In this document: positions 1 to 64,000 of the stretch, piece after piece
Position numbering within the stretch: the first letter of the stretch is position 1
Layout: every line of letters starts with the position of its first letter
Source of the DNA: Octopus vulgaris
Taxonomy: Eukaryota
Direction: 5' to 3'
Length of the DNA stretch: 64,000 bases
NCBI GenBank assembly: GCA_951406725.2
Contig: OX597824.1
Span: forward strand, 85,560,001 to 85,624,000
Made by a program: the position numbers and the translations under genes
Notes under the pieces: generated by a model
Databases searched by the model: none
What the model saw: the letters and a program-made list of their open reading frames with translations, nothing else
What the model was told of the DNA's origin: nothing

Positions 1-52
1 ACTCAGAACGTAACGGCAGACGAAATACCGCTAAGTATTTCGCCCGGCGTGG

Positions 53-506
53 CGAAAAGTCACTGATATCGAAAAGGTGTAAACAGGCAATAATAAATCT
101 CAGAGCGAGGCATAAACAGTAGCTGCACGACATCGTGATGTATATTTTCCACTTAAATCTGGCTAACCCCTAAGGGTGGATGCTACTGTAGCTTGTAGCC
201 CCAGGAGGACATCTCCTCCAGCTGGCTATTGACACACTTTCTGTGCTCTATCAGTATTTGCAAAGGGGAGTCATCCTTCCCGTTTTCAATCAATGATACA
301 TACGGACTCGAGTTTCTGGATATTGACCCGTCATCGGCGTGTGACAATCAGCGGTTGTCGATGAAAAGTAGGCCTCCCTCTGCAAACATATATCCTTTTT
401 CCAGTGACGAAAAGTCACTGATATCTAAAAGGTGTAAACAGGCAATAATAAATCTCTGAGTGAGGTATAAACAGTAGCTGCACGACATCGTGAAGTATAC
501 TTACCA
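53..506 (-). mobile_element. Retrozyme-like non-coding element, ~1.3 copies of a 355-nt unit with a type I hammerhead
   Basis: Direct repeat 53-~145 = 408-~500 (period 355); HHR at 299-343; homologous along its length to the 360-nt unit at 32720-33104; abuts (TA)n at 507. Confidence 0.8.
299..343 (-). ncRNA. Type I hammerhead ribozyme (CCGAUGA core variant)
   Basis: Minus strand: cacacg CCGATGA c-gggt-caat-atcc-a GAAA ctcgag TC cgtatg; palindromic stem III, GUC site, stem I extends further (tgat/atca). Confidence 0.8.
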
Positions 507-1289
507 TATATATATATATATATATATATCACCGTGATCACCGTGACCGACCAGGCTATCAGATGTTGCTACACATCGCTGGTCACAATGCGCTTTGCAT
601 TGTTTTAGCCTTCAAGTGACGCCAATAGAAAAAAGAGTGAGAGAAAGTTATGACGAAAGAGTACACTTATAAACTACGTATCCACTACGTTCACTATTAC
701 TTTTCTCGGATTTTACTGTTTAGATTGTCCAAAATGTCATAATTTAAAATACTAGAATATGATTTCAGACAGATTTGGCTGCTGTGTCTAACAGGAACGA
801 TTACATACAGACTCCGATGTTGGAAGCAGTTAAAAATGGAATGGTAGACAATTCTTGTATTTCACAATAATTTCATTTCAGTAACTAAGCCATTGTAGTT
901 CCGCAGTTTCTCAATTTCGATCTGCAAGATGAAGCTATAAAAAGAAAAGACACCGTTGCGGCTTTCGAACGATGAAATGATGTAAGGTGTTTTGTGAGTT
1001 CCTGGGTTACGAGTGCATAAACCAAACTTTTTCAATTAAATTGCAGAGTATTTTGCCATTTTATATCAGCAAACTTAAAACACCTTGAAAAAAAGAAAGA
1101 TGATTTATCAGGTCATTCCATAAATAATTTTAAAATACCTATTTTAAAATAACAACAGAACATATTAACTTAACCTTGTGTAGTTATCAAACAATAATTT
1201 ATGTTGTTGCAATATGTCTTAGCCAATTCAGAAACTGTTTTGTCCTTCTTAAGTAAGAACTGTCCACAGTGTATTGAAGACATATCATG

Positions 1290-2350
1290 CTTTAGGAGTT
1301 CAGAAAAAAGAAATAATGCAGCAGGAGTAAACCGAGATATTCATGGTGCTTATAGAAAGTATTGCTTAAACGAAAGAAACTGTAGACAGGAGTGTGATTC
1401 CATATTAAATGATGCTCTCCGAGCATGCCGTCTTGCTTAGTTTTTTTTTTTTTTTTTATCAGAACCCAATCGAAATAGAAATGTTACGATTGAAGAATTG
1501 ATTCAGAAGCTGAATTTAATCCAATCAACTGGAGTGTAACCAAAAGTTGAAAGTTGGAAGTAACCAAAAGTTGAAAAATGGGTCTCCCATAATTTTTTTT
1601 TTATCAGAACCCAATCGAAATAGAAATGTTACGATTGAAGAATTGATTCAGAAGCTGAATTTAATCCAATCAACTGGAGTGACTTGGAAGTAACCAAAAG
1701 TTGAAAAATGGGTCTCCCATAATTTTACACAAAACAACCGTGCAGCGTGTGTGAACAACTGCACTTCTCTACGCTGATGTGAATACATATCACCATTTTT
1801 AAATAGATAGGTGACTGGTGATGGAAAAAGGATAGTTTATAAGAATGTTAAGCAATGCAGAAAATGGTTTATTGAAGACGAACTGGCTAAACAACAGTCC
1901 AAAAGAGACCGTCTCAGAAAAATATTGGGGATTGTTTGATGGGACTATACAGGCGTGTTCCACTTTGAGTTGCAACAGACATTTCTACCGGTAGTTACAA
2001 TGTTTAAACAAATGCTTTGAAGGGGAAAAGCCTGCTTTAATAAATCACATAGGAGTTGTGTTCTTTCATGATAATGCATGCCCCGTACAGTAAAGATCAC
2101 GTACAAAAAGACTGAAAAACCTCTACTGGGAGAAAAATTACACACCCTTCTTATTTACCAGACCTTACTCCAACTAATTCATACATATTTCGAAGTTTAC
2201 AAAATCGTATTGATGGATTTGTTCTTAAAACACATGAAGAAATGGAAACTACTCTCTCTGCATTCTTTTTAACCAAATCAAAAGAATTTTACACAAATGT
2301 TATCAAGAAGCTGACAGATCGATGGAAGGAAGTCATGATAATAATTGTAA
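1290..2350 (+). pseudogene. Degenerate mariner transposase with internal tandem duplication (~1446-1720)
   Basis: Frame-broken motifs: NNAAGVNRDIHGAY..CLNERNCR (HTH), WVSHN, VTGDGKRIVYKN, HDNA, PSYLPDLTPT, KEFYTNVIKKLTDRWKEV. Confidence 0.85.
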
Positions 2351-3654
2351 TCATGAATGAATTTGAATGAAATAGGAAATTTAGAAACCTTGTCTTCTTG
2401 CTCAATATTTCGACATTACTTATGAGATGACATTGTATTCAGGAAATTGGTCTCCATAAGTGATATTTAACATCCGAAATATAATATTTGTCTTCTTAAT
2501 ATTGCAAATGATAATGACATGTTTGCCTACTCAAGTAAAAGCTAGTTCTCTCGAAAATATATGGACACTGTAGATAGGTAGTTTCAGCTATATTCATCAA
2601 TGCAATTTGGCACGTCGTTTTCAAACAATTCTGATTGAAACGTAGCATGAGAAAACAGAAGTATTGTAAGTGGAGCAGGTAGCTTCGACAATCCAGGTTA
2701 GGTGAACTTTTATCACTTCTATGACTTGTCAAAGAATGTTAAAGTTACATCTCTGTTTTTTTCCAAACTAATGAATTAATAATAAAAATTTATTTTCACA
2801 CTATTTGCTTAACAGAACGATAAACAGATCAAGAGAGAGGGAGAGAGAGAGACAGGGAGGGAGACGGAGATTGCAAAATTCAATAAACGTAAAATAATTA
2901 CAATCAAAATTAAGCTGTTTACCTTGGCAGAATCAGACAAAAATTGGAATCGGCTTGGTATTAAGTTCATTATAAATCCTCGGAAAATCCTCGTAAACGA
3001 AACACAGGTGCAAAAAACAAACATAAAAAAATATAAACTTGCTTCACACATGTAATTTAGTATTCATTGAATATAAGGAGTGTAGCCAATAATTTTCCCC
3101 ATTGGTTAGCGCGCCTTCTTATTTGTATGATTATTGCTGCTGATAATGTTGAAGTTGTTTTCGCTGATGATGAGGATGCTGGTGATGAAGTTGATCTTGT
3201 TATTTGACAGCAGCTATAGTTATTTCAGCCTAAATCAGGTGTGATCGAACGGGCTTTGGATCAAGAGCATTCCAACCAGCATCATCACCCTGCCCCTTTT
3301 CGCCCCCCTTTTAGGTAGTATACATATAAAACTATGTCTATTTTTCTTTTTTTTTCCAGACGGTCAGGAGTTACTTGGTGGAGATTTCGCTGCTATTTCT
3401 AGAAGGTCGGTCGAGTGACCATGTAGAAACTCTGTCGTTGGTTTGTAGCAATTTCATTGCGGTCACTGCTCTTTCACATTGCCGTTGTTTCAGTCCTTCA
3501 CTCTGATACCGCTGAGTTTGTCGTCGATGTTGGTGGTAATTGTGTTCTCGCTGATAAATATGTTTTTAGACACAATGCTATAATGACTGTTGGTGGAGGT
3601 TGATGTTATTCTTGTTATTGGTACTGATATAACTGTGGTGGCATCTGCTTCCGT

Positions 3655-3699
3655 TGCAGTTGTTGTTGTTGTTGTTGTTGCTGTTGTTGTTGTTGATGG

Positions 3700-3731
<32 letters not shown>

Positions 3732-3779
3732 ATGATGATGATGATGATTATGATGATGATGATGATGATTATGGTGATA

Positions 3780-3828
<49 letters not shown>

Positions 3829-4175
3829 CGACGACGATGATGATGCCGAGCAGGTGTTGTAGAATCCGATGTTGTTACGGTTGATATGCTGCTAAGTTAA
3901 TAATTTTCACATTTAAAAAAAAAAAATTTATTTTATAGTTTTGAAGCATGTGTAAACTGTAAGTGCATTTAATGCTGTCAATGTAGTTTTGTTAAAGTTG
4001 CTGCTGCTGCCCGGTGCTACTGCTGCTACTACTGCTGCTGCTGCTGCTGCTGATGATGATGATGAACGTAATGGTGACGTTGGTGTTGGTCGTAGTGTTG
4101 TTGTTGTTTGTGGTGGTGTTGGTGGTGGTTGTGGTGGTGGTGGTGGTGGTGGTGGTGGTGGTGGTGGTGGTGTGG
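3655..4175. repeat. Compound trinucleotide microsatellites (GTT)n/(GAT)n/(GCT)n/(GGT)n
   Basis: Visible directly; produce the poly-D/M/G pseudo-ORFs. Confidence 0.95.
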
Positions 4176-4297
4176 CGATGGTGACGGTTTTGAAAATGGT
4201 GTATAGATGTGTAATGCTTGTACATTTGGCGATTACTCTATTTATGATGGCATTGTCAGTTACTCCAAACGGACGTCAACTCTCACTCGCAATTGCC

Positions 4298-4530
4298 AGG
4301 TCGAGCTGGCAGAAACGTTAGCACGCCGAGCGAAATGCTTGGCGGTATTTCGTCTGCCGCTACGTTCTGAGTTCAAATTCCGCCGAGGTCGACTTTGCCT
4401 TTCATCCTTTCGGAGTCGATTAAATAGGTACCAGTTACGCACTGGGGTCGGTATAATCAACTTAATCCGTTTGTCTGTCCTTGTTTGTCCTCTCTGTGTT
4501 TAGCCCCTTGTGGGTAGTAAAGAAATAGGT
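4298..4530 (+). mobile_element. tRNA-derived SINE family A (probable Meta-domain-like centre)
   Basis: gagctggcagaa...gagttcaaattcc (A/B boxes), gactttgcctttcatcctttcgg..gtcgat..agtaccag; more than 15 copies or fragments in window. Confidence 0.9.
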
Positions 4531-4666
4531 ATCCTTCTCTTCATAACTCCGACAACAAGAAAAAAATAAGAAAGAAAGAAAAAGAAAGTAGAAATAGAAA
4601 TGAAAACGTCCACAACACCAGTAATGTGGCTGAAGCTAATCCAAAGGAAGATAACGCAACTGTGTA

Positions 4667-4718
<52 letters not shown>

Positions 4719-5021
4719 GTGATAATAATGAAGTTTTGTAACCAGCTGCTGATAATAACGATGGTGATGCTGTTTATGATGTTGGTCCTTGTTCGTTTGG
4801 TTTGTTTATATTTATTTTTTAAAGATTCTTATCCAATAAGTCCGAGTGTTCAGACTCAGTTGAGGGCTATTGTAATGAGTGAGTTTCTCGTTGAAGTGAC
4901 CTCACTGTTTGGTCAGCTAAACTGGCTATTATCATCTCTATTGAGAAGCTATTTATACTGGCGATGTGACGTTTGTCAAGTGTCCTGTCTATTAACCCTT
5001 GCGCAGAGCGGTGGTGTGTGT

Positions 5022-5066
<45 letters not shown>

Positions 5067-5631
5067 TGTGTATGGGTGTGTGTGATGTAGGAGTTAGTGT
5101 AGTGGCTATATTAGTGAGTGTTTTGGTGATGGTGATATTGGAGGTGGTGGTGGTGGTGGTGGTAGAGCCATCGAGTCATTGAACACTTATGGACAACGGC
5201 GTGGCGTGGTGGTGGTGGTGGTGATGAGGCGAGAAATGGCAGTAGTGGTGTGGAATTGATGGAGGCGGCGGCGGCGGTGGAAGTGGTCGTAGTGGTGGTG
5301 ATAGTTTGTGATATGATATTCATTTCGAAACAGTGAGAAAGGACATCCGTTCTTAAACGCCTGTCTTGATTGGAGTGTATGTGTGTGAGTGTGTGCATGT
5401 GTGCATGTGTGTGTGTGCGTGTGTGTCCGTGTAACAAATTAATACATACATACATACATACATACATACATACATACATACATACATACATACATACATA
5501 CATAGGTAGTTCTGAACCATGTATAAGGGTAGAAGGGCGTTTGAATGTATGCATGAAAATATACATATATATGAAGCACATGCAAAAGCACGAGAATATG
5601 AATGTGAATTCTTTTGCATCTATTTTCACAC

Positions 5632-5696
<65 letters not shown>

Positions 5697-5795
5697 GCAA
5701 ACTACAAGAAATCTTGTGTGGCTCTGAGTCGGCAAGGCTTGAAAAAATATAGAAAAAAGTAAAAGGGGTACAATGAACTTGCCGTGAGGAGTAGA

Positions 5796-5834
5796 ATAAC
5801 CAACGTTTCGGATATAATCCTTCATCAGGGGCTA
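5796..5834 (-). ncRNA. Minimal hammerhead ribozyme (Penelope-type)
   Basis: tagcc-c CTGATGA a-ggat-tat-atcc GAAA cg TT ggtta; upstream of and antisense to a GIY-YIG relic. Confidence 0.7.
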
Positions 5835-6384
5835 ATAAAAAAAAAACGTTGAAGATAGACAGAGTTTACATTCTCTCAGCTTGAAACACTGGCTGCAACT
5901 GATAATGGACGCAGAATAACACAGGCTGCTAACGTGAAACAGAAGTTATAGGAGAGGGCGACGATTCGAATCCCGTTACAAAACGATGCGACAATATTTT
6001 TCTGAATCGAGGCTATCCTCCATTAGTTGTCAATCCGGCACTCCACCGAGCCCGAGCCATCAACCGCACCGCAGCTCTCCTACCGTCTTTACGCGCTTCC
6101 ACCGACTGTATTCCACTCTCTCTCACCTACCACCCGTCTATCATCCCTCTAAAATACAAACTCACCTACAACTTCGGCATTCTTCTTTCTGACCCAACAA
6201 CCGCCCCAATCTTTCCCACACCGCTTCTCCTGTCTTTTAAAAAGGATATGATTCCTAGAAATCTCCTTGTAGAAGCTTCACAGCTCCCAGTTCCGTACAA
6301 CTAGGAACCTATAAATGTTCCCGCCGACGATGTAACCAATGCCCCTACATCAACAATATTACCGCCATCAAGGGGCCCAATAAG

Positions 6385-6702
6385 CAATATCACATAACAC
6401 ACCACTTCTGTTGTACATCGGTGAATCTCATATATTGTATCGTATGCAAACTCTGCGGTGCTCTTTACATTGGAGAAACAGGGCGACGCCTTGGGGATCG
6501 CTTTCGCGAACACATCAGAAGCATAATGCTACGTATGCCAGGCCAACCTGCCGCCACCCACTCCAACACTGCGAATCATTATATTGCAGATTTATTAGTG
6601 TGTGGCATGGCCTTGCACCACGGACCCCACTTCTCTAAGAAACGAAAAGAGCAACGTTTCATATTTGGTATTGGCACTATGTCCCCGAGAGGTATAAATG
6701 AT
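6385..6702 (+). pseudogene. Penelope-like element GIY-YIG endonuclease fragment
   Basis: NLIYCIVCKLCGALYIGETGRRLGDRFREH...KEQRFIF...SPRGIN; degenerate upstream part from ~6000. Confidence 0.9.
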
Positions 6703-6783
6703 ATTTATATATTAATAGATCAGACTTATACAGAGTACAAACGACAGAGAAAATTAGAGGGGCGGAAGGCAGGTGTTATAAGT

Positions 6784-6900
6784 CCAACAGCTGTTTCTGG
6801 GGGCTCGGAGATTCATCATAATACTGTTGGTAGATGTAGTTCATCACAATATGCAGCCAGTAATGGAAGCAAATAAACATTGGAGCTACCGTCATCAGGG
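6784..6900 (-). ncRNA. Hammerhead ribozyme with long stem II insertion
   Basis: cc CTGATGA cggtagctc...[~70 nt]...gagccccca GAAA cagctg TT gg; palindromic ACAGCTGT stem III. Confidence 0.6.
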
Positions 6901-7497
6901 TAGAAAGAAATTTTACATTTCATATTATGGTGTAGAGAAGTTTAAAGATGAATTTTAAACAGACGAGGTAGCTACAGTTGAAATACCTTTGAACATATGT
7001 CTGTTCCATGCAGTGGATAGTTTCTAAGCGATTACAAAATCTGCTAGAAGTAACAGTCAAATCTCCCTCAAATTACACCTTGCATTCTGAAAAAAAGTAA
7101 CTTTGCATAATGTAGTACTGGATGCTCACTAACTAAAGAAAAAGACTGGATGATCACGGCTGGAGTATCTTTAGTCATAAGTCTTCTGGAGTTGTAGTAA
7201 TCTGAAGCTAAATATCATCACACATCATCGCATGCAGTCTGGATTGTATAGAGACACACAAATCAAAATAGCAATAATATAAACATAAAAGGATATTTTC
7301 TATCTTGAAAAAATATTCTATTTGTCAATTTTTTAGCATTCAAAAATTATTTAACATTTTCAATCTTCTACAAATAAACTATAATTATTATTTGTATTCT
7401 CTCAAAGATAATGTGCAATTTATTATTGTATTAAAATAAACTGAAATTATTTATGGCAAAGTTTACGTTATGGCATTATAATGGTGGTATTGGTGAT

Positions 7498-7712
7498 AAG
7501 GCGGCGAGCTGGCAGAAATGTTTAGCGGTATTTCGCCTGCCGCTACGTTCTGAGTTCAAATTCCACCGAGGTCGACTTTGCCTTTCATCCTTTCGGGGTC
7601 GATAAATTAAGTACCAGTTACGCACTGGTGTCGATATAATCGACTTAATCCATTTGTCTGTCCTTGTTTCTCCTCTCTGTGTTTAGCCCCTTGTGGGTAG
7701 TAAAGAAATAGT
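7498..7712 (+). mobile_element. SINE family A
   Basis: Near-identical to 4298-4530. Confidence 0.9.
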
Positions 7713-8145
7713 TATTGGTGATGCGATACAGTAAGTGGTTGTATGCAAAATACAACAAGAAAAATACAAAGACTGGATGATCATGATTCCAGCCGTGAAC
7801 ATCCAGCCTGCTTTTTTTTTCTTTTTTTCTTTGCGAGTATACCTGCAGCAATACTTTATCCAAAGGTCACTAGCAGAACTAGTAACAGCAAAGAAGTTAT
7901 CTTGTTGGCATGTGCAGTCAGTGGATGTTGTTTTGTCTCCAAAGTCCTGATAGAACAGACCAATTATCAAAGGCATTTCAGCCGTGGTCATCTTATCTGT
8001 TGCCAATGCGGAGGGAACTCAGGATCAAATTACTAATCGTGTCCATTTCTAAGATAGCGCAATGTGATTTACAGGAGATTTGGCTGCTATTTCTAGCTGA
8101 CCGAGCGATGGAGGCGGTTTATGTAAGCAGTGACAGTTCTTATAG

Positions 8146-9197
8146 GTCAGTGGTTTTTGACTTATTTCATTTGTAGCGCCCCTTTTAAGTAGTTGTTATG
8201 CCTAGTGCCCACCTAAGTGGTGAGTGTCGTATCACGGTTAAACTAACTTAAGATGGACGATAAATTATAAATTTTAATCTAAACCTGGATTATATAAGCT
8301 TTTAATAGTGATATGATAAAAAAAAAGTCATAAAAACAAAAGTTGTAAATTTACTTTATACATTTCTTTATAACCCACAAGGGGCTAAACATAGAGGGGG
8401 CAAACAAGAAAAGACAAAGGGATTAAGTCGATTACATCGATCCCAGTGCGAAACTGGTACTTTATTTATCGAACCCGAAAGAATGAAAGGCAAACTCGAC
8501 CTCGGCAGAATTTGAACTCAGAACGTAACGACAGACGAAATACATATTTCTTTATTACCCACGAGGGGCTAAACATAGAGGGGACAAACAAGGACAGACA
8601 TAGGTATTAAGTCGATTACATCGACCCCAGTGCGTAACTGGTACTTTATTTATCGACCCCGAAAGGATGAAAGGCAAAGTCGACCTCGGTGGAATTTGAA
8701 CTCAGAACGTAACGGCAGACGAAATACCTATTTCTTTATTACCCACAAGGGGCTAAACATAGAGGGGACAAACAAGGACAGACATAGATATTAAGTCGAT
8801 TACATCGACCCCAGTGTGTAACTGGTACTTAATTTATCGACCCCGAAAGGATGAAAGGCAAAGTTGACCTCGGCGGGATTTGAACTCACAACGTAATGGC
8901 AGACGAAATACCGCTAAGCATTTCGCCCACTGTCCTAACGATTCTGCCAGCTCGCCGCCTCTAAATTTACTTTATATATTACAAGTTAATGACTTCCCTG
9001 CGCCTGATGAGATCTCAGTATATTTTAATAAACATTACTAGTTTTATCATGTATAATACAATTACTACTATACATAAAATTTTTGTAAGTTATGTTACCT
9101 CACCTTCTCTCCCTCATCGCTCCCTAAAGCCTAACGTCCTCTTCTACTTGCCCTTGCCCAGCGTCCTCTTGTGGATTGTACCGCCAACATTGAGAAC
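8146..9197. mobile_element. Probable hAT-type MITE split by a SINE trimer
   Basis: cagtggttttt...gagaacctg ends; left part recurs inverted at ~51470-51582. Confidence 0.45.
8361..8960 (-). mobile_element. Head-to-tail trimer of SINE family A
   Basis: Three ~183-bp units, only the last with a complete tRNA head. Confidence 0.9.
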
Positions 9198-9744
9198 CTG
9201 TTATAGATGATGGTATTAGTGATGACGTAATGATAATGTTTATAGAAATATGGCATAAGAGGCATTAGTGATTGATGTGGTGGTAATGATGTTTATAGAG
9301 TGATGGTATTGATGGTATTGATGGTATATGGTGATGTTATAGCAGAAGATTACGAGTAAGTCGGAATCTCGATACAAATGCCATCACCAAGCAGATGATG
9401 CCAGGTGAAGTAAAGAGAGGGTTGTCTCCAGTTGCAACGGTATGCAGTGTGGTGAATGAATAAATGCTTGAATTTACCTACTCTATAATATCTCTTACTT
9501 GTTTCAGTCATTAGATAACGGCCATGCTGGGGCACTGCCTTGAAGAACTTTTAGTCAAATGAACTTATTTATTTTTAGTACTTATTTATTTTTAAAGCCT
9601 GGTACTTATTTTATCAGTTCTTTTGCCGAACCACTAAGTGAAAGAGACGTAAACACACCAACACCGGTTGTCAAGCGCTAGTAAGGAGACATAGACACTA
9701 AGACACACACTCGAGTGTATGTGTGTGTATGTGGTCTTTCAAAA

Positions 9745-9948
9745 TGTGACCTCGCGTGTACCGTTGGCGATTTTTTCCCTCTGTCTTCCCTTCTCTGGAT
9801 CTTTCCTACTCCTATGTTTCCGACGAAGAGCTCCGCTCGAAACGTTAAACCTTCCTTCTTCCCTTCTTTCCTGAGCGTCCAATAATACTATATTTGTTCC
9901 ACGTCCTCGCGTTGTTGTGTATTTTTTGTTTTCTTGTTTGGATTAACT
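9745..9948 (+). mobile_element. ~200-bp non-coding hammerhead-bearing element (Penelope pLTR/retrozyme-like)
   Basis: Near-identical inverted copy at 36541-36748; ends tttggattaac(TA)n. Confidence 0.8.
9816..9850 (+). ncRNA. Minimal hammerhead ribozyme (CCGACGA variant)
   Basis: gttt CCGACGA a-gagc-tcc-gctc GAAA cg TT aaac. Confidence 0.75.
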
Positions 9949-9978
9949 ATATATATATATATTTATATATATATACAC

Positions 9979-10035
<57 letters not shown>

Positions 10036-10518
10036 TGTATACGAGGGGCTCCTTTCAGTTTCCGTCTACAAAATCTGCTCACAAGGCTTTGGTCAGCGCG
10101 AAGCACACAGTAGGAGTGAACCCGGAACATGTGGCTGGGAAGCAAAATTCTTGCCACACAGCCACGGGAATCCTTAGCATGCTGAGCAAAATACTTGGCA
10201 ACATATCGACCGTCTTTACGTTCTGAGTTCAAATTCCGCCGAGGTCGTCTTTACATTTTATCTTTTCGGGGTCGAAAAGCACCAATCGAGCACTGGGTGG
10301 AGGGCTTTGTAATCAACTTACCTTCTTCCTCGAAATTGCTTGCCTTGTGCCAAAATTTGAAGCCGATATTATGGTGGAAGAGGTATTGGTAGTGAAAGTG
10401 GGCGCTAGTGGTGTTTATAGTGTTGATATAGTAGTGACGGTGGTAGTAATAATGATGTGGTAGTAGCGATATTTCTAAAGAAGCTATTTCGCGTGGATGC
10501 GGATTCCCTGGTATGGAA

Positions 10519-10891
10519 TCTCTCTATATATAAATGGCAGTTTGTCTGTGTGTGTGTCTGTGTGTCTGTTTGCTTGTACCCTCACCCTGACCACGGCTTT
10601 CAACCGATTCTGATGAAACTTGACACACACATAGCCCAATGTCATAATTCAAAACTAACGCAGCGAAAATTTTGAAAAGTTCCCCCAGTTCTGAAAAATA
10701 TCGATAAATTCGACATGGGGTGGAGAATCAGAAGCACAAGCCACAGACTATCTAGGGGACGCAACTCGACCTTTTTAACTCTCAAAAAAATTTACCATAA
10801 ATTTTTTCCCCATTTTTTGGCTATAACTCTCTAAAAATGCTTTATAGTTATTTCCCTTACAAACCCGAGCAATGCCGGGCGATACTGCTAG
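10519..10891 (+). mobile_element. Non-autonomous Helitron
   Basis: A|TC..TATATATAAA start, subterminal cccg..ccggg hairpin, CTAG|T end, no TSD. Confidence 0.85.
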
Positions 10892-10902
10892 TTCTAAATA
10901 AC

Positions 10903-11228
10903 AGGCACTCCGTCGGTTATGACGACGAGGGTTCCAGTTGATTCGATCGACAGGACAGCCTGCACGTGAAATTAACGTGCAAGTGGCTGAGTACTCCACA
11001 AACACGCGTACACATAACGTAGTTCTCGGGAAAAGTTCAGCGTGACACAGAATGTGTCACGGCTGGTCCTTTGAAACACAGGCAATACTCATTTTTGCCA
11101 GCTTTGTGAACTGGAGCAGCGTGAAATAAAGTCTTTTGTTCAAGGACGTAACGCCGTACCGAGAATCGAACTCACGAACTTACAATCGTGAGTCGAATAC
11201 CCCTAACCATTAAGCCACGCGCCTACAC
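10903..11228 (-). mobile_element. SINE family B-related subfamily
   Basis: tRNA head (gtggcttaatggttaggg..gagttcgattc) plus 3' half shared with 34236-34617. Confidence 0.8.
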
Positions 11229-11407
11229 GTTCAAAATAATGGTAGCTGTGATGCGAATTGTTGCATAATAGTCGTCTTGTTATAGTGATTTCTGGATTTT
11301 ATCTCAGAAACTGCAAAACTAGAAATATAGTGTACCACGAGATATAAAAAGGGCAATGTAAGGACACTATCACAACCTAAATACAAAAAACGGCCAACAA
11401 TTTAGGG

Positions 11408-11669
11408 TAATGATTCCCAACCATTTTATAGACCCTCTTCATTCCTATTTTACTCTTCTGGACTTCCATAGCCATTAACTGTATTAAAAGAATCCTGTTG
11501 TATTTTTATAATTAAACATTATTAGGAATTGTATTATTTAAAAAATTAAAATATTTTGTGTATTTGTCTTTTGTGTATTGAATAAACAATTTATGGCACA
11601 TAAATTTTAACAACAAAACCTTTATATGGACTCCCAAGGGCCATATGGACCCTAGTAGAAAACCACTGA
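11408..11669. mobile_element. Degraded hAT-type MITE
   Basis: (c)aatgattcccaacc ... gaaaaccactg imperfect TIRs. Confidence 0.45.
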
Positions 11670-12585
11670 TTTAAGGGATTCTATTGCAGAACGCTGGCAA
11701 TAATTCTATGGAATGAAACAACCACTAGTCTTCTGTCAACAGGTTGTACGGGACACAAGGGATCGAATCAAATACGATGAAGTAAAAAATTCGTTTTAGG
11801 CATCCATATGACCGCGACATTAAAACAGATTGCAATCCGACTTTGTTTTTATATACTCTTTATGAAATAATTTCATTGCTTAAACTTTGGGGCATTTTCA
11901 CTTACATGGATGCTTTACAATACATTACTTTGTAATTGATTACTAAGTTGACTGATAGCCGTGTCCATACGAGGAGCTTTCTGTGACAGTCGCATAATTC
12001 ACATACATAGTACTAAATATAAATAATCAATGGTATAACAACATTCTCTGTTTACAACTCATCACCACAGTAATACAAGAATATGGATACAATGAGACTA
12101 AAACCACCAAACGTCAACCACACACACACAAACACACACACACACACATCCACATACGCACAAGCACACACGTACACATGCACACATACATACACACTAT
12201 ATTGGCAGAGAAAAAAATTAAGCAAAATAAGCAAATAAGATAATAAATACTATACTAGGTAATCAATCACCTGGCCAACTTACCACAGAGATGTAACATG
12301 TTATAACGAGATGTAAACATAACGTACGAAAATCAATCGAAAAATCTAAATCATTTAAAATTCTAACTCTTTGAGAAGGCCATAGAATTGGAGCAGCGAA
12401 AAGTTGTTGTTTTTTTTGGCGGGGGGAATGAAATAACATTGACAAACTGCAATGGTTGAAATGGTTAAATAATAATATCATTATCCAGTATATAACAATA
12501 TTTGTTCCAACACAATGTGATATCAAAACGTTTGCAAAACGAATTTTATGAAGTAACGTCTATGTGTGACAGAATATATATATAT

Positions 12586-12644
<59 letters not shown>

Positions 12645-12654
12645 TATACATATA

Positions 12655-12703
<49 letters not shown>

Positions 12704-12758
12704 TACACATATATATACATATATATATATATACACACACATATATATACATACATAC

Positions 12759-12816
<58 letters not shown>

Positions 12817-12818
<2 letters not shown>

Positions 12819-13382
12819 ATTAGAGAACAAACATCAAATTCAAGTCAATGACTTTATATAATACCACAGTTCCATACATTTGATCATATATAAATATTAC
12901 CACGGCCTTCGACATATGAAAGGAATACATATATAAAAACACAGAAGGCAAAAAAAATATATGTACATAAAAATACAAAATATATAGAACGGCCAATCAA
13001 GAAGGTATATGCAATCGATTAAAAATTCTAAAGCGTGTCATACGACTAAAAATCTAAATAAAATAATATCAATCGACTAAAGAAATTTTCTTACTCCTCT
13101 CAATTAAAATATGTCAGAAAAGTTTTTTGACATAATTTTAATTGAGGGGAGTAAAAATATTCTTTTAGTCGATTGATGTGATATTTTATTTAAATTTTTC
13201 TTGATAGGTCGTTCTATATATTTGTATTTTTATTTGCATATATATTTTTTACCTTTTGTGTATTTTATATATGCATTCTTTATATGTTAAAAGCGATGGT
13301 AATATTTATATACGCCCAAATGTACGGAAGTGTGGTGTTATATAAAGTCGTTGACTCGAATTTGATATTTGTTCTCTAATCA
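12817..13382. repeat. ~570-bp fold-back (inverted repeat) next to (TA)n
   Basis: gattagagaacaaacatcaaattc... / ...gaatttgatatttgttctctaatc, centre ~13120, roughly 80% arm identity by eye. Confidence 0.9.
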
Positions 13383-13492
13383 AAGTTTTTTTTTATCTCT
13401 GTCTCAATCTCATTAGAATAACTTTTTTACAGTCTTATAAACTTTTTGTGTCAAAAAAAAGAGGCAAAAATGATTTCTTGTCGCATATATTA

Positions 13493-13559
<67 letters not shown>

Positions 13560-13638
13560 TATGTACATATATATATACATATATATATACATATATATAT
13601 ACATATACATATACATATATATATACATATATATATAC

Positions 13639-13744
<106 letters not shown>

Positions 13745-14002
13745 GTGCAGTATGACCGACTGTAAAATTGAAAGAAAAATAATTTTGATGTACTTGTTTT
13801 CGTATTCTGTATAATTTTTTGAAGTATATCTGCGTGTGTGTGAGTGTGTATGTGTGTGTGTGTGTGTGAGAGAGAAGGTATTATGTATGTATGTATGTAT
13901 GTATGTACGTACGTACGTATGTACGTATGTATGTATGTATGTATGTATGTATGTATGTATGTATGTATGTATGTACGTATGTGCGCATGCATGTATGTAT
14001 GT

Positions 14003-14790
14003 CATTATTCAATTTTATTTCAGGATTTCTTGCCAATAATGAGCCGGTTTCTAACATAGATCTAAGGTTCCTTCATTGGAATTTCAACATCAAGAGGGTA
14101 TTTTTGCATGTGTATGCGTATGTGTGCAGTATTTAGAATCAGTGCATATACAGATTTGTGTGTTTTGTTTTATGTATTTATTCTCATGCATATATTTGCA
14201 TGTCTAGACATGCATAATATATAATACTTAAATGGTCAACTTCTTGGAAATTTTACAAATTTTTACTGTTCCAGTGATGGCTTGGATCTGTAGTCCCCGA
14301 ATCAGCTTTCTCCTTTCAGGTTTTGAGGAGCCTAGTTTCTCAAGATTGATATTCAGGCAGTGTGTTATATATCCTAGTGGCCATAATAATTACAGGTATA
14401 AACCTGAACTTGTAATCCGGGTAGAGCAATTCCTCAATAGTTCAACGTACGTGATTTCTTTTTCACGGATGTTTAGCTTTAGGTTAACATCCATTGGGCA
14501 GCTGCTTTCCAGTACTGTACACAGTTTCTCTTCTCTATCTCTTATCTGTATGTATGTATGTATGTATGTATGTATGTATGTATGTATGTATGTATGTATG
14601 CATGTATGTATGTATGTATGTATGTGTAGGTATGCGTATATGTATGTTCTCTTTCTCTTTTTGGCCGGCCACCTACATGGTAGCAAGGTTGTAAAGGAAA
14701 GTATCTTATTTTGCTTATCATCCTTTAATTCTTAAGGTTCATGCAGATTTTTATAGTCATAGACATCATGATCATTTATAGTGTATGAAT
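14003..14790 (-). pseudogene. 3' fragment of a restriction-like-endonuclease LINE (R4/NeSL-like), embedded in and split by (TATG)n
   Basis: IRDREEKLCTVLESSCPMDVNLKLNIREKEITY...LGYITHCLNINLEKLG...LQIQAITGTVKICK followed by a 3' UTR. Confidence 0.75.
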
Positions 14791-15247
14791 TCAGTATGTA
14801 TGTATGTATGTATGTATGTATGTATGTATGTATGTATGTATGTATGGATGGATGGATGGATGGATGGATGGATGGATGGATGGATGGATATTCTTAGAAA
14901 GCTTAAAAGGAGAAAAATAATAGGTAACAGAAACAGGAAGTATGGTTAGTACCTGAAAGTATGAAGTGAAAAACGTTACAGGAAAAAGAAAAACGTTGAC
15001 AACGTTACGTTGCAGTGAGCTTAGAAGCTCCGTGCTAAAATAACCAAATTGAAAGTGTTGGTTGTTTATCACACAACCAGTAAACAATGGAGGAATGTGG
15101 TTTTATTTGAATGTACCTTATTTTATTAATTGTTCTTTATTTTCATGGTATGTCATAGTTGTAGTTATGTTTTGTTATTTTGCAGATGAAGATGAGTTTG
15201 GATCTGTTGTTGACCAGGGCACGTAGAATTCCCATATATATATATAC

Positions 15248-15885
15248 GTCAGATGATAAAACGATCGCAGGATTTTCTTGTAAGAGTGTTCCGTTTCCTA
15301 GATAAGTTGTGAGAGTCATTACTAAAGGGTCTGATCCACCCTGGTAGGCTTTCTGCGCGCCTGGGCACCATACCAGGTATTTCTAGGTCCTCGCAATGTC
15401 TGTGCAAGAAGATTTTTTTTAAGTGAGGAAAGGCTGTGCACTGAGTCAATCCCACTCACTAAGCAACAGCAGCCATAATCCGAAAAGAAGAACAAGTCAA
15501 CATCATCGGTAACCACTGAGCCGCAGGTTTTATATCGGAGTTATCCCAGTTACCTGAGTTACCTTCTCCTAGAAGGATGTCCTAACAAAGGCTAGGAGTC
15601 CTTCACTCCCAATGGTTTAACCGCGCGATCGGGTATTCAGTCCGATTATTTCTATGTCCCCGCGCATGATACAGCCTTAAGATATGTATTGGATGGCCGT
15701 TGACTCTCAAGATTTCTTCCGGCCTTTGACGGGTTTTGTTTATCATCCCGCAGGGTGTCCAATAAACACCCTCCTCACCAAGCAAGCTTGGTAGGGTTGC
15801 CGGTTTAGTCGCCGACGACCCGACCATGCAGCAGGTTGTACTGGGTTACATGTTACCAGTAGCACTCGAAAGTGACCTGACATCT
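15248..15885 (-). mobile_element. 5' UTR and ORF start of an RTE-like LINE
   Basis: gtcgtcggcgactaaaccggcaaccc...ttattggacaccctgc; homologue at ~59655-59805 upstream of an RT relic. Confidence 0.5.
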
Positions 15886-15931
15886 CTATATACATATCTC
15901 TATATACATATACATATATACATAAATATAT

Positions 15932-15978
<47 letters not shown>

Positions 15979-16376
15979 AAGGTACTACATGAGTACATAT
16001 AGCGCTAAAAATAGAGGTAAAAAAATACTTCTATACCATCGAATAGTCACAAAGGGAGAATGTTAGTAGCAATGTAGCTGGCAGACTTTGGCTGATGAGA
16101 AAATGGGCACCTATTTGTCGCTAAATTTCGAAATCGGTACCAAGTTGATCAACATTTACTTGTTCTGGCCCAGGACAGGTAAGACATTATTATTGTTCAC
16201 TGATATTTTTCCTATCATGTCTGCAATAGATTATTCGGTGGTACAGAAGTATTTTTTGACTTCTATCATTAGCAATATAGGTACTCATGTAGTACCCTTG
16301 TGTGTATATGTACATATCAAATATTGTATGTATATATTTTATTAATTTGCCTGTATGGTTGATAATTCGCTTACCA

Positions 16377-16439
<63 letters not shown>

Positions 16440-17058
16440 ATTTTATTTATTTTTTTTTTGTTCTTTTCTTCCCTTTTACGATCCCTCTTGATCGAAAACC
16501 TACGCCACCCCTTTTTTTTTCTTTTTTTTTGTTTCTTTTGTTTTTTGTTTTTTTCATCCCCCAAAAGAAAAGCTCTACCTTGTAACTTGTCCCATCTGTG
16601 TGCAGCCCTGTGTGGCCAATAAAGAAACTTATCTATGATTGTATGTATGTATGTATGTATGTATGTATGTATGTATGTATGTATGTATGTATGTATGTAT
16701 GTATGTATGTATTACATGATTGTTGTGATGGGATTCAACCAACATTTCCGTTTGCTTTCATTTAACAGTTACCTTGTGTAAGCACAAAATGAGCACAATG
16801 CTTTCTGCTGACAGTTCCAATTTATTTAGCGTAGCACAGACGTCAAACAGTCCCAAAAATTAAAAAAAATCATTTCCATTCAGCCACCACTATAGAGATG
16901 CTATGGACAAGAGAGATTTTCTCTGAATGGATATGCATATAAACAGAAGAAGAAAAAAACAGAAAATAGAACAAAATTTAACTTTTCTTCCTCATTAAAA
17001 CACTTTTTGTTATTGCAGTTTTTTAATTCCCAAGATTTTTCAATAAATTCTAATTTTC

Positions 17059-18570
17059 TTCTTTTATTCAAATTGCTCAAAAATTTAAAAATGTATTAAT
17101 TCCTTTCAAACTGAACTTTAAAATATCACCACGAATTATAATTCTAATTAATTTGCTCTGTTAAAGAAAACTGTGAAATAACTGTCTGGATTATGTCCTA
17201 TGGCTGCACGACAGTACAGCTAATGACATTGGTATTATTTTTCATCCGATTTTCGTTTTTAATTACACTGAAAATACCGTATTTCTCGGCATGTAAGACG
17301 CAATTTTTTTCCCCATAAAATGTCTCAAAGAACGCTGAGTTTTATAATTGAAATTGGTTCTATATTACATGCTTTAATGCATTTTTGCGCCCTTTTAAAG
17401 CCCAGCCAGGCTCATGGGCCCGGTTTCCCGGTTTCAATGGCGTATGTGTTCCCCAGCTTGATGGGACGCCAGTCCATCGCAGCGTTACTCATTTTTGCCA
17501 GCTGAGTGGACTGGAACAACGTGAAATGAAGTGCTTTGCTCAAGAACACAACGCGTCGCCCGGTCAAGGAATCGAAACCACAATCTTACGATAATGATGC
17601 TGACACCCTAACCACTAAGCCACTCGCCTCCACCTTTAATGCATTAGAGCATGTAAAAAGGGGTATGACTTTAAACTGCATCTAGTAGTGGGACCCTGGT
17701 TCGGGAGTTCCGGTGTTTTGAGGAGTGTGGTATCACTTTTTAGGCACTGTTGTCCCCAGTCTACCCTGACTCGGAAGTAGTAACGCTGTCAGGGCCCTGG
17801 CTATGGGTTAAACAGCATGTGATCACTCGAGCCAGAGTACATTGAAATCATGGGATACAAGCATGATGGATATGCACTGTTTTTGGCAGATGAACTTACT
17901 GAGTCATTAGCAAATATCACTAGACGCTGAGCGGATATACAGTCAACAAACTGTTAATGGCCAGGATCAACCGGTACAGTTAGCGAACTACAGCTATCAT
18001 CTGTAGTCGTGACGTGTGCAGATGAGATATTTCAAGTAGCGAAAGATCAATGTCACTAAAATCCAGGCCAGACATACATGCATCATCGCTCTGATGTGGA
18101 AGAGTTACATTGATCAACCTAGACGATGAATGAGGGTTCAGTAAATAACCTAGACGAATGAAAATATTAAAATCCTTTTTCGTTAAACATGGTACTTATT
18201 TTTAGTTGAAGCCTTGTGATTAAAAGGTTTACCTGGCTAGCAAAAAATGCATTAAAGCATGTAATATAGGACCAATTTCGATTATAGAGCTCAGCGTATT
18301 TTGAGACATTTTATGGAAAAAAAAATTGCGTCTTACATGCCGAGAAATACGGTATTCTCAGTGTAATTAAAAACGAAAATTCGGATGAAAAGTAATACCA
18401 ATGTCATTAGCTGTACTGTCGTGCAGCCATAGGACGTAATCCAGACAGTTATTTCACAGTTTTCTTTAGCAGAGCAAATTAATTAGAATTATAATTCGAG
18501 GTGATATTTTAAAGTTCAGTTTGAAAGGAATTAATATATTTTTAAATTTTTGAGCAATTTGAATAAAAGG
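17059..18570. repeat. ~330-bp inverted repeats (17059-17386 / 18242-18570) containing pogo/Tigger-like MITE termini
   Basis: Arms highly similar; TA-CCGTATTTCTCGGCATGTAAGACGC at ~17275 and inverted at ~18354. Confidence 0.9.
17396..17633 (-). mobile_element. SINE, family B-related head with a different tail
   Basis: ggaggcgagtggcttagtggttaggg..ggtttcgattcc tRNA head. Confidence 0.8.
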
Positions 18571-19822
18571 TTTACCATGCTAGCTTCGATTCCAATGCAA
18601 GGCGTATAGGGCAAGAATCAGTTGTAGGTAAATCAATGTCTTGGAAGTGAAATCTTGTTGACGAAAAATCCGTGAAAACTCGAGTTTGTGTGTATGTGTG
18701 TTCTTTACTATATTTAATTATTGGAAACCTTCCTGTCAGGAAGGAGCTGGTTTCTAGCAAATATACAAAGCTCATTCGATGGAATGAAGATAAGAAAAAC
18801 AATCCACACATTGAACTTGCATGTATTTATCGGTTTTGTGTGTATTATGCACAACACGTCATAAACCCGGAAGAAATGAAATCAATTTAAGTAGAACACC
18901 GCACTGTGACTGTAATAAGAATGTAAACTGATTCTTCCTATGCTACCGATGAGCAAGAAAATAGAGAGACGGACTCTTTCACGGTTTGTTGATGGCTCCG
19001 CAGAGAAGTCGTACCCGGTTTGCATATCCTCTTAATAGCATAGCTCATCTGCTATATAAAGCAGACATAAATTAAAATAGCGCTTTAGTGGCAATCTTAT
19101 TTGCATATTTGTGTTTTTGACGACTCGTCATAAATTAAACGATATCTTTGGCTGGATCGTTAGCACGCTGGGCGAAATGCTGAGCGGTATTTCGTCTGCC
19201 GTTACGTTCTGAGTTCAAATTCCGCCGAGGTCGACTTTACCTTTCATCCTTTCGGGCTCGACAAAATAAGTAATAGTTGAATATCGAGGTCGATGTAATC
19301 AACTTACACCAACACCGAAATTGCTGCTCTTGTGCCAAAATTTGAAAACAGTTAAAACAATATAAAATTTATGCACAACATTTATGCGTAAATAGGAACT
19401 TATAATGTGTGTGAGCTTGTGTGTAACGAATTATGTATTAGAAGCTACTCTCTAACAAAGAACACAAAACTACTTTACATAAAGAATAAATATTATCTAT
19501 TAGATTATATGATCTGTGACAAAGGGCCAGATGTTTCGCTCTGAGTAATTTTACAAATAAAAAAACTATTTTTGTAACTCACCCCCCACACACACACCCA
19601 CACCCACACACACACACATGTATATATGTAGAAACACATATAAAACCGAGAGAGCTACCTATGTATATTGACCAGTGTATTCATTCCAGCTTTCTGTTTT
19701 ACACATGTATAAACTTTGAATTAAATCATTTCATTTGCACATTGATTTCGTGACTCGAAAGACTCATAAGTAATCTTGTAAATTCTATCACCTGAATAAC
19801 AGCCACGAGCGCGTGCGTATTA

Positions 19823-19900
<78 letters not shown>

Positions 19901-19916
19901 TGACACAAACAGGTTT

Positions 19917-20340
19917 ACTCTTTTACACTTCTTTTGGTTTCAGTCATTTGACTACATCCATACTGGAGCACCGCTTTGAGAGGTTTTAATCGAATGATCG
20001 ACCCTAGGACTTTTTTTTAAAAGCCTCGCACTTATTTTATCAGATATTTTTGCCGAAGCGATAAATTACGGGGACATAAACACACCAACATCGATTGTCA
20101 AGTGGTGATGGTGGGACAAACACAAACACGACTTACACGCATAGATAGAGACACACACACATCCATTTATATATATACATTGGACGGGTTTTTATCAGCC
20201 TTCGTCTACCAAATCCACTCATGTGGTTTTGGTCGGCTCGAGGCTATAGTAGAAAACACTTGCCCAAGGTACCACGCAGTGAGACTAAACCCAAAACCAC
20301 GATCTTGCGACTGACAAAGCACCACCTTAACCACAAGACT
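19917..20340 (-). mobile_element. SINE family C (diverged)
   Basis: Similar to 21071-21497. Confidence 0.8.
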
Positions 20341-20354
20341 AGGTACCTTCACTC

Positions 20355-20483
<129 letters not shown>

Positions 20484-20673
20484 TGTGTGCATCAAACTAT
20501 CTATCTATCTAAGAAAGAGAGAGAGCGCTGCACTAGACAGAATGAGAAAGAGAGAGCTGGATATATTTGGATTATATATATATGTGTGTGTGTGTGTGTG
20601 TATGTGTGTAGTGAGAGAGAGACAGACAGACAATTAGACAGACATACAGACAGACAGATAGATAGATAGACAA

Positions 20674-20742
<69 letters not shown>

Positions 20743-21070
20743 CCAAATAAGACGAAGAATGATTTTAGCACATCTTCATTATCAGTTATGATTTGTTCAC
20801 GTACCGCACCGCTTTCGACGTCATAGCACGTAAATTATTTCATGTGAACAGTTGCACAATATTTGCGGTTGATTACATTAGAGTGGCACTTCATCTGACG
20901 AGCATCAAAAGGTATGCTCTTAAATATATTAAAGCCTACGCGTGTACGTCCGATTCTCCTCCCATCCTTCCTCTTTTATGCAACAACCGTCCGTTTTCCT
21001 CCTACGGCCTCATTTTTCACGTCTCTTCTTATTCCCCATTCCCATTCATTTATCATATTCTCTTATTCTC

Positions 21071-21280
21071 TCTTTTACTTGTTTCAGTCATTTGACTGCG
21101 GCCATGCTGGAGCACCGCCCTCAATCGAGCAAATCGACCCTCGGGACTTATTCTTTTTTTAAGCCCAGTACTTATTCTATCGGACTCTTTTGCCGAACCG
21201 CTAAGTAACGGGGACGTAAACACACCAGCATCGGTTGTCAAGCAATGCTACGGGGACAAACACAGACACACAAACACACA

Positions 21281-21333
<53 letters not shown>

Positions 21334-21497
21334 GACGGGCTTCTTTCAGGTTCCGTCTACCAAATCCACTCACAAGGCTTTGGTCGGCCCGAGGCTATAG
21401 TAGAAGACACTTGCCCAAGGTACCACGCAGTGGGACTGAACCCGGAACTATGTGGTTGGTAAACAAGCTACTTACCACACAGCCACTCCTGCGCCTA
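21071..21497 (-). mobile_element. SINE family C with internal (TA)n/(TG)n
   Basis: ggcgcaggagtggctgtgtggtaag...gggttcagtccc head, accttgggcaagt CORE-like box, gaaacaagtaaaagag tail. Confidence 0.9.
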
Positions 21498-21510
21498 AAA
21501 GTTAATGGGA

Positions 21511-21629
21511 TGCTTACAGCACCTAGGTTTCCCAAGCGGTCACCCATCTAAGTACTAACTAGGCTCGATGTTGCTTAACTTCGGTGATCGGACGAAAACC
21601 GGTGCTTTCAACGTGATATGGCCGTGAGC
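21511..21629 (-). rRNA. 5S rRNA gene (solitary variant; may be a pseudogene)
   Basis: gctcacggccatatcacgttgaaagcaccggttttcgtccgatcaccgaagttaagcaacatcgagcctagttagtacttagatgggtgaccgcttgggaaacctaggtgctgtaagc; full length, internal A/C boxes intact. Confidence 0.93.
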
Positions 21630-21734
21630 ATATGCTCTCTTTCGCTATCGATATCTGTTTCTTTCTTCATCTCCTACCCTTTTTCACATTCTTTATTTTC
21701 ATCAGGGTCACCCCATTTTTAAGAACGCTCTCTT

Positions 21735-21818
21735 TCTGTCTGTCTGTCTGTCTGTCTTCTGTCTGTCTGTCTGTCTGCCTTCTGTCTGTCTGTCTGTCTG
21801 TCTTCTGTCTGTCTGTCT

Positions 21819-21857
<39 letters not shown>

Positions 21858-22125
21858 TCTGTCTGTTTGTCTGTCTTCTGTCTGTCTGTCTGTCTGCCTT
21901 CTGTCTGTCTGTCTTCTGTCTGTTTGTCTGTCTTCTGTCTGTCTGTCTGTCTTCTGTCTGTTTGTCTGTCTTCTGTCTGTTTGTCTGTCTTCTGTCTGTC
22001 TGTCTGTCTTCTGTCTGTTTGTCTGCCTTCTGTCTGTCTGTCTGTCTGTCTGTCTTCTGTCTGTCTGTCTTATGTCTGTCTGTTTGTCTGCCTTCTGTCT
22101 GTCTGTCTGTCTGTCTCTCTGTCTC
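21735..22125. repeat. (TCTG)n degenerate microsatellite
   Basis: Visible directly. Confidence 0.95.
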
Positions 22126-22393
22126 TCTCACACACACACACGTTTACTGATCTGCATAAAAATTTGCCAGCGTTTTCGGACGTTTGACACCAAAACACTG
22201 TCACCAAAACACTATCTTTATTTACCTCTCCAAACGTTGTCACCCGGTTCTTGGATTCTCATCCCTTCTCAATTTTATGCAACAATTTCTGTTCATCCAC
22301 TTCTGCCTTCCTTCAAACTTTCTATGTTTTTATTCTCTACCCATTCCTCGTTCTCTTTCATTTATCATGTACTTCTTCTCCCACTTCATCCCT

Positions 22394-22429
<36 letters not shown>

Positions 22430-22464
22430 GTTCGCTCGCTTGCTCGCTCTCATACGATACTCTT

Positions 22465-22678
22465 ACTCTTTACTCTTTTACTTGTTTCAGTCATTTGACT
22501 GCGGCCATGCTGGAGCACCGCCTTTAATCGAGCAACTCGACCCCGGGACTTATTCTTTGTAAGCCCAGTACTTATTCTATCGGTCTCTTTTGCCGAACCG
22601 CTAAGTTACGGGGACATAAACACACCAGCATCGGTTGTCAAGCGATGTTGGATAGGACAAACACAGACACACAAACAT

Positions 22679-22756
<78 letters not shown>

Positions 22757-22917
22757 GACGGGCTTCTTTCAGTTTCCATCTACCATATCCATTCACAAGG
22801 CTTTAGTCAGCCCGAGGCTATAGTAGAAGACACTTGCCCGAGATGCCACGCAGTGGGACTGAACCCGGAACCATGTGGTTGGTTAGCAAGCTACTTACCA
22901 CACAGCCACTCCTGCGC
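22465..22917 (-). mobile_element. SINE family C
   Basis: Full-length match to 21071-21497. Confidence 0.9.
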
Positions 22918-23034
22918 CGATGTCTGTTTTTCTTTTACATCTCCCCTCTTTTTCTCTTACAATTTCACTGTCTTCACTGACAGCTAATTCTTATGAATAT
23001 TCACTCTTTATTGCTATACATTTGTCTTTCCTCG

Positions 23035-23099
<65 letters not shown>

Positions 23100-23103
23100 T
23101 GTT

Positions 23104-23149
<46 letters not shown>

Positions 23150-24505
23150 CCTCCCTCCCTCTGTTTCTCTCTCTCTGTCTGTCAAAACGCACTGCTCCGC
23201 CTAAAAACCTGCCAGCGTTTTCAGATATTTGACATCAAACGTTATTTTATTTAAACACAGTCTTTGTTTACATTCCCATATGTTCTGTCAATAGATTCCT
23301 CTATCGCATTTATTCCTTGAAATTCCATTTTTACTTTCTTCATCCTACAGCCACAGGCCAACATTACACAGTTATAATTTCATTCTAGACTATCAACATT
23401 CGTGTAGCTTCTTGAGTGTTCTTTCCTTTCAAATAAAACTTTTTTTTTCATCTCTAGTATAACAGGAAAGGTCGCTTGCTTAAAATAGATTTTTTTTAAA
23501 AATCGATTTCCATCAATAATACCACGGAAGAAAAGTGCCCCACCCACAACTTCTTTTGCAAGTTGGTTTAGAGAGCAAGTGGAAACAAATTAACAGCATC
23601 AACAAAGATTCAAGCAAATGCTGTTAGGAATGCAACTGGCAGTAAACTTGAAACTGACACCGAATGTGATACGCACTGTAAACAGAATGCTACCCCAGAC
23701 AGGTTGACCAAATGGAGGCAGCTGATGAACGACAGGTTCGCCTTCAACAGAATGCTGCTAAGAGTTGCAGCATTGTTAGACACCATGAAACCCTATGACA
23801 GCGCCGGGCCCGGTAGAAAGCTCAAGGAGCAAGACGAGCACAGGCTAGAATCAAACAACTGTGGCGAAGTGGTGCTTTTAACTTTGATACTGGAGAGGGC
23901 TATGCTCCTGAGATAATAGTTTCGTTTGGTACCATGCCTAAAATTTATGACAATTGATTGGCCAAGAAATAGAAACAAGAAACAAATGCAATGTAATGTC
24001 CAGATGGAAAAGTTAATTTACTAGTTCTTAGTGGTCCACCACTGCTCCTAAAACAGCCTTTATTGAAGAATCAAAGCATTTTTTTAAAGAAACTCAGAAA
24101 ATATAATCCTGCTTTCCAAATTACTTCTTTTGCAGCCATCATCATCATAGGAGAGGAATTTGTCCCAACTTTTTAGTTCACTTCTGCCCCTCCCTAATCA
24201 AGAGTCCCGATTTCTGATGTTGTACTTTGCCGATGACTTGAAGTAACAGGTTCATAATAGAAAGACCATCTCTCCAGGAACAACGGTTGACTTATTTATT
24301 AAATTTCAAAGTAATGGTTACATTAATCTGATTTTACATTAAACTTTTGTAGAGTACAAATTTATCATTCTTATATAAGAATGTTGATTTTAACTCAACG
24401 GAGACTATATAAAGGCAAACTAAACTCTAATGCATCGCAATATGATGATGACGTATCTGGCCGAAACTTCGAAGTCACTGTCAACAACATTCTTGTATAA
24501 TATAC

Positions 24506-24557
<52 letters not shown>

Positions 24558-24559
24558 AT

Positions 24560-24815
24560 AATCATCACCATCATTGTTCGACCGTGGTCGAGACAATGGA
24601 ATTTACCATGCTACGCCAGACTTCAAGGTCCATCATGGCATTACGGAGGTCCTGTTGCTGGATGCCTGTATCCCTGGAGATTACATCAGGGTAGGAGAGT
24701 GCGCGCCCTCTGGTATTGCGAGTAGATGGCTTCCAGAGGAAAAGAGTAGAAATTACTTCTTTTTCAGCTCTACAACAATGTCCAGCAAACTGGACTCTCT
24801 TACCTTTCACAAGGT
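24560..24815 (-). pseudogene. RTE-clade LINE 3' end
   Basis: LFLWKP..RGRALSYPDVISRDTG...DLRNAMMDLEVWRSMV then a (TGA)n-like tail. Confidence 0.8.
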
Positions 24816-24933
24816 ATACATACATATTATTATAATAATAAAAATAAGTGACAACAAAAGAATGAGACCTCGATATTAGAGAAATAGAGTATAATTATTT
24901 GTTATAATTTAGAACAAACACTAAGTTGTTATT

Positions 24934-24992
24934 ATAGTACTAGGAGTTTCGAATGTAGAAGCGAAGAACTACGATGCATTCTCATCGGCTAT
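24934..24992 (-). ncRNA. Hammerhead ribozyme motif (CCGAUGA variant)
   Basis: atag CCGATGA gaatg-[21 nt]-cattc GAAA c-tccta-g TA ctat. Confidence 0.65.
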
Positions 24993-25244
24993 TAATGGCA
25001 ACAGACGCTATGAAAAACCGTTGAATAAAAGGGAAGTTACTCTAATAGGTAGAAAAAGAAAAAAAGAAAAAGATAAAAAATACACGCAATCATATTCTCA
25101 CAATATATAGACATAAACCTCCTACGTTCATAACGCCTACATACGTACACACTCATACAAACACGTATGCGTACATGCACATACACATACAAACATATAT
25201 GTAGATGTATATACTCATACATACATACATACATATATACATGC

Positions 25245-25324
<80 letters not shown>

Positions 25325-25326
25325 AA

Positions 25327-25413
<87 letters not shown>

Positions 25414-25757
25414 TCATGTGTGCACACCACAAATAGACACGAAGGCACGTGCATTCGTTCATGCGAATGGTATGTTAAGACCACTAAAGTATTGAAATAA
25501 CGCACTAAGATCAGGTGTCCATTCTTGAGCTGGGGTTTATATCCAAAATAAATGACAACCTACACAGTAAAGATCATTTTCTTAGAAATTATATTAAACA
25601 CACGGACGATTTCTTCCACTTCTTTCTTGGTCAGTAACATAAGTCAGTACATAACATCTGAGAATATATTTTCCAATCTAACTTCTCGTCATAATCGGCT
25701 GAATATGACAGCTTATATATTTTGATTACTCTATCTACTCTCTTGATCCCTCTCTCA

Positions 25758-25803
<46 letters not shown>

Positions 25804-26127
25804 GTATAAATAAATAAAAATATATATTTGCGTGTGTGTATGTGTGTGTGAGAGAGAGAGAAAGAGTACCTCTGAGTACGCGTACGTGATGGTTTGCGGG
25901 GAGAAAATAAGAGAAAATATATACAAAAATACATATAAAACTGTCACTTCCAGGCGATTATGACGTGAAGTTACAATAAAAATATACACTAAAAACGTCA
26001 TTTTATCGACTTAGGCACCACTGACCAAGATATTGGCGCGCATGCGCGCGTTATGTGTGTGCGCGCGTCAGTGTGTCTGCGTGTCTATAATATGTGTACG
26101 TGTATGCATGTATATATTCGTATCTGC

Positions 26128-26168
<41 letters not shown>

Positions 26169-26624
26169 TACATATATATATATGTGTGTGTGTGTATATA
26201 TTTATATATGTGTATGCACGCACATTCACACATACGTATGTATATTGTCTGTGCATATATTTATATATGTACGAGTAAGTGTGCGTGCGTGTATATGTAG
26301 GTGCATGTGTGTGTATGTGCTTGTGTGTGTGGGGGGGAGGTGACAGCATACACGCGTGCATATAATTCATACGTTTACGGAATCGGACACAATCATACAT
26401 TTATATCGCGAGAGAGTATATCTATTGATTTCCATAAATCATTTCGATTTGGAAGTGCTTGTGTTGTTATTTATTCTCTTTCCTTCCTTGCCACGGATGT
26501 TGTCAGTCAAAGCGAATATTTATTTATTTATTCCCACATGATTTGAAGGGAATCAGAGACTCCATTGTCCGATAAACTACACACAAAACACATACTACAT
26601 CCCCAGAAATATACAGACACAATC

Positions 26625-26714
26625 ACATACATACATACGTACATACATACATACATACATACATACATACATACATACATACATACATACGTACATACAT
26701 ACAAACATAATACG

Positions 26715-26748
<34 letters not shown>

Positions 26749-27135
26749 CATACACACATACATTCATTCATACATACATACATATATACATACATACATA
26801 CGTACGTACATACATACATACATACATACATACATACATACATACGTACATACGTACATTCATTCATACATACATATATACATACATACGTACGTACATA
26901 CATACAAATATACATACATACATACATACATACATACGTACATACATACATACATACAAACATACACGCATGCATATGTACATGCATACATAAATACATA
27001 CATGCATACGTACATACATATATGCATACATATAAATACATACATACATAAATACATGCATACATGATTACATACATACACACTTACATACATGCATGCA
27101 TATGTACAGACATACATGCATGCATACAGACATAT
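26625..27135. repeat. (TACA)n degenerate microsatellite
   Basis: Visible directly. Confidence 0.95.
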
Positions 27136-27631
27136 ATACGTATGCACATCGACACACTATATACGCACACACACATGCAGAGATACGCACATACATGCAC
27201 TTTAACTCACATACACATATGCAAAACATAACTCTGTCTATAGAACGCAAAAGTACATTCATACGCACGTAAGAGTACAAGTGCACGTGCAAAATACACA
27301 TTATAGCTACGGAAACACAGTCACGTGCACATCTTTAAACACATATTTATGATCATACGTACAAAAACGTGCAGATGTTATACATACACATCACACTTAA
27401 CTAATCATACATATACTCACACGCACCTACAAACATACACACACAGACACTCACATATATACACGCACACACACACACACACACATTACACCTACACATT
27501 TATTCACACCCATATGCATAAATCCTCGCACAAACATACAAAATCGCTGCACATAAATCTACACGTATACATTACTCCACATAAACGTACATAATACATA
27601 TACAAACACAGTTACACACACACACAAACAG

Positions 27632-27664
<33 letters not shown>

Positions 27665-28104
27665 GGTGCACATATAACGTGCCTCCTTTGACGGTTTCTG
27701 TGTTTTAAGTTCTCTGAGATCATAGATATGAAAACAAACCAAATATATTTTGAGTTAATGCTGAGCTATTATAAAAGTGAGCCATATTTCTTTTAGGAAG
27801 ATCTAAAAGCAGTTAATGGAGAATAATGTCATAGCTGGGCAGAAAAATTGTCCTAATATAGTCACATGGATGAAGGTGTGTGGTCTAGTGGTTAGTCTGC
27901 TACACTCACGGTCGCCAGGTCGTGGCTTCGATTTCTGGAATGGGCAATATGTCGTGTCCTGAAGCAAAACACTTCTTTCGTGTTACTCCACTTTACTCAG
28001 TTGTACATGAGTAACTCGTTTTTCGTTCTCATTTTTTTTTACGACACTTGCAAACTGAATGTAGAGTTTTCTTGGTACCAAGTAAATTACTTATTCTTTA
28101 TATG

Positions 28105-28300
28105 TACTAAGGGGTGCGGAAAAGTTTCTTGCTTTAAGGATATCGCTAAAAGCCTGGTTGGCGGCTCAATCTTTCGAGTCCTTTTACAGGGTTTAGAAAA
28201 ACTGAGGGACTACTGCAATATATGTGATAATCTGAGAGAGAAATATGTTGAATAAAATCATAATTAACTGATCCTCCTATATTTTCTTTTACCCAAAGAA
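28105..28300 (+). mobile_element. Internally deleted mariner element
   Basis: GLEKLRDYCNICDNLREKYVE* resembles the mariner C-terminus; TIR-like start aaggggtgcggaaaagtt. Confidence 0.6.
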
Positions 28301-28899
28301 TAGGTTAGGTGTGCCAAACTTGATAACAAACCTTCAGATTTTGCTGATTGAAAGTACTGATGGTGGAAGCTCTAACGTTTATATCTATGGGACGATATCC
28401 AGGTGCACATCTGCGCTCATTGGGGAAAGTTTTGTTTTTATAGTTTAGCTACGTATCCGGACGGGGAGAGATCTTTAGCGTAATTCTTTTTTCCGCCAAG
28501 CTGAGCCTGCACCTTCTACTGCAATTAAAGTAAGGTTCGCTCTCCTCCAGTACTCTCTACTTGCTGTTGTAATCCGCGGCGCTTCCAACGGCCATATGTA
28601 CCTAGTTATGGTTGCGACATTTCGCTTCTGGATATTAATGGACTTGTAGCTGTTAAATCTGAACCTGAAGTGACCTGTTGCGGCTACACATTTCCATACG
28701 GCTTTCTACAGGACCTGTTGACACCACCTATATATATATATATATATATAATCCAAATAATAAGACAAAGAAATACTTTGACACATCTTTACTATGACTG
28801 AGCTTCCACCTGTTCCTCAAAGACAAAGCAATTTCACCAAGTACGTAGAACCATCATCGCTACTTTCAGTTCGTGGATAGAATCCAATCGTTTATCCCA

Positions 28900-29642
28900 C
28901 TTCAGGTAGTCGACAATCGTCAGACGACTTGTCCTACGCTTGCCGGTACTATGCTGTTGGTTTGAGAACACAAGTTTTGATTCTTCTTCTTCAAGATGTC
29001 ATGCAATGGCGTGATATGCGGAGACGTTGCTCTCTGATATTGTCGGTCACTTTTGAAAGGTTTCCGTAGAGATCCTCATTGGTCATGTGTTGCTGCCATT
29101 CCGAGCATCCTTGTGTTGCCGCCATCTATACTCTTATCTGCTTGTTTAATAAGTGTCCATGTTTTGCTGCCAAACAAGAGCACTGACTCAACAGTGGCAA
29201 GAAACAGTGTGGTTATTGTTCCCCTCAACAGTTGCGACTTCTAAAATCTCTTGAGTTTGCGACTCGCTGCCCAAGATTGTCCATTTCTGACTTTGATATC
29301 AGCATCAGAGCTGCTTACACAGCTACCAAGATACCTGAAATCCAAAAAACGAATTCATCTTTGATCCGTTCATTGCTCGCTGATCAAGGTCTTTGTTTTG
29401 ATTGAAGGAAATGTACGCCATTTTTCTTCGCATTTGTGAGAAGACCGATTTTACTTGATGAGGTCTCTACGCTTGAGAAACATTAGAAATGAGTGCTATA
29501 TCATCAGCGAAGTCGAAGTCGATTATGATGATAGGTGATACTCGGCGTGGTCTGTGTCTGTAGATGGTGAATCCTAAGCTTTCTTCTCTGTTGCCGATTG
29601 CTTGGCGCACTACATAGTCCAGGACAATGGCAAACAGATATG
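28900..29642 (-). pseudogene. RTE-like reverse transcriptase fragment
   Basis: [15 protein letters not shown]...DFDFADDIALIS, FRYLGS motif downstream, frameshifted. Confidence 0.85.
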
Positions 29643-29656
29643 AGCACACACACAGA

Positions 29657-29750
<94 letters not shown>

Positions 29751-29846
29751 CATAATGCGTTGCTCCAGCATGGCCGCAGTCGAATGACTGAAATAAGTAA
29801 TGGAGTAAAAGAATATATATATATACATACATATATATATATACAT

Positions 29847-29910
<64 letters not shown>

Positions 29911-30006
29911 CGGGAAGCTTTATGAAAATAAACAAAAGACGAAGGCAGGTGGAATATAAACAAACAATTGTATTAGTATGGCACTCAGGAATATAAATAA
30001 AACAAG

Positions 30007-30044
30007 TCTTTTACGTTTCGAGCCTACGCTCTTCAACAGAAAGA
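30007..30044 (-). ncRNA. Minimal hammerhead (CUGUUGA, A6U variant) within a ~160-bp (TA)n-flanked element (29908-30066)
   Basis: tcttt CTGTTGA a-gagc-gtag-gctc GAAA cg TA aaaga. Confidence 0.7.
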
Positions 30045-31030
30045 TACACAGAAAAGAAACACAGAAATATATATATATATATAAATTCATATATATATTT
30101 GCATACACACACACACATGTATGTATGTTTGTATGCATGCATGCATGTATCTATGTATGTATGTTAATATCGGGAAGCAAATCATAAATATTCATTCACC
30201 CAAATGCAATTCTGAAATGGAATATATACAATAGCCTTACTTACAGGTGTTTTATTCAGTGCAGAATTTTCAGTCCCATTGACTTCACATGACTAGAGAT
30301 TTGTGACGTTCATGCCCTTCCGAATGCGTTAACGAAATATATGAAACTGTTAGGTCAAGAGACTCGGTCAGAACCTAGGTCATATACGTATTTCTCTTTA
30401 CGCTTTTTCCCACTTAATCAACCTTATACATACCACGGCGTATAACGTAAGTACATATGTGAGCATGACGTAATTGTTACCTCTCACTAACACTCTACCA
30501 AGTGGCAAGCTACTATGGAAGGAGAATGTGCAACAGAACGAAGTTAAAAATGAATTCTCCATTCTTGAAAGCTCATTGTGTCCACTCGACAATTTTCAAG
30601 AAGTGATTAGACATTCTCCTGTATGTAGTAGCTGTTTATAGGTCAGTACCCTTCACTGACAGACAAGACATTGGTGGGAGAGTGGGAACAATTAAGACAC
30701 CGGTGGTGACCATTCAAGAAAAGTGAGTGAACTTTAAAGTGGACACGGTGACCACAGAGTGAGAGACATACATGTATTTGAAGGATATGCATTGTGTGAG
30801 AGTAATGTATGTGTAGGGTGCATTTGAATACATTTACATGTATGCATGCACACATACACACACATGCATGTATACATATATATCATGATTTCGCTTCGGC
30901 ATAGCAATACCAAAAACCGTTTGTTAGAATTAAATATACTTATGCTTATAAGAAAATGAAAATGGTTGAGCAAATCTAGATCTTTAATTATGCATTGAGA
31001 TGCATACATATTTACAAACACACACACACG

Positions 31031-31063
<33 letters not shown>

Positions 31064-31262
31064 AGTTTACATATGAGAGGCAGACATTCTCCGTATAGAA
31101 GACAGTAGTTCTCAAAAGATTGAAACTTATATTCCTTTGTATTTACAAGGTAAAGAAAGGCTATAAGAGGGATCGTGATGAGCAGACAAAGAGGCAATTA
31201 TGCGGATAAATAAATTAGACGCATCAAATATATTAAATATATTAGTTTGGGTATGAAATACC

Positions 31263-31449
31263 CAATACGTATATATGTATACATGCAAAGTGAGAGAGAG
31301 CAAAAGTTGGAAACTTTCAGTTGATAAGTTTTTTTTAAATATAAATATACAGATATACACACGCCCATATATATACATAAGAAATGATTAGACATTCTCT
31401 TGTGTGTGTATATATATATATATATATATACACACAGATATACACACGC

Positions 31450-31493
<44 letters not shown>

Positions 31494-31775
31494 GCGTGTG
31501 TATATCTGTATATTTATATTTAAAAAAACTTTATCATCTGAAAGTTTCCAACTTTTACTCTCTCTCACTTTGCATGTATACATATATACGTATTGTGTAT
31601 TTCCATCATTTCATTTCGTTATGTACTTTTAGGTTACACTAATATGATGATGCACAGTACAACTGTATATATATATATATGTACGTACGTACGTATATAT
31701 ATGTCTGTGGTGTGTGTGTCTATGAATATACATATATATATATAAAGGTACAAATATACATATGCATATACATGC

Positions 31776-31806
<31 letters not shown>

Positions 31807-31927
31807 TGTATGTATGTATGTATGTATGTATGTATGTATGTATAGCGTAAGTACAGATACAGAGTTGTACTGTGCATCATCATATTAGTTTAACCTAAAA
31901 GTACATAACGAAATGAAATGATGGAAA
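31263..31927. repeat. Two adjacent microsatellite-centred inverted duplications (31263-31595; 31600-31927)
   Basis: ~110-bp and ~65-bp near-perfect arms of otherwise unique sequence. Confidence 0.9.
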
Positions 31928-32193
31928 GCAGAATCTTTTTCCAATGGTTTGAGAGAGAGAGAGGGGGAGGAGAGAAAACGAGTAAATTAAATGAAGGTAG
32001 AAATGTATTACTATATGCTACTCATAAACCGAAAGCTGGGTTTAACTGCTTCTCTGTAAAATTATATACTATCCTATAATTTATATCTTCATCTACTTCA
32101 AGCTCCACTGCTAAAACGAATTATTTCACGTCTTTGCATGACGTATATATAATAAAAGTGGCTTATTCGAAATATACACGCATGCATATATAC

Positions 32194-32254
<61 letters not shown>

Positions 32255-32604
32255 TACATATATATGCATGCATATATATGCATACATATATATACATGAC
32301 CACAGTCAAATGACTGAAACAAGTAAAAGAGCAAAGAGCAATATATAGATAGATAGATATAAATATAGATATATACATATATATATATATATATAATAAT
32401 TCTCTAAAAGAGATATAGACAGTAACTGCTCGATAACATAAGGGACTAAAGCCATCTGAATATGGCTAGGGACAGGGCAGGGTGGTGGGGGTGTTACTGT
32501 TGCATTTAGCCCCAGGCGAACATCGACGTCACCAGAAAGGCTCGACACCGTCACGGTGTCCTTATCCTGCAAAGGGAGGTAATTCCCCGATGAAGCGGAA
32601 ACCA

Positions 32605-32650
32605 CACACGGACCATGGTTTCAAGGTGTATTGCCTATCGTCGGCGTGTG
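32605..32650 (-). ncRNA. Extended type I hammerhead ribozyme
   Basis: Reverse complement of 32888-32933. Confidence 0.85.
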
Positions 32651-32887
32651 GTAGGCTTCCGCTTCCTCGACGAATTCTCACTCTGCAGGATATTCATATA
32701 TAGATTTTCAAGCAAAATACAGATGGCTTTAGTCCCTTATGTTATCGAGCAGTTACTGTCTATATCTCTTTTAGAGAATTATTATTGCTTTCGAACAGAT
32801 TTTCGAAATCAGCAAATGTATTTTGCTTGAAAATCTATATATGAATATCCTGCAGAGTGAGAATTCGTCGAGGAAGCGGAAGCCTAC

Positions 32888-32933
32888 CACACGCCGACGA
32901 TAGGCAATACACCTTGAAACCATGGTCCGTGTG
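32888..32933 (+). ncRNA. Extended type I hammerhead ribozyme (CCGACGA core)
   Basis: gaagcggaagcc-tac-cacacg CCGACGA t-agg-caataca-cct-t GAAA ccatgg TC cgtgtg-t-ggtttccgcttc: 6-bp plus 12-bp stem I with internal loop. Confidence 0.85.
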
Positions 32934-33101
32934 TGGTTTCCGCTTCATCGGGGAATTACCTCCCTTTGCAGGATAAGGACACCGTGACGGTGTCGAGCCT
33001 TTCTGGTGACGTCGATGTTCGCCTGGGGCTAAATGCAACAGTAACATCCCCACCACCCTGCCCTGTCCCTAGCCATATTCAGATGGCTTTAGTCCCTTAT
33101 G

Positions 33102-33175
<74 letters not shown>

Positions 33176-33212
33176 TATATATATATATATATATATAGAG
33201 GGAGAGAGAGAG

Positions 33213-33278
<66 letters not shown>

Positions 33279-34031
33279 AGTGAGTGAGAGAGAAAGTAGA
33301 GAGAAAGATAGATAGATACGTTATGCATGTATGTATGTGTGTGCGTCTTTGTGTTTATCTGTCACCACATGAGAAAGTATGTTAACGAATCGATTGAGCC
33401 CCCATAACGAATCGCTTGGGTCGCCGTAACGAATCGCTTGGGTCCCCGTAACGAATCGCTTGGGCAAAAGGTGTCCGATCACACTTAACTACTGAGTTCG
33501 ATTTGATTGGCTAAATCCTTCAAGACGGTACCCAAACATAGTGGCAGTTCTATACAAGCAAAAAAAATTGTATGTAAATGTGTGTGTGTATGTGTGTAGG
33601 GGGGGGGGGGGGCTGTGTGTGTACCTGGTCCACAAATGCAGCTAAAAACAGAGTAAGAACAGATACCCCCACGGGAGTCGAACAACGCATCTATGTCCCG
33701 CTACGTGACTGTGCTACCGTGTATGCCATGTAAACTCCGGAGAGGCAATATTGTCCAAATAAGACCTATGTACTCGTTAAGTTGACAATCTAGTCTTCTC
33801 TCTTCTCATATGAAAATTACAGTCAATTTAGTAACTTCTTCACCTCCAGTAATAGATAAGCTTATACAATCTGTGACACTGGACCCACGTAGACCAGCAT
33901 CAAATTGAAATTTTCTACTAGTTGTAAAGTGCATATTCAATGTCGTAAGGTTTATTTAATATATGCTGAACAAACACATGTTTACAAACTCATGCGGCCA
34001 GAGCTAATCTGAATTTCCAAGGTATATAAGA

Positions 34032-34219
34032 CAATGCTCCGTAACTGGTATACCGCAGCACACTGGTGTGCCACGAGACGATGCTAGATGCGACGCAGTG
34101 TAACCTGAATATAATTTTTTACTCCTATACTTTTAGTTATATTTTTAGTTTGGGTGTGCCGCAAAATTTTGAGAAGACTCTAAGCATACCGAAAATGAAA
34201 AGAGGTTTTAGAGCACTGA
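34032..34219. mobile_element. hAT-type MITE
   Basis: caatgctc...gagcactg TIRs, internal gtgtgccgc motifs. Confidence 0.55.
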
Positions 34220-34235
34220 TATAAGTGACTAATAG

Positions 34236-34617
34236 TGGAGGCGCAATGGCCCAGTGGTTAGGACAGCGGACTCGCGGTCATAGGATCGTGGTTTCGATTC
34301 CCAGACCGGGCGTTGTGAGTGTTTATTGAGCGAAAACACCTAAAGCTCCACGAGGCTCCGGCAGGGGTGGTGGTGATCCCTGCTGTACTCTTTCACCACA
34401 ACTTTCTCTCACTCTTACTTCCTGTTTCTGTTGTACCTGTATTTCAAAGGGCCGGCCTTGTCACTCTCTGTGTCACGCTGAATATCCCCGAGAACTACGT
34501 TAAGGGTACACGTGTCTGTGGAGTGCTCAGCCACTTACACGTTAATTTCACGAGCAGGCTGTTCCGTTGATTCGGATCAACCGGAACCCTCATCGTCGTA
34601 ACCGACGGAGTGCTTCC
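34236..34617 (+). mobile_element. tRNA-derived SINE family B, full length with 15-bp TSD
   Basis: tggcccagtggttag..ggtttcgattccc boxes; TSD ataagtgactaatag at 34221-34235 and 34618-34632. Confidence 0.95.
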
Positions 34618-34883
34618 ATAAGTGACTAATAGAATAAAATTCTCTTCTGACTAGAACACTAGTTCATCGAAATCCTGACTCACGGGTATCTAATGTTCTT
34701 ATTTCCAGCTGTGTAGGCTACAGCTACGTGGAATAGAGCACCTTCCTGAAAGTCACAATGCGCAACTCAGTCCGAGAAGCGAACTCATGACCAAACGATC
34801 GTAAGTCCAATTCCTTAACTACAAGACCACACGTCTTGAATTTGATATATAGCAGTAGAAGTTTAGTAAAGCAATATAAGCAA

Positions 34884-35186
34884 CTAGCAGTATCGCCTGG
34901 CGTTGCTCGGGGTTGTAAGGGAAATAACTATAAGCATTTTAGAGAGTTACTTCCCTTATATAACCAGAGCAAAAATCATTAAAAACGCAGAAAAATGATG
35001 GTAATTTTTTTTTAAATCGTAGACTCATCGTAGACGCGCGCTAATACCCAGAAGGGCTCGATATGAATGACGACTATAAGATACCTGCTTTTGGTTAAAC
35101 TGCACTACAAAATGTGGGAGTAGTTAGGAATCTAAATCGGAGGAGACAGAGTCTCACACGCACAACTTCAATTTTATATATAAAGA
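34884..35186 (-). mobile_element. Non-autonomous Helitron
   Basis: TC...hairpin-CTAG, A|T site; copies at 54691 and 60314. Confidence 0.88.
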
Positions 35187-36159
35187 TGAAGCCAAATATA
35201 TATGGTTAAATAATAAATAACTAAGAGTAGACAGTAAGGGTTAAGTTTCTTAATATGTTACGAAAGCGTCATAGTAATGTCACTGAAACAGAGAACTCCG
35301 ACAGGTTGAAGAATCAGAATTGAATATGCTAGTCTCTGTGAGCCTGAATTAATGTGTGTACATATGTATGTATATGTGTCTGAATGTATGTGCATATGTA
35401 TGTATGTATGTATGCACGCACACACACACACACACACACACATGCATGCATATCTGTGTGTGTAAGTATGTGTCATGTGTCTAGGAGTGCGTTGTATTAC
35501 ATGGGCGTCTATGTTTAAGTTGAGTAATTCTATTCAGGATTCCTCTTATTTCCTCTCTTCATTACGCCATTGTATTTAGTTAGGAACATTTAGCGATTCT
35601 AGGGGCCGAATAAGAAAAAAAAATATGTAAAATCATTCATAGACAAAACTCGAGCGCGAATTTGCTATAAAGAAAGCCTGATCCCAAGTTATCCCTCTCT
35701 CTCTCTCTATCTCTCTTTCTCTATCTATCTACTTATCTATTTGTTTGTCTGTCTAAATCTTTCCCTGTTCTTGTATCTCTCTCTTTCTCTCTCTCGCTAT
35801 ATATGTGAGTCGGAGCATATACACGGTTATCTGTATTTAGCGGTCATGAGGACAAGACTTTTATCTTTTTAATTAAGTTTCGTTATATCATTCCAAAAAT
35901 ACCGTTCTTAAAATAAATACATAGAAATTATTGTATTCGGCATTTTCTCAATGATTTGAAAATTCTCAAACTAATGGCAAGTTCGCGCATAAAAAAAAAG
36001 GAGAAGAAACGATCTAGAATTTTAAGATAATCAGAAAAAGAAATAGAAATTTTGCGATTAAAATCTGTATCAAGAATATCATCTTTTTCAAATTAAAGCA
36101 TATATACATATGTATTGAATAAAACTATGTATGTATGTTTGAATGTATGTATGTATGTA

Positions 36160-36495
36160 CACCCAGAACGATACTAATATCTTAAGAATGAAGTTTAGGA
36201 TTTCTCGTTTTTTTTTTTTTTAATCGATTTTGATAAAACTTTTCCCAGCTTGTTTGCACGCTATGGCAACTCCATTGTTAGGTTTTCATTACTCTGTGTA
36301 ACGTCCTTTCTTTTTTTATTTCTGATGCTTCTGCTTTTAGGAGAACCACGCTAATAGCATCTTTCCTCTCTAAGAAAGATGGGACGTGGAAAAGGCCTTA
36401 ACGATGAAGAAAAGTCTGTCATCATCAAGGAAGGTGCTAAAGGCACCTCTCTTCATGTCATTGCGGAGATGTTAGGTCGTCATGTGGACACCTTT
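36160..36495 (+). mobile_element. 5' fragment of a Tc1-like transposon
   Basis: ATG 36379: MGRGKGLNDEEKSVIIKEGAKGTSLHVIAEMLGRHVDT (paired-like HTH), truncated at (TA)n. Confidence 0.7.
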
Positions 36496-36500
36496 ATATG

Positions 36501-36540
<40 letters not shown>

Positions 36541-36545
<5 letters not shown>

Positions 36546-36748
36546 ATCCAAACATGAACACACAAAGAGAAAACACAAGAACGCGAGGACGTGGAACAAA
36601 TATAGTATTATTGGACGCTCAGGAAGGAAGGAAAGAAGGAGGGTTTAACGTTTCGAGCGGAACTCTTCGTCAGAAACATAGGAAAAGGAAAGATCCAAAG
36701 AAGGGAAGACGGAGGGAAAAAATCGCCAACGGTACACACGCGGTCAGA
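36541..36748 (-). mobile_element. Second copy of the ~200-bp hammerhead element
   Basis: Inverted match to 9745-9948; 3' end abuts (TA)n. Confidence 0.85.
36643..36677 (-). ncRNA. Minimal hammerhead ribozyme, canonical core
   Basis: gttt CTGACGA a-gagt-tcc-gctc GAAA cg TT aaac. Confidence 0.85.
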
Positions 36749-36863
36749 CTGAAAAAGACTGAAACCAGTACTAGAATGTTCTTCATGATAAAATTATTTT
36801 AGCATTTTCTACCTTGTCTTATTTTTCTTATATATATCAACTCGTGGGTTCCTTTTCAACCTT

Positions 36864-36915
<52 letters not shown>

Positions 36916-37175
36916 TATATATATATTTTTTTTCAATTTTTCGAACAGCGACACCAATTTCGGGGAATTGGATAAGTTGATTACATTTACCCTAGTACAT
37001 GACAGGTACTTCTTTTATTGACCCCGAAAGGACGAAAACGAAATCGATCTCGATGGAATTTAAACTCAAAACGTAAAGACGGACGAAATACCGCTAAGCA
37101 TTTTGCCCGGCGCGCTAACGAATCTGCCAGTACGCCGCCTTATATGCATTATATATATACTGATACGTATTATAT

Positions 37176-37236
<61 letters not shown>

Positions 37237-37451
37237 CGTGCGCGTGTCTGTATGTGTGTCGTTGCACTTAATTACTTATGAAGGAAAAGTACTTTTGGCA
37301 AGATAAATTATTTCTCCTTTGTTTGCCGATGTACTGGGAAGCCTACCTACTTTGAATCACAGATTCCCTTCCGGTATTCTCTTTCAGTGGTGCTTGGCGC
37401 TGCGTTCACTTGCACTAAACTTGTGTGAAAGAACAATAAGAAGCGACATGT

Positions 37452-37638
<187 letters not shown>

Positions 37639-37765
37639 GTCTATCTGTCTGTCTGCAAGCCTGCGTGCCTACCAGTCTATCTGCCTGCTTGCTTGTCAGT
37701 CTCAGTCAGTTTTTATTTACGTATGCATGTATATTTATCCACACACGTAGGATAAAAAAAATTAA

Positions 37766-39112
37766 TCTCTGTTTATATATGTATATATATATATAGTATA
37801 TATAAATCGCAGTATGGCTAACGCATACATTTCCACAATTCTCAACCGATTTTCACCGAACTTTACGCACTCATTACTTATGTCCCAAAGATGGTCATGC
37901 ACTATAACATTTTGCCCAGAGCTCCCGCATAAATAGGCGTAAATGGACATAGATTTTTTGTATGTGGGATTTTCCATACTTTTAAAAATCTTTTTATAAA
38001 ATTGAAAGGATTTTGTCTATTTATTTATCTATTTCCACTGTCTACCTATATAAACCACAGTATGTATAATGCCTAAAGCATACATTTCTACAATTCTCAA
38101 ACGATTTTCACCAAACTTTACACATACACATTACTTTTGTCTCAATGACGATCATGTACTTTAATATTTTGCCCAGAGCTCCCGTGTAATTGGATGTAAA
38201 TGGACATAATTTTTTTGTATGTAGTGTCTTCTATGCTTTTTAAATCTTTTTATGAAAGTGAAAGGACTTTGTCTATTTCCACTATCCACCTACGACATGG
38301 ATTCAATTGACTAGGAACACTGTACGCGATGAATATCCAAAACCAAACTATCTTAATCTACATATTTAAACTGCATTAAACTTTGGCAAGCTTACCTCTT
38401 AATCTGTTCTGAGTTACTTGAAAGGTGATGTTCCCTTCCTTCCTATTTGTTGATACCTTTGTTTACCTTTGATGCCGTTGTTTCACTTTAAGGATGCTTA
38501 TTTATTCATCCATTATGATATTTGCACTGTTGTCCATTGTTTCTTTAGCAAATACGTTTCTTTAGCATTGTTGTTCTAGCCCCTTTTAAACAATCACATA
38601 TGATTCATCCCAAAGAATCAACCTTTAAATAAGAGTTTTGCTTCCACTAGCGAAAGCTATACGTATCTTTCAGAAAGCTCCATACCAATTTAACTTTTTG
38701 CAACATTTGCTGTTATTTTATGCGCAGGCTATGTGGGAAGACAGAATAAAGGGACTTTTGTTAGTATATCTCTCCGAAAAAATAGCTCTCTTTACTTCAC
38801 TTTCCTTACACCATTTATGCAGCTGTTACTGACAAGAAATTTCGCTTTCATGTAAAACAACTATATTTTGTTGTCATTATCCGTAATCTACTCCCAAAAC
38901 ACTTCAGTAGCTCTACTTTGCATCACTTGCAAATTTATGTTCTATGATCATTAAAGTACAATGACCTCCACAATAACCAGCCTTCAATTTGATTTTCTTA
39001 GGTTAATCCATGCTACCCATAATCCTTAATCCTTCTCGGTAGTTCAATTATTTGGTAAAAAAGATATCACCAAAGCACTTAAAACTATCCAAAGGACGGG
39101 TACATTTGCTAG
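37766..39112 (+). mobile_element. Older non-autonomous Helitron with ~240-bp internal tandem duplication
   Basis: A|TC start, accgattttcaccgaacttt motif, gacgggtacatttgCTAG|T end. Confidence 0.6.
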
Positions 39113-39187
39113 TGTATATATATATATGTTTGACGTCTATGTTTAGCATATAGGCTGTCCACTTTTTGTGGTCAGTCCTCTAAATTT

Positions 39188-39230
<43 letters not shown>

Positions 39231-39949
39231 CTTATACATATTAACTCGTGTGTTACTTTTCAACCTTCTACATATATATATTCTGAGTTTCAGGTAAGCA
39301 ACCATCAGTAAGTCGTGAGAACTCAGAACAAATTTATGGGTTATAAGTATAAACCGTGACGTAATGATTATTTCGCAACTCATCGAAGAAACACTTAAAG
39401 CTGATAGGTTATAGCCTTATTACTAAACAAAATAACGGGAGCCTCGTGGTTGAAAAACGATTGGTCGAAACGCAATACAATAAACATTAAAAACTGAAAT
39501 AAAAAATGGTTAATATATTCGTAGAAACAGACATAATATTATGCGGATGAAAACAATGAAAGAAAAAAATCGCTTTTAGAGACTAAGAATTAAAGGACAA
39601 TATATTTTGATAAAAATAAAAATTTATATTAAAAATTAAATCAAGGATGAATGAATGAATAAATGCAAAATAGAAATAACAAAAAATGCAAAAATAAATG
39701 AGTTTATTACAAGGAAAAGAAAGGTCCACTCGTGGACGAAAATAAAAGAGCAACAGATATAATCTGAGAGGTGGGGAAGAAGGAAAAAACAAGGAAAAGA
39801 CAACGGGACAAAAACAGAGAAAAATAAAATGACAGATGGCAGCAAAGTTTAAAAGTAGTAATAGTAATAACCGAGAGTTTGTATCTAATACGGATAGCTA
39901 TAAACACAAGGGAGCGGTGGGAACGATTTGCAAGCATACATAGATAGTG

Positions 39950-41848
39950 AGTTAAATGTATCAAAAGAACTGATCACGAACAAGCAAACAAAAAGAAAAA
40001 CCGATCGAAAGAAAATGGATGTAATACGATTTGGAAATATAGAACAACATGGAAAAAAATATTTGCATAGAGATGTGTAAATAATCAAGCAAATCGATTT
40101 AAGTTGGGAAGAACTTTAAAAATAGAATGATAAAATATAATGAAATACATTAATGTAATAAACGTGTGTAACATATATCGCGGGCAATAAAAGATAGTGT
40201 TAAAAGAATAAAATCAAACAGCAGTTATTAAGTTATATAGGTCAAATGCGACGGTTGGAAGGATACATGTCAGGATTACAAAAAATACAGGATTACAAAA
40301 ATGCAGGTAAATTATCCAGTAAATTTCAAGTTATACTGAAAACAAGGAAGCAAATGTAAAGGTGAAAATGGCAATGCTAATGCCAACGCTATAATTTATC
40401 GTTTGGTGGCAAACGAAGAATGCCTACAAACAACTGAATAGTTCAGATTTCTGATTCAGGGTAGATTTATCTTGAAACATGATGAAATGTTTTTCATGTA
40501 AGTATAAAGGGTACTTGATAGAATTGCAGTAGGATCCATGCCTGTATAGGCTTGATTTTTCCAAGATAGACCTTTGGGTTTCGAAAAAAACTGAGAACCA
40601 GTTCCTTTTCATTGCTTGATATTTTTTTATCAACTCGTTGATGGACTTAATAAAGGATATTTAATGGAATTTTTGTGAAAATAAAATCCGTTTGCTATGA
40701 CTCCGTTTTTTTTTTATGTTGGGCTATAATCAATTTGGACCTTAGTTCCATAAACAACTTCTTTGATCGGGAAATTACCATTAAAGAGTCAGTTAACAGG
40801 ACCTTTTAAGTTCAACCTAGGATAGATACATATCCATTAGTTTTGTCGAGCTTACATTGAGCTGGTTAAGGGACAACGCAAAGATTTTGCAGCAAGACTA
40901 GCTAACCTTTAGTGTTTTGTTAAAAATTCTATACTTGGGAAAATGCTTAGATACTAAATGTTAAAATTCTCTCACAACATTAATCCTGACAGTCAAACTG
41001 TACGTAGGGTTGAACTGCAAAACTTTTCTAGTTTTAATTCCACGAGATAACTTGAAGTTGTTTTCACTTTCAACATAACAGATAGTCTTGGGGAAACTGT
41101 TATTGCTAAGGATGTCGTTGTAGTACGAAGAGGTATTGCTAAAAGCTGTCCTTTTCAAGTACAAAAGAGCAACTTACTTTCTTGTGTTACTATGTTCTTA
41201 ACTATGTTCGTTTCAACCCCTCCCGTTCTTGTTTTTATCGAAACATGTACGGCAATTGAAAGAAACTGGTTCTACCCTTTTTCAAACCCCAATGGTCTAT
41301 CTTAGAAAAAGCAAGCCCATACAGGCATGGATCCTACTGTAATTCTATCAAACGTCCGTTGTGCTCAAGTGAAAAATATCTTATCCTGTTTCAAGATAAA
41401 TCTGCCTTGAACAAAAAATCTAAACTATTGAACAGTTGCAAGCAGCTTTCGAAATTCTTAATTGCTACAAAACGATAAATTTTAGCATTGGCATTTCTTA
41501 CCTTTTTATTTGCTTCAATGTTTTAAGCATAACTTCGATTTTGTAGGATACTTTTTCTGTATTTTTTGTAATCATGACGTGTCCTTCCGACCGTCGCATT
41601 TGACCTATATAATTTTATAAGAGCTCTCTGATGATTTTATCCTTTTATCTTTTAACATGAACTTTTATCGATCACAGTATATTTTACATGTTTCGTTTCA
41701 TTTTGCCACATATATTTTTAAAATCATAACACCTAACTCGAATCGATTAGATTGATTGTTTACATATCTTTATGCACGTATACCGTTTTTCAGATCAGTT
41801 TTTCTACGTCTCTGTGTTCGTGGTTACCTCTTTCGTACATTTAACTCG
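39950..41848. mobile_element. Two diverged Penelope-like 3' ends in inverted orientation (39950-40617 minus; 41251-41848 plus)
   Basis: Long imperfect inverted repeat; translation SILEKSSLYRHGS..LHEKHFIMFQDKSTLNQKSELFSC resembles a PLE GIY-YIG C-terminus. Confidence 0.75.
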
Positions 41849-41891
<43 letters not shown>

Positions 41892-42032
41892 TAAATTCAT
41901 AAAAGTCAAATTATAAATGAAACCATTAAAAAATCACCAAAGACATACATACACACACCCAACCCGGGGGACCTAAAACTACGACCCATTGTAGCTGGCC
42001 CATCCTGTGAAACACACAGACTAAGTCTACTT

Positions 42033-43544
42033 ATGGAAATCCTCCTGAAACCCTTCCTTAAACATATCGATAGCCATATCAGAGATGACTTAGATATGTT
42101 AAACCACCTTCCAAAAAAAGCCAAGGAAGAAACAATCCTGGTTTCATTTGATGTAGTCAACTTGTATACCAGTATACCTCATAATTATGGACTGGAGGCA
42201 ATACAGTTCTGGTTAGACCAATTTCCGGAAGAAATACCAAAAAGGATCAGTAAAGAATTCATTACTAAATCAATTGAATTCATCCTACACAATAACCACT
42301 TCATGTTTGACAATACATTTTACCGTCAAAAATCCGGAATTGCTATGGGTACAAGGGCAGCACCAGTCATTGCGAACTTAACAATGGGATACATGGAAAT
42401 AATCATTTACCAGGAATCTTTATCAATCTTTGGAAACCCCCTCTCTCAATACATAAAAGAGAACTGGAAACGATTCTTGGACGATTGTTTTATTCTCTGG
42501 AATGAAAACACAGATAAACTCTTAAAATTTAAAAACCTATTGAACAGCATAAACCCAAATATACAGTTCACAATGGAATACAACCAAAAGGAGCTCCCGT
42601 TCTTGGATATACTAATTAAAAAAATTAACCTTAAAATAGAAACAGACATTTTCTACAAAGCCACAGACGCCAAACAATACCTTCTCTTTAATTCATGCCA
42701 CCCAAGACACACTAAAACAAACATCCCCTTCAACCTTGCAAGAAGGATATGCACAATAGTGTCAGAACAAAATACCAGGAACTTCAGACTGCAAGAATTC
42801 AAAAACACCTTAATTGACAGACATTACCCAGCTCAACTCATAGAGGATGGGATCAGACGTGCAACAGAAATCAACATAGAAACTTTAAGAAAAGTTCAAC
42901 ACAACAACACACCTTCCCCGAAAATACTACCTTACATATCTACATACAACCCCAGAAACAAAGAAGCTTTCACCATCATCACCCAGAATTTACCAATACT
43001 TCATAAAAACCCCAAATTAAAGGAAATTCTAAACATACACCAAATCATTAAAAGCTACAAACAGCCTAAATCACTTAAAAAGATTCTCACAAAGGCAAAA
43101 TTATCTTCTGAAATTACGGATGCAAAAGTAAAAAAATGTGGTAGATCGAACTGTGCAACATGTCCTAACCTACTAGAAGGATCAGAATTCTTCTTTAAAG
43201 AGGGACAGAAATTCAAGATCAAATCTAACTTTACTTGTGCCTCTGAAAACATAATTTATGTCATAAAATGCTCGGGCTGCCACCAAGACTACGTGGTGTC
43301 CACGGGACTATCACTCAGACGTAGATGCACACTGCATCGACAACAGATTGCATTCCCAGAATATAGAATGATACCTTTTAGTGAGCACATTGAGAAATGC
43401 GCAAAGCAACTACAACCACAATTTTTAATCTTTCCATTTTACCAATGTGCTTTCGGATCATCAACACAAATTAGACTAAACAAGGAAATATTCTTCATTG
43501 AAAAGTACAAACCCAGACTCAACTATCCAAACATAATAATATAG
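42033..43544 (+). CDS. Penelope-like reverse transcriptase + GIY-YIG endonuclease (N-terminally truncated)
   Basis: SFDVVNLYTSIP, GIAMGT, RFLDD, PFLDI, SCHP, CxxxxCxxC linker, NIIYVIKCSGC..YVV(G)STG, EH, EIFFIEKY..LN. Confidence 0.92.
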   Translation: MEILLKPFLKHIDSHIRDDLDMLNHLPKKAKEETILVSFDVVNLYTSIPHNYGLEAIQFWLDQFPEEIPKRISKEFITKSIEFILHNNHFMFDNTFYRQKSGIAMGTRAAPVIANLTMGYMEIIIYQESLSIFGNPLSQYIKENWKRFLDDCFILWNENTDKLLKFKNLLNSINPNIQFTMEYNQKELPFLDILIKKINLKIETDIFYKATDAKQYLLFNSCHPRHTKTNIPFNLARRICTIVSEQNTRNFRLQEFKNTLIDRHYPAQLIEDGIRRATEINIETLRKVQHNNTPSPKILPYISTYNPRNKEAFTIITQNLPILHKNPKLKEILNIHQIIKSYKQPKSLKKILTKAKLSSEITDAKVKKCGRSNCATCPNLLEGSEFFFKEGQKFKIKSNFTCASENIIYVIKCSGCHQDYVVSTGLSLRRRCTLHRQQIAFPEYRMIPFSEHIEKCAKQLQPQFLIFPFYQCAFGSSTQIRLNKEIFFIEKYKPRLNYPNIII

Positions 43545-43694
43545 AGAAATTCACACTAAGAGAAAAAGGGAAAAAAATTTTTTAAGCGATTATCTCCCTT
43601 ACACCGGAAGAAATCACGCACTACCTTCCCTTATTTAGAACTCTCCGTAGCAAAAAAACAAGGATAACGCTATTAAAGATAAACATTACGTCGC

Positions 43695-43733
43695 AAGAAA
43701 TTTGAAGAGCTAAATGCGAAACCGGTCTTTCTT
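43695..43733 (+). ncRNA. Hammerhead motif in Penelope 3' region (C3U, possibly inactivated)
   Basis: aagaaa-t TTGAAGA gc-taaat-gc GAAA ccgg TC tttctt. Confidence 0.7.
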
Positions 43734-43864
43734 TAAAAATTATAAAATTATGTCATTATAAGAAGGGAAAAAAATTTTTCCAATATTCTCCAGACATATT
43801 GACGCAAATATATATATTCTTTAACATTTAAGCCTTCTGTCGTTTTTTCACTCTTTACTATTTT

Positions 43865-43921
<57 letters not shown>

Positions 43922-44043
43922 TCACGGTTTTACCTTTATTTTACCAACTACTGTATACCTTATGGTTAAGACTATACATAGTGAGGTAATACGCCAGTAG
44001 TTCCTACGGATATATTTATCCCTTTCACAGTTGCATAACCGCT

Positions 44044-44149
<106 letters not shown>

Positions 44150-44408
44150 ATATTTATAACTCTTTTATAAGTTGAACAGCGTCTTCGAAGAATTGACTTG
44201 CTTGCCTTCGTCAGGCGATCTGATAAAACCAAATAAACTGAAACTTCGAAGTTACGGTTAACATTTCCCTTGTAAGTGTATATATACGTATATATATTTA
44301 TATATATAACTATGTGCTCTACTAAAAGTACTTAGTAATCCTTCAGTCTAATGTTAAATTATTATAATATATATATATCATGGCATAAAAACAAATACTA
44401 ATACACAC

Positions 44409-44464
<56 letters not shown>

Positions 44465-44633
44465 CATTGTGTACGCGTGTACAATGGTGGACGGGAAACA
44501 AAAGGTTTTTTTTTTCTTCTATACTCTGTCTTTCCTGACACGTAATTGCGAACAAACATCAAGTACTTGTCGAAATCTGATCCTGCTACATCTAGGCGAA
44601 TGCTTAGTTCTCTTTAAAAGTACAACCGCATGT

Positions 44634-45213
44634 GGTGGAGGCGCAATGGCCCAGTGGTTAGGGCAGCGGACTCGCGGTCATAGGATCGCGGTTTCGATTC
44701 CCAGACCGGGCGTTGTGAGTGTTTATTGACCGAAAACACCTAAAGTTCCACGAGGCTCCGGCAGGGGATGGTGGTGATCCCTGCTGTACTCTTTCGCCAC
44801 AACTTTCTCTCACTCTTACTTCCTGTTTCTGTTGTACCTGTATTTCAAAGGGCCGGCCTTGTCACTCTCTGTGTCACGCTGAATAACCCCGAGAACTACG
44901 TTAAGGCTACACGTGTCTGTGGAGTGCTCAGCCACTTACACGTTAATTTCACGAGCAGGCTGTTCCGTTGATTCGGATCAACCGGAACCTTCGTCGGCCC
45001 TTTGAAATTCAGGTACAACAGAAACAGGAAGTAAGAGTGAGAGAAAGTTGTGGTGAAAGAGTACAGCAGGGATCACCACCATCCCCTGCCGGAGCCTCGT
45101 GGAGCTTTGAGGTGTTTTCGCTCAATAAACACTCAACGCCCGGTCTGGGAATCGAAACCGCGATCCTACATCCGCGAGTCCGCTGCCCTAACCACTGGGC
45201 CATTGCGCCTCCA
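44634..45213. mobile_element. Tail-to-tail inverted pair of SINE B copies (44634-44995 plus; 44996-45213 minus)
   Basis: Both match 34236-34617. Confidence 0.92.
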
Positions 45214-45451
45214 TCTATTGAAATAGTTCGATGACGACCTTGTCATTATTGTGAGTTTGTAGTATGGAATCATGGATGAATCGGTGATTTACTGGGTAAG
45301 ATCTCATTTCAAACTGAAGTGGGCCACGTTGATTGCTATCTTTTAAATATATTTTTGATTTCATTTAGTTCGAAAGGAGAGATGTTAATTAAAACATCAT
45401 TAAATAGGATTAATTAGCTTATTTGGCAAAAAACGAAAATCAATATATAGA

Positions 45452-45972
45452 TGCAGGTGTAGCTGCACGGTAAGACATTTGCTTCCCAACCATATGGGTT
45501 CAGTCCTACTGCACGGACCCATGGGGAAGTGTCTTCTGCTATGGCCACAGGTTGACCAAAGCCTTATGAGTGAATTTGGTAGACGGAAACTGAAAAAAGC
45601 CAGTCGTATTTGTGTATGTGTATGTGTGTGTGTCTGTCTGTGTTTGTCCACGACCATTTGACAACCGATGTTGGTGTGTTTACGTCCTCGTCACTTAACG
45701 GTTCGGCGAAAGAGTTTGATAGAATAAGTATTCTTTTAAGGCGGCGAGCTGGCAGAAACGTTAGCACGCTGGGCGAAATGCTTTGCGGTATTTCGTCTGC
45801 CGTTACATTCTGAGTTCAATTTCCACCGAGGTTGACTTTGCCTTTCATCCTTTCGGGGTCGATAAATTAAGTACCAGTTACGCACTGGGGTCGATGTAAT
45901 CAACTTAATACATTTGTCTCTCTTTGTTTGTCCCCTCTATATTTAGCCCCTTGTGAGCAATAAAGAAATAAG
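45452..45972 (+). mobile_element. Diverged SINE C followed by SINE A (45737-45972)
   Basis: Sequence similarity to other copies. Confidence 0.85.
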
Positions 45973-46477
45973 AATAAATATTCTTTTGGTCACTACCCAA
46001 GATTCATGACCATAGGTAGGGGCCGGCACGAACATCGAATTGAAGATAACGAGTTTGGTTTTTACATCTACCTTCCTTCTTCTAATGACCGAATGCTGAA
46101 GCTGGTGCATTTCTGTACCAGCAGTTGCGATTCTTGCGTTTAATTCAGCCTCTTACATTCCATCACTCGTGAAAACGGCCCCAAGATACCTGATTCAGTC
46201 GAACACCACTCATATGTAGAGTACATTGCGCAGGTTTCCTCGAGTGATATTGTCGAGTCAAAGCTAGCTGACGAACAGTGGGATTTTCGCCCCGAGTGCA
46301 GCATAGCCGACAAATATTTACTCTGCGGCTGATCTTCCTGAAATCGTGAGAGTATACCTTATTATGAAAAGCAAAATTCCTACCTCCGTATTTTTTCGAA
46401 GTTCAGTCAGCTGTGGAAGTTACATTATTCTGCTACATTCAGTCAGCTGTGGAAGTTACATTATTCTGCTACATTAT

Positions 46478-46643
46478 AGGTGCAGGAGTGGGTGTGTGGT
46501 AAGTAGCTTGCTTACCAACCACATGGTTCCGGGTTCAGCCGCACTGCGTGGCACCTTGGGCAAGTGTCTTCTACTATAGCCTTGGGCCGACTAAAACCTT
46601 GTGAGTGGATTTGGTAGAGGGAAACTGAAAGAAGCCCGTCGTG

Positions 46644-46721
<78 letters not shown>

Positions 46722-46865
46722 CGTGCGTGTGTGTGTGTCTGTGTTTGTCCCCCAACATCACTTGAGAACCGATGCTGGTGTGTTTAGGTCTCCGTCACCT
46801 AGGCTTAGAATAAGTACAACATGGCCGTAGTCAAATGACTGAAACAAATAAAAGAATAAAAGAAT
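46478..46865 (+). mobile_element. SINE family C (internal deletions)
   Basis: Head, CORE-like box, (TA)(TG)n, tail. Confidence 0.88.
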
Positions 46866-47540
46866 AACTATATCTAACTCAGCCAACTAATTCTATTTAA
46901 TATAGTTTTAATTAAAACCAGTCTTTTTGAACTTGATCACGTTAAAATTAAAATTAAGAGACATATAAGGCTATATAAAATGATGATCTACCGAATAGTT
47001 CCAGCCACTTCTCAAAATGGGCAAGAACTTGTCATCTTGTAGCCCATATTTAGAACGCATAAATAACTTCAGTTTCTTAAGAAGAATTAACCAAAAATGT
47101 ATGAAAGTATTTGAATAAGAAAATATTTGTATTGGATTAGTAGTAACACAATTGTAGTCGAATATATAAAACGGAAATAAACTTTGAATAATGTTCTTTC
47201 TTTGAGAAAAATCGTTATTCCCAATGATGTATTGGATTTATGACGTATCTTTACCGATGTCATAGCAACTGCGCCCCTACAATGACGTTTTAAAGAAATT
47301 ATGCAACAGCTGACTGTATATGCAGTCTGTCTAGCTGTGAGCGTATGGATTAAAAATACATTTATGTACGTATGAATGCATTCATTGCTTAATGTTTCGT
47401 GAAAGAGCGTCGCTTAGTAGTTAGGCTATTCGGCCCACCATCGTAAGCTCGTGAGTTCAATTCCCGGCGGTGCGTTGTACCCTTCAGCAAGGCCCTTTAT
47501 TTTACGCTGCTCCAGCCCACTCAGATGGCAAAAATGAGTA

Positions 47541-48051
47541 CTGTAAATCCTCGTGTATAATCCGCATTTTTTCCCAAGATTTAAATGTCAAAATTCCCAG
47601 TGCGTACTATATACGAGGTTAAAAATGAAAAATATTTTCTAAGCAATGTCCGAGTCTCTATTTGCTGTCCGGCAATGTTTATTTAGACGCATTTTGTGAT
47701 GTCGGGCGCGAAAATACCTTAAGCTAAGCCTGAAAGCAATGAAGTCATAAAAGAATCATCCATAACTTGCAGTAAGCAACATTTATTAAACGTTATTACT
47801 GTTATTTCTTTATTTTCTTCAAATAAAATGCACAAAAAAGCTACACATTTGCATTACGTTATATATACAATAATAATAAAGGACGTTACCGTATACATTT
47901 TTACAAACCAAGGACGTTATATAGACCTCCCTGACTCAAGTTAGAGAAGGGGTGCGTATTATACACAAGGTTTAGGTTTTTCAGGGGTACAGTCCCTTAA
48001 AAATCACCTGCGTATTATACTCAAGGGCGGACTATACCCGAGGATTTACAG
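47541..48051. mobile_element. pogo/Tigger-like MITE inserted in a B-related SINE (47405-48182)
   Basis: TA|ctgtaaatcctcgtgtataatccgc ... gcggactatacccgaggatttacag|TA. Confidence 0.88.
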
Positions 48052-48817
48052 TAGCACCTTTAATTCAAAGGACCGGTCTTTTCACACTCTGTGTCATGCT
48101 GAATCTCCCTGAGAACTACGTTAAGGGTATGCGTATCTGTGGAGTGCTCAGCCACTTGTACGGCAGTTTCACGAACAGGCTGAGAGTTTAGTGCGTTGGT
48201 ACTTATCAAACTCTCGGACCTTGAGTCACTCTGTTACTTCTGTGTCTTCTGCTATAGCCTCGGGCCGACCAAAGCCTTGTGAGTGGATTTGGTAGACAGA
48301 AACTGAAAGAAGCCTGTCGTATATATGTATATATATATGTTCGTGTGTCTGTGTTTGTCCCTCTAGCATTGCTTGACAACCGATGCTGGTGTGTTTACGT
48401 CCCCGTCATTAGCGGTTCGGCAAAAGAGACCGATAGAATAAGTACTGGGCTTGATTGGATCAACTAGAATATTCGCCGTTTTAACCAACGGATTACCAAA
48501 GAGATTTCTTTCAATACTTCATTAGACAACTAAGAAAACTATGAGAAGGCTGGTTTGATAATATCAATGATGTGACATATCGCAATTTTGCTGCTTTTTA
48601 ATGAGACTAGAGAGTTCAAATCTTATTGCACAAGGTATATGCTTAAGAATGTGTATCAATATCCAGTCAACGCCAATAGAGAAATGTATATCTTGCCAAC
48701 GTCCAACATTTACCGAATACGCCCGTCTAATGTTTTCCTATGAAATATATCTATCTATTAAGTCACTTTACTCACTGACGATCTATTTAAAATATGAGTA
48801 TATGTAAGTTTTTATTA

Positions 48818-48922
48818 ATATTTACCAGAAGTAACAGAGTGACTCAAGGTCTGAGAGTTTGATAAGTACCAACGCACTAAACTCTCGGACTTTGAGTCAC
48901 TCTGTAACTTCTGCTAAATATT
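48818..48922. repeat. ~105-bp hairpin (mini-MITE); partial inverted copy at 48181-48242
   Basis: cagaagtaacagagtgactcaaggtctgagagttt / aaactctcggactttgagtcactctgtaacttctg. Confidence 0.85.
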
Positions 48923-48934
48923 AATCTATATACA

Positions 48935-49002
<68 letters not shown>

Positions 49003-49212
49003 TGTGTGTACATATAAACGCACTGTTTATCAAGTCAATGACTACATTTTAATTTTCCCTTGAAAAATAGCTGTCCAATGTTAGAAACCTCTAAATCTGG
49101 GCACCTTCAGACCTTTTCTATCCACAGGTGTTTTTTTTTACCCATATCTTATGCGCTATTACTTATACCTTTATCTTCTTCGAGATTTACCGTTCCAAAG
49201 AATATATATATA

Positions 49213-49417
49213 TCCTTTTACTTGTTTCAGTCATTTGACTGTGGCCATACTGGAGCACCGCCTTGAATCGAACAAATCAGTCCCAGAACTTATTCTTTAT
49301 AAGCCTAGTACTTATTCAATCGTACTCTTTTGCCGAACCGCTAAGTTACGGGGACGTAGACACACCAACATCGGTTGTCAAGTAATGGTGGGGGACAAAC
49401 ACACACACACACAAATA

Positions 49418-49466
<49 letters not shown>

Positions 49467-49467
49467 G

Positions 49468-49501
<34 letters not shown>

Positions 49502-49830
49502 GGAAGTATAACTCCAAACTTCATGAAAAAATTCAATTTAGTATTAAACTAAATTTCACAATATAAATATATAATATATATAAATTAGAGAAAAACCACT
49601 ATTATGTAATTCAAACAATGATAGACATAAACCAAATCATACAGAAAAAAAAATATTATAAAACATATAACTAGATCACAAAAAGTACCAAAAAAATGCA
49701 TAAAAATATATTGTTTATTCATTTTTTTGTACTTTTTGTGATCTAGTTATATGTTTTATAATATATTTTATTTTTCTTTATGATTTGGTTTATGTCTATC
49801 ATTATTTGAATCTCATAATAGTGGTTTTTC

Positions 49831-49874
<44 letters not shown>

Positions 49875-50030
49875 ACGGGCTCCTTTCAGTTTCCGTCTAC
49901 CAAATCCACCCACAAGGCTTTGGTTGGCCTGAGGCTATATAAAAGACACTTACCTAAGGTGCCACGTAGTGGGACTGAACTCGGAACCATGTGGTTGGAA
50001 AGCAAGCTTCTTACCACATAGCCACGCCTG
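49213..50030 (-). mobile_element. SINE C with a fold-back element (49584-49835) inserted in its internal (TA)n
   Basis: SINE halves on either side; ttagagaaaaaccactattatg... / ...cataatagtggtttttctctaa palindrome. Confidence 0.88.
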
Positions 50031-51049
50031 GTCCATGTCGTATCCCAGGTTCTTGTGGTCGTTAAATTGGATTGTGATAGGAAATTTCCAGCTAGTCATC
50101 TGAAGGCACACAAAGCAGTTTGAGAAGTAACCAGAACATTTCAGAAAATGCTTCAAGGTGTTAGAAGACGGTAGAGGATTTACCGGTTGCCAATAACGCA
50201 ACTTTCCCATTAACGTCGTCAGCAAAACAAATACAGGTTAAGTTCATTAAACATGTTTGACTTCCGGACTGATCGAATAAATATCTGCCAATACTGGGTT
50301 TGACTTAATCGACTGCTCTTTCCGCAGATGTAGGACCATTATGACTGCGTTAAAAATCAGTATTCTTATTCTTTCGTCAACCTCTCTCTCCATCTTTTCT
50401 TCTTCTTCTTCTTTTCTCCCTCACTGCATTAATTTTATTTACAATCTATCTCCCTCTTTTTTTCTCATATGTAACCTGCTTAAAAGGCGCGAGGAGGAGG
50501 AAAATGAAGATAATCGAAAAATCCTTAAAGAGTAGACATACGAAGAGTCACTCAATACTCAGGATTAGTCGAAACTGCTGCCCTATTTCAATAACAGATC
50601 TCGTACAGATTAACAAGGTAAGCCTTTGAAATATTAGCGGAGGATTGAAGAACTGAACATGATTTCTATTATTAGCTCCAGATACCAACGTCTGTCATAC
50701 AGGGCAACATCAACAGACCAATTTTAATAGCCTAATTCAGAAGTTCTCAACAATGAGAACGGCGGTGCATCAGCATGGCCGCAGCTCTGAACTGAAACTA
50801 GAAAAAAAAATGGCGGTAACGCTTTAGGAGGCAGTGAGGTAACATAATTAACTAACTAAATTTTACTTGCAGTAGTAATTATATTATACATGATAAAAAT
50901 AGTAATGGTTATTAAAATAAACTGAGATGTCATCAGGCACAGGGATGTTATTAACTTGCAACGTATAGAGTAAATTTTGTTTTTATCATTTCACTGTTAA
51001 AAACTTATACAATCCATTTTTAGAGTAAAATTTATAAATTATCGCCATA

Positions 51050-51454
51050 CTCTCTCTTTTACTTGTTTCAGTCATTTGACTGCGGCCATGCTGGAGCACC
51101 GCCTTTAGTCGAGCAAATCGACCCCGGGACTTATTCTTTGTTAGCCCAGTACTTATTCTATCGGTCTCTTTTGCCGAACCCCTGAAGGAGACATAAACAC
51201 ACCAGCATCGGTTGTTAAGCAATGCTAGGGGGACAAATACAGACACACAAACACACACATACATACATATATATATATATACATATATACGACAGGCTTC
51301 TTTCAGTTTCTGTCTACCAAATCCACTCACAAGGCATTGGTCGGTCCGGGGCTATAGCAGAAGACACTTGCCCAAGATGCCACGCAGTGGGAATGCACCC
51401 GGAACCATGTGGTTCGTAAGCAAGCTACTTACCACACAGCCACTCCTGCGCCTA
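51050..51454 (-). mobile_element. SINE family C
   Basis: Full-length match. Confidence 0.9.
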
Positions 51455-53043
51455 TGTTAAGTTAACTCCATGTTAAGTTAGTTTAGTCGTGATACCTCAC
51501 TCACCACTTAGGTGGGCCCCAAGCATATCAACTACTCAAAAGGTGGGGTGCTATAGAAAAAAAATGGTTAAAAATCACTGGTCTAATGTAATGACCTGTC
51601 ATCAGCTGTTCTGAGTGATTAATTTTCGTACCATTATAATTTCAGTATTTGTGACAGCTGTGCCAGCCATTATTAACGATGAATATGAACTACACCTCAC
51701 CTCGCCTTATATTTAATAGCAATTATGTTAACTTGTTAACTCTTCACAAATATATTAACAAAAATGAGAAATAGGCTAAGATTTATTTGTTGTTCTGACA
51801 GGCAGAAACATCAAGATTCAGAATTACAAAAAATGATATGGAAATTTGTGTTATCTCTTGCAAAAAAATGTTTTAATAAGGATTTATACAAAGAAAAATT
51901 TATCGACTGAAATTTCGATTCAGTTGATGGTTGATGGTCTTTAAAAGATATTGTCAACTATCAATGTAGAATGAGAGATTATAGGTAACGATAATAAAGT
52001 CTGGAATTAAATAGCCGTGATTCAGCGTATGTGGAATTACAGGATTAACGAGATGCAATGCACCGGTTAAAGTAAAGCAACATTTTAGAAAAGAATGGTA
52101 AATATTAGTCTTTTGCTCCATTTTTAATGACTTAATCAGAATAGGAATGACAGCACACGTGACTCTTTTCGGGGTCTCTGTGGTTGGTGGTGGGGAGGAG
52201 GGAAGAGGAGGTTACCGTCATACCGGAAACATTGCCCGAATACTTGCTGTAAAGTGGATAAAGATATCCATTGTCAGGGTTGGAAACTTAGGCAGTTTCT
52301 GCCTATCGAATTTCACTTATAAAACTTTGCTCGACTCGAGATTATTGTAGAAGATACTTCTCAAAGAAGATACTTCGCAATGAGATTGAGGCCGGAACAA
52401 TATAGCTACGAAACCGAATTGTTAACCACAGAGCTATACCCGAGGCTGTAACAAACAACCCTTGAACATTTTCCCTTCATATCGTGCAACTAAAAATTTT
52501 GGAATTCTTTTAAGCCCATTGCTCCATGGTCCACAATTAACCATGGAAAGATTTGAAATTGGCACTGTAACCGTGCAATGAATGTCTTCACAGCGCAGAG
52601 TTAAACTATCGGATGGCACTTATTTGCATCTATATAGACTGGGCTGTATAATTAATTCGACTAGTTATTTCTAATTGGACTTGTGTAATTATTGCTAATT
52701 GGTCTAGAGTAGTTTGAAATTTAAGTATCTTGAACATGAAGAAGACAGTGTCAAGTTGAGAAAGCAACATCACATAAACGGTGGACATCTCTGTCGACTG
52801 GTCGACACCGATTCGATTCAGCGTGACTATCAACACATTGTTACACAATGTGTATGTGTGTATATGTGTGTGCGTGTGTGTATGTATACATATATGTTTG
52901 TGTAATTGTGTGTGTATGAAGTTTGTTACATAATTTCTTGTTCCCTTGTTTATATAATTCCTTATTACACTCTGTACTCGAATAACGCTTTTTTTTCTTA
53001 AGTTTTAACACCATGTTATTAGTATCGCTACCCCTAAGCGAAA

Positions 53044-53099
<56 letters not shown>

Positions 53100-53235
53100 C
53101 GCGTGTGTATGTATTGGCTAAATATTCTCCTTTAGAAGAAACAGTTTTGTGCACTTAAATGTTTAAACTGAGCAGTTTTAACGGCATCGATCTCAGACGA
53201 CCTGCGAAGGTCATGCTCACTGCTTTTTGTTACTA

Positions 53236-53691
53236 AGGCGGCGAGCTGGCAGAATTGTTAGCCCCGGCGAAATGCTAAGCGGTATTTCGTCCGCCTTCAC
53301 ATTCTAAGTTCAAATCCCACTGAGGTCGACTTTGCCTTTCGTCCTTTCGGAGTCGATAAATTAAGTACCAGTGAAATACTGGGGTCGATGTAACATAATC
53401 TCATCTCCTCCCCCAAAATGGCTGCCTTTGTGGCAAAATTTGAAGCCATTTTATATCCTATTTCTTTACTACCCACAAGGGGCTAAACACAGAGGGGACA
53501 AACAAGGACAGACAAAGGGATTAAGTCGATTATATCGACCCCAGTGCGTAACTGGTACCTATTTAATCGACCCCGAAAGGATGAAAGGCAAAGTCGACCT
53601 CGGCGGAATTTGAACTCAGAACGTAGCGATAAACGAAATACCGCAAAGCATTTCGCCCGGCGTGCTAACGTTTCTGCCAGCTCGCCGCCTT
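53236..53691. mobile_element. Inverted pair of SINE A copies; the minus copy has a ~20-bp TSD
   Basis: ttgaa(g/a)ccattttatatcct at ~53440 and ~53690. Confidence 0.9.
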
Positions 53692-54065
53692 GAAACCATT
53701 TTATATCCTGTCGTCATAACGTGTTTTATTGAAGCAACTTTCCTCTCCACTGATGAGGTTGATAGAGCGTGTAAAAGACACTAAACTCCCGGTGGAAACG
53801 CTAGGACACCATTATGGAATAGTGCGTGTCTTGGGCATTTTAAACTGAATAGAGATGGTAATTCTCCAGGCTTGACCACAGAGAGAAAGAAAAAAGAAAA
53901 CAGATTCGACCCTAGTAGGATGACAGGAAAAGATGACCCGGACAGGAACTGGACTCAGAGGGGACTGTGAACTGAATATCGCCAGACATAACATTCGATT
54001 TTCTGATGACTCTGCCAATGCACTGTCTTATTTAACCAACCACCTTTTACCAGATTTAATCTACC

Positions 54066-54118
<53 letters not shown>

Positions 54119-54140
54119 GGTGGTGGTGGTGGTGGTGGTG

Positions 54141-54204
<64 letters not shown>

Positions 54205-54211
54205 TAGTAGC

Positions 54212-54276
<65 letters not shown>
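54066..54276. repeat. (GTA)n/(GGT)n microsatellite
   Basis: Visible directly. Confidence 0.97.
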
Positions 54277-54690
54277 CGCACAGAGGGCGGCAAAAGGACA
54301 TACGGGATAACAGAAAAACACATATATAGTACAAGTGGACATGCTTGACCCTCATCAGTTATCGACCAAATACCACCACGATTTCGACACCTACGATATA
54401 ATCTACCATATTTTGGTCACTGAACATACAGTTGGTAGACCTATCTTTTGCCTAGTTTAACACCACTGCCAGGACATTATATACCTTTAGCGAAGTCTGT
54501 TACAAGCATGTAAGACCAAGTCTCTGGTCTAAGGATAACCTTCTTTGTTCTCATTAATCCCATTAATTCAGAGACTTTGAAAAAGGCATAGACAGTGCTT
54601 TTTTGACTTAGCTATAAAAGAACTAACATTCTGAAAGCCTTTGAAAGGATTTGGTTTTCTGGTTATGGACATTTACATTTCATTTTGACA

Positions 54691-55087
54691 TCTTTATATA
54701 TAAAAGTAAGGTTGTGTGCTGTCTGTCTCCTACGATTTAGATTCCTAACTACTCCCACATTTTGCGGTGCAGTTTAACCAAAACCGGGTATCTTATAGTC
54801 GTGATTCATATCGAGCCCTTCTGGGTATTAGCGCGCATCTACGATGAGTCTACGATTTAAAAAAAATTTACCATCAATTTTTCCCATTTTTAATCCATTT
54901 TTGGCATATATAAGTAACTCTCTAAAAATGTATTATTAAATCTCAGAACGTAAAAAGCTACAGTAACACGCCCCCCCCCCCCTTTATGGTTAGCCATATT
55001 GAGATGGCTATTATACTTTACATCTCTAAAAATGCTTATATAGTTATTTCCCTTACAAACCCGAGCAACGCTGGGCGATACTGCTAG
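54691..55087 (+). mobile_element. Non-autonomous Helitron
   Basis: A|TCTTTATATATAAAAG ... cccgagcaacgctgggcgatactgCTAG|T. Confidence 0.88.
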
Positions 55088-55384
55088 TAATTGATAAATC
55101 ACTATGGAAATGCATGAATATCATAATTCCATTACTCTTTAGCATTAAACAACAGGGTTATTCCTTTTGTTTCTCTTCTTTTCTGTCCCTTATACTTGTA
55201 TTTTAACCCAATCTTTTCTTCCACATAAGCAACTCTTATAAACAGGAGAATCACCACCGTACATCATGTACAGGTCTGATATTCATCTTCCGCTGGGAGA
55301 GAGTTCCTATCACATGCCTGACATATCTATGTAGATGTAAGTGTTTGCATATGTATCCTGTATATAGGAATACACGCTCATATC

Positions 55385-55615
55385 TCTCTCTTTACTCTTT
55401 ACTCTTTTACTTGCTTCAGTCACGTGACTGTGGCCATGCTGGAGCACCGCCTTTAGTCGAGCAAATCGACCCCATGACTTATTCTTTGTAAGCCTAGTAC
55501 TTATTCTATCAATCTCTTTTGCCGAACCGCTAAGTTACGGGGACGTAAACACACCAGCATCGGTTGTCAAGCGATGTTGGGGGGGACAAACACAGACACA
55601 CAAATATATACACAC

Positions 55616-55683
<68 letters not shown>

Positions 55684-55843
55684 GACGGGCTTCTTTCAGT
55701 TTCCGTCTACCAAATCCACTCACAAGGCTTTGGTCGGCCCGAGACTATAGTAGAAGACACTTGCCCAAGGTGCCACGTAGTGGGACTGAACCCGGCCCAT
55801 GTGGTTCGTAAGCAAGCTACTTATCACACAGCCACTTCTACGC
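55385..55843 (-). mobile_element. SINE family C
   Basis: Full-length match. Confidence 0.9.
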
Positions 55844-56440
55844 ATATGTTTCCTTATGTGTACATATACGTGTGTGCTTGTATGTATACATGACTGCATG
55901 TATATATGTATATGTGTGTTTTATTCATGTTTTCAAATTATAATACGCTTCACTTTCTCTCAGTATTGAGCCTCCGGGAAACTTGTAATAACTGAAATTT
56001 GGACTATTGGTATAAAGTTCATTCCCCAAATACTTATAATTCTTATAATTTCGAACCAAAAATCACTGCGGCAGCTGGCAAGTCGACAACTGAAGTTGTA
56101 GTTTTGTACAAATGCCTTCTTCGTTAACGATGTAATTGTAGTCATATTTTATTTTGTTTATGTATTATAATCCGTGTGTGTATGTGTATATTGATATAGA
56201 TACATAAACACGAACATACATACATACACACATCAATCTATACATATTTGTCTTGGATAATTCCTTCCGGGCAATTTCACTTAAATCTTCTTATAGCTGC
56301 ATTGTGTACACACACAGATGCACGCACAATCAAGAACATAAACCTATGCAAATTCAACCACGTGCACACTCAATAACACACAGACACAAGGGCGCGCACT
56401 TACACATATACACTCAAAGAGTAAGCGGATCTCCGGCAGT

Positions 56441-56535
56441 TTGCCGATGAATATACCAATTTTCGGCTCAACCAAACTGTTTACAGTTCAAATAACAGTT
56501 TCCAGCAGCTGAGCATTGCATAGAAACGTGTACAG
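56441..56535 (+). ncRNA. Candidate hammerhead with long stem II (CCGAUGA variant)
   Basis: ttg CCGATGA a-tat-[~65 nt]-ata GAAA cgtg TA cag; short stems. Confidence 0.45.
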
Positions 56536-56807
56536 TTGATGTTATTCTCACTCAGAATCAACATCACCGGTGGGTGGGTGATGGGGAGCAAGCTTATGCA
56601 GGCTTAAACAGCACCAAAGGTATCGCCCCAATAAAAACATCGTCCGGAACGCCCACCAAACATATAACAGCTACGCTACTGAGAAATGTACAGACACACG
56701 TATATGAAAGTGAAAGTACACGTGCGTACACACACGAATGCACGCACACGCACACACACGTATATGCATGTATGCATATGTTATAAAACACATATTATAC
56801 ATACTTA

Positions 56808-57420
56808 ATTCTTTATTGCCCACAAGGGGCTAAACATAGAGGAGATAGACAAAGGGACCAAGTCGATTACATCGACTCCACTGCGTAACTGGTACTTATT
56901 TAATAGACCCCGAAAGGATGGAAGACAAAGTCGACCTCGACGGAATTTGAACTCAGAACGTAGCGGCAGATGAAATACCTATTTCTTTACTACCCACAAA
57001 GGGCTAAACACTGAGGGGACAAACAAGGACAGACAAACGGATTAAGTCGATTATATCGACCCCAGTGCGTAACTGGTACTTATTTAATCAACCCCGAAAG
57101 GATGGAAGACAAAGTCAACCTCGACGGAATTTGAACTCACAACGTAACGCAGATGATATACCGCTAGGCATTTTTCCTGGTGTGCTAACGATTCTGCCAG
57201 CTCATTGGCGATGAACTGGCAGAATCGTCAGCACGCAGGGCCAAATGCTTAGCAGTATTTCGTCCGTCTTTATGTTCTGAGTTCAAATTCCACCGGGGTC
57301 GACTCTGACTTTCATCCTTTCGGGGTCGATAAAATAAGTACTAGTTGTCACTTGGGATCGATGTAATCGACTTAACTCCCATCTCCAACTGCTGTCCTTG
57401 TGCCAAAATCTGAAATCAAT
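56808..57420. mobile_element. SINE A dimer (minus) head-to-head with a plus copy
   Basis: Similarity to other A copies. Confidence 0.85.
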
Positions 57421-58218
57421 AGACATACCAACAGTACTTATGGAATTCTTACGATTATTTTGAAAAATATAACACCGTTGGTTGTAGAGAACCTTAGCTG
57501 CTTTTGAAGTTGTATTATTTATGGGGCATTTGATCCTTAAGATAGTGTTGAAGCATCTATCTTAAGAGAGAACAAACAAGGACAAACAAACGGATTAAGT
57601 CGATTACATTTGACCCCAGTGCGTAACTGGTGCTTAATTTATCGACCCCGAAAGGATGAAAGGCAAAGTCGACCTCGGCAGAATTTGAACCCAGAACGTT
57701 AGCCCCTTGTGGGTAGTAAAGAAAAATATCTTAAGAGAGAACATGTCTGAGCTCTCTAGTCTTTGTCCGGTCTTTCTACATTAAGAATTGGTATCTGTTA
57801 TTTTTATTATTACATCAAGAAGCGAACGAGCTCTACTAGAAAGGGTCACGTAGTTGTCCACGAGAAAGTGTTGGCCCACTGATCTTTTGCCTTTCCATTG
57901 TAATTATGTTATTAGAATTTGAAACATAATCATCCATAGATACAGCAAAATATGTTATTAGAATTATTGAAAAATCTGTTGAAAAAAACAGTGTATAGAA
58001 GCAATCTCGCTATGAATAATTGTTACAGTGAAAAGCATAACAACAACAACATCAAAAGCATAATCTATTTGTAATGTTATTCTATTGCGGTATCGCTTTG
58101 ACGAATCGTAATACAATGCACTACATCCTTATTTTCATATCAGCAAAAAAATCATATTGCTGAACATGAATCCAGAAACCGAGTGAACTAAAAACAGTGG
58201 CTGCCCACTCAGCTGTGA

Positions 58219-58251
<33 letters not shown>

Positions 58252-59654
58252 ATCTAATTTGAAATGCTTATTACCTCATCAAATGTCTTGCGAATAATAT
58301 AATTCAAATGTCATCTCAATAATAAATTATGACGTTGATTTCGTTCCATAGTATATTAATCAACAGCGTTACGAGTACAATAAAAGTTTTGTGTATTAGA
58401 TTTTACATTCGTTTTGTTTTATAGTTATATCTTTACCAAGACCGTCGCAAAATGATATCATATGCATGTAATCATAAGTGTATATAAATGAATGTATATA
58501 TTTGAATAATCAAAAAGAATGACAGCAAATACGTCTGTGTTGTTTCAAAATAATATGCATTATATAACATGTATTCAGTGTTTCAGTTATTTTATTCACA
58601 CCCTTCCTGCAACTCCCTTGCCCTGTAAAACGACTCATAAAGGAGAAGGCCACTCAAACATAAAACCTGCAACTTTCTGATCGCCGTAGCCCGCTGAGCC
58701 ACAGTAGTCAGATCTCCAAGTCTAATTGCGTGAACTGACACTCACAACTATATTAAGTGCTGGCAAGAAGAAAAGCCGTGTAGTGTCAAGGATCGGTTTA
58801 CATAGCCAATTAACGGCGTACTGCTTTTCGTCGAGAACTTCGGACACGAAGATACTGCCATCATCCATGTTAGTAAGAATTAATAAATATTGTCCGTAGC
58901 TAAATGTGTATTATTTAAAGTGATGTGTATACATTAACAAACCAGGGCCAGATTATAGCCAATTGATTGTCTCAATCACGACCCAATAATGGTACCCGAT
59001 CGACACTTCCGTAATCCAACTGACAGAGTATTAAAACATAATGAGTGATGAATGTGAAATAATACTTCTTTCTAATTTTGGAACAAGGCCAGCAATTTTG
59101 AAGAGAGGCGAAAGTTGATTACATCGACTCCATCTGGTATTATATTTTATCGACCCCCGAAAGTATGAATGAAAGGCAAAACTGACCTCGGCAGAATTTG
59201 AACTCAGAACGTAAAGCGCCGGAAGTAATGCCATTAAATATCCAGTCCAACTCATTTAATGATTCTGCCAGCTCGCCGTTAGTAGGTTAAAAATTCAGTT
59301 TTCTTACAAGAGATTTCCCAGACCAAATTACTATATTAAATATACGCTGCCTTTTAATTTTATTTATTAAACTCTAAACGGAAGTAAGCAATATACGAAA
59401 ATTATATACTTAATTATATATAGCTACGACAGCAAAGCGAAATGAAAATTTTCAACACGTTACTGTTAGTTTTGTTTTTGTTTTTTATTTTTATAATATA
59501 CCATGTGCATCAAGGTAAATGCGGCACTGAAAAAAAATCTGTGTGTGTATAAGAAAGACAGAGAGAGCGGGGAGAGAACTACCGAGAATGCTACAATGTA
59601 CGTATGTATATAAGTACGTATGTATATAAGTACGTATGTTCGTGTGTATGTATG

Positions 59655-60170
59655 TCGCATAGTCGAGTCGGCGACGACTGAACCAGCAACCCTATGGAAC
59701 ATGCTTGTTAATGTGGATAGTTTTCATTGGACACCCTGCAGAATGGAAAACAAAACCTGTCAAAGGGCGGGTGAACTCAGTAGAGTCAGCGGCCATCCAA
59801 CAATTGCAAGTGGGAGACGGCTAGTCTTTGTTTAAATATCTTTTTAGAAGGAACACTCTGATGTAATACCCGTGACTTGCATCTCATCGTATAGACCAGT
59901 TCTTCATTTTGGACAAGTCCATATATTGCTTAGAGAGTGGAAGGCCTTTCTTTACTTTTCAGGACTTCAGATACAGATATTGCTTAAGTTTTAAACATTT
60001 CGATTTGAGAAATGCAAAGCACTCAATAAAAAATTCCATGATGGAATGAAAGCATGCGTCAATGTGGGTAATAACTCTCTGAACACCTGTTGCAAGCGGG
60101 ACCCATCGTTTCCACATCTGTAAAAAACGGTTAAGTCCCAAGCAGGATTGAAAAGCCACATCGTCCGCTC
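59655..60170 (+). pseudogene. Heavily degraded RTE-like LINE (5' UTR plus RT relic)
   Basis: 5' UTR like 15690-15830; KFHDGMKACVNVG motif at ~60030. Confidence 0.5.
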
Positions 60171-60313
60171 GTGTTTAGGAATTACAATCAAGCGATAGAA
60201 TTAATAGAAATCAAGTTGCAGCTATCATTCATTCATTCATTCACGTATGTATGTCTGCCTGCCTACATGTCTGTTTGTATGTATGTATTGTGCATGCATC
60301 CATTTATGTAAGA

Positions 60314-60616
60314 CTAGCAGTATCGCCCGGCGTTGCTCGGGTTTGTAAGGGAAATAACTATATAAGCATTTTTAGAGAGTTACTTCCCTTATATAAACCG
60401 AGCAAAAAATGCATTAAAAAAACGAAAAAATGATGGTAATTTTTTTTTAATCGTAGACTCATCGTAGACGCGCGCTAATACCCAGAAGGGCTCGATATGA
60501 ATGACGACTATAAGATACCCGCTTTTGGTTAAACTGCACCGCAAAATGTGAGAGTAGTTAGGAATCTAATTCGGAGGAGACAGACTCTCACACAACTTCA
60601 GTTTTATATATAAAGA
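60314..60616 (-). mobile_element. Non-autonomous Helitron
   Basis: Near-identical to 34884-35186. Confidence 0.88.
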
Positions 60617-61898
60617 TGAAAACCGTCACATTTACGAAAATACATAACAATCATTGACGCACTAAATTAAATTCGAGAACAGTTTTTCACGATCTTTAAA
60701 TTTGTTTCGCCACATATACTCATGAAGATATGACATAAATAAATCATTACTAGCCACACATTGTGGCCTAATTTACTTCTTGGTAAGCATCTATCACCCT
60801 TCTATAGTCTCATCACTTCTGGTTTCTATCGCGACTTTAACTTTTTTACGGCGGTAAATTGCATGATAATCTTGAATAACAGCCTATTCCGCATAAATTT
60901 CTCATAAACACAGACATCTTCCTCGGCTAAAAGGAAATTTTCATTGATGTACATAAGTATGTACATAAGGACATATATATGTGCTTATAACTGCATTCAA
61001 TGGCATAAAAGACTCATGGATATATAAGACCCATATCAATTTCAGAAGCGCATATTCAGGAAAAAGTAAGTTTTTAGTGCATTAAAGCTTATGAGAGACC
61101 CAACTTCGCATATAGAAACCGGGATGATTTTTGAGACATTTTCTTATACGCCATCAAATACGGTAATTTGTGATATGTGAGCAAGCGCTGGAGTAATCAT
61201 TAAGCAAAATAAGCATGTGCTTAAAGCATCAAGAGAAGGAGGCGCCACAGAATTGGTAAACGTTATTGAGTAGGTCTTTCCATATAGAGACATTAGCTTT
61301 CGTATATTTTTAAGACTGATGCTCCAGATTGCTCAGTTGAATGTTAAGTTGGAGTATATTAAAATCGTATCGGAACAACTATACAATAAGACATGTTGGA
61401 TGCCTTATCTCCACCAAGTAGAGAAGCAGATGTGTTACGTAAGATTAATTTTGAGAATCTGATCAAAAGAAAGGTAGGAGTAAATCTTCAAATATAAAGT
61501 GGGAGTATACAAAAATAAACATTATTTTGCATCTTACTGTTAGTTATATTTTTTTCATTTTGAAAAATATAAATTTATTTTATGGTTTATTATTATTTTG
61601 AATTACATATATATATAGGTGAGAATTGTCAAAATATTTTAAGTGCTTATGGCCTCTATGGGTTTTAATCCGGCCCTAACATGTACGAATGTATTGATTC
61701 ACCTGGGTTTACACTAGCACCTACTACTAACTACAATTTAAGTAACACGACAATGTGGGGGCTACTACCTGGTCTCTATAGTCACTAAGAATACCAGCTA
61801 AATCTCCTTCATACCGGCATCTAACCATGATTTTAAAAAAATATTTTTAAAACCGTATTGGACAATATACTCTCTGATATACAAAAAGACAGGATGGT

Positions 61899-63401
61899 CA
61901 CAGTTAGTATATCTTAGATCAATATATCTATTTCTTTATTGCCCACAACGGGCTAAATATAGAGGGGACAGACAAAGGGATTACATCGACACCAGTGCAT
62001 AACTGGTACTTATTTAATCGATCCCGAAAGGATAAAAGGCAAAGTCGACCTCGGCGGAATTTGAACTCAGAACGCAACAGCAGACGAAATGCCGCTAAGC
62101 ATTTCGCCCGGCGATTACAACTAAACTGAGCTTAAACATCTACAAAAACAACTGCATATATAATTATGGAAGCTCTCCGTCGGTTGCGACGACGAGGGTT
62201 CAGTTTGATCCCAATCAACGGAACAGCCTGCTCGTGAAATTAACGTGTAAGTGGCTGAGCACTCCACAGACACGTGTACCCTTAACGTAGTTCTCGGGGA
62301 TATTCAGCGTGACACAGAGAGTGACAAGGCCGGCCCCTTGAAATACAGGTACAAGAGAAACAGGAAGTAAGAGTGAGAGAAAGTTGTGGTGAAAGAGTAC
62401 AGCAGGGATCACCACCATCCCCTGCCGGAGCCTCGTGGAGCTTTAGGTGTTTTTCGCTCAATAAACACTCACAACGCCCGGTCTGGGAATCGAAACCGTG
62501 ATCCTATGACCGCGAGTCCGCTGCCCTAACCACTGGGCCATTGCGCCTCCATTCACAGTTAGTATATCTTAGATCAATATATTTATTTCTTTATTACTCA
62601 CAACGGGCTAAATATAGAGGGGACAGACAAAGGGATTACATCGACACCAGTGCGTAACTGGTACTTATTTAATCGATCCCGAAAGGATAAAAGGCAAAGT
62701 CGACCTCGGTGGAATTTGAACTCAGAACGCAACAGCAGACGAAATGCCGCTAAGATTTTCGCCCGGCGATTACAACTAAACTGAGCTTAAACATCTACAA
62801 AAACAACTGCATATATAATTATGGAAGCTCTCCGTCGGTTGCGACGACGAGGGTTCAGTTTGATCCCAATCAACGGAACAGCCTGCTCGTGAAATTAACG
62901 TGTAAGTGGCTGAGCACTCCACAGACACGTGTACCCTTAACGTAGTTCTCGGGGATATTCAGCGTGACACAGAGAGTGACAAGGCCGGCCCCTTGAAATA
63001 CAGGTACAAGAGAAACAGGAAGTAAGAGTGAGAGAAAGTTGTGGTGAAAGAGTACAGCAGGGATCACCACCATCCCCTGCCGGAGCCTCGTGGAGCTTTT
63101 AGGTGTTTTTCGCTCAATAAACACTCACAACGCCCGGTCTGGGAATCGAAATCGCGATCCTACGACCGCTGCCCTAACCAGTGGGCCATTGCGCCTCCAC
63201 TCACAGTTAGTATATCTTAGATCAATATATTTATTTCTTTATTGCCCACAACGGGCTAAATATAGAGGGGACAGACAAAGGGATTACATCGACACCAGTG
63301 CATAACTGGTACTTATTTAATCGATCCCGAAACCGTGATCCTATGACCGCGAGTCCGCTGCCCTAACCACTGGGCCATTGCGCCTCCACATATATAATTA
63401 T
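61899..63401 (-). repeat. ~2.2-copy tandem duplication of a ~655-bp unit containing SINE A plus SINE B
   Basis: tcacagttagtatatcttagatcaatat at ~61898, 62553, 63201. Confidence 0.92.
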
Positions 63402-63675
63402 ATTCTCATAAAAAAGAAAGAAACATCGGCCAATAATCAAGCTACTCCAATTTTAGTCCAGGCAATTTCCATACACACAGTTGATTGCCTCTGCGGCAGT
63501 GAAATCCGAAACAAATATATCATTGATAAAAACATTCATGTGGTAATATATTAGATTGTTTGGGAAAAAATGACGAAGCATGAATTTCATTAGAATTGAA
63601 TTTCAACCGACTGGAATATGTATTTGACAAATAAATCTGATTACAGGCCTGATTAATTCTGTGTTTGTGTGTTTG

Positions 63676-63722
<47 letters not shown>

Positions 63723-64000
63723 TTCTGTTAAATGACAAAATAGATTGTAGTAATTACATAAAATAAAAGGACGGGCCAAAACAGAAATACCATGGAAATA
63801 TCTAAAAGGAAGTAACGTGAAGGAAATATAAAAAGACAAAAACGATAAAATTCAAAATGCCCGAAAGACACTTCTAATCTAAACCCTTAAACGGGAAATC
63901 TCTCACTCCCTTTCTCCCTTATCTCCCCTCTTTCTCGCCCTCTCTCCTCTCTCCCTTCATCTCCTCCCACTACTCCCTCGCCACATTTTTAAATAAATTG

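Follow-up and report, generated by a model that had tools for sequence, protein, structure and literature searches.

The non-LTR retrozymes described from coral, mussel and axolotl (PMC7229834) have a canonical-type type I hammerhead ribozyme in a competent form, tandems of 150-450-bp units, a GC content below 50%, no ORF, no LTR and a self-paired circular fold, and circular RNA has been shown for them. The main text of that paper contains nothing on a tail, inverted copies, microsatellite targets, covariation or cephalopods, and according to a 2020 review (PMC7761336) animal retrozymes have no motif that would name their mobiliser. The other close systems are the Penelope-like elements (PLEs) with an endonuclease. 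As described in PMC8557442, PMC11167929 and PMC4209133, they insert as 5'-truncated partial tandems with an inverted 5'-truncated copy at the 5' end, into AT-rich, (TA)n or other microsatellite targets (PMC8557442), and optionally bear at one end a tail of 30-40 bp (PMC8557442), which is the mark of two internal initiation sites downstream of the hammerhead and goes together with a predicted dimeric protein (PMC11167929). Both lines meet in a preprint that regards retrozymes as non-autonomous PLE derivatives (bioRxiv 10.64898/2026.07.22.740005). Its case draws mainly on vertebrates, where it relies on co-occurrence and on homology to pseudo-LTRs, and it contains no tail or inverted-insertion analysis; in Xenopus, 24 of 57 retrozyme families match a Repbase element, nearly always a PLE. 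The retrozyme class and the PLE hypothesis are already published. In the literature searched, neither the family studied here nor tail or inverted footprints of retrozymes are described, and the supplements of PMC7229834 and of the preprint may list the family.

The window, a 64,000-nt stretch of Octopus vulgaris DNA, contains a decayed copy of a non-LTR retrozyme that belongs to a large, recently active family (Table 1). The family is known from the genome sequence and is likened to the described retrozymes by description. Each unit has a type I hammerhead, predicted to fold in a competent form, the units are non-coding and lack an LTR, their GC content is 45-46%, and the dispersed tandems fall within the 150-450-bp range with periods of 352-360 nt, to be compared with 350-390 bp in the mussel; subfamily A shares with one axolotl form a U·U mismatch at the base of stem II (PMC7229834). 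Classification as a retrozyme is almost certain. The insertions share with PLEs the truncated tandems, the inverted copies, the tail and the AT-rich targets. They differ from them in lacking an RT or endonuclease ORF, in a unit of about 355 nt instead of several kb, in a tail of about 44 nt instead of 30-40, and in a hammerhead of canonical rather than minimal size. The same mobilising class is reached here as in the preprint, but the link with PLEs comes from insertion footprints, and no pseudo-LTR homology was found in the PLE families sampled.

Table 1. Coordinates in the window of the retrozyme copy, its parts, its flanks and the family A insertion.
Feature	Position	Strand	Remarks
Retrozyme copy, old B subfamily	49..506	-	458 nt, 1.29 units; 5'-truncated; 3' end non-canonical
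One full 355-nt unit	54..408	-	no conserved ORF
Type I hammerhead	299..343	-	motif scan and inspection
Hammerhead stem I	343-338 with 304-299	-	one C·A mismatch
Hammerhead core	337-331	-	U4C variant
Hammerhead stem II	329-326 with 321-318	-	C330·A317 unpaired at 10.1-11.1
Hammerhead GAAA	316-313	-
8-nt palindrome of the hammerhead	313-306	-
Predicted cleavage site	between 305 and 304	-	inferred from the hammerhead consensus
Hairpin (cagtgac)	402..420	-	two-sided changes between subfamilies in 4/7 pairs
Hairpin (gcaca/tgtgt)	231..248	-	two-sided changes in 2/7 pairs
Hairpin (ggagga/tcctcc)	204..219	-	weak support across to family A
Multiloop	116..189	-	closing helix of 8 bp (189-182 with 123-116) almost invariant
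Covarying hairpin inside the multiloop	163-148	-	damaged in the window copy
Fixed 3'-end sites	88..132	-	site 1 at 132, site 2 at about 90-88; roughly 44-nt 'tail' between
(AT)n microsatellite	507..529		at the 5' end of the copy; usual target of the family
5'-truncated SINE-like repeat	1..48	-	joined to the 3' end of the copy with 3-nt microhomology at 49-51
Family A insertion, inverted pair	32393..33105		(AT)n on both sides
Family A minus arm	32393-32721	-	ends at site 2
Family A plus arm	32711-33105	+	ends at site 1

Of the limits first proposed for the copy (53-506), the end at 506 held and the other was moved to 49. The period of 355 is supported by 113 matches, against 57 for the next best period, and the overlapping parts of the repeat are identical at 99 of 110 positions. 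The copy departs from the old-B majority at 20 positions in 355 nt (5.6%), inside the range of 10-29 positions found in 17 other old-B copies. It is probably dead: 10 of 90 pairs are broken, stem I contains a mismatch, and with one hammerhead only it could not release a monomer by itself. Rfam at its gathering threshold did not report the hammerhead, the sole match in the window being a 5S rRNA. The copy reads through both fixed 3'-end sites of the family and is fused to the adjacent repeat, which we regard as SINE-like and which extends beyond the window edge up to an (AT)n run, so that the pair is flanked by two such runs. Both a template switch and a later deletion could have produced the fusion.

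In the microsatellite-rich genome of 2.8 Gb, the hammerhead pattern gave 3,083 matches, against none for the reversed control, and a looser pattern gave 3,320; both counts are lower bounds on the number of units. With the window copy as query, the best relatives were 86-91% identical (best 40 of 4,436 candidates scored), and with family A copies at 98-100% were obtained, in arrays. At least seven subfamilies (A, B, B2, C, D, E and F) and one divergent copy, G, were distinguished; outside A they form a ladder-like tree whose terminal branches become shorter toward C. Copies are dispersed across many chromosomes and contigs, in arrays of up to about 11 units. Eight circularised units, whose lengths fall in all three frames, contained no conserved ORF, the longest Met-initiated frame being 57 aa, and the arrays consist of the retrozyme unit only, with no ORF combining RT and GIY-YIG. 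The units do have sense T-runs, and in eight of them no match to a Pol III B-box was found. Among 24 listed sequencing runs, 20 contained half or more of the words sampled from subfamily C (10 studies, 7 organism codes), none of the runs listed as holding them being an RNA run.

The original prediction had placed the window copy in one family with a 360-nt unit, here family A, on the basis of matching motifs on the minus strand, kept hairpins and a palindromic stem III, and had concluded that the unit size is conserved. The relationship proved sound. Global alignment over the whole 355-nt and 360-nt units gave 226 identical columns of 378 (60%). Relative to 500 dinucleotide shuffles the score is z = 16, and it falls to z = 13.7 when the hammerhead is left out. 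All the quoted motifs lie on the minus strand, stem III is palindromic in both, and intact units measure 352-360 nt. Two of the three hairpins compared, cagtgac with agcaaa and gcaca with gacacc, are retained through two-sided changes. The third, ggagga with ggtga, is the weakest: it forms in some A folds and is absent from the fold of the A unit in the window, and family A is out of register in this region of the sequence-only alignment.

Folded as circles, the units share a rod that prolongs stem I and a set of hairpins. The proposed check by circular folding succeeded for eight of nine units, since young units gave z = -5.2 to -7.6 and two old-B copies z = -6.0 and -8.1 (30 shuffles each); the stable self-paired circular fold is thus a property of the family to which the window copy, at z = -1.0 (30 shuffles), is the exception. 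A structure of 90 pairs was drawn from the single-unit circular folds of non-A units, the linear consensus fold having given 62 pairs only and missed two hairpins, and pairs were counted on a sequence-only alignment of 34 units, where 92% of cells pair. Two-sided change was found in 30 pairs, compared with 15.8 ± 2.8 in shuffles, which ignore relatedness, and 11-22 when the structure was slid along the alignment. Relatedness enters in the branch test, carried out by parsimony on one tree with the A branches excluded: pairing was kept in 30 of 41 lineage-defining changes on internal branches and in 72 of 210 changes on terminal branches (Fisher p = 4e-6). Family A, which had been left out when the structure was drawn, differs from the old-B majority at both sides of 22 pairs, 20 of which still pair (chance 0.44, p = 7e-6); pairs changed at one side still pair in 7 of 18 cases, and most of the failures lie in three helices for which the register of A is shifted. 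These controlled tests support selection on a branched RNA fold, claimed at the outset from a few stems, and the fold that the comparisons show to be selected is a conserved rod plus multiloop. The multiloop, inside which 3'-end site 1 is located, may be the element bound by the reverse transcriptase.

Among 141 distinct hammerhead contexts, 131 have a palindromic stem III loop, and the palindrome takes four different sequences, which fits the dimeric mode of hammerhead action set out in PMC4209133. The U4C variant is found in the window copy, A, D and B2, old B being mostly canonical at position 4, and at position 10.1-11.1 most subfamilies have no pair, C having G-C. Both features, present in several active subfamilies, could make cleavage weak; according to PMC3088659, U4C lowers activity in vitro yet leaves enough for a viroid in vivo. 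CpG decay is an unlikely origin of the canonical old-B core, given that the canonical core is present in 19 of 35 copies and that decay on the opposite strand is seen in none. The same U4C change recurs in unrelated hammerheads, namely those of most copies of a PLE family with an 884-aa frame (L295-L310), of the PLE family at L153 and of several retrozyme subfamilies.

Two homologous sites, separated by about 44 nt and located 173-177 nt and about 217-221 nt downstream of the cleavage site, account for the 3' ends of 70 of 72 arms in A (41 loci), 64 of 72 in the C lineage (43 loci fetched by the C motif) and 32 of 38 in B (26 loci); (AT)n follows most of them. The 5' ends are scattered, as variable truncations, and inverted pairs, in which two arms meet at their 5' ends, are frequent. 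Each site is used by one arm in 55 of 62 inverted insertions (A 29/30, C 19/22, B 7/10), the C count being a script result of 16/23 to which four insertions with short internal pieces were added by inspection and from which one segmental duplicate was dropped. The other seven have one non-canonical end, and use of the same site twice was seen in none of the 62. The one-site-per-arm rule is apparently strict. Some A insertions (L167, L175, L054) look chimeric between sub-variants or include several short inverted pieces, which suggests template switching.

Fixed 3' ends, a tail, inverted 5'-truncated copies and (AT)n targets together point to mobilisation of Penelope type, and, judging by this footprint, the family is very probably mobilised by a PLE enzyme. 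Differing break points had been offered as an argument for a circular template; the argument fails, the 5' ends being scattered truncations and the 3' ends fixed, and in the window copy the odd 3' end being the fusion to the SINE-like repeat. Random opening of a circle as the source of differing ends is ruled out by the fixed 3' ends. Run-off at the hammerhead cleavage site was likewise rejected, ends being found there in 4 of 70 cases in A, where 1.15 are expected (p = 0.03), and in 1 of 76 in C, where 1.4 are expected, jointly not significant.

A non-autonomous, non-coding non-LTR retrozyme mobilised by a PLE is the preferred explanation of these data, with a probability that we put at roughly 0.85. 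According to this explanation, tandem arrays would be transcribed, and type I hammerheads, probably acting as dimers through the palindromic stem III, would excise monomers of 352-360 nt, which a host ligase may circularise, as suggested by PMC7229834. The RNA would take the conserved rod-plus-multiloop fold. A PLE protein, probably a dimer, would then nick (AT)n DNA (by analogy with the enzymes in PMC11167929 and PMC8557442), and reverse transcription would begin internally at the two fixed sites about 44 nt apart, one for each DNA strand. That copying passes the hammerhead site, proceeds for up to about 11 units and stops variably, with 5'-truncated tandems and inverted pairs as the outcome, is seen in the insertions themselves. 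The window copy is an old, decayed insertion with a single hammerhead, probably inactive.

Arms that reach the cleavage site continue past it in 141 of 146 cases (A 66/70, in 31 of the 34 insertions listed first on C1; C 75/76), hence the template must be continuous there, either as a ligated circle or as an uncleaved multimer. In 14 arrays selected by length, units of one array differ at 1.4 positions on average, 72 of 182 such pairs being identical, and units of different arrays at 7.2 (median 5.5, none of 364 pairs identical, with two subgroups mixed); array-specific variants are present in all units and in both arms (for example L164, L169 and L177). Such haplotypes imply a recurring step from monomer to multimer, most simply rolling-circle copying, and a circular template is likely. 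Gene conversion, smoothing by the assembly, or linear transcription of arrays that are already uniform may produce the same uniformity.

The strongest competitor retains the element and the PLE enzyme, and supposes that a genomic array is transcribed into a linear multimer that serves as template uncleaved, with circles, if any, as a side product. Internal initiation works on linear, unprocessed RNA in vitro, and in the one PLE tested in vitro cleavage was dispensable and unprocessed RNA the main substrate (PMC11167929). Core variants that weaken the ribozyme persist in active subfamilies (U4C lowering in vitro activity, PMC3088659), a uniform source array would also produce uniform daughters, and uniformity itself has exceptions, the long array L162 being heterogeneous along its length and L016 having alternating unit variants. 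However, the haplotypes shared by all units and both arms need the monomer-to-multimer step, truncation alone would shorten arrays at each round although arrays of 9-11 units exist in young subfamilies, and the stem III palindrome has been preserved through four different sequences. We consider the linear multimer unlikely, without dismissing it. A more specific form of the circular reading, in which a PLE dimer binds one monomeric retrozyme circle, primes each strand at a different one of the two sites and rolls round it, the RNA being recognised by its fold, is put forward tentatively, as less likely than not. If the rolling-circle reading is true, rolling-circle target-primed reverse transcription has left its record in the genome as these insertions, the retrozyme is an independent ribozyme-bearing RNA parasite of a PLE, and the binding element is the covarying multiloop, with no homology to any PLE end.

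Whether the unit could instead be a pseudo-LTR or solo end of an autonomous PLE, and not an independent element, was considered together with the search for a partner. The Xenopus families that match PLE pseudo-LTRs (bioRxiv 10.64898/2026.07.22.740005) give this idea a precedent, the retrozyme ends behave exactly as PLE ends, and PLE diversity was sampled in part, the best 150 of 6,136 and the best 150 of 13,087 candidates being scored. At least two PLE families in the genome are young and have long open frames. One combines RT and GIY-YIG in a frame of 781 aa; its unit measures 4,713 nt and ends on (AT)n at either of two 3' positions separated by 40 nt. The other has a frame of 884 aa and a minimal hammerhead. 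Against the idea, retrozyme arrays consist purely of units set head to tail, and no ORF is inserted in them; a comparison covering 96 PLE-bearing loci and two stretches of the window detected no similarity to PLE ends (matches at E 0.15 or worse), and alignments of the tail to the 781-aa family were not significant (p 0.31-0.93); and the hammerhead is canonical in size with an internal loop 1, whereas that of the 884-aa family is minimal. Matches at PLE loci were otherwise separate, neighbouring retrozyme insertions (L146, L153 and L307). A PLE end is thus an improbable identity for the unit. An ordinary satellite or minisatellite amplified at the DNA level, with incidental folding, can have tandems and internal homogeneity through unequal crossing-over, but dispersal on many chromosomes, paired fixed 3' ends with scattered 5' ends, (AT)n targets and compensatory change concentrated on lineage-defining branches make it hardly credible.

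The locus alone is ordinary, its class being known and the copy probably dead. The family is more useful: its insertions bear the PLE footprint directly, covariation along the ladder of subfamilies supports the fold, and the young PLE families with long open frames are candidate enzymes. Which enzyme copies animal retrozymes, and whether the circle is the template, can now be tested at the bench.

Several further observations concern PLEs. At L307:2069-2680 a retrozyme inverted pair and a 5'-truncated PLE of the 884-aa family occupy one (AT)n run as separate insertions. In the 781-aa family, inspection by eye of L145 revealed an apparent upstream reading frame overlapping the start of the main frame (108-1600) and a hammerhead-like motif with a U3-A8 core (4650-4690). 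At 41895-43544 (+) the window itself contains a 5'-truncated PLE frame that is 549 aa long and matches RT; it shares 57% identity with the 781-aa family and has (AT)n before its start and after its 3' end. A broken endonuclease fragment of an older PLE family lies at 5933-6876 (+), near a minimal hammerhead-like motif on the opposite strand at 5828 (-). At 9820 (+) and 36673 (-) there are solo PLE ends that contain minimal hammerheads and stop on (AT)n; they share 76% identity with the end of the 884-aa family.

Other repeats in the window were also recorded. About 60 nt at 54955-55021 resemble the hairpin region of the retrozyme (67% identity, E 0.005) inside another repeat, presumably Helitron-like. 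The 5S rRNA match is an isolated gene at 21511-21629 (-), with 106.5 bits. Three tandem 184-nt units at 8362-8912 are apparently the 3' part of the SINE-like repeat that is fused to the retrozyme.

Follow-up and report, generated by a model that had tools for sequence, protein, structure and literature searches.

What kind of element leaves slightly more than one round of a 360-nt unit, together with an inverted copy of itself, inside a dinucleotide repeat? The question is raised by a tract in the 64,000-nt stretch of Octopus vulgaris DNA analysed here (the window), which a first-pass annotation had read as a candidate retrozyme, that is, the DNA copy of a small circular RNA reverse-transcribed for more than one round. 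The exact 25-mer that it placed at both ends of the tract (32720-32744, repeated at 33080-33104 with a spacing of 360 nt) and the (TA)n surroundings were both recovered, the latter at 32376-32392 and from 33105 on; sequence and a repeat scan delimit the left and right parts of the target at 32376-32392 and 33106-33197. Numbering the unit from window position 32720, the plus arm (32720-33105) consists of a full 360-nt unit (32720-33079) followed by unit positions 1-26, and its 3' end, referred to as site A, enters the (TA)n. The insertion has in addition a minus-strand arm missing from the annotation (32393-32721), which is inverted and 5'-truncated, runs from unit 98 to 360 and then from 1 to 66, ends at a second site (site B) and bears a tail, its outer segment at 32393-32432 (minus strand) being assigned to the tail-bearing side by the arm-end analysis. 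As an inverted repeat, the insertion has 289-nt arms that are 100% complementary, and these stop at different fixed sites, unit 66 for the minus and unit 26 for the plus arm.

The unit has a GC content of 46% and, as the annotation held, no credible ORF: once circularised, it contains 3-7 stops per round in every frame, and its longest ATG ORFs span 35 aa on the sense and 70 aa on the antisense strand. Folding of the 360-nt unit yielded a z-score of −7.0, with none of 100 shuffles as stable. The tail region, made up of the 44 nt from site A to site B and with an internal copy at 32746-32789 (plus strand), is predicted as a stem-loop in some folds, namely as a single hairpin in the unit and circular folds but not in that of a 115-nt fragment, and is kept in the sister family described below. 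Two further parts of the plus strand stand out: a palindromic hairpin at unit 258-275 (32977-32994), where 5' truncation and inversion junctions pile up, and a motif at unit 295-329 (33014-33048), which the sister family and older relatives have retained and which may be a candidate protein-binding or promoter element. A short GGGGCTAAA word is common to this motif and to a 184-bp unit present in three tandem copies (93% matches) at 8362-8912. Elsewhere in the window, 3.7 copies of a 22-bp unit lie just downstream of the insertion (33383-33464), a 76-nt inverted repeat (93%; 31600-31675 and 31852-31927) flanks a microsatellite and could be either another tail-out inverted insertion or a MITE-like element, and a full-length 5S rRNA match (21511-21629, minus strand; 106.5 bits) stands isolated.

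The retrozyme reading involves a type I hammerhead with an extended stem I, located at 32873-32946 (plus strand) with a predicted cut after C32927, and present again in the inverted arm at 32592-32665 (minus strand; predicted cut at 32611). Its helices lie where the annotation had put them: a stem I of 6 bp (32888-32893/32928-32933) plus 12 bp (32873-32884/32935-32946) with a 3x1 internal loop in between, a short stem II (32902-32904/32912-32914) and a palindromic stem III (32919-32926) next to the GUC cleavage triplet, whose C17 is 32927. The GAAA at 32916-32919, A15.1-U16.1, the UH cut site and C3-G8 are likewise canonical. The type I assignment stands as regards the three helices, GAAA and the cut site, but the core deviates from it in two respects that had gone unmentioned: 32894-32900 reads CCGACGA (U4C) rather than CUGANGA, and the 10.1-11.1 pair (32901/32915) is U-U instead of G10.1-C11.1. 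An Rfam hammerhead scan, which the annotation had proposed, was run on the window and returned no hammerhead match at the gathering score or at E ≤ 10. Folding of the hammerhead region gave a z-score of −8.3, with none of 200 shuffles as stable.

The variant core recurs throughout the family. Positions 3-4 are CC in 336 of the 343 cores read and UU (C3U) in the other seven, and CCGA was found in 100 of 100 cores listed, i.e., in at least 100 of the 1,223 genome matches to a pattern that permitted either base. CTGA combined with the same stem III has 40 genome matches, only one of which carries the stem II of the family and spans an inversion junction, while the other CTGA matches sampled (15 fetched) are older relatives or belong to another family. 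Over about 300 copies the core region is near-invariant. Covariation was scored across eight relatives (the window unit, an older subfamily, the sister family and 5 of 15 old loci): 95.6% of the cells for 12 helix pairs are paired and 8 of the 12 pairs have changed on both sides, a result reached by 0 of 500 shuffles and by slid controls only up to 40%. We consider the slid control the weightier one, because related sequences can beat shuffles.

How active such a hammerhead might be can be gauged from known variants. In the relevant passages of PMC3088659, U4C considerably reduces activity in vitro, although viroids bearing it can still be infectious, and a U10.1-U11.1 mismatch is tolerated, while a passage of PMC4209133 ties palindromic stems III to dimer cleavage. 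By analogy, the palindromic stem III of this unit, with a duplex computed at −11.2 kcal/mol, points to possible cleavage as a dimer; in a model that ignores tertiary contacts, the monomer pays 8.8-9.7 kcal/mol for adopting the active instead of the preferred fold. We regard the motif as a U4C core variant and a putative weakened ribozyme, and count both the core and the unfavourable active fold against the active-ribozyme part of the explanation favoured below.

We then asked how widely the unit has spread and where its copies end. A DNA similarity search returned 1,040 candidates, the best 40 of which were scored and gave 190 matches; full-length matches were 98-100% identical, with one exception at 92%, and many lay in 360-nt tandems. 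The exact core pattern matched the genome 1,223 times (control pattern, 0), and exact end patterns followed by TA occurred 436 times for unit 70 and 526 times for unit 26, which implies several hundred insertions. As judged from the sequences of its copies, the family is very young. For the analysis of ends we assembled 117 non-redundant loci, selected for similarity, for a core-pattern match on C1 or for a unit-70 end on C1-C3, the last of which favours B ends; 9 overlapping loci were dropped, 3 swapped for longer cuts and 2 merged. The set comprises 89 head-to-head pairs with their 3' ends outward, 22 single arms and 6 complex loci.

The annotation had described the unit as circularly permuted and suggested tabulating start points, end points and multimers genome-wide. 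On the 117 loci this yielded abundant multimers but no random ends: 204 of 217 arm 3' ends fall at site A (unit 14-27, mostly 26) or site B (unit 63-71, mostly 70), with 44 nt between them, so that free circular permutation of the copies is not borne out. Among the A or B ends scored, 191 of 202 run into a TA tract. As to the 89 pairs, 84 combine one A with one B end, 5 have one odd end, and none is A+A or B+B. In contrast to the 3' ends, 5' ends are dispersed over the whole unit and accumulate at the 258-275 hairpin (32/217 at unit 255-266). There is no clear 5'-end peak at the predicted cut site (6/217 at unit 207-212 versus about 3.6 expected), and an RT stop there was rejected on these counts; three arms terminate exactly at unit 210. 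The tandem nature of the unit and its copying for more than one round are confirmed by arms of up to 14.7 units and insertions of up to 23.1 units, in arrays dispersed over many contigs. At the junction between arms (n = 88) the overlap is 0 in 25 cases, 1-2 in 27 and at least 3 in 23, and 13 show a gap. Fold-back of a single cDNA was rejected as the general source of inversions, since either arm can far exceed the other: the A arm is longer in 32 pairs, the B arm in 26, and 14 are about equal. The correlation of arm lengths differs by sample (rho −0.01, n = 21; rho 0.82, n = 32).

This anatomy recalls Penelope-like elements (PLEs). According to the pertinent passages of PMC8557442, PLE insertions are 5'-truncated, often accompanied by an inverted copy, carry a 30-40-bp tail at one end and prefer microsatellites. 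With a purified Poseidon PLE, predicted to be a dimer, both target strands are nicked and extended, and reverse transcription begins at two internal sites whose spacing equals the tail (PMC11167929). Two fixed 3' ends and a one-sided 44-nt tail are this PLE tail signature, so that the element acts like a non-autonomous passenger of PLEs; the pairs further reveal that in vivo each insertion uses one start site per strand (84/89), a strand difference absent from Poseidon_Ac in vitro (PMC11167929).

Fixed 3' ends would also be expected if the unit were simply the pLTR or 3' end of an autonomous PLE yet to be found, as the annotation had cautioned for copies with fixed ends attached to a PLE ORF, or if it were a satellite expanded at the DNA level after insertion. 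The first half of that caution holds, the fixed 3' ends being present, but not the second: tblastn with a PLE protein matches 5 of 165 loci, none of which (0/165) has a PLE ORF adjoining the 5' end of an arm, and the upstream flanks of the 22 single-arm loci have no junction-adjacent sequence in common. The unit is not merely a pLTR because of these two results. Furthermore, arms traverse many full units seamlessly, both arms are multimeric and the arrays are scattered over many contigs. Our comparison covered two PLE families, and the GIY-YIG search the best 150 of 6,136 candidates, which leaves this account some room; we nonetheless hold it to be very improbable. That the unit is a real, young and non-autonomous element mobilised by PLE machinery is, on the other hand, almost certain.

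A sister family, traced via the loose ends of contigs from sequencing runs, obeys the same rules. Its 355-nt unit (L170-L189) is 75% identical to the 360-nt unit, has 327 pattern matches in the genome and displays the same two 3' ends, the same one-sided tail and inversions. Its core is UUGACGA (C3U, with G8 kept), and changes in its palindromic stem III are compensatory. UU at core positions 3-4 also characterises an older subfamily of the 360-nt unit (L194, L197, L209 and one arm of L012), and the change from UU to CC marks the most numerous subfamilies. Older diverged relatives (L071-L085) have tandem spacings of about 330-347 nt and canonical CUGA cores, and L076/L077 represent a separate hammerhead family.

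Which PLE might supply the protein? The GIY-YIG search (best 150 of 6,136 candidates) uncovered many 781-aa open frames, and fourteen copies fetched (L156-L169) are 91-99.7% identical to one reference. Intact copies have two ORFs, a 479-aa ORF1 and a 781-aa RT-GIY-YIG ORF (e.g., L158, 568-5290), and a CX4CxxC linker which, by comparison of this motif with a passage of PMC8557442 rather than by a tree, suggests that the family is Neptune. The ends of these elements, which lie in (TA)n, occupy two positions separated by 40 nt (nine ends at one, three at the other), and one inverted insertion, L164, has one of each; CCAAT-like repeats occur in the 3' UTR, and a minimal hammerhead, read by eye, has U3-A8. 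A second candidate partner lies within the window, where a 5'-truncated PLE between two (TA)n tracts (41895-43867, plus strand) represents another young family, with copies 97-100% identical (best 40 of 1,780 candidates) and an RT-GIY-YIG 57% identical to that of the 781-aa family. Its minimal hammerhead (43702-43727, also read by eye) has a UUGAAGA core and a palindromic stem III, so the hammerheads of both PLE families have U at position 3, like the sister and older retrozymes. No homology to the unit was alignable in either of these two families, and an autonomous partner identified by homology was discarded for both. Exact look-up of the PLE proteins gave 0/4 matches, and named homologs came only from bivalve-symbiont bins.

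We next considered the template of the multimeric arms. Thirty-two of the 39 arrays with at least three units are clonal in the sense that no minor allele occurs in more than one unit, and the 39 represent 26 haplotypes, a number slightly inflated by ties and uncovered sites. Differences between arrays average 6.3, and 3.9% of array pairs are identical. Within loci, 158 of 227 full units equal the locus majority and the mismatch is 0.15%; ten locus-private variants are fixed in all units, seven of them in both arms, and a private variant is present in every unit of a 13.8-unit insertion. In 60 of 73 pairs the two arms match at common sites, compared with 14% for shuffled arms. Clonal arrays that differ from one another favour rolling-circle reverse transcription of one template, since repeated monomer passage followed by amplification is what a circle would give, and an RNA circle is likely to be the usual template. 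Gene conversion after insertion can also homogenise tandem and inverted units. No A-to-I editing signature was found, single-unit changes being as frequent on one strand as on the other (A>G 15 against T>C 15; G>A 36 against C>T 35) and the template-level excess of A>G over T>C (10 versus 5) not significant.

Seven of the 39 long arrays are mosaic, which points to multimeric or mixed templates and fits poorly with a single monomer circle. In L123 a variant is confined to the final unit of each arm, L040 alternates with period 2, L062 and L190 arrange a few unit types differently in one arm than in the other, and L012 has arm-specific alleles with three differences. Such mosaics could stem from circles of two or three units, from linear multimers, from template switching or from later gene conversion. 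Alternatively, arrays could be built from cleaved linear monomers, the RT hopping again and again from the 5' end of one copy to the 3' end of that molecule or of a different one, as the recurrence of the same few unit types in different arm orders (L190, L062) and the three arms finishing exactly at unit 210 might suggest. However, jumps of non-LTR RTs usually add or lose bases, whereas the predicted cut site is crossed 362 times with only 3 indels within 4 nt, one of them a 28-nt deletion spanning the site, and most arrays are clonal. These figures speak against end-to-end jumping, which we deem improbable, and leave a circle and an uncleaved multimer equally compatible.

The uncleaved multimer is the more serious competitor. 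The same PLE machinery might copy a linear multimer with a slow or dead hammerhead, no circle being needed, and the variant core, the unfavourable active fold and the variants restricted to certain units, which recur in register in both arms or periodically (L123, L040, L190), all accord with this, as do the seamless crossings. Indeed, in the only PLE tested in vitro hammerhead cleavage is dispensable for insertion and unprocessed RNA is the main substrate (PMC11167929). Linear copying with 5' truncation, however, can only shorten arrays, and 26 clonal haplotypes of up to 23 units with fixed private variants need monomer passage and then re-amplification; moreover, there is covariation in the helices and hardly any change in the remainder of the core. 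Overall, we find a linear template unlikely as the rule. Contigs from sequencing runs were examined as well. Among the runs listed as containing the unit none is on record as RNA, and 14 can be taken for RNA by guess only. Runs X1, X5 and X7, from three studies and not on record as RNA, each contain one 390-nt contig covering the unit (360 + 30), which fits a closed assembly-graph loop, genomic tandems or multimeric RNA alike and was not counted for circles or expression. Two X9 contigs ending at 32928, beside the cut site, were read as a graph branch because they end 30 nt past a variant site.

Together, these data lead us to favour, with moderate confidence, a young non-LTR retrozyme moved in trans by the RT/GIY-YIG protein of an EN+ PLE. 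Tandem arrays would be transcribed, and the weakened hammerhead would cut the RNA slowly, probably as a dimer via its palindromic stem III; as in known retrozymes, a monomer, sometimes a dimer or trimer, would then be ligated into a circle. Consistent with the end pattern observed, the PLE protein would nick both (TA)n strands, and the two 3'-OH ends would prime reverse transcription of a single RNA, with unit 70 as the starting point of one and unit 26 of the other. Each RT would run on the presumed circle for part of a round to about 15 rounds, the range that arm lengths and clonality record, and the two cDNAs would be joined head to head, often at the hairpins or short overlaps seen at the junctions, into the inverted insertion with a 44-nt tail at one end that the loci display. 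More speculatively, and with some doubt on our side, a PLE RT dimer could grip a small RNA circle at the 44-nt stem-loop, the target strands being primed at its two feet and both RTs rolling round one circle. This would create a multimeric head-to-head insertion in one event and allow the partner to be recruited by RNA shape without pLTR homology, and weakened cores could have been fixed twice (UUGA, then CCGA) because a slow ribozyme spares circles and multimers.

The youth of the family means that each insertion still records its event in the two-site tail, the use of one site per strand and the clonal multimers. Since the genome also encodes intact candidate PLE proteins, both the mover of the retrozyme and the circle template become directly testable in vitro. 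The family is spreading, and its hammerhead core escapes standard models; on the speculative reading above, CUGANGA-based surveys would overlook such retrozymes with variant cores, which could far exceed current counts. In the octopus and cephalopod literature on retrozymes and hammerheads covered here, including passages of PMC8557442 and PMC10886601, the family is undescribed, in agreement with the first-pass annotation; Repbase, Dfam and subscription papers lie outside this scope, and it may be catalogued there as a repeat.

Structurally, and save for its non-canonical core, the unit appears to behave as a metazoan non-LTR retrozyme. The latter are described in the relevant sections of Cervera and de la Pena 2020 (PMC7229834) as dispersed tandem repeats of 150-450 bp with less than 50% GC, and the 350-390-bp units of mussels, for instance, resemble ours in being non-coding, tandem and below 50% GC, with one type I hammerhead per unit and a short palindromic stem III; axolotl HHR_Amex2 also has U-U at the base of stem II. 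Unlike them, the present family has U4C, and C3U together with the original G8 is found in its older subfamily and in the sister family. Its mostly head-to-head insertions, two fixed 3' ends and one-sided tail are absent from the descriptions in those sections, and its cleavage and circles are predictions. Where metazoan non-LTR retrozymes have target-site duplications, these exceed 4 bp; inside (TA)n they are unreadable.

Mobilisation of retrozyme circles by PLEs was proposed, not shown, in the defining papers on animal retrozymes, as far as the pertinent text of PMC7229834 goes. In the corresponding passages of their preprint, Li, Clavereau and Pollet 2026 (10.64898/2026.07.22.740005) regard non-LTR retrozymes as non-autonomous PLE derivatives, on the basis of pLTR homology in Xenopus, and prefer local tandem amplification. 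Intact PLEs in the same genome and a proposed use of their machinery are common to both cases, but here no pLTR homology was found with two PLE families, the PLE signature being carried by the insertion anatomy instead, and the arrays look multimeric from the moment of insertion rather than locally amplified. Chlamys PLEs such as MRC1 in green algae are similarly non-autonomous, multicopy head-to-tail and moved by PLEs but, in the passages of PMC8557442 devoted to them, generally have 3' sequence in common with autonomous partners and lack canonical hammerheads. The insertions themselves find their closest parallels in EN+ PLEs (Neptune/Poseidon, in passages of PMC8557442; Poseidon_Ac, PMC11167929), with which they share 5' truncation, an inverted copy, a 30-44-nt one-ended tail, an AT-rich or (TA)n target, a hammerhead upstream of the 3' end and two RT start sites, and from which they differ in having no ORF and in arms that are multimers of one short unit.
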